Source of the DNA: an uncultured Candidatus Poseidoniales archaeon
GTDB taxonomy: Archaea > Thermoplasmatota > Poseidoniia > Poseidoniales > Thalassarchaeaceae
Length of the DNA: 22,579 nucleotides
Direction: 5' to 3'
Assembly (NCBI GenBank): GCA_964645485.1
Contig: CAZXZO010000008.1
Span: forward strand, 36,460-59,038
The translations under genes were made by a program, and so were the position numbers. A model generated the notes under the pieces. That model did not search any database, was not told the DNA's origin, and saw nothing but the letters and a program-made list of their open reading frames with translations. This document shows positions 1 to 22,579 of this stretch, in pieces. The first letter of the stretch is position 1, and every line of letters begins with the position of its first letter.

Positions 1-917
1 TTGAGGTTTTGAATGAGTTCTTTGTATCTGTTACGGATTGTTACTTCTGTAACTCCTGCAACTTCAGCAACTTCTCGCTGTGTGCGGCGCTTACCACACA
101 ATACACTAGCGATGTAAATGATCGATGCCGCTATACCAGTTGGTCCGCGTCCACTTGTCAATTCTTTTTCTTGTGCTGCTTTGATTAATTCGTATGCCTT
201 TGCTTCGACTTCAGCATCTAGACCAAGTCCTGAACAGAATCTTGAGATATAATCCTCAGGACCTGTTGGCATAATTCTCATCTTAAGTTCACGAACCATG
301 AATCGGTATGTTCTACCAATCTCTTTTCGCCCAGTTCTACTTGCCTGACCGATTTCATCGAGTGTTCTTGGTACACCACATTGGCGGCAAGCAGCATACA
401 AACTTGCAGCTGCTACACCTTCAATTGAACGGCCTCTAATTAGCCGCTTTTCAACTGCTTTCTTGTAATTAACAGCGGCTGCTTCACGAACAGACTTTGG
501 TAATTCTAAACGACTTGCCATACGATCAAGTTCAGCTAAAGCCATAGCCAAATTTCGCTCTGTTGCATTCGACACTCTACTTCGCTTCTGCCATTTTCTC
601 ATTCGATAAAATTGAGAACGGAATCTGCTGTTAATTGTCTTACCAGAATAATCCTTGTTTTGCCAATCAATATCAGTTGACAATCCTTTATCGTGTAGCA
701 TCACAGTCATTGGCGCCCCAGTTCGGGCCCTCTGATCACCTTGTTCAGGACTGAATACACGCCACTCTGCACCTTGGTCAATGACGTTATCTTCAATCAC
801 TAATCCACAATCCTGACAAACGGTTTCACCTCTTGTTTGGTCATGGTCAAGACTCCGACTATTACACTCTGGACACTTCACAATATCTTCAATCTGCACC
901 GGTTGTTTTTTTGCCAC
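1..917 (-). CDS. tfb: Transcription initiation factor IIB (TFB), 3' end runs off the window; not in the supplied ORF track
   Basis: Manual translation from GTG at 917: [18 protein letters not shown]...CQDCGLV (Zn ribbon), [54 protein letters not shown], and the C-terminal [29 protein letters not shown]-like GAAGTGAT lies 4 nt upstream. Confidence 0.97.
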
Positions 918-985
918 ATTAATCACTTCTGTTCTTACCTTACTACCTATGTTAAGAGAAAGGTATAAACGGCGTTCAGCCGGGG

Positions 986-1003
986 TTATATAAGGTTTAG
1001 CGG
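986..1003 (-). promoter_or_regulatory. Candidate BRE + TATA box for tfb
   Basis: Minus strand reads CCGCTAAACC-TTATATAA (TATA 986-993), about 70 nt above the start. A second candidate, TTTATA, is at 964-969. Confidence 0.5.
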
Positions 1004-1088
1004 TTCATTTACACCTAATAATATTCTGAAATATTGGCTTCATATTTTGATTTGATAATGGTGATAAGTAACTGACGCCTCGGAGTGT

Positions 1089-1103
1089 CTGCCCGTAGGG
1101 CAG
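1089..1103 (+). other. Perfect hairpin CTGCCC-GTA-GGGCAG abutting the SD of the aconitase-family gene
   Basis: 6-bp inverted repeat with a GTA loop, directly followed by GGTGATGAGGT-ATG. Confidence 0.5.
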
Positions 1104-1113
1104 GTGATGAGGT

Positions 1114-3111
1114 ATGGCAGAATCGTGGCCGCCAGAAGATATCTCATTGACGCCTGGAAAAAGAATCTTATTTTTGACTAAAAATCTTGATCTTATTCGT
1201 CAACAATTATATGATGGTCTAAATCTATCAATGTCAGATTTCACTGTTGATGACTTATTGGATGATATCAATACAGATGTTATGACTCCTGCTTGGGTCT
1301 GTTTTGACCATGATCCTGCTGAAATTGCCAAAAACGCTTATGCTGGATTAATTCACGAAGGAAAGCGTGTTTTTGAAGAAAACGCTCTGATAAATGGTAA
1401 TTTTGAAGTGATTGTTTCTGGTCACCGAAAAGGAACTGGAAGTAGTAGAGAAACTGCTGCTCAAGCAGAAAAATGGGCGGGTATCAGAATCGTCATAGCC
1501 GCATCTTTTGCACCAATTCATGAAAGAAACAACATCAATCTTGGTCAATTAATGGGTGATCACAAAATGCTTGAAAGACTGCAAAACGGAGCAACTCTTT
1601 CTCTTTCTGAATTTATTGATAAATACGATCCGATTACAAAACTCATCGTTGAAAATGGAGGGATATTCCCCTTTGCAAAACAATTGAAATCAGGTAATAT
1701 TGAACTGCCAACACCTGATTGTGAACAAAGACCAATGACAATGTGTGAGAAAATTATTGCCAAAAAACTACTCGCCAAAAATGGCAAGCATACTTGTGTA
1801 GAACCACATAATGCAGTACTAGCTGCTGTGAATGGTGGATACTCCCATGAGTTTACAACTGCACAAGTACACGAATTCTTGAAACTTGAATATGGAGAAA
1901 ACTACACCTTACCGGACCCAAATAAATTCGCTGTTTTTGAAGACCACTTGCTCTATGCAACTGGTGTACCACGGTTTGGTCCATTCGCAGAAAAAATACA
2001 GACACTACGGGATATGCAAAATCTATTCCAACAACACACTGGAGTTAGAGATTATTCAGCAAAAGATGGTGTCAGCCCGGGAATTTGTCACCAAGTTGCT
2101 AGGGAGGAATTTATTGATGTAGGGGACTTCATTCAAGCAACTGATAGCCACACTTGCATGGGTGGTGCTTCCAACGCACTGACTTATGGTGTGGGCTCAA
2201 CAGAATATGCAAATCTCGCTTACAATCAATTTGCATTCGTGAATGTACCCGAATCTATCCGCTTTGAATTAGAGGGTGAACTCAATCCGGGTTGTACTGC
2301 AAAAGATGTGATTCTACACATTTTATTGGAATACGCAAGCACCTCAGAAACTCTAGACCGTTCAATGGAGTTTGGGGGGCCGGGACTAGCTAGCCTATCT
2401 ATGGATGAACGAGCAACTCTCTGCAATATGGCCACGGAGTGTAGTGCTAAAACAGGGATATGTGAGCCTGATGATGTTACTGTTGAATGGTTGATGAAAC
2501 GTCGAGATAATCTCAGTGAAGATGATATTCGTGCTGCGTTTGTACTCCCTGATGAAGGCGCACATTATGACGGAGGGGTGTACACAATCAATCTCTCCGA
2601 AATTGTACCAATGGTTGCCCACCCGGGTAACCCTGACGAAGGAATCCCATCAGATCCAACAAACGGTGTGAATATTTCTGATATTGGTGATGTTGCAATT
2701 GATATTGCGTATGCTGGTTCATGCACTGCTGGTAAAGCAGATGATTTCCAATACTATGCCGAAGTTGTTGAGGCTGCCCTAGAAGCAGGATTGGATATTC
2801 CTGATGGGGTTGAATGCTACATTCAGTTTGGTTCGAAAGCTGTCAAAGAATATTCAGAGAGAATGGGTTGGAATGATATGTTCATTCAAGCGGGTGTGAA
2901 ATTGATTGACCCAGGGTGTGGGGCTTGTATTGGTGCTGGTCCCGGTGTTTCAGATAATTCAGAACAAGTTACTGTCTCTGCTATCAACCGTAATTTCCAA
3001 GGTAGGTCAGGACCGGGTAAACTCTACCTCGCTAGTCCATTAACTGTAATGGCTAGTGCTTTTGTGGGAAAAATTGTTGCTTGGGAACCAAGTCTCTTTA
3101 CTAGAGTTTGA
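1114..3111 (+). CDS. Aconitase-family hydro-lyase: LeuD-like small (swivel) domain fused N-terminally to a LeuC-like large domain (isopropylmalate/homoaconitate/aconitate-type; substrate uncertain)
   Basis: LeuD motifs DDINTDVMTP, KGTGSSRE, SFAPIHERNNINLG. LeuC motifs MTMCEKII, EDH, GICHQV, TDSHTC, AGSCT, PGCGACIG (three [4Fe-4S] Cys), INRNFQGRSG, YLASP. Confidence 0.9.
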   Translation: MAESWPPEDISLTPGKRILFLTKNLDLIRQQLYDGLNLSMSDFTVDDLLDDINTDVMTPAWVCFDHDPAEIAKNAYAGLIHEGKRVFEENALINGNFEVIVSGHRKGTGSSRETAAQAEKWAGIRIVIAASFAPIHERNNINLGQLMGDHKMLERLQNGATLSLSEFIDKYDPITKLIVENGGIFPFAKQLKSGNIELPTPDCEQRPMTMCEKIIAKKLLAKNGKHTCVEPHNAVLAAVNGGYSHEFTTAQVHEFLKLEYGENYTLPDPNKFAVFEDHLLYATGVPRFGPFAEKIQTLRDMQNLFQQHTGVRDYSAKDGVSPGICHQVAREEFIDVGDFIQATDSHTCMGGASNALTYGVGSTEYANLAYNQFAFVNVPESIRFELEGELNPGCTAKDVILHILLEYASTSETLDRSMEFGGPGLASLSMDERATLCNMATECSAKTGICEPDDVTVEWLMKRRDNLSEDDIRAAFVLPDEGAHYDGGVYTINLSEIVPMVAHPGNPDEGIPSDPTNGVNISDIGDVAIDIAYAGSCTAGKADDFQYYAEVVEAALEAGLDIPDGVECYIQFGSKAVKEYSERMGWNDMFIQAGVKLIDPGCGACIGAGPGVSDNSEQVTVSAINRNFQGRSGPGKLYLASPLTVMASAFVGKIVAWEPSLFTRV

Positions 3112-3278
3112 GTGCCATGGGCAAATCCTTTTGCTAACTTATATTGGCTTTGAAAATATACTGATTTTGCCAAGTTCACCCCACACTGCTTATGACCTGT
3201 CGGACAAGTCGAGGGTTTTGCCGCTAACTAGCCCCTCGTCATACGGCCGAGGGAGGACTGGAGGGAGGGTGAAGAGAC

Positions 3279-5459
3279 ATGGCGTCTACACGTAGCAAAA
3301 TGCAACAAGCAAGTATCAGCGAATTTTTTGAGAAGAATAAACACTTTCTTGGCTTTGATACGCTGAATCGTTCTATCATTACTGCTGCCAAAGAATCTGT
3401 TGACAATTCTCTTGATGCTTGTGAAGAAGCACGATTACTTCCAGATATTCACATTGAAATTAAAAAAATCAAAGGGAAAGCGGATGAACTCATACTGATT
3501 AGTCAAGATAATGGCCCTGGAATTCATCCTGATTCCATCACTAAAGTGTTTGGAAGTTTGCTTTTTGGTTCACGATTTCACACCATCCGTCAAACCAGAG
3601 GACAGCAAGGAATCGGTATCACTGGTGTGGTGATGTACAGCCAACTGACTACTGGGAAAAAAACCCATGTTATCTCTAAAGTCAAGGAAGAAGCAACTGC
3701 AGTTCACGTTGACATTGGACTTGACACGAAGAAAAATAAAGCGATTTCAAGTAACAGAAAAAGAGACCACTGGTTCGATTCAGAAGGGGAAGTAATTGAA
3801 CATGGGGTCAAAGTTCAAGCCCACATGAAAGCAAAGTACCAACGTGGAAGGCAAAGTGTTCACCAATACCTCAGAATGACTTCAATAGTCAATCCCCATG
3901 CATCACTTTCTCTGAAAGTTTACGATGAAGAAGGAGTTATCATTGATGAAGGGAATTGGCCTAGGGTTACTGAAATTCTCCCCCGGCCTGTAGAGGAAAT
4001 TCGACCCCACCCCCACGGCCAAGAAATAGGGTCATTACAACGTTTTCTCAGAGATTCTGAGGACAGGAAAATGACTTCATTTTTACGCCACAATTTCTCA
4101 GGGGTTTCAATGCGGGCTGCTAGAGATATTCTAGCAAAATCTGCTATTGATGAGGCAAGAAAACCAGGCACTATCACCGCGCCAGAAGCACAAGCAATTC
4201 TTCAGGCATTCAAGGAGGTCAAATTACTAGCGCCGCCTACCGATTGTCTATCCCCAATTGAAGACTTACTAATCAAGAAGGGATTGTCTAAAGCCATTGA
4301 TTCCAAATTCGTTTCAACAGTCACGCGAGCCCCGTCTGTAGCCGGGGGAAATCCGTTTCAGGTTGAAGTCGGATTGATTTTTGGCACCGACCTTCCATCA
4401 GACGGCCCAGTCGAGGTTCTCAGAATTGCCAACCGTGTTCCACTAATGTATCAACAAGGTGGATGCCTCCTGACAAAATCAATCGAAAGTGTTGACTGGA
4501 AAAAATATGGTCTTGACCATCCCGGAGGAAGGGGTGTCCCTAAGGGGCCAGCAGCGATTCTAGTTCACCTTGCTAGCACAAATGTCCAATTCACTAGTGA
4601 AGCAAAGGAAGCACTATCTGATAATGAAGAGGTGTTTAACGAAATACGCCTAGCCTTGCAAGAAGTTGGAAGAGGTTTGAGAAACCACAAAAGAAAAAGT
4701 AAGCAGAGAGAAAAGGCTCGTGAAAAATTCGAATTAGTTAACGTGATTCTACCAGAGATAAGTGCAAAATCAAGTGCTATTCTTGGACGGGAGGAGCCTG
4801 ACTTAGCACCTGTCATCACTAACATAATGAATGCTGTATTTTCCGAAGAAGTGTCAGAATGGGATAGTGCTGAAAAGGTCATTAAATGTTCTATAAATTT
4901 GTTCAATTACACTAATCGCCCTCGCCAATACACAATCTTAGCAACTTGGCCCGAACGGGAAGGAGTTGAGATAATTGATGAAAATATTGAAGGAAGACGT
5001 GAAGCTAAAGGATTGAGAAAGTGGAAACTTGAGATATTACAGCCCAGTGAAAACTTAGAAATTTCTTTCTCAATTGATGGTCTATCAAAAGGGGATTGGA
5101 ATCAATTTGATGTGTTCTTCCGCGGCTCTGGTGAAATTATCGGGGCAATGAAGTTGGATGAGAATATACTTCAAGAAATCAGACGAGAAGAAATAGCCGC
5201 AATGGAAGACTCATTAGTAACTGAAGATGAGATGGAATCAAATGTTGTGGAGTCACAAGAAATTGGAACCAATGAGGTTGGTGATGAATCAACAAGCGCA
5301 GACCACAACGACTCAATTTCTTCCACAGATAATGACACTACCCAATCTCCCCCCTCTAATGTTGATGCAGATTTGACAAATGGAGAGAGGCCAGAACCTA
5401 CCTCAAATAATACTGTACAAGTCAAACTTTTTGAGAAAGATGAATGGGGTGATGAATGA
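3279..5459 (+). CDS. top6B: DNA topoisomerase VI subunit B with acidic disordered C-terminal tail
   Basis: SISEFFEKNKHFLGFD; GHKL motifs KESVDNSLDACEE, DNGPGI, GSRFH..QTRGQQGIG; H2TH region; transducer RIANRVPLMYQQGGC and STNVQFTSEAKEA. Overlaps top6A by ATGA. Confidence 0.97.
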   Translation: MASTRSKMQQASISEFFEKNKHFLGFDTLNRSIITAAKESVDNSLDACEEARLLPDIHIEIKKIKGKADELILISQDNGPGIHPDSITKVFGSLLFGSRFHTIRQTRGQQGIGITGVVMYSQLTTGKKTHVISKVKEEATAVHVDIGLDTKKNKAISSNRKRDHWFDSEGEVIEHGVKVQAHMKAKYQRGRQSVHQYLRMTSIVNPHASLSLKVYDEEGVIIDEGNWPRVTEILPRPVEEIRPHPHGQEIGSLQRFLRDSEDRKMTSFLRHNFSGVSMRAARDILAKSAIDEARKPGTITAPEAQAILQAFKEVKLLAPPTDCLSPIEDLLIKKGLSKAIDSKFVSTVTRAPSVAGGNPFQVEVGLIFGTDLPSDGPVEVLRIANRVPLMYQQGGCLLTKSIESVDWKKYGLDHPGGRGVPKGPAAILVHLASTNVQFTSEAKEALSDNEEVFNEIRLALQEVGRGLRNHKRKSKQREKAREKFELVNVILPEISAKSSAILGREEPDLAPVITNIMNAVFSEEVSEWDSAEKVIKCSINLFNYTNRPRQYTILATWPEREGVEIIDENIEGRREAKGLRKWKLEILQPSENLEISFSIDGLSKGDWNQFDVFFRGSGEIIGAMKLDENILQEIRREEIAAMEDSLVTEDEMESNVVESQEIGTNEVGDESTSADHNDSISSTDNDTTQSPPSNVDADLTNGERPEPTSNNTVQVKLFEKDEWGDE

Positions 5460-6562
5460 TGAATGCTAGTAGAGGAAAAACGAATGAAAGTGTGGTTGCT
5501 TCATTGCATGAGGTTGCAGAAGAAATGCATAACAAAATGATGAAAGGGACCGCTCCAACAATGTCATTACCTGTAAGAACAAAGAAAAACATTGAGTTTA
5601 ACAAAAGGTTAGGGGTTTTCAAGTATGGAAAAAAGCGTTCACTTCGTGATGCGACCTCACTCCGTTCTGCTAACCAATTACTTCGGGCTTTGCATATTAT
5701 CGAATTTATTGAGGAGATGATTGACAATGGTAAATCTTCAACTCTGAGAGAGATGTACTATATTTCCGAAGCATGGGGACATGGAAAGTTTGGTAGTCAA
5801 AACGAAAGCAATAATCTTGCTGAAGACCTTGAAATTGTCACAAAATGCATGCGTGAAGATTTCAAACTAAGACCAGAAGAAGATGGGGCGAGAATGATTG
5901 GAGACATCACCATCAACGAACGAAATCGGAAAGGCGACTGGATGACAATTAATGCTCGTGACGATGTCGGCGATTCTGGATATGGTGTCCCTTACAATGT
6001 TGAATCTGAAAAATTAAGATTAATTGCAAATGATGTAGATTTCATTATGGCAATCGAAACAGGTGGTATGTTTGACAGATTAGTTGAAAATGGATTTGAC
6101 GAAGAACATCGAGCCGGTTTGCTTCATCTTAAAGGGCAGCCTGCACGTTCCACTCGCCGAATTTTGAAAAGGATGAATGAAGAATGGAATCTACCAATCG
6201 TTGTATTCCTTGACGGCGACCCCTGGTCATTTAGAATATTCGCTAGTATTGCATATGGCGCAATTAAGACCGCTCATATCTCTGAATTTTTGGCGACACC
6301 ATCAGCAACATATCTAGGAATTACTGCTGATGATATCATGGCTTACGATCTCCCTGCTGATGATTTATCTAGCAAGGATGTTGAAGCGTTGAAAGCGGAA
6401 TTAAGTGACCCACGGTTTGCCGATGGATGGTGGCAGGACCAAATCAATATGATGTTAGAACTCGGTAAAAAGGCTGAACAGCAGTCTTTAGCAAAGTATG
6501 GTCTTGACTTCGTGACAGACACGTATCTACCTGAAAAATTGGCAGGATTAGGTCTAATCTAA
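5456..6562 (+). CDS. top6A: DNA topoisomerase VI subunit A (Spo11-like); start may be the second ATG at 5459
   Basis: STLREMYY (catalytic Tyr), TOPRIM motifs AIETGGMF and [17 protein letters not shown]. Adjacent to top6B, with SD GGGGTGAT at 5446-5453. Confidence 0.97.
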
Positions 6563-7317
6563 TCGTCTGTTCCTAGGACCGCCCACCACGGCAATTGCGA
6601 CTTATTCCCAGCGATGATCACTGTTCTATCTGCGTCTGCAATTTCATACATCATCCTCTCTCTTACCTCTGTGATGATGGCTTCTGCCCGAGGAACCTCG
6701 AGGCGAAGGGTCTCACTCCATGCATCCAAATCTACGGGGCGACGAGGTCTTTCTAACAAAGTGTGCACCAGATTACGTTCTTCGTATTGGAGAAAATTCT
6801 CATCCACTGTTGAAGATACTCTACTCATTACTTGTTGGTGTAGAGCAATTAAGGCGTCTCTTTGTGCATCAAGCGCCTCAAGAGTTTCATTCAGTTGCCC
6901 GACTAAATCCATCCCCTCAGCTACTGATACCTTTCTTCGACCCCCTATTTTTTCTGCGACTGGTATTGCTGAATCGGGCAATCTAGAGGACAATCTCACC
7001 GGGCCACCCGCGGGCAAGGTTCTGTGATCTGAGCGAAATAAGTCTGGACCCAAATCTAAACGTAAAGAAAATGATTGTTTGACTGAAAAAATCTTCTTTG
7101 GAGGACCACCCTTATCGCTTCTTACTTGTTCAGATTGAACGAATCCAGCCTCCTCCAAAACTTTCAGGTGTTTCATCACTGCTTGCTGACTAATTTCAAG
7201 ATGTTTTGACAATTGAAGTGGATAATGTGGCTCCCTAACTAACATCTCAAGAATTAGCCGGCGGGCTTTATTTTCGAGAATAGTTAGAGCAGTGTCAAAG
7301 TCAACCACACTATTCAA
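6559..7317 (-). CDS. ArsR-family winged-HTH transcriptional regulator with helical C-terminal extension
   Basis: LENKARRLILEML..EPHYPLQLSKHLEISQQAVMKHLKVLEEAGFV..GGPPKKIF. TTG start at 7317 (or GTG at 7308). Confidence 0.85.
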   Translation of the reverse strand: MNSVVDFDTALTILENKARRLILEMLVREPHYPLQLSKHLEISQQAVMKHLKVLEEAGFVQSEQVRSDKGGPPKKIFSVKQSFSLRLDLGPDLFRSDHRTLPAGGPVRLSSRLPDSAIPVAEKIGGRRKVSVAEGMDLVGQLNETLEALDAQRDALIALHQQVMSRVSSTVDENFLQYEERNLVHTLLERPRRPVDLDAWSETLRLEVPRAEAIITEVRERMMYEIADADRTVIIAGNKSQLPWWAVLGTDD

Positions 7318-7342
7318 CCCAAGGTTGTGTAATAGGCCGCCT

Positions 7343-7350
7343 TGTAAAAA
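7343..7350 (-). promoter_or_regulatory. Candidate TATA box for the ArsR gene (leaderless geometry)
   Basis: TTTTTACA on the minus strand, about 26 nt above the TTG at 7317. Confidence 0.4.
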
Positions 7351-7368
7351 CCCACCTGCATTTAGTGA

Positions 7369-8649
7369 TTATATATCACCAAATTCTACAATTCTAGATT
7401 CTTGCATAGAAATATCAGCAGCAAAAGCAATTTTATGGCTATTCAATGAATCACTCAATGATGTAGTTGCAAGAGATGGTTTCTCACCTCTAACCAGACT
7501 CAGAAAGTCCCTCACTAGGCGTAAATCCCCCCCGCCATGCATGTCATCAATAACCCCGGTATCAACGACCTCTTCTGTGTACTCTTCTCCTTCAATTGCT
7601 GCCGGTCTGTATATTGTGAATTTACCACTAATCATATCACCAAATATCTCACCTTTAGTTCCTACAATCTGAATCCTACGAGTTGCTCTAGAACTGTTAC
7701 TGACTAAGTCATGGGTTGCAAGGCTGCCATTATCAAACTCAATGATGACTGATTGACGGTCTGCAACATCATTTTCACTACGCCAAACACAGCGTCCATA
7801 ATCTGTTGAAGAAATATGTTCTGCTGAAGATATATCATCTACTTTTTCACCTTGCTCATACTTTTTTTCACCTGCTAAGGCGTAAAATGGCCACCAATCA
7901 TTGTCGATATAATGGCGCTTTGCTGAATACTGGCAATCACGTTCAATATCACATTCAAAACAATTCTCACCAGCACCCTCAGGGGCGTTGTTAGAGGTGA
8001 AGAAGTAGCGCCCGCCCATTGATGAAATCTTAGAGGGTTTGATTCCACTATTAAACCAACAAATTAGGTCTAAGTCATGACAGCATTTTGCTAACATAAT
8101 TGGGTTGACTGCACGATTTTTCCATTTACCCCTCACGAATGCTACAACCATATGATGATAAGATACATTTTCTGTTGAATGAATATGAATTATTTCACCT
8201 ATTTCACCTTCAACAATCCTCTTTTGAATCTCATTGTAGAATGGAGCATACCTCAAGACATGACAAATAGCAACTTTCACACCAGCCTTTGAAACAGCAT
8301 CATCAAGCAAATTTAGTTCACTAGAATTTGGTGCAATTGGCTTTTCCAATAACACATGGTACCCTGCTTCTACAAGAGGGATTGTTGTTTCAACATGGAC
8401 TTCATCCATCGTTCCATTGATTGCAATATCTGCAAATCTGGGAATTGCTGCTAATTCTTCGCTTGAAGAGTAACATCTGTCAACCGGGATATTGTATTTT
8501 TCAGCAAAAATTGCCAACCTATCACTGTCGGGGTCGGCTAAGCCAACAACTTCCATTTCTTCTGGGTGCAAAAGAGCATAGGATGCATAGCAAGCAGTTC
8601 TATGGCCCAACCCAACAAGCACGGCTCTTACCCTAGACATACCCCCCAT
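7369..8649 (-). CDS. Gfo/Idh/MocA family NAD(P)-dependent oxidoreductase (likely start 8640)
   Basis: N-terminal Rossmann AVLVGLGHR, GYHVLLEKP, CHVLRYAPFY, LAKCCHDLD, HGGGD. Confidence 0.9.
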   Translation of the reverse strand: MGGMSRVRAVLVGLGHRTACYASYALLHPEEMEVVGLADPDSDRLAIFAEKYNIPVDRCYSSSEELAAIPRFADIAINGTMDEVHVETTIPLVEAGYHVLLEKPIAPNSSELNLLDDAVSKAGVKVAICHVLRYAPFYNEIQKRIVEGEIGEIIHIHSTENVSYHHMVVAFVRGKWKNRAVNPIMLAKCCHDLDLICWFNSGIKPSKISSMGGRYFFTSNNAPEGAGENCFECDIERDCQYSAKRHYIDNDWWPFYALAGEKKYEQGEKVDDISSAEHISSTDYGRCVWRSENDVADRQSVIIEFDNGSLATHDLVSNSSRATRRIQIVGTKGEIFGDMISGKFTIYRPAAIEGEEYTEEVVDTGVIDDMHGGGDLRLVRDFLSLVRGEKPSLATTSLSDSLNSHKIAFAADISMQESRIVEFGDI

Positions 8650-8765
8650 GGTTTTGTGAGGAGAGGTTCACACACTTGAGACTCGCGAGGATTAGATTGT
8701 CAAAAAAACGGGTAGTTGCTTGACTCAAGCACACAAGCATCAAAGGTGATAGGCAGGAGGGGATA

Positions 8766-9320
8766 GTGATGATGAAGAAATGGTTCATGCGCCAGTATTG
8801 GCGGTTGCAACAATCCCAGACTCTCATTTCTATGGTGTTCTGGTGTACCACTCTCACACTCCTTATTTGGCCTTATGTTAGTTGGAGGTTTAATGCAAAT
8901 GAGGAAACTTTGGGCGTAGCGATGACCTATTGGGGTCTTGGCTCAATCGCATTGGGTGTCCTAATTTCGGTGCTATCTATTGGATACATCTATGACCAAT
9001 TCTTGGCTTTGTGGAAAGAGCAGCGAACTGTTGACACCGAGCGCAATCCATTTGGCACGTATGCCCTCATTCCAGCAAATGTTGTAATTATTGGTATGAT
9101 GAACCGTATTCATAGAGACAATGCAAATGGGGATGAAAAAGTCCTTGCTACTTGTGATTGGGTAGATGAATGGCTGAAGTGGTGTAGTTCACAGGAAATT
9201 TGGGCTCGCTCTCAGAAGTTTTGGGATGATACGTTCCCTAACCATGTTCCAGATTTCTTCTTCTTACCAGACGGGGCAGTGGAAGCGGCTAGATCTGTTG
9301 GAAAGAATCTTGATGATTGA
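8766..9320 (+). CDS. Hypothetical membrane protein (2 predicted TM helices)
   Basis: 184-aa ORF filling the intergenic space with SD GGAGGGGA; hydrophobic segments LISMVFWCTTLTLLIWPYV and WGLGSIALGVLISVLSIGYIY. Confidence 0.75.
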   Translation: MMMKKWFMRQYWRLQQSQTLISMVFWCTTLTLLIWPYVSWRFNANEETLGVAMTYWGLGSIALGVLISVLSIGYIYDQFLALWKEQRTVDTERNPFGTYALIPANVVIIGMMNRIHRDNANGDEKVLATCDWVDEWLKWCSSQEIWARSQKFWDDTFPNHVPDFFFLPDGAVEAARSVGKNLDD

Positions 9321-9324
9321 GAAA

Positions 9325-10266
9325 TCAACCCTCGTCCCAATCCTTCCAATTTGGTGATTTCTTTTGGTCATCACCTAATGAGGTGTCTGTAGATTTAGTG
9401 TCTACTTCGCTGATTGGTTGGTTTGATAATTGGGGTTCTTCAACACTTTTCTTGAGAGTCTTTTCCCCATTTGGTGAAGTGGTATCCGGGCGGTCTGAAA
9501 AAGGCGGCGGAACTGATTCAGAAGCCAAGCCGCTCGGCATTTGAATATCTACTGTGATCTTACCATCTGGCCCTGCTTTCTCTTGTAGTCTAGCAAGTGC
9601 GTAAATTTGTTCAGTTGTAAGAACTGCCCCGCTATTGGTAAGTCCCTCCATCTGCAAGTTCAATTTTCTACCATCTGATGTTTGTAGAGTTACATTTGAT
9701 GAGTTGGTTCCATTTTTCTTTCTCATTAAGAATAAGATAAGAGAGAGGGGAAGTAAACAAACTGAAATTACCAATGAAAAACAAGAAAAGAGAATTGTTG
9801 GTTGGGTGAATGCTTCTTCACTTACCTTATTTTGGTCTACCAAATATATTGTTTGATTAGAATGTGAAATAAATTCTAGAGTTGTTGCTTCGGATGGTTG
9901 TACATAACCCATTGGCAAATATATGATTTTACCTTCATCATATTCCATTTCCCCAACACCTGAAAACAAGGATGGTTCTCGAAGTTCGATTTCCTCTCCA
10001 TCTTCAAGAATAGTCACGGAACCATCTATTTTACTAGATTCAGTGGTGTTTTGAAATAATGAGTATACTCGTAACCCTGATAGATTTACCTCTACTGTTT
10101 CTCCAGGTTCAATTACTGCGTCGTTGAACTTATCTGGAACAAGGCCATCGTTAATCGATGGGAATGTGCTCCAAAGACCAGCTGCACCGAGTAATAAAGT
10201 GATGACACCACCAATTAAAAGACGCTTAGGCCAAGGGGAATTCATCTGGCTCATGTCTCCACCCAT
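9325..10266 (-). CDS. Hypothetical membrane protein (N-terminal TM/signal, extracellular beta-rich domain, second TM, acidic tail); likely start 10254
   Basis: 313-aa ORF; hydrophobic LLIGGVITLLLGAAGLW and ILFSCFSLVISVCLLPLSLILFLM followed by RKK. Confidence 0.75.
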   Translation of the reverse strand: MGGDMSQMNSPWPKRLLIGGVITLLLGAAGLWSTFPSINDGLVPDKFNDAVIEPGETVEVNLSGLRVYSLFQNTTESSKIDGSVTILEDGEEIELREPSLFSGVGEMEYDEGKIIYLPMGYVQPSEATTLEFISHSNQTIYLVDQNKVSEEAFTQPTILFSCFSLVISVCLLPLSLILFLMRKKNGTNSSNVTLQTSDGRKLNLQMEGLTNSGAVLTTEQIYALARLQEKAGPDGKITVDIQMPSGLASESVPPPFSDRPDTTSPNGEKTLKKSVEEPQLSNQPISEVDTKSTDTSLGDDQKKSPNWKDWDEG

Positions 10267-10338
10267 GTATCTTCACAGACGCTTCGCGTTTGAAAGGGAC
10301 ACGGTGCGATTCAATGCAATTACACCTACGTGTTAACG

Positions 10339-10369
10339 CTCTTCCCCACCTCATAGAAGTGGGGAAGAG
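10339..10369 (-). terminator. Strong stem-loop 16 nt after the stop of the giant surface-protein gene
   Basis: Perfect 11-bp inverted repeat CTCTTCCCCAC/GTGGGGAAGAG, extendable to about 14 bp with a G-U pair on the minus transcript. No U-tract follows, so terminator function is uncertain. Confidence 0.45.
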
Positions 10370-10385
10370 GTTGGTATTTGTTTAA

Positions 10386-13300
10386 TCAAAACATTTCGTC
10401 TGTAGATAACAGGCTACTCTGCTCTGCAACCTTTGCAAGAGCTTCCTTACGGCGACCATGCATTACTAATCCAGCCACTGCAAGCAATGACAATGTTAGC
10501 AGAATGATAATTCCTGGAACACCCCAAGCACCAAGCGTTTCTGCTGCTTGGTCAATCCAACCATTGCTTGACTTCAATCCATCTTCTATCTCCCAGATAT
10601 TGTCGCGTTCACTTGATTCAACAATCATGTTATCAGGGTCAATCACTAAGACAATATCGTGACTACCAGCCTTTACTGGATAAAGAAGTACAATCTCAGC
10701 AGGGTCTGTACTGTCTGTAGCGTCTGGAGGCATAAGTGCACCAATGACTTGTCTGTAAGCAACATTCTCCTCATCGCAACCGTTTTTGCGAACATCATCC
10801 TTCGATTGGTCTTGACAGACAATTACATGGATATCAGTTGCGTGAACATTTCCATCGTTGATGATTTTAACTCTAATTGGTATCATATCCCCAACGTCGC
10901 CTGAATCCTTTTCCGATGTAACAGAATCAAAGGCTAGATTTGGTGCTCGCAAGCGAATAGTCACAATCAATTCGTTAGTATCCAATAATTCGCCTTCCCA
11001 TGATTCACTGTCATCTGTATCACCATCTTGCATCATGTTTCCAAAGAATGAACGGACCTTCAGTCCAAGTTGTTGATTTCCTAATGCGGCTTCGGTACTA
11101 ATGTTAACAAGAGCAACGATTGGGATTGTGGAATACGATGCCATCTCTGGTAGTATCCAAGTTCCATCTGCATGGCGGACACACTCATTAGCCGGTGCTT
11201 CCTCACCTACACCAAGTTCTCGGCAAGGGATTTCAAACTGACCATCCATTATCGCCCATGAAACTTGCCACTTATCCAAGTGACCCATACCAGGACGTTC
11301 ATCCCAGGTACCTGAAGATAGGTCGATTGTATGGTTGTGTAAAGTTGCTCTATCTGGAACATTTCCGTTGTTAGTAACATTGAGATTGAATCTCACTGTT
11401 CGTCCGGGTGCTGTAGTCTTAACATCTGATTCAACAAATGGATCTAACAATAATTGCATATCATGGAATTCATTAACAGTGATTGCCAATGTTATCGAGT
11501 CTCGTAATCGTGTTGGCCTTCCTGCTGCATCAGGGTATGATTCTTCGCTGAAAACATCTAGAACAATTTCATAATTACCTGCTGTCACCATTAAAGGCAC
11601 ATTTACAGTTACTGTGATATTCTCAGAATCACCACGTTGTAACTCTGAAAGTATACCTCTTGGCACATCGACATCCCACAGAACCTCTACTCCTGCTGTA
11701 AGGTCTGTGACTCGAGCGACACGGATATCATAGCGGTCAGCTCCATTTCCATTGTTTGTGGTAATGATAGGTACCTCAAGTTCATCTGAAGGGTCAACTG
11801 TATACTCGTATGGTGGTGCTAAATCAACGACTGAAGATTCTAAATCATAAACATGAATTACATTCGTTGACAAAATTACCGAGTCAGAAACTCGGCTTGC
11901 ACCTTCCAAGTGCGCCTTGACAGTCAAGGCAGGACCAAGTCCTGCATTTGCGTTATCTGGCGCACATACAACTGCTGTTACAGTGTATGGATAATCAATA
12001 GTCCCCCAGTGTCTTGCTTCATTCAATCCCATTGAATTACCGCCCGGTGCATTCGCGAAGTCTAAGGTAAGTGTCCAGTGGTCTTCTCTCCAAACATGCT
12101 CTGGTATTTCGGATGGTCTTGCAGCCGGTGCACCTGGTGTTGAGAAAATGATGTACCCTGGTTGGAAATGCTTGATGACATCAATGTCATAACTCGCACA
12201 ATCGCCTGGTAGCACATATTCTGTAGTATCATATATTTCAAAGACAATATTACCTGTTGAACGGATACTGACATTGACATACAATTCCAAAACATCCATT
12301 GAACCCGAAGCCACAGACTTACGGGGTTCTCCCATTGACCAACCCTTTAGGAACAGTGCAAAGGTTCCTGGCTCTTGCGTCGTGGGTACGCTAATCTCTA
12401 GATTCTTAGTAACTGACTGGCCTGGGTCAAGTGAGACCTGTAGGGGGAAACGGATTTGCCAACCAAATGGAAGTAACCACTCTTGTTGTCCTTCAATCGT
12501 GTTTGGATCATAGAAGGCAAAACTGTCAAACACATTTCCTGTGTTTGTTATCGTAATTGAGAAAATCGCCGTTTGGCCTTGCTCGACGTCAGACCGTTCG
12601 TGTGAAGTGTCGAGTTGTATTCCGTGAACCACATCCATCATTGTAAGAGTCAATCTATCCGAACGGATTGCCGGGTCTTTGTGCGATACCGCGGATAGGG
12701 TAACATACGAATTTTCGTCATGGTGCGCTTGATACACCGAAGGCGCTCTAACCCGTAGATATATTCTCTCAGATTCCCCTCCTTTCAGATATATTTCTGT
12801 GTCAGGGAATATGGCGGTGTGATTGCTAGCAAAGAACATCGTCATTGTCCAGTTACCTGCGTTACATTGTTGTGAAATTCCATGTGCTTCAGCAATTTCT
12901 TGAGGAACAATACACATCATGCTGAGATTCAATGAATATGTGTCAGCGACCAAATCGATAGGTCCAGGTGTTGTATTATTGATTGTCATATTGAAGATTG
13001 TCTCCTCACCTGGCTCAATAATGTGCAACCAATCTGCTTCTCCATCTTCTAGGAAGACATCGACTTGACCAGTCAATATATGTGTGTAACAAATTGTGTA
13101 CATATTGTTGTTTGATGTGCCGTCACACTTTGTAGTGTCAGACCACGCCATGTGAGCTCCGCTACCAAGGTCATTTGCAAACGCTGGTGGCTGCCCAAGT
13201 TCAGGTGCACGACCGGTGTTTGGGCCTAACTTATCGGAGGCCCACTTTGTTACTGGAGTTGGTTCCCATTCATCAAGAACGAATGTTGCGAGAGAATTTA

Positions 13301-15482
13301 GAGGAATTCCATCTGGGTATGCATCGTTGGTGTGATTCAAACGCGTGTACATTATCTCTTCGCCAGCAGTAACATTGGAATTCTCTAGCCATGCGATGTG
13401 AATGTTATCTTGTGCATCAGCAAGAATTGCGGGCATGTAAGATGATGGGCCCCAAGGTCGTGCCGGTGGGATGTTGTTCTTTCCTTCAAATTCAGAGATT
13501 GGATAATCGTAAATTTGTTTAATACCATACGATGGTAGTCCACCTGGAACACCGTTCCAATCACTTGAACCACGTAGCCTTAGACGTGTGTACCAAACTT
13601 CGTAATTGTCATCCTTGTCAAACCCATAACCACGAGCATCCATCCAAGCGATGTGAGTGTTTCCACTTGAATCAATAGCAATTGATGGATGTAGACTGAA
13701 TGCGTCATCGATTGTGATTCTTGTATCATTTACTACTACAAGGCTACCCACCCCATTGGAATCAACTGAAGGACCGATTCTCTCAAAGTAGGAGTTACCC
13801 GAAACCGAGTGACCAGCGTCACCATACCCCCATGAGTTAGGTGGGTTATTGATGAGTGAATGAGGGTCGAGTACAGTTAGGTAGATTTCACGAGAATTGT
13901 TTGTTGCAAGATAAATCATTGCCTCTACTAGAAGACTCATTGAATTTTGACCACCAGATGGGAACGCATGTGCTTGACCACCTGCATTGGTATTTCGAAT
14001 GGTTGAACCTGGGCAAATTCTTGGCCCGGTTGATGTTTGACCATTCGGACATTTTGCCATATCAATACTCGCTGAAGCAACCCCTTGGTTGTTCCCTGAA
14101 TACATAGGTACAGGAGTTACACCTGCAAGCACACAAGCATCGTGTGCTTCGTTAATACTCTGTGAATCTTGTTGATCAATTGGGTGGCCTCCATATGGCC
14201 CCTCATCTGAAATCGGCATTACAATCTTAGTTGCATTTGGATTCCACTTGTGGTCACGCTGAGTTGGTGGATTGCCTGGAACATTTCCAGCAGCATCCTT
14301 CCATGACAAACATGCCCATGTTGAACCTGGACCCCAAAATTCAGAGTAATATCCACCGTCAGAAGGAAGGTTAGTTGCTGCGCCACCATAAACAACTTCT
14401 GTTAATTTTCTAATCCCACCTGAATGGTCAGATGGATTCAGACCTAGTGCAGTTGGGCGGACATTACCACCTGAACCACCAGTTGCGTAAGCGGTTGAAC
14501 AAGCGCCAGAACTAGCTGCACTCGGGGTGTTACCACTTAGAAGATACAATGTTTCGTAAACAGATATGTTCGCATCCATCAACATTGGTTTGATGCCTTG
14601 GAAGTAACCACCACTTGACCATTGACCACCATAAAACACAGTACACATGTCTCCCCATTCTTGGTACATTGAACCTGAAGTGTCAATTGGTGCTGCGAAT
14701 TCCACCTTTCCACCACGTGTATCATCCCATACAATCTGTACGAAGTCGTTGGCGTCAACTGCTATGTCAGGGTGTCCCTTGTGGCCGATAATAGGTGTAA
14801 GTAGAGTATCATCAATTGCTGTTATTGCTTCTCTTGTGGAGAGGTCAATATCCAACATTGTGTAATATATCTGTGGTTGTTGGTAAAATTTGTCAAGTTG
14901 TTCGTATGAATCTTGCCAAACGATGTGGACTGAGCCAAGCGAGTCGAGTGCTATGGCTGGCCATCCTCTGTCTTGATTCCTTTGACTGACTATGAAATCG
15001 TCAACCATTGCTAGTGTTGCATCATCACCAGGTGAACCATCTTGTGGATGGAAAGACGGGTCTAGTAGAGTGTACATGATTGAATGTTGACCAGCAGTAT
15101 TGGCCCAAGTAACGTGTACCATCCCAACATCATCTACAGCAATATCTGGGTTCCATGCACGGTGAGCACCGGTGTTGGAAATCTGAGTCGCAGAAATCAC
15201 AGTTTGTGCTCTCGCATCCAACATTGTGTAATACAGATGTTGTGTGTTCCTACTCCATACAATGTGGATATTTCCATCCCCGTCTGAATCAACAGCCGCC
15301 ATTCTATCATTCACTTGGCCACCATCAACCACTTGCACTGCATCTGTGATGACGACTTGGGCTGCTTCTGCATCTCCTATTGTTGGAGAATAGCCTGCCA
15401 AAAGACTGCTAATTACCATCAGCAAAACCATCATCATACTTTTATTTGTGTCATTCATTTTAATCGACTCCTTCAGTATCAC
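10386..15482 (-). CDS. Giant membrane-anchored surface protein: signal peptide, 7-repeat beta-propeller with inserted vWA domain, several Ig-like (NEW3/CARDB-like) domains, C-terminal TM; likely start 15458
   Basis: Signal MNDTNKSMMMVLLMVISSLLAG..AEA. Seven P-x-I-A-x-D-x-x-G-x-x-H-I-x-W-like repeats. vWA DTSGS and ISDE. Repeated (I/V)T(N/I)xGNxxD strands. CARDB-like PNLAFDSV...VIDPDNMIVESSERDN. TM WGVPGIIILLTLSLLAVAGLVM. Confidence 0.85.
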   Translation of the reverse strand: MILKESIKMNDTNKSMMMVLLMVISSLLAGYSPTIGDAEAAQVVITDAVQVVDGGQVNDRMAAVDSDGDGNIHIVWSRNTQHLYYTMLDARAQTVISATQISNTGAHRAWNPDIAVDDVGMVHVTWANTAGQHSIMYTLLDPSFHPQDGSPGDDATLAMVDDFIVSQRNQDRGWPAIALDSLGSVHIVWQDSYEQLDKFYQQPQIYYTMLDIDLSTREAITAIDDTLLTPIIGHKGHPDIAVDANDFVQIVWDDTRGGKVEFAAPIDTSGSMYQEWGDMCTVFYGGQWSSGGYFQGIKPMLMDANISVYETLYLLSGNTPSAASSGACSTAYATGGSGGNVRPTALGLNPSDHSGGIRKLTEVVYGGAATNLPSDGGYYSEFWGPGSTWACLSWKDAAGNVPGNPPTQRDHKWNPNATKIVMPISDEGPYGGHPIDQQDSQSINEAHDACVLAGVTPVPMYSGNNQGVASASIDMAKCPNGQTSTGPRICPGSTIRNTNAGGQAHAFPSGGQNSMSLLVEAMIYLATNNSREIYLTVLDPHSLINNPPNSWGYGDAGHSVSGNSYFERIGPSVDSNGVGSLVVVNDTRITIDDAFSLHPSIAIDSSGNTHIAWMDARGYGFDKDDNYEVWYTRLRLRGSSDWNGVPGGLPSYGIKQIYDYPISEFEGKNNIPPARPWGPSSYMPAILADAQDNIHIAWLENSNVTAGEEIMYTRLNHTNDAYPDGIPLNSLATFVLDEWEPTPVTKWASDKLGPNTGRAPELGQPPAFANDLGSGAHMAWSDTTKCDGTSNNNMYTICYTHILTGQVDVFLEDGEADWLHIIEPGEETIFNMTINNTTPGPIDLVADTYSLNLSMMCIVPQEIAEAHGISQQCNAGNWTMTMFFASNHTAIFPDTEIYLKGGESERIYLRVRAPSVYQAHHDENSYVTLSAVSHKDPAIRSDRLTLTMMDVVHGIQLDTSHERSDVEQGQTAIFSITITNTGNVFDSFAFYDPNTIEGQQEWLLPFGWQIRFPLQVSLDPGQSVTKNLEISVPTTQEPGTFALFLKGWSMGEPRKSVASGSMDVLELYVNVSIRSTGNIVFEIYDTTEYVLPGDCASYDIDVIKHFQPGYIIFSTPGAPAARPSEIPEHVWREDHWTLTLDFANAPGGNSMGLNEARHWGTIDYPYTVTAVVCAPDNANAGLGPALTVKAHLEGASRVSDSVILSTNVIHVYDLESSVVDLAPPYEYTVDPSDELEVPIITTNNGNGADRYDIRVARVTDLTAGVEVLWDVDVPRGILSELQRGDSENITVTVNVPLMVTAGNYEIVLDVFSEESYPDAAGRPTRLRDSITLAITVNEFHDMQLLLDPFVESDVKTTAPGRTVRFNLNVTNNGNVPDRATLHNHTIDLSSGTWDERPGMGHLDKWQVSWAIMDGQFEIPCRELGVGEEAPANECVRHADGTWILPEMASYSTIPIVALVNISTEAALGNQQLGLKVRSFFGNMMQDGDTDDSESWEGELLDTNELIVTIRLRAPNLAFDSVTSEKDSGDVGDMIPIRVKIINDGNVHATDIHVIVCQDQSKDDVRKNGCDEENVAYRQVIGALMPPDATDSTDPAEIVLLYPVKAGSHDIVLVIDPDNMIVESSERDNIWEIEDGLKSSNGWIDQAAETLGAWGVPGIIILLTLSLLAVAGLVMHGRRKEALAKVAEQSSLLSTDEMF

Positions 15483-15513
15483 TACTGCCTTAGTTCAAAT
15501 GTCATTGATTTGG

Positions 15514-15521
15514 TACTTAAC
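15514..15521 (-). promoter_or_regulatory. Candidate TATA box for the giant surface-protein gene
   Basis: GTTAAGTA on the minus strand, 32 nt above the GTG at 15482. Confidence 0.3.
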
Positions 15522-15611
15522 CGCGACGCTTTGCGGTCAAAAATTGAATTCTATTTTCTAGTATTAAATCTACAAGTGAAAGACAAAATTCAACCAACCA
15601 AAATTCAGCAT

Positions 15612-16235
15612 TCATTGCCATTCAGATGGGTCAAATCCAGAGCCAAATGAACCACCTTCATCAGTAGAGACTACGTTGTCTCGTTGTGGTGGTAATCGTT
15701 GCACACCTTGCTGTTGTTGCCAATCATCAACTGGCCCGGGTTTTCCAACACCGGGGCCAAATGAATATTTTATTTCGTGGATTAATGCCAATTTTGTCAA
15801 CCACAGATGACGAAGGGTTTGCATCAATTCATTTTGACTGAGACCATCTGTCCAAATCGGCTTACTTAGATTGAATGCTTGAAGGGGTCCGGGTGGACTT
15901 TCTGTCGAATTACGAACATGAAGAACCCAGTCAACCCCACTTCTTGTCAGATGGAGGCGACTTTCATGCAACCAACCTTCCCAACCAGAATCGTCTTCTC
16001 CGCCCCGATTAGTCATTGCATCCTGTTGACCTGCATCTACCTGAGTCACTGTTGAAACAACTACTAAATTACGCTGTTTTGGTGATGCTATGTTGAACAC
16101 ATGTCCGTGTGGTGTTGGTGGGTAACGAACCATCAAGTGGAAATCAGCCCGTTGGTCTGGCCGCTCTCTAACCTCTAGACCTTCACTAATTAGCCAATCT
16201 CGTATATTGGCCTCGTATTCTTCACTCATGAGCAC
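15612..16235 (-). CDS. DUF2299-like archaeal protein
   Basis: IRDWLISEGLEV..ADFHLMVRYPP..FNIASPK resembles the DUF2299 N-terminus as I recall it; not searched. Confidence 0.6.
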   Translation of the reverse strand: MLMSEEYEANIRDWLISEGLEVRERPDQRADFHLMVRYPPTPHGHVFNIASPKQRNLVVVSTVTQVDAGQQDAMTNRGGEDDSGWEGWLHESRLHLTRSGVDWVLHVRNSTESPPGPLQAFNLSKPIWTDGLSQNELMQTLRHLWLTKLALIHEIKYSFGPGVGKPGPVDDWQQQQGVQRLPPQRDNVVSTDEGGSFGSGFDPSEWQ

Positions 16236-16250
16236 CGTGAGGATGGCGCA

Positions 16251-17819
16251 CTATTTTAGCACACCGAGCATTTCTGATAGTTCATCAAATTCGCCTCGAA
16301 GAGAATTCCAAGTTTCAGTACGGGACAATGAATAGGTCCGAATATTTCTCCTAATGGTGCAAGAAATTCTAAGGAAACACCTGCACAAAAATGTACTCAC
16401 ATCCGTAATAAACCAAAGAACTAGGAATAGAATTGGTACAGTAATATAACTAGGATATTCTAAGAAATATCCCGCCTTCAATATCAACAAAGCTGTACCA
16501 AAATGAATTAGAGGACGAAGAATAACTGTACCGAGCATCATCGCCATCATATGGAAAGTTGTTCTTTTATCTACAGCCTCACTATTGAACTTCGCAATGC
16601 CGTAACCAATAGTGGCCTGAATACCATTACCAAGAATTGTGAATGGTAACGCAATTACAATCAAAGGAGTAAGAACTAATGCCAACACAATATTTTTCAA
16701 ATTTAGTTTTGCAGAGTCGGGGTGATATGCACGGGCATCCAATTCCATCTCATGGAGTGTATTAGCAGCATTACGTGCCTTCTTTGTCAATTTTGAAGTA
16801 GATGCTAAATCCTCTTCGCCACACTTTTCTGGACCTTGCCAGACTTTGTTGGATGAACCCCGCATCTTGTCACGAACGGCTCTTCCATGTACTACTTCTT
16901 CTTGCCATGTGATTAAGCGCTTCCCAGCTAAATCAGCAGTGATATGGCCAAGTAATAACCACGCTCTCCAAGTTTCAAGATCTGGCGCGTCTGGTGTTAA
17001 GCAACCCAACCTATCTCGCATCTCGTTTCGAACATTGATCGTTGTTTCTTTGTCTGGTTCAACCCACTCCCCGGCGAGTAATTTTTTACCATGATTTTTA
17101 TCTGGAAGTTCTGGAAGTTGGATGGGTTCACCAAATTCAACGAATGCATCCGAAAACCACGCATGCGGGTCACGGAAAGTAAGACCTACTGGTAAAATAA
17201 CTGGGACATCATTGCCAATTTCTCTAGCAAGTGCTGCTGCATTCAGGGCTGAGCGAACTGGACCTGTTCGTAAACGATGAATGTGCCAGTCACTATGGGA
17301 ATGACCTTCTGGTAACAATATTGACGCTTGGCCATGGGCAAGTTTTGATGCTACTGTCAACATGCTTGAAGAATTAACTCGTCTCGCTGTTTCATCATCA
17401 ACAAACCCTCTCAATCTCTCGGCTTGGCGAAGTAAGGGTTGGACACCAAGTCTTCTTCCCCACCATCCAATAATTGGGCCTGTTAAAATATCTTGTCGGC
17501 CAGCGAAAACATATGGTTTGTTTATTTTTAGGACAATCAAAAGTGGGTCTATCAAACCAGCAGTATGCCAAGCAACCGTAAGTACACCTGGACCATCCGT
17601 GGGGTCTTCACCGTGATAATGATACCAAGTTTTACTCATCACATGATCGTGGCCATAATCCATCATCTTGCGAATCATTGACCAGAAACTCGGAGATGTA
17701 AGGTTCGCATCAGAAAAATCCGGTTTATGGAATTTCAAAATGCGCTCAAGATTAACGTTGCTTGAACGCTTGGTAAGAGGCGGTAATTCGTCACCACGGT
17801 GGTCAACCTCCTCTTCCAT
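16251..17819 (-). CDS. PlsC-like lysophospholipid/glycerol-phosphate acyltransferase (LPLAT superfamily) with C-terminal TM helices
   Basis: Block I VAWHTAGLIDPLLI, GVQPLLR, block III LLPEGHSH, LRTGPVR, block IV VILPVGLTF; hydrophobic helices in the last ~130 aa. Confidence 0.85.
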   Translation of the reverse strand: MEEEVDHRGDELPPLTKRSSNVNLERILKFHKPDFSDANLTSPSFWSMIRKMMDYGHDHVMSKTWYHYHGEDPTDGPGVLTVAWHTAGLIDPLLIVLKINKPYVFAGRQDILTGPIIGWWGRRLGVQPLLRQAERLRGFVDDETARRVNSSSMLTVASKLAHGQASILLPEGHSHSDWHIHRLRTGPVRSALNAAALAREIGNDVPVILPVGLTFRDPHAWFSDAFVEFGEPIQLPELPDKNHGKKLLAGEWVEPDKETTINVRNEMRDRLGCLTPDAPDLETWRAWLLLGHITADLAGKRLITWQEEVVHGRAVRDKMRGSSNKVWQGPEKCGEEDLASTSKLTKKARNAANTLHEMELDARAYHPDSAKLNLKNIVLALVLTPLIVIALPFTILGNGIQATIGYGIAKFNSEAVDKRTTFHMMAMMLGTVILRPLIHFGTALLILKAGYFLEYPSYITVPILFLVLWFITDVSTFLCRCFLRISCTIRRNIRTYSLSRTETWNSLRGEFDELSEMLGVLK

Positions 17820-17861
17820 AATCCTTCGGATATGGCATCAAACCATCAATTAGTCGGACAA

Positions 17862-18296
17862 CTAATTTGACGATATTGCATCTGCAAGTTTTGCCAAAGC
17901 AGAATAATCTGGCTCGACTGAACCAATTGCAGGAGCGTTTGGAAACATGGCTAATACACTTCTTCCACCATCCCCATGTGTTCTAGGAATTACATGAATG
18001 TGAACATGGGGAATTTCCTGTCCGGCTTCTGGCCCATCGTGAACAACAATTGTGCAATCAGTGGTGCCAAAGTGATTACCCAACAATTCTGATACTGTTG
18101 CTACACCCTCCATCAAAGAATTTTGGCTCTCCCTACTCAAATCTCTAATCCTTTGTTTTTGCTCAACAGGTACTACAAGAGTGTGACCTTCTGCTCGTGG
18201 ATTAATGTCAAGGAATGCAACCCAGGATTCGTGTTTAGCAATAAATGAGGCGGGAATTTCTCCGTCAATTATCTTTGAAAAAAGGCTGGGCTCCAC
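17862..18296 (-). CDS. HIT family (HINT-like) nucleotide hydrolase
   Basis: SLFSKIIDGEIPA, AFLDINPRAEGHTLVVP, histidine triad HVHIHVIPR. GTG start overlaps the upstream TAG. Confidence 0.95.
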   Translation of the reverse strand: MEPSLFSKIIDGEIPASFIAKHESWVAFLDINPRAEGHTLVVPVEQKQRIRDLSRESQNSLMEGVATVSELLGNHFGTTDCTIVVHDGPEAGQEIPHVHIHVIPRTHGDGGRSVLAMFPNAPAIGSVEPDYSALAKLADAISSN

Positions 18297-19555
18297 TATT
18301 CACAACTCCCTGGTGGTGTCCACACGAATTCGATACCTTTGTGACTCGGCCCTTCCCAAGTGATACGATGACTCCCCCCTATCAATTCAATTGTACCATC
18401 TCCATCAATATCACCTGAATCAAAAGTCATAATATATCTCAAAATTTGGGTGGCTTCATGTCGAGTGAATTGTTCATTTCCATCGTTCTCTAGAATCACG
18501 ATATCAACTCGATGCCAATCAGGGAAGAAGTCTGGAATCTGTAATGTTCCAACAACTATGTCAAGATCACCATCATAATCTATGTCAACCGCATGGCCGG
18601 TAAAAGCCCCCCACACATTGGTTAATTGATGGCGAGTGAATTGCCCTGAACCATCATTCTCAAGCCAATTTACTCCATGATATGTATGTGGATCTATCTC
18701 ACCTGGTAAATCCATATCTAGAGTGTCTCCATTAGAATAAATGATGTCTGAATCTCCATCTTGGTCGAGGTCAACTACCTCTAAACCAGACATGCCGTAG
18801 AACGTTTCGTCTTCGTTAACTAGCGAATGTTTAGTGAAGTTTCCTGCCCCATTATTTCGGTAAATATTGATTTCTTCTGATACTTGGGAAAGAGAGACTG
18901 CGATATCTAAATCCCCATCCCCTTCAAGGTCAAATGGAAAGGCATGAATTACACCTGAACGCAAATCAATATTATGTCTAATCCAAGTATTGTTTTCACT
19001 TTGCTCTAACCAAAATAAACTACCCTCAAAATTTCCGAATTCACAAACTATCAAATCTAAATCACCGTCTTGGTCAAAATCACCAGATTCAGCACAGACT
19101 GTGCGGCCAATTTCTTCTATCAATATAATTGGTTCAAACTCTCCATCTGCAAGCCCTTTCAGCATCACAACTTTGCCAACTAATTCATCTGCAGGTGGGA
19201 GGATTCCTATGTCTGCAACAATAATATCCTTTAATCCATCATCATCTAAGTCAACAACGTGAGTCCTTACTGGAGCAATGAATCCTTGGTCAAACAATTG
19301 TTCAATACAACCATTTTCATCACAGATTGTTCTAGTGAATGTACCATCTAAGGGGTGGGTTGCAAAAATTTCATCCACCCCGTTACCATCTAAATCTGCT
19401 AATCTAATGTTTGCTGTTGTAACTCCCTCTGGGTCAGGCAGGTACTCAACCGTAGAAAGCCCCTCTTCGCATGGTTCTTCTGTTGGAGGTGAAACACAAC
19501 CCGAAAAACAAACACTGAAAATTATCAGTGCGATAAGAATTGGATAGAGTCGCAT
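18296..19555 (-). CDS. FG-GAP/VCBS-repeat beta-propeller lipoprotein (start reassigned from 19621 to 19555)
   Basis: Seven DxDxDG-like motifs (DLDGNG, DLDDDG, DFDQDG, DLEGDG, DLDQDG, DIDYDG, DIDGDG). The ATG at 19555 gives the signal peptide MRLYPILIALIIFSVCFSG-C with a lipobox. Confidence 0.85.
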   Translation of the reverse strand: MRLYPILIALIIFSVCFSGCVSPPTEEPCEEGLSTVEYLPDPEGVTTANIRLADLDGNGVDEIFATHPLDGTFTRTICDENGCIEQLFDQGFIAPVRTHVVDLDDDGLKDIIVADIGILPPADELVGKVVMLKGLADGEFEPIILIEEIGRTVCAESGDFDQDGDLDLIVCEFGNFEGSLFWLEQSENNTWIRHNIDLRSGVIHAFPFDLEGDGDLDIAVSLSQVSEEINIYRNNGAGNFTKHSLVNEDETFYGMSGLEVVDLDQDGDSDIIYSNGDTLDMDLPGEIDPHTYHGVNWLENDGSGQFTRHQLTNVWGAFTGHAVDIDYDGDLDIVVGTLQIPDFFPDWHRVDIVILENDGNEQFTRHEATQILRYIMTFDSGDIDGDGTIELIGGSHRITWEGPSHKGIEFVWTPPGSCE

Positions 19556-19610
19556 AGTTGTGCCAAGTTGGCAGAGATGGTCAACGTTCCGGCCTATTTG
19601 AGGAGAGAAA

Positions 19611-21110
19611 TTACTCATCACTACGCTGATGACTACCGCAAGATTCTGTTCGTGCGGTTGCTGACTCTACAGCATTTAGGGCGACTTTAACCATACCTTG
19701 GAGACGGAATACTTCAACTAATTCGGTGTTCATTACTGGGCTTTCGTCCGACAATGTGATTTGAGTTTCTACAAGTTCAGAAAGCCGTTGTGCTGCACTG
19801 CTCAATGAGGCGCCATCCCGACTAACTCCCATTGAATCTGACATGATTGAATTCAATTGGTTTGCAACTTGGCCTCTTGTCATTCCGCTCTCTGTTGTGG
19901 CTAATAATTTACCAAAGCGGGATGCTGCCGCTGACAAAGCGGAATCAATTGCATCAGAATCGGAAAATTGTGATTCGGCAGCATGGTCTGCCGCTGAAGC
20001 GCCTGCGTTGCATCCACCATCAAGGGAATCCAACAACCTGTTACCAACAGCCATATCAGCACCATGTAATCCACTGCAAGAACAATCTCCTGCAGCAAAT
20101 AATCCAGTGTGAGAAGATACTGTTCCAGAATTTTCACAAGGCACACCGCCAATAGTGGTTGAAACCTGAGGTGAAATTGGAATCACTGTCTCGCTCATTT
20201 GACCACCTAGACGAGAAGATACTCTTTCAGATGTGTCTCCATACCAAACCGGGGTACCCCGAGTTAATACACGGGCGTCCAACACACACTGTTCTCCTGA
20301 ATTTATCAGGGATTGTGAGGCTTCGGAAATACCTCCTTCGGATGAGAATTCAATATCGCTACCTGACGCAGAACGAACTGCTGCTCCATCATCAAGGATT
20401 GCAAATGGGAGTTGTAGACCATGCATTTCCATGCTAAGAGGATTCCATCCTACAAACTCAAGATTACTTAGAGAAACCCCTGCATCAGAGGCTAACCAAA
20501 GACCAGTTCCACCGCTACCTCCATTCCATGCTGATTCAAAACCGTCGGTTGCGAGGATTACTGATTTTGCCTTTAGTGCTACCATTTCACCCCGCTGCAC
20601 ATCCAAACTGATTAATCCGGTAACTGCATTTGATTCAGTTACTAGGGACAGAGATTGCATATCTCCTCTTCTAGAAATCCCTCGCTTCATGCACTGCTCT
20701 TCGAGAAGTAAGTACAATTCTCGCCCTGTGGTATCACCAGTTGTGGCAACTCTTGGTTGGCTGTGGCCTGGCCCTGAACTTAGTAGCGGTAATCCATTTT
20801 TCCCGCGGCGAAGAGTTAGCCCCCAACGCTCTAATTGGGCTAGATGGTCAAAGGCAGATGCTGTCCTGTGGCGGACTGTTGATTCATCACACTGACCTAA
20901 TCCGACAGCAATTGTATCTTTTGCGTGCCCGTCAAAATTAGTTTCATCAAGTGATACTGCGAAGCCTTCAACAGATGTTGTTGCACCGCCTGAACCTATT
21001 GCACCTTCTTCTAAAATTGTGACTGATGCTCCCGCATCATTGGCCGCAATCGCGGCCCGTAATCCGGCTACCGTGCCGCCTACAACGACTACATCCCAGG
21101 CTTCCATCAA
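19611..21110 (-). CDS. SdhA/FrdA/NadB-fold FAD-binding protein, catalytically divergent (likely start 21107)
   Basis: DVVVVGGTVAGLRAAIAA, AKSVILATDG, GLFAAGDCSCSGLHGA..GNRLLD, MGVSRDG..L, ARTESCGSHQR. Canonical active-site His/Arg residues not found (see findings). Confidence 0.85.
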   Translation of the reverse strand: MMEAWDVVVVGGTVAGLRAAIAANDAGASVTILEEGAIGSGGATTSVEGFAVSLDETNFDGHAKDTIAVGLGQCDESTVRHRTASAFDHLAQLERWGLTLRRGKNGLPLLSSGPGHSQPRVATTGDTTGRELYLLLEEQCMKRGISRRGDMQSLSLVTESNAVTGLISLDVQRGEMVALKAKSVILATDGFESAWNGGSGGTGLWLASDAGVSLSNLEFVGWNPLSMEMHGLQLPFAILDDGAAVRSASGSDIEFSSEGGISEASQSLINSGEQCVLDARVLTRGTPVWYGDTSERVSSRLGGQMSETVIPISPQVSTTIGGVPCENSGTVSSHTGLFAAGDCSCSGLHGADMAVGNRLLDSLDGGCNAGASAADHAAESQFSDSDAIDSALSAAASRFGKLLATTESGMTRGQVANQLNSIMSDSMGVSRDGASLSSAAQRLSELVETQITLSDESPVMNTELVEVFRLQGMVKVALNAVESATARTESCGSHQRSDE

Positions 21111-21131
21111 GGTCTCCCACTAGCAGCCGCA

Positions 21132-21139
21132 TCATAAAG
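21132..21139 (-). promoter_or_regulatory. Candidate TATA box for the SdhA-like gene
   Basis: CTTTATGA on the minus strand, about 25 nt above the ATG at 21107. Confidence 0.45.
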
Positions 21140-21149
21140 CCCGCGCCAA

Positions 21150-21166
21150 ACGTCTCTACGAGACGT
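21150..21166. other. Perfect hairpin ACGTCTC-(GTA on minus)-GAGACGT between the tRNA 3' end and the SdhA-like promoter
   Basis: 7-bp perfect inverted repeat with a 3-nt loop. Confidence 0.5.
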
Positions 21167-21191
21167 ATTGAGATTAAGTATCAATTTTGTA

Positions 21192-21265
21192 CGAGCGCGG
21201 CAGGATTTGAACCCGCGATCTGCGGCTTAGGAAGCCGCCGCCTTATCCAGCTGGGCCACGCGCCC
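21192..21265 (-). tRNA. tRNA-Arg(CCT), intronless, CCA not encoded
   Basis: GGGCGCG acceptor paired with CGCGCTC plus discriminator G; D-loop GGATA (A20 Arg identity element); anticodon arm GCGGC-TTCCTAA-GCCGC; T arm GCGGG-TTCAAAT-CCTGC. Confidence 0.97.
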
Positions 21266-21305
21266 AGCCAGTCGACCAGCCCGCCTTAGATGACGGTTGT
21301 GGCAA

Positions 21306-22451
21306 TTAAGCCATCACCATACCATGCCGTAAGCCTGCTTCAGATACTTGATGTAGGAACCTTTCAAACTGAATCCTAGGGTATGAACTACGACCAAGGC
21401 GGGCATCACATTCTGCAAGATAGTTGAGAAGTTCTCCTTGTAATTCTGGTGGTAACATTAGACGCCCAGAAGTAATTACCCTGTGTAATTGTGATACAAC
21501 ATCATCCTTGTCCAAAGATAACTCCCCCATTAGGCGGTCAAGTTCTGCCATAGCACCAGATAATACCTTCTTTTTACGCCCGTATTCTGTCATCCAACGC
21601 CACTCAATAATGCGGCCACGCAAAGCCATTTCCACCATTAATCTCCCACCTTGAAGAGTTGATGCTGCTACCAACTTGTGAACCGATGCACGGTCGTTAA
21701 TTTGACCAGTACGAGTCAGTAATTCTAGTGTGAACAACGCCTTTCTGAGATTACCTCCACTAACATGAATTATGTCACCAAGAATCCCTGGCGCGGGCTC
21801 TACCCTTTCCTTTGCTGATGTTTCTTTTAGAATTGATTCGATACGTTGGGGTTCAACTGATGCAATTCGAACATGTTTACTACGACTTCTAAGAGCATCC
21901 ATAATCCTACTCGGTGCTCTAGCGGTGAAAATAAATCGAGATGTTGTAGATTCTGATTCCATCATTCTGCGCAGATATGGTTGTCGTTTCGGCCCGAGGT
22001 GGTCAGCATCTTCTATTATGATTAAACGACTAACTGGAGTAACCCCTTTTTCAGGCGGCGCTAATTCCATTCCTGCAGGTGGTGGGTCATCAATTTCTGA
22101 TGTTTCCCACATTGACCTATCAAACGCCTCCAAACTTGTTCTACCTGCTAATGTGTCACTTGATTTTCTACCAGATGGCCGGAGAAAATCCTCAAATTTT
22201 TGCATTGCTCCTGTTGTTCCGACTAAATCTCTTGCTTGCAACACATGAGCCGTGGATTTCCAACCCGGCCCCAAAACTTGTCGCGCTACTAATCTCCAAG
22301 CCGCGGTTTTGCCAACCCCTGCTGGACCTGTGATCAACATATGTGGGGGGCTTCCTGAAAGACTAACTGTAGTAAGTGCACGACAAACATCTTTGGAAAC
22401 AGCCAATTCATCGAACCGGCGAGGAGCGTGCTTCTCTAACCAACTCGGCAT
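21306..22451 (-). CDS. rfcS: Replication factor C small subunit-like AAA+ protein (divergent paralogue)
   Basis: SWLEKHAP (cf. PWVEKYRP), Walker A GPAGVGKT, Walker B-like IIIEDAD, QPYLRRMME, ALRSRS (cf. SRC), GGNLRKAL. Confidence 0.85.
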   Translation of the reverse strand: MPSWLEKHAPRRFDELAVSKDVCRALTTVSLSGSPPHMLITGPAGVGKTAAWRLVARQVLGPGWKSTAHVLQARDLVGTTGAMQKFEDFLRPSGRKSSDTLAGRTSLEAFDRSMWETSEIDDPPPAGMELAPPEKGVTPVSRLIIIEDADHLGPKRQPYLRRMMESESTTSRFIFTARAPSRIMDALRSRSKHVRIASVEPQRIESILKETSAKERVEPAPGILGDIIHVSGGNLRKALFTLELLTRTGQINDRASVHKLVAASTLQGGRLMVEMALRGRIIEWRWMTEYGRKKKVLSGAMAELDRLMGELSLDKDDVVSQLHRVITSGRLMLPPELQGELLNYLAECDARLGRSSYPRIQFERFLHQVSEAGLRHGMVMA

Positions 22452-22522
22452 AGGACTAACCCAAGTGTTAGGCCCACAGTCTTTGAACTCAGCGATGGCA
22501 AAGGCAAGTTTGACTTAATTCA

Positions 22523-22579
22523 TTAATCAATTATTGCTTCAACTTCAATTTCTAGCAACATCTCTGGATTGACTAATTC
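22523..22579 (-). CDS. C-terminal fragment of a probable RidA/YjgF-family protein (runs off the window)
   Basis: Minus frame reads ELVNPEMLLEIEVEAIID*, matching the RidA terminal L-x-E-I-E strand; only 18 residues are visible. Confidence 0.6.
   Translation of the reverse strand, partial: ELVNPEMLLEIEVEAIID

What the first reader, a model, noticed from the sequence alone, without database searches (positions are those of the whole stretch)
10386..15482. Integrin-like architecture in one archaeal surface protein: propeller with inserted vWA, Ig stalk, TM, short tail
Seen: seven repeats with cores DGNIHIVW, VGMVHVTW, LGSVHIVW, NDFVQIVW, SGNTHIAW, QDNIHIAW and GSGAHMAW over about 13070-15380. 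Repeats 1-3 and 5-7 continue to a (I/L/V)xYT strand within about 20 residues, but repeat 4 breaks after VWDDTRGG and resumes only at REIYLT about 270 aa later. The insert (about 13893-14708) starts with VEFAAPIDTSGSM (MIDAS DxSxS, 14667-14684) and contains IVMPISDE. About 850 aa of Ig-like/CARDB domains, one TM and a ~24-aa cytoplasmic tail follow. Established: I-domain integrin alpha chains have a vWA domain inserted in a 7-bladed propeller on an Ig-like stalk with one TM and a short tail. Inference: a convergent, metal-dependent adhesin or particle/polymer receptor, fitting particle-attached marine archaea. The repeats are not FG-GAP type, so this is analogy rather than demonstrated homology.
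Basis: partly seen in the sequence, partly recalled or inferred. Interest (0 to 1): 0.72.

Follow-up and report, generated by a model that had tools for sequence, protein, structure and literature searches.

The report
Archaeal surface propeller with nested vWA
Nearly every Marine Group II (Poseidoniales) archaeon sampled encodes this ~1,690-residue membrane-anchored surface protein, whose predicted head is a closed seven-bladed propeller with a metal-site (vWA) domain looped out of blade 4; this copies the layout of animal I-domain integrin heads by an independent insertion, and its ligand is still unknown.

Summary
ORF 10386-15482 (-) has seven PDIAV/HxxW repeats. Repeat 4 is split by about 276 residues that begin with DTSGS.

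AlphaFold (pLDDT 86, pTM 0.87) gives one closed seven-bladed propeller, with VIA Z 33 to the CylK propeller and Z 27 to PLL lectins. The insert sits between strands 2 and 3 of blade 4. Folded alone, the insert matches only vWA domains: all of the top 50 VIA hits (Z 9-11), and integrin beta-I and vWF-A by Foldseek. No Pfam VWA model hits it directly. Compact relatives in other Thermoplasmatota do hit VWA (E 2e-6), and aligned to them the insert shows four lineage-specific expansions.

The insert was found in 149 of 151 Poseidoniales genomes, and the gene sits in conserved housekeeping synteny. DTSGS is kept in 122 of 122 orthologues and the beta4 SDE in 119 of 122. Paralogues, including one in this genome, have a decayed site. 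The short cytoplasmic tail is conserved.

This is not an integrin. It has no FG-GAP repeats, no Ca loops and no GFFKR, and the insertion point differs.

The most likely function is a stalked, cation-dependent adhesin or receptor. An envelope (S-layer-like) role is the main rival. Ligand and expression are untested.

The scan found orthologues of this protein before on other genomes, with the same reading. New here are the compact-vWA link, a nested compact form outside the order, the MIDAS decay in paralogues and the tail motif.

The parts
10386..15482 (-). Whole ORF (1698 aa from GTG 15482; probable true start ATG 15458, giving 1690 aa)
   Evidence: the 94%-identical orthologue P0002 is 1690 aa
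15468..15471 (-). GGAG Shine-Dalgarno-like motif 9 nt upstream of ATG 15458
   Evidence: read directly from the sequence
15360..15458 (-). Signal peptide region (MNDTNKSMMMVLLMVISSLLAG...AEAAQ)
   Evidence: hydrophobic segment at residues 15-36; the cleavage site was not predicted
14721..15356 (-). Propeller, N-terminal part: closing strand, blades 1-3, and strands A and B of blade 4 (residues ~43-254)
   Evidence: DSSP of the model; repeat cores; VIA alignment to seven-bladed propellers
13893..14720 (-). Inserted vWA domain (residues ~255-530), six conserved Cys. It has four expansions (about 285-295, 334-365, 395-411 and 478-500) relative to compact archaeal vWA relatives
   Evidence: models; fold searches; alignment A3; Pfam VWA hits in compact relatives
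14670..14684 (-). MIDAS DxSxS (D267-T-S269-G-S271) at the end of vWA strand beta1
   Evidence: DTSGS in 122 of 122 orthologues; degenerate in paralogues
14202..14210 (-). S425-D426-E427 at the end of vWA strand beta4 (candidate fifth MIDAS ligand, D426)
   Evidence: SDE in 119 of 122 orthologues; D and E invariant in A3; replaced in paralogues
13068..13892 (-). Propeller, C-terminal part: strands C and D of blade 4, and blades 5-7 (residues 531-805)
10539..13067 (-). Stalk of about 840 residues made of beta-sandwich (Ig-like/CARDB-type) domains
   Evidence: DUF7507 at 962-1025, NPCBM_assoc, CARDB at 1514-1629; choice-of-anchor T at 1167-1315; weak AbpX-like match for the first stalk domain. 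The number of domains was not modelled
10455..10529 (-). Single C-terminal transmembrane helix (residues 1652-1676)
   Evidence: hydropathy scan; no PGF-CTERM model hit
10389..10454 (-). Conserved 22-aa cytoplasmic tail (GRRKE-ALAKVAEQSSLLS-TDEMF)
   Evidence: tail alignment across both families
10339..10369 (-). 11-bp-stem hairpin (CTCTTCCCCAC/GTGGGGAAGAG) 17 nt after the stop codon; terminator-like
   Evidence: read directly from the sequence

Best explanation

Its head is a closed seven-bladed beta-propeller of the PDIAV/BNR_4-like repeat class. A divergent, enlarged, disulfide-rich vWA domain is nested in the loop between strands 2 and 3 of blade 4. About 840 residues of beta-sandwich domains follow, then one transmembrane helix and a conserved 22-residue cytoplasmic tail.

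The most likely mode of action is a stalked, divalent-cation-dependent binding head. The vWA MIDAS (D267, S269, S271, D426) would hold Mg2+ or a similar ion, and an acidic group of a ligand would complete the coordination, as in other MIDAS-bearing vWA adhesins. The ligand could be a protein or an anionic polymer on a particle, on another cell, or on the cell's own envelope. The propeller would be the rigid platform and the stalk would lift the head off the membrane.

Shown here: the gene, the repeats, the predicted folds, the nesting point, the distribution, and the selective conservation of the MIDAS residues.

Inferred: metal binding, the head facing away from the membrane, the nature of the ligand, and any role for the tail.

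The likeness to I-domain integrin alpha chains is convergent in architecture. Only the vWA domain belongs to the same superfamily.
For: Repeats and the split of repeat 4.

Head model: pLDDT 86.1, pTM 0.87, with 7 x 4 strands plus an N-terminal closing strand.

One closed seven-bladed propeller spanning the insert: CylK Z 33.3 (352 aligned, rmsd 2.5, model 7-767); PLL lectins Z 26-28 (317 of 336 target residues aligned).

Insert modelled alone: pLDDT 83.9.
- Every Foldseek hit is a vWA. The best are integrin beta-I domains at E 4.7e-4 with probability 1.0; vWF A3 and BatB also appear.
- All 50 top VIA hits among 48,161 chains are vWA domains, Z 8.8-11.1, with 155-199 residues aligned.

Sequence bridge to the vWA superfamily: compact relatives in other Thermoplasmatota align to the insert (tblastn E 1e-10 to 3e-6) and themselves hit Pfam VWA (E 2.2e-6).

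MIDAS under selection:
- DTSGS in 122 of 122 and SDE in 119 of 122 orthologues.
- Seven paralogue lineages have lost these residues but keep the structural WGPG and T311.

Core gene: the insert was found in 149 of 151 Poseidoniales genomes and in 22 of 22 genera. The synteny is conserved.

Anchor and tail. The ectodomain is acidic (pI 4.4) and the protein has 19 N-x-S/T sequons.
Against: - No experiment, and no RNA or protein data. No RNA run was available.
- Pfam VWA does not hit this protein or any of the 35 family members tested. Family profiles find no vWA chain in the PDB by sequence. The vWA call therefore rests on predicted structure, the motif and a transitive link.
- VIA Z of 9-11 is only moderately above background.
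- The fourth MIDAS ligand (Thr or Glu) could not be assigned. T311 lies in mid-strand and is kept even in MIDAS-less paralogues.
- About 55% identity between families over the whole length, stalk included, is unusual for an exposed adhesin. It would also fit a structural envelope protein.
Confidence: 0.6

Rival explanations
1. It is the main cell-envelope (S-layer-type or canopy) protein of Poseidoniales. The stalk and head would form the wall, and the vWA/MIDAS would make metal-bridged contacts between subunits rather than bind outside ligands.
For: - Near-universal in the order, and single-copy in one family.
- Conserved housekeeping synteny, its own SD-like motif and a terminator hairpin.
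- Even conservation along the whole length, including the stalk (0.58-0.69).
- Length of about 1700 aa, acidic ectodomain, 19 sequons and a C-terminal membrane anchor. From my own knowledge, several archaeal S-layer glycoproteins share these features.
- Weak NCBIfam hit to a 'putative S-layer protein' model (E 0.003, far below cut-off).
Against: - There are no abundance data.
- No known S-layer family is matched above threshold.
- Exposed lattice proteins usually diverge much faster than the ~55% identity seen between families here (own knowledge).
- The paralogues lost the MIDAS but kept the fold. This looks more like ligand-site divergence than lattice contacts.
- The two roles do not exclude each other.
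Confidence: 0.22
2. The propeller is a catalytic domain, a glycosidase, lyase or alkylating enzyme like the seven-bladed GH145, PL42, PL25 or CylK propellers. The vWA would be an accessory substrate-binding module.
For: - The closest structural neighbours of the propeller include CylK (Z 33), GH145 BT3686 (Z 25) and PL42 and PL25 lyases (Z 23 and Foldseek E ~5e-6).
- Pfam BNR_4 hits the repeats in 6 of 35 family members and in propeller-only relatives.
Against: - Lectins and WD40 propellers score just as high (Z 25-28), so the match is to the fold and not to an active site.
- Across the wider family, 27 of the 34 columns that are at least 90% conserved lie in the insert. Most of the propeller columns are the repeat motif itself.
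- Sequence identity to the enzymes is 7-13%.
- No catalytic residues could be mapped.
Confidence: 0.07
3. It is a true homologue or ancestor-like relative of integrin alpha chains: common descent of the whole propeller-plus-I-domain head.
For: The best Foldseek hit of the whole head is the integrin alpha-L headpiece (E 3.4e-8). Both domains superpose individually on alpha-M: propeller Z 24.5 and I domain Z 9.8.
Against: - No FG-GAP hit, although a neighbouring gene hits FG-GAP_3 at E 4e-32 with the same tool.
- No DxDxDG Ca loops of the integrin type and no GFFKR.
- The insertion is inside blade 4, whereas in integrins it lies between blades 2 and 3 (own knowledge).
- Whole-head TM-score is only 0.20-0.26.
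- By its abstract, PMC4237329 reports that alpha-I domains have not been observed in species that diverged before the urochordates.
- The compact nested form in another archaeon and the stand-alone compact vWA relatives point to an archaeal origin for the insert.
Confidence: 0.02

Closest known systems
Integrin alpha subunits with an inserted alpha-I domain (alpha-L, alpha-M, alpha-X, alpha-E; PDB 5e6u, 5e6s, 7p2d, 5es4)
   Same: - Seven-bladed propeller head with a MIDAS-type vWA domain nested in a propeller loop.
- Stalk of beta-sandwich domains, one transmembrane helix and a short conserved tail.
- These chains are the best Foldseek hit of the whole head. The propeller and the insert each superpose on alpha-M.
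   Different: - The blades are PDIAV/BNR_4-like, not FG-GAP, and there are no Ca2+ hairpins.
- The insert is inside blade 4 (between strands 2 and 3), not between blades 2 and 3.
- The vWA is about 276 aa with four extra loops and three likely disulfides.
- The linkers are very short (about 4 residues each side).
- No beta subunit is known and there is no GFFKR.
- The organism is an archaeon, so this is an independent origin.
Integrin beta I-like domains and classic vWA domains (vWF A1/A3, collagen VI, BatB, TRAP, ANTXR)
   Same: Same alpha/beta fold, with DxSxS at the beta1-alpha1 loop and an Asp after beta4. Like beta-I domains, it is an enlarged vWA with inserted loops, and beta chains head the Foldseek list.
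   Different: - Beta-I and plain vWA domains tie by VIA (Z 10-11).
- The Pfam Integrin_beta hit in one relative is not significant (E 0.094).
- No ADMIDAS or SyMBS residues could be assigned.
- The extra loops are at other positions, judged by alignment to the compact relatives.
PilY1/PilC-type pilus tip adhesins (own knowledge; PMC11525922 appeared in search)
   Same: A prokaryotic surface protein that combines a vWA domain with a seven-bladed-type propeller for adhesion.
   Different: In PilY1 the vWA and the propeller are in tandem, not nested. PilY1 is carried on a type IV pilus, not on an Ig-like stalk with a membrane anchor, and it is bacterial.
Sialidase-superfamily / BNR_4 (GH145-like) and 'PDIAV motif-containing lipoprotein' (NF053835) propellers; CylK C-terminal propeller
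   Same: Same repeat class by weak sequence hits: NF053835 at 64.5 bits (cut-off 90), and BNR_4 in 6 of 35 relatives. These are also the best structural matches of the propeller.
   Different: The hits are below the curated cut-offs for this protein. Those proteins have no nested vWA. The enzymes among them have active sites that could not be traced here.
Bacterial sialidases with a domain inserted in the propeller (NanB/NanC, leech sialidase L)
   Same: A propeller with a foreign domain looped out of a blade. They rank high in Foldseek.
   Different: They are six-bladed catalytic propellers with Asp-boxes. Their inserted domain is not a vWA, and whole-head TM-score is about 0.2.

Membership tests
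Integrin alpha subunit (I-domain type) | Seven FG-GAP repeats forming the propeller | tested here: not met
   No FG-GAP or FG-GAP_3 hit at E<=1 and no FG...GAP pattern. The same scan gives FG-GAP_3 at E 4e-32 for the neighbouring gene 18296-19621.
Integrin alpha subunit (I-domain type) | Ca2+-binding DxDxDGxxD hairpins in the later blades | tested here: not met
   The regex found no D-x-[DN]-x-[DN]-G-x-x-[DE]. The only DxDxDG (DSDGDG, residue 65) is part of blade 1's repeat motif.
Integrin alpha subunit (I-domain type) | I domain inserted between blades 2 and 3 | tested here: not met
   The insert lies between strand B (model 209-215) and strand C (model 492-499) of blade 4.
Integrin alpha subunit (I-domain type) | Membrane-proximal GFFKR in a short tail; obligate beta-subunit partner | tested here: not met
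   No GFFKR. The tail motif is GRRxE..AEQSSL..acidic-F. No conserved partner gene was found in synteny. Heterodimerisation itself cannot be tested with these tools.
vWA superfamily (Pfam clan vWA-like; PF00092) | Rossmann-like alpha/beta fold with a central sheet flanked by helices | tested here: met
   Insert model at pLDDT 84 with alternating beta/alpha elements. All 50 top VIA hits and all Foldseek hits are vWA domains.
vWA superfamily (Pfam clan vWA-like; PF00092) | MIDAS: DxSxS after beta1, Thr (or Glu) in a later loop, Asp after beta4 | tested here: inconclusive
   DxSxS (D267/S269/S271) and D426 are present and conserved. The Thr/Glu ligand could not be assigned without coordinates. Metal binding was not tested.
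vWA superfamily (Pfam clan vWA-like; PF00092) | Significant match to a curated vWA sequence model | tested here: inconclusive
   No hit for this protein or for 35 relatives. Compact relatives that align to it do hit PF00092 at E 2.2e-6 and VWA_2 at 0.029.
PDIAV-motif / BNR_4 (sialidase-clan) propellers | Score above the curated cut-off of NF053835 or PF15892 | tested here: not met
   NF053835 scores 64.5 bits against a cut-off of 90. PF15892 does not hit this protein, but hits 6 of 35 relatives (best E 7.8e-6) and the propeller-only relatives. The repeat class is related; membership is not shown.
Archaeal S-layer glycoproteins / PGF-CTERM archaeosortase substrates | PGF-CTERM sorting signal, or a match to a known S-layer family | tested here: not met
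   No NCBIfam hit in the last 70 residues at E<=10, although ArtA homologues exist in 18 of 21 relatives. The PACE-CTERM S-layer model scores 16 bits against a cut-off of 110.
Archaeal S-layer glycoproteins / PGF-CTERM archaeosortase substrates | Very high abundance and lattice formation | not testable with these tools
   No RNA run holds the gene. No proteomic data were found.

The most novel reading that the evidence does not exclude
The protein is a working single-chain analogue of an integrin, evolved independently in archaea. Ligand binding at the MIDAS would be mechanically coupled to the conserved cytoplasmic tail (GRRxE..AEQSSL..acidic-F) and to an intracellular partner. The coupling path would run through the last vWA helix, which is tied to blade 4 by only about four residues, and then down the rigid stalk. 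This would give Poseidoniales outside-in or inside-out control of attachment to particles.
Probability: 0.1. Interest if true: 0.85.

Novelty: new variant of a known kind. Interest (0 to 1): 0.6.

Why it matters
Poseidoniales are among the most abundant archaea of the surface ocean. They are uncultured, and nothing is known about their envelope or how they attach to particles.

This protein is in almost every genome sampled, it is large, and the databases call it only 'hypothetical' or 'CARDB domain-containing'. It is therefore a prime candidate for the main surface receptor or wall component of the group.

It is also a clean case of convergent protein architecture. The nesting of a MIDAS vWA domain in a seven-bladed propeller on an Ig-like stalk was otherwise known from chordate integrins. 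Here it arose separately from different blades and at a different loop.

The contrast between MIDAS-keeping orthologues and MIDAS-less paralogues gives a ready-made natural experiment for function.

Tried and rejected
- **Sequence searches for vWA.** Pfam on the protein and on 35 relatives found no VWA. PDB sequence searches with the protein, with the whole-family profile and with the insert-only profile found no vWA chain. The vWA call rests on fold, motif and the compact relatives.
- **Expression.** No RNA holder was listed for the gene. The MGII metatranscriptome paper PMC9723583 does not mention such a protein.
- **Literature.** No paper found with Poseidoniales/MGII plus integrin, von Willebrand, S-layer or metaproteome describes it.
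- **Partner gene.** The 313-aa downstream ORF (9325-10266) and the 307-aa ORF downstream of the paralogue are unrelated. The synteny consists of housekeeping genes.
- **PGF-CTERM signal.** No hit.
Foldseek favours beta chains slightly, but VIA ties them with plain vWA domains, so this stays undecided.
- **ESM Atlas.** It returned only unnamed Thermoplasmatota clusters.
- **Genome-contig scan.** The 80 best loci are all Poseidoniales.
- **Complex prediction.** Not used. Two heads exceed its size limit and no specific partner is claimed.
- **Model coordinates.** They are not exposed to scripts, so the MIDAS geometry, the propeller face and the disulfide pairs were not measured.
Full report
**What is in the sequence**

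The window's longest ORF, 10386-15482 on the minus strand, encodes 1698 residues from a GTG. The true start is probably the ATG at 15458. GGAG lies 9 nt upstream of it, and the 94%-identical orthologue is 1690 aa.

Six of them share the longer pattern P-x-I-A-x-D-x-x-G-x-x-H-[IVM]-x-W. Six of the seven, repeats 1-3 and 5-7, then reach an (I/L/V)xYT strand 6-16 residues further on. Repeat 4 stops at VWDDTRGG (W252) and resumes at REIYLT (531-536).

The intervening ~276 residues begin KVEFAAPIDTSGSM and contain KIVMPISDEGP.

There is an N-terminal signal-like hydrophobic segment. The single C-terminal transmembrane helix is 1652-1676, and a 22-residue tail follows. An 11-bp-stem hairpin follows the stop codon.

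**Sequence-family searches**

- Pfam finds only beta-sandwich families in the C-terminal half (DUF7507, CARDB, NPCBM_assoc) and nothing in the head.
- NCBIfam gives a sub-threshold match of residues 17-134 to 'PDIAV motif-containing lipoprotein', and a match to choice-of-anchor T in the stalk.
- Propeller-only relatives and 6 of 35 family members hit Pfam BNR_4, so the blades belong to the sialidase-clan repeat class, not FG-GAP.
- No vWA model hits this protein or any of the 35 relatives.
- PDB sequence searches with the protein or with family profiles find no vWA chain.

**Structure prediction of the head**

I built a 35-sequence alignment from relatives found by the two large protein searches. 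AlphaFold2 modelled residues 40-830 with mean pLDDT 86.1 and pTM 0.87.

The strand pattern is seven four-stranded blades. An N-terminal strand (model 4-6) is in the position to close blade 7. An alpha/beta domain (model ~220-488) lies between the second strand (209-215) and the third strand (492-499) of blade 4.

VIA-align superposes the model, across residues 7-767, on complete seven-bladed propellers:

| Target | Z | Aligned residues | rmsd |
|---|---|---|---|
| CylK | 33.3 | 352 | 2.5 |
| PLL lectins | 26-28 | 317 of 336 target residues | ~3.0 |
| WD40 proteins | ~25 | | |
| GH145 | 25 | | |
| Integrin alpha-M / alpha-L | 24 | | |

Covering about 94% of a closed seven-bladed target in one rigid superposition excludes two separate half-propellers.

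Foldseek's best hit for the whole head is the integrin alpha-L headpiece, which carries its alpha-I domain (E 3.4e-8). The TM-score is only 0.20-0.26. The parts are alike, but the placement of the inserted domain is not.

**The insert is a vWA domain**

Modelled alone (residues 250-540, 38-sequence alignment), the insert has pLDDT 83.9 and pTM 0.86.

- Foldseek's list is entirely vWA domains. Integrin beta I-like domains lead (E 4.7e-4, probability 1.0), followed by vWF A3, BatB and collagen VI.
- An independent all-against-48,161-chain VIA search gives vWA domains in all 50 top rows (Z 8.8-11.1, 155-199 residues aligned). These include vWF A1, BatB, collagen VI, Pactolus, TRAP, ANTXR, Rpn10 and the alpha-M I domain.

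The Z values are moderate, but the list is uniform. The DxSxS sits exactly at the end of the first strand.

**A sequence bridge to the vWA superfamily**

Genome searches across Thermoplasmatota turned up compact (~190-aa) relatives in other families (L011, L013, L014). They share DTSGSMYxxW, WGPG/WGV, KIxIPISDE and the conserved Cys. These relatives hit Pfam VWA at E 2.2e-6.

Aligned to them (A3), the Poseidoniales insert is the same core plus four lineage-specific expansions, at about residues 285-295, 334-365, 395-411 and 478-500. The last is a Cys-bracketed loop.

One contig-end fragment from a non-Poseidoniales Thermoplasmatota genome (G285, L012) has PDIAV-type blades with a compact vWA starting at the same point of its fourth blade...THIGWHDAK-RIDIVFLVDTSGSM (25% identity over 409 residues). 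The nested architecture is therefore older than, or has moved beyond, the order. The enlarged vWA is the derived state.

**Distribution and conservation**

- The insert query finds the gene in 149 of 151 sampled Poseidoniales genomes: 22 of 22 genera, all three families, and 57 of 58 high-quality genomes.
- It finds nothing in 10 genomes of the sister family in the same class. Elsewhere in the phylum there are only weak vWA-only hits.
- Gene order is conserved between families: TopoVI B/A, an HTH regulator, this gene, DUF2299, an acyltransferase, HIT, a flavoprotein, RFC. None of these suggests a functional partner.
- Identity to the query, averaged over a panel of 13 full-length relatives (58-94% identical), is 0.66-0.69 in the head, 0.58 in the stalk and 0.57 in the tail.
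- The tail has a recognisable motif in both families: GRRxE-A-x-x-[RK]-x-AE-[QK]-SS-[LM]-[LV], then an acidic cluster and a terminal F.

**The MIDAS contrast**

DTSGS is present in 122 of 122 orthologues, and the beta4 SDE in 119 of 122.

Seven paralogue lineages keep the structural hallmarks (T311, WGPG) but have replaced the metal ligands. Examples are SAGGT/SDA, PSTGS/GYE, PVAIS/GEA, PTDGS/GRY and PTNGY/GVE. The second copy in this very genome (contig 22, 1726 aa, 35% identical) has DSSSG/GDE.

The paralogues also have long (100-150 aa) cytoplasmic tails that end in a shared ...IGD[LI]ID[DG]L[LW] motif. Residue-specific conservation in one lineage and decay in its duplicates is the pattern expected if the metal site is functional in the main copy.

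**How it most likely works**

*Shown:* a secreted, membrane-anchored, acidic (pI 4.4) protein with 19 N-x-S/T sequons. Its head is a seven-bladed propeller carrying a nested vWA with conserved MIDAS residues.

*Inferred from general propeller topology:* the strand 2-3 loops lie on the same face as the inter-blade loops. The chain leaves blade 7 from the opposite face into the stalk. The vWA should therefore sit on the membrane-distal face. I could not measure this, because model coordinates are not exposed.

*Inferred from the vWA superfamily:* a divalent cation at the MIDAS is completed by an acidic group of the ligand.

I therefore read the protein as a stalked, cation-dependent adhesin or receptor (confidence about 0.6 for this function, and about 0.9 for the architecture).

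The main rival is a structural envelope (S-layer-like) role (0.22). It fits the universality, the size, the anchor and the even conservation. It has no support from known S-layer families, and the abundance data it needs could not be obtained.

A catalytic propeller is less likely (0.07). Lectin and WD40 propellers match as well as the enzymes do. Nearly all columns that are at least 90% conserved across the wider family lie in the insert.

**Comparison with what is known**

The protein works like, and looks like, an I-domain integrin alpha chain, but it is not one.

- No FG-GAP repeats, although the same tool finds them at E 4e-32 in the gene at 18296-19621.
- No integrin Ca2+ loops and no GFFKR.
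- The insertion is inside blade 4, not between blades 2 and 3.
- The propeller matches integrin alpha no better than it matches unrelated propellers.

By its abstract, PMC4237329 states that alpha-I domains have not been observed in species that diverged before the urochordates. By its abstract, PMC3192720 reports integrin-type propellers in bacteria. Neither describes a nested vWA in prokaryotes. No searchable paper describes this Poseidoniales protein. The databases name it only 'hypothetical', 'uncharacterized membrane protein' or 'CARDB domain-containing'.

Whether the vWA is specifically of the integrin beta-I-like subtype remains undecided.

**Earlier notes of this scan**

Earlier notes show that orthologues on other genomes were already flagged and followed up with the same conclusion. 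I re-derived the architecture independently here.

- the compact-vWA bridge to Pfam VWA;
- the four expansions of the insert;
- the nested compact form outside the order;
- the contrast between MIDAS-keeping orthologues and MIDAS-less paralogues;
- the tail motifs;
- the transcription-unit details.

**Verdict**

This is a new variant of a known kind. Interest is 0.6.

Noticed in passing
window 18296-19621 (-): A 441-aa protein with genuine FG-GAP_3/FG-GAP repeats (E 4e-32), the integrin/VCBS-type propeller class, lies three genes upstream of the finding. It has no counterpart in the syntenic regions of three other Poseidoniales genomes (L007, L009, L010), so it looks like a lineage-specific insertion.
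   Followed up: partly
G000 contig 22, 3299-8479 (-) (L025): This is a second copy of the family in the same genome: 1726 aa, 35% identical in the head, with the vWA nested at the same place. Its MIDAS is degenerate (DSSSG, GDE). Its cytoplasmic tail is ~130 aa and ends DEFTIGDLIDGLL. The same C-terminal IGD[LI]ID[DG]L[LW] motif ends the tails of other paralogue clusters (P0130, P0136, P0141), which suggests a conserved cytoplasmic docking peptide.
   Followed up: partly
L012 (G285 contig 454, 3-1340, -): A contig-end fragment from a 5.5-Mb Thermoplasmatota MAG outside Poseidoniales has PDIAV-type blades with a compact vWA starting at the same point of the fourth blade. The rest of the gene is missing, and the MAG is fragmented (980 contigs, 3% contamination).
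   Followed up: partly
window 7369-10266: Three ORFs sit between the HTH regulator and the big gene here: a GFO/IDH/MocA oxidoreductase (7369-8649), a 184-aa ORF, and a 313-aa membrane protein with no family. In other families the regulator directly abuts the big gene. A weak homologue of the 313-aa protein lies elsewhere in the neighbourhood in two of the three syntenic regions (L007, L009).
   Followed up: partly
window 19611-21110 (-): An SdhA/NadB-like flavoprotein (FAD_binding_2 plus Succ_DH_flav_C) is conserved in the synteny but has no sdhB/C/D next to it. I did not check this.
   Followed up: no
G000 contig 7, 31080-31880 (-) and relatives: Archaeosortase A (TIGR04125) homologues score above cut-off in 18 of 21 Poseidoniales genomes, so PGF-CTERM-type processing probably exists in the order. 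This protein's C-terminus nonetheless gives no PGF-CTERM hit. Its segment before the transmembrane helix reads VPG-I rather than PGF.
   Followed up: partly
window 10339-10369: A perfect 11-bp-stem hairpin (CTCTTCCCCAC ... GTGGGGAAGAG) starts 17 nt after the stop codon. It is a likely transcript end or stabiliser, and it was not compared across genomes.
   Followed up: no
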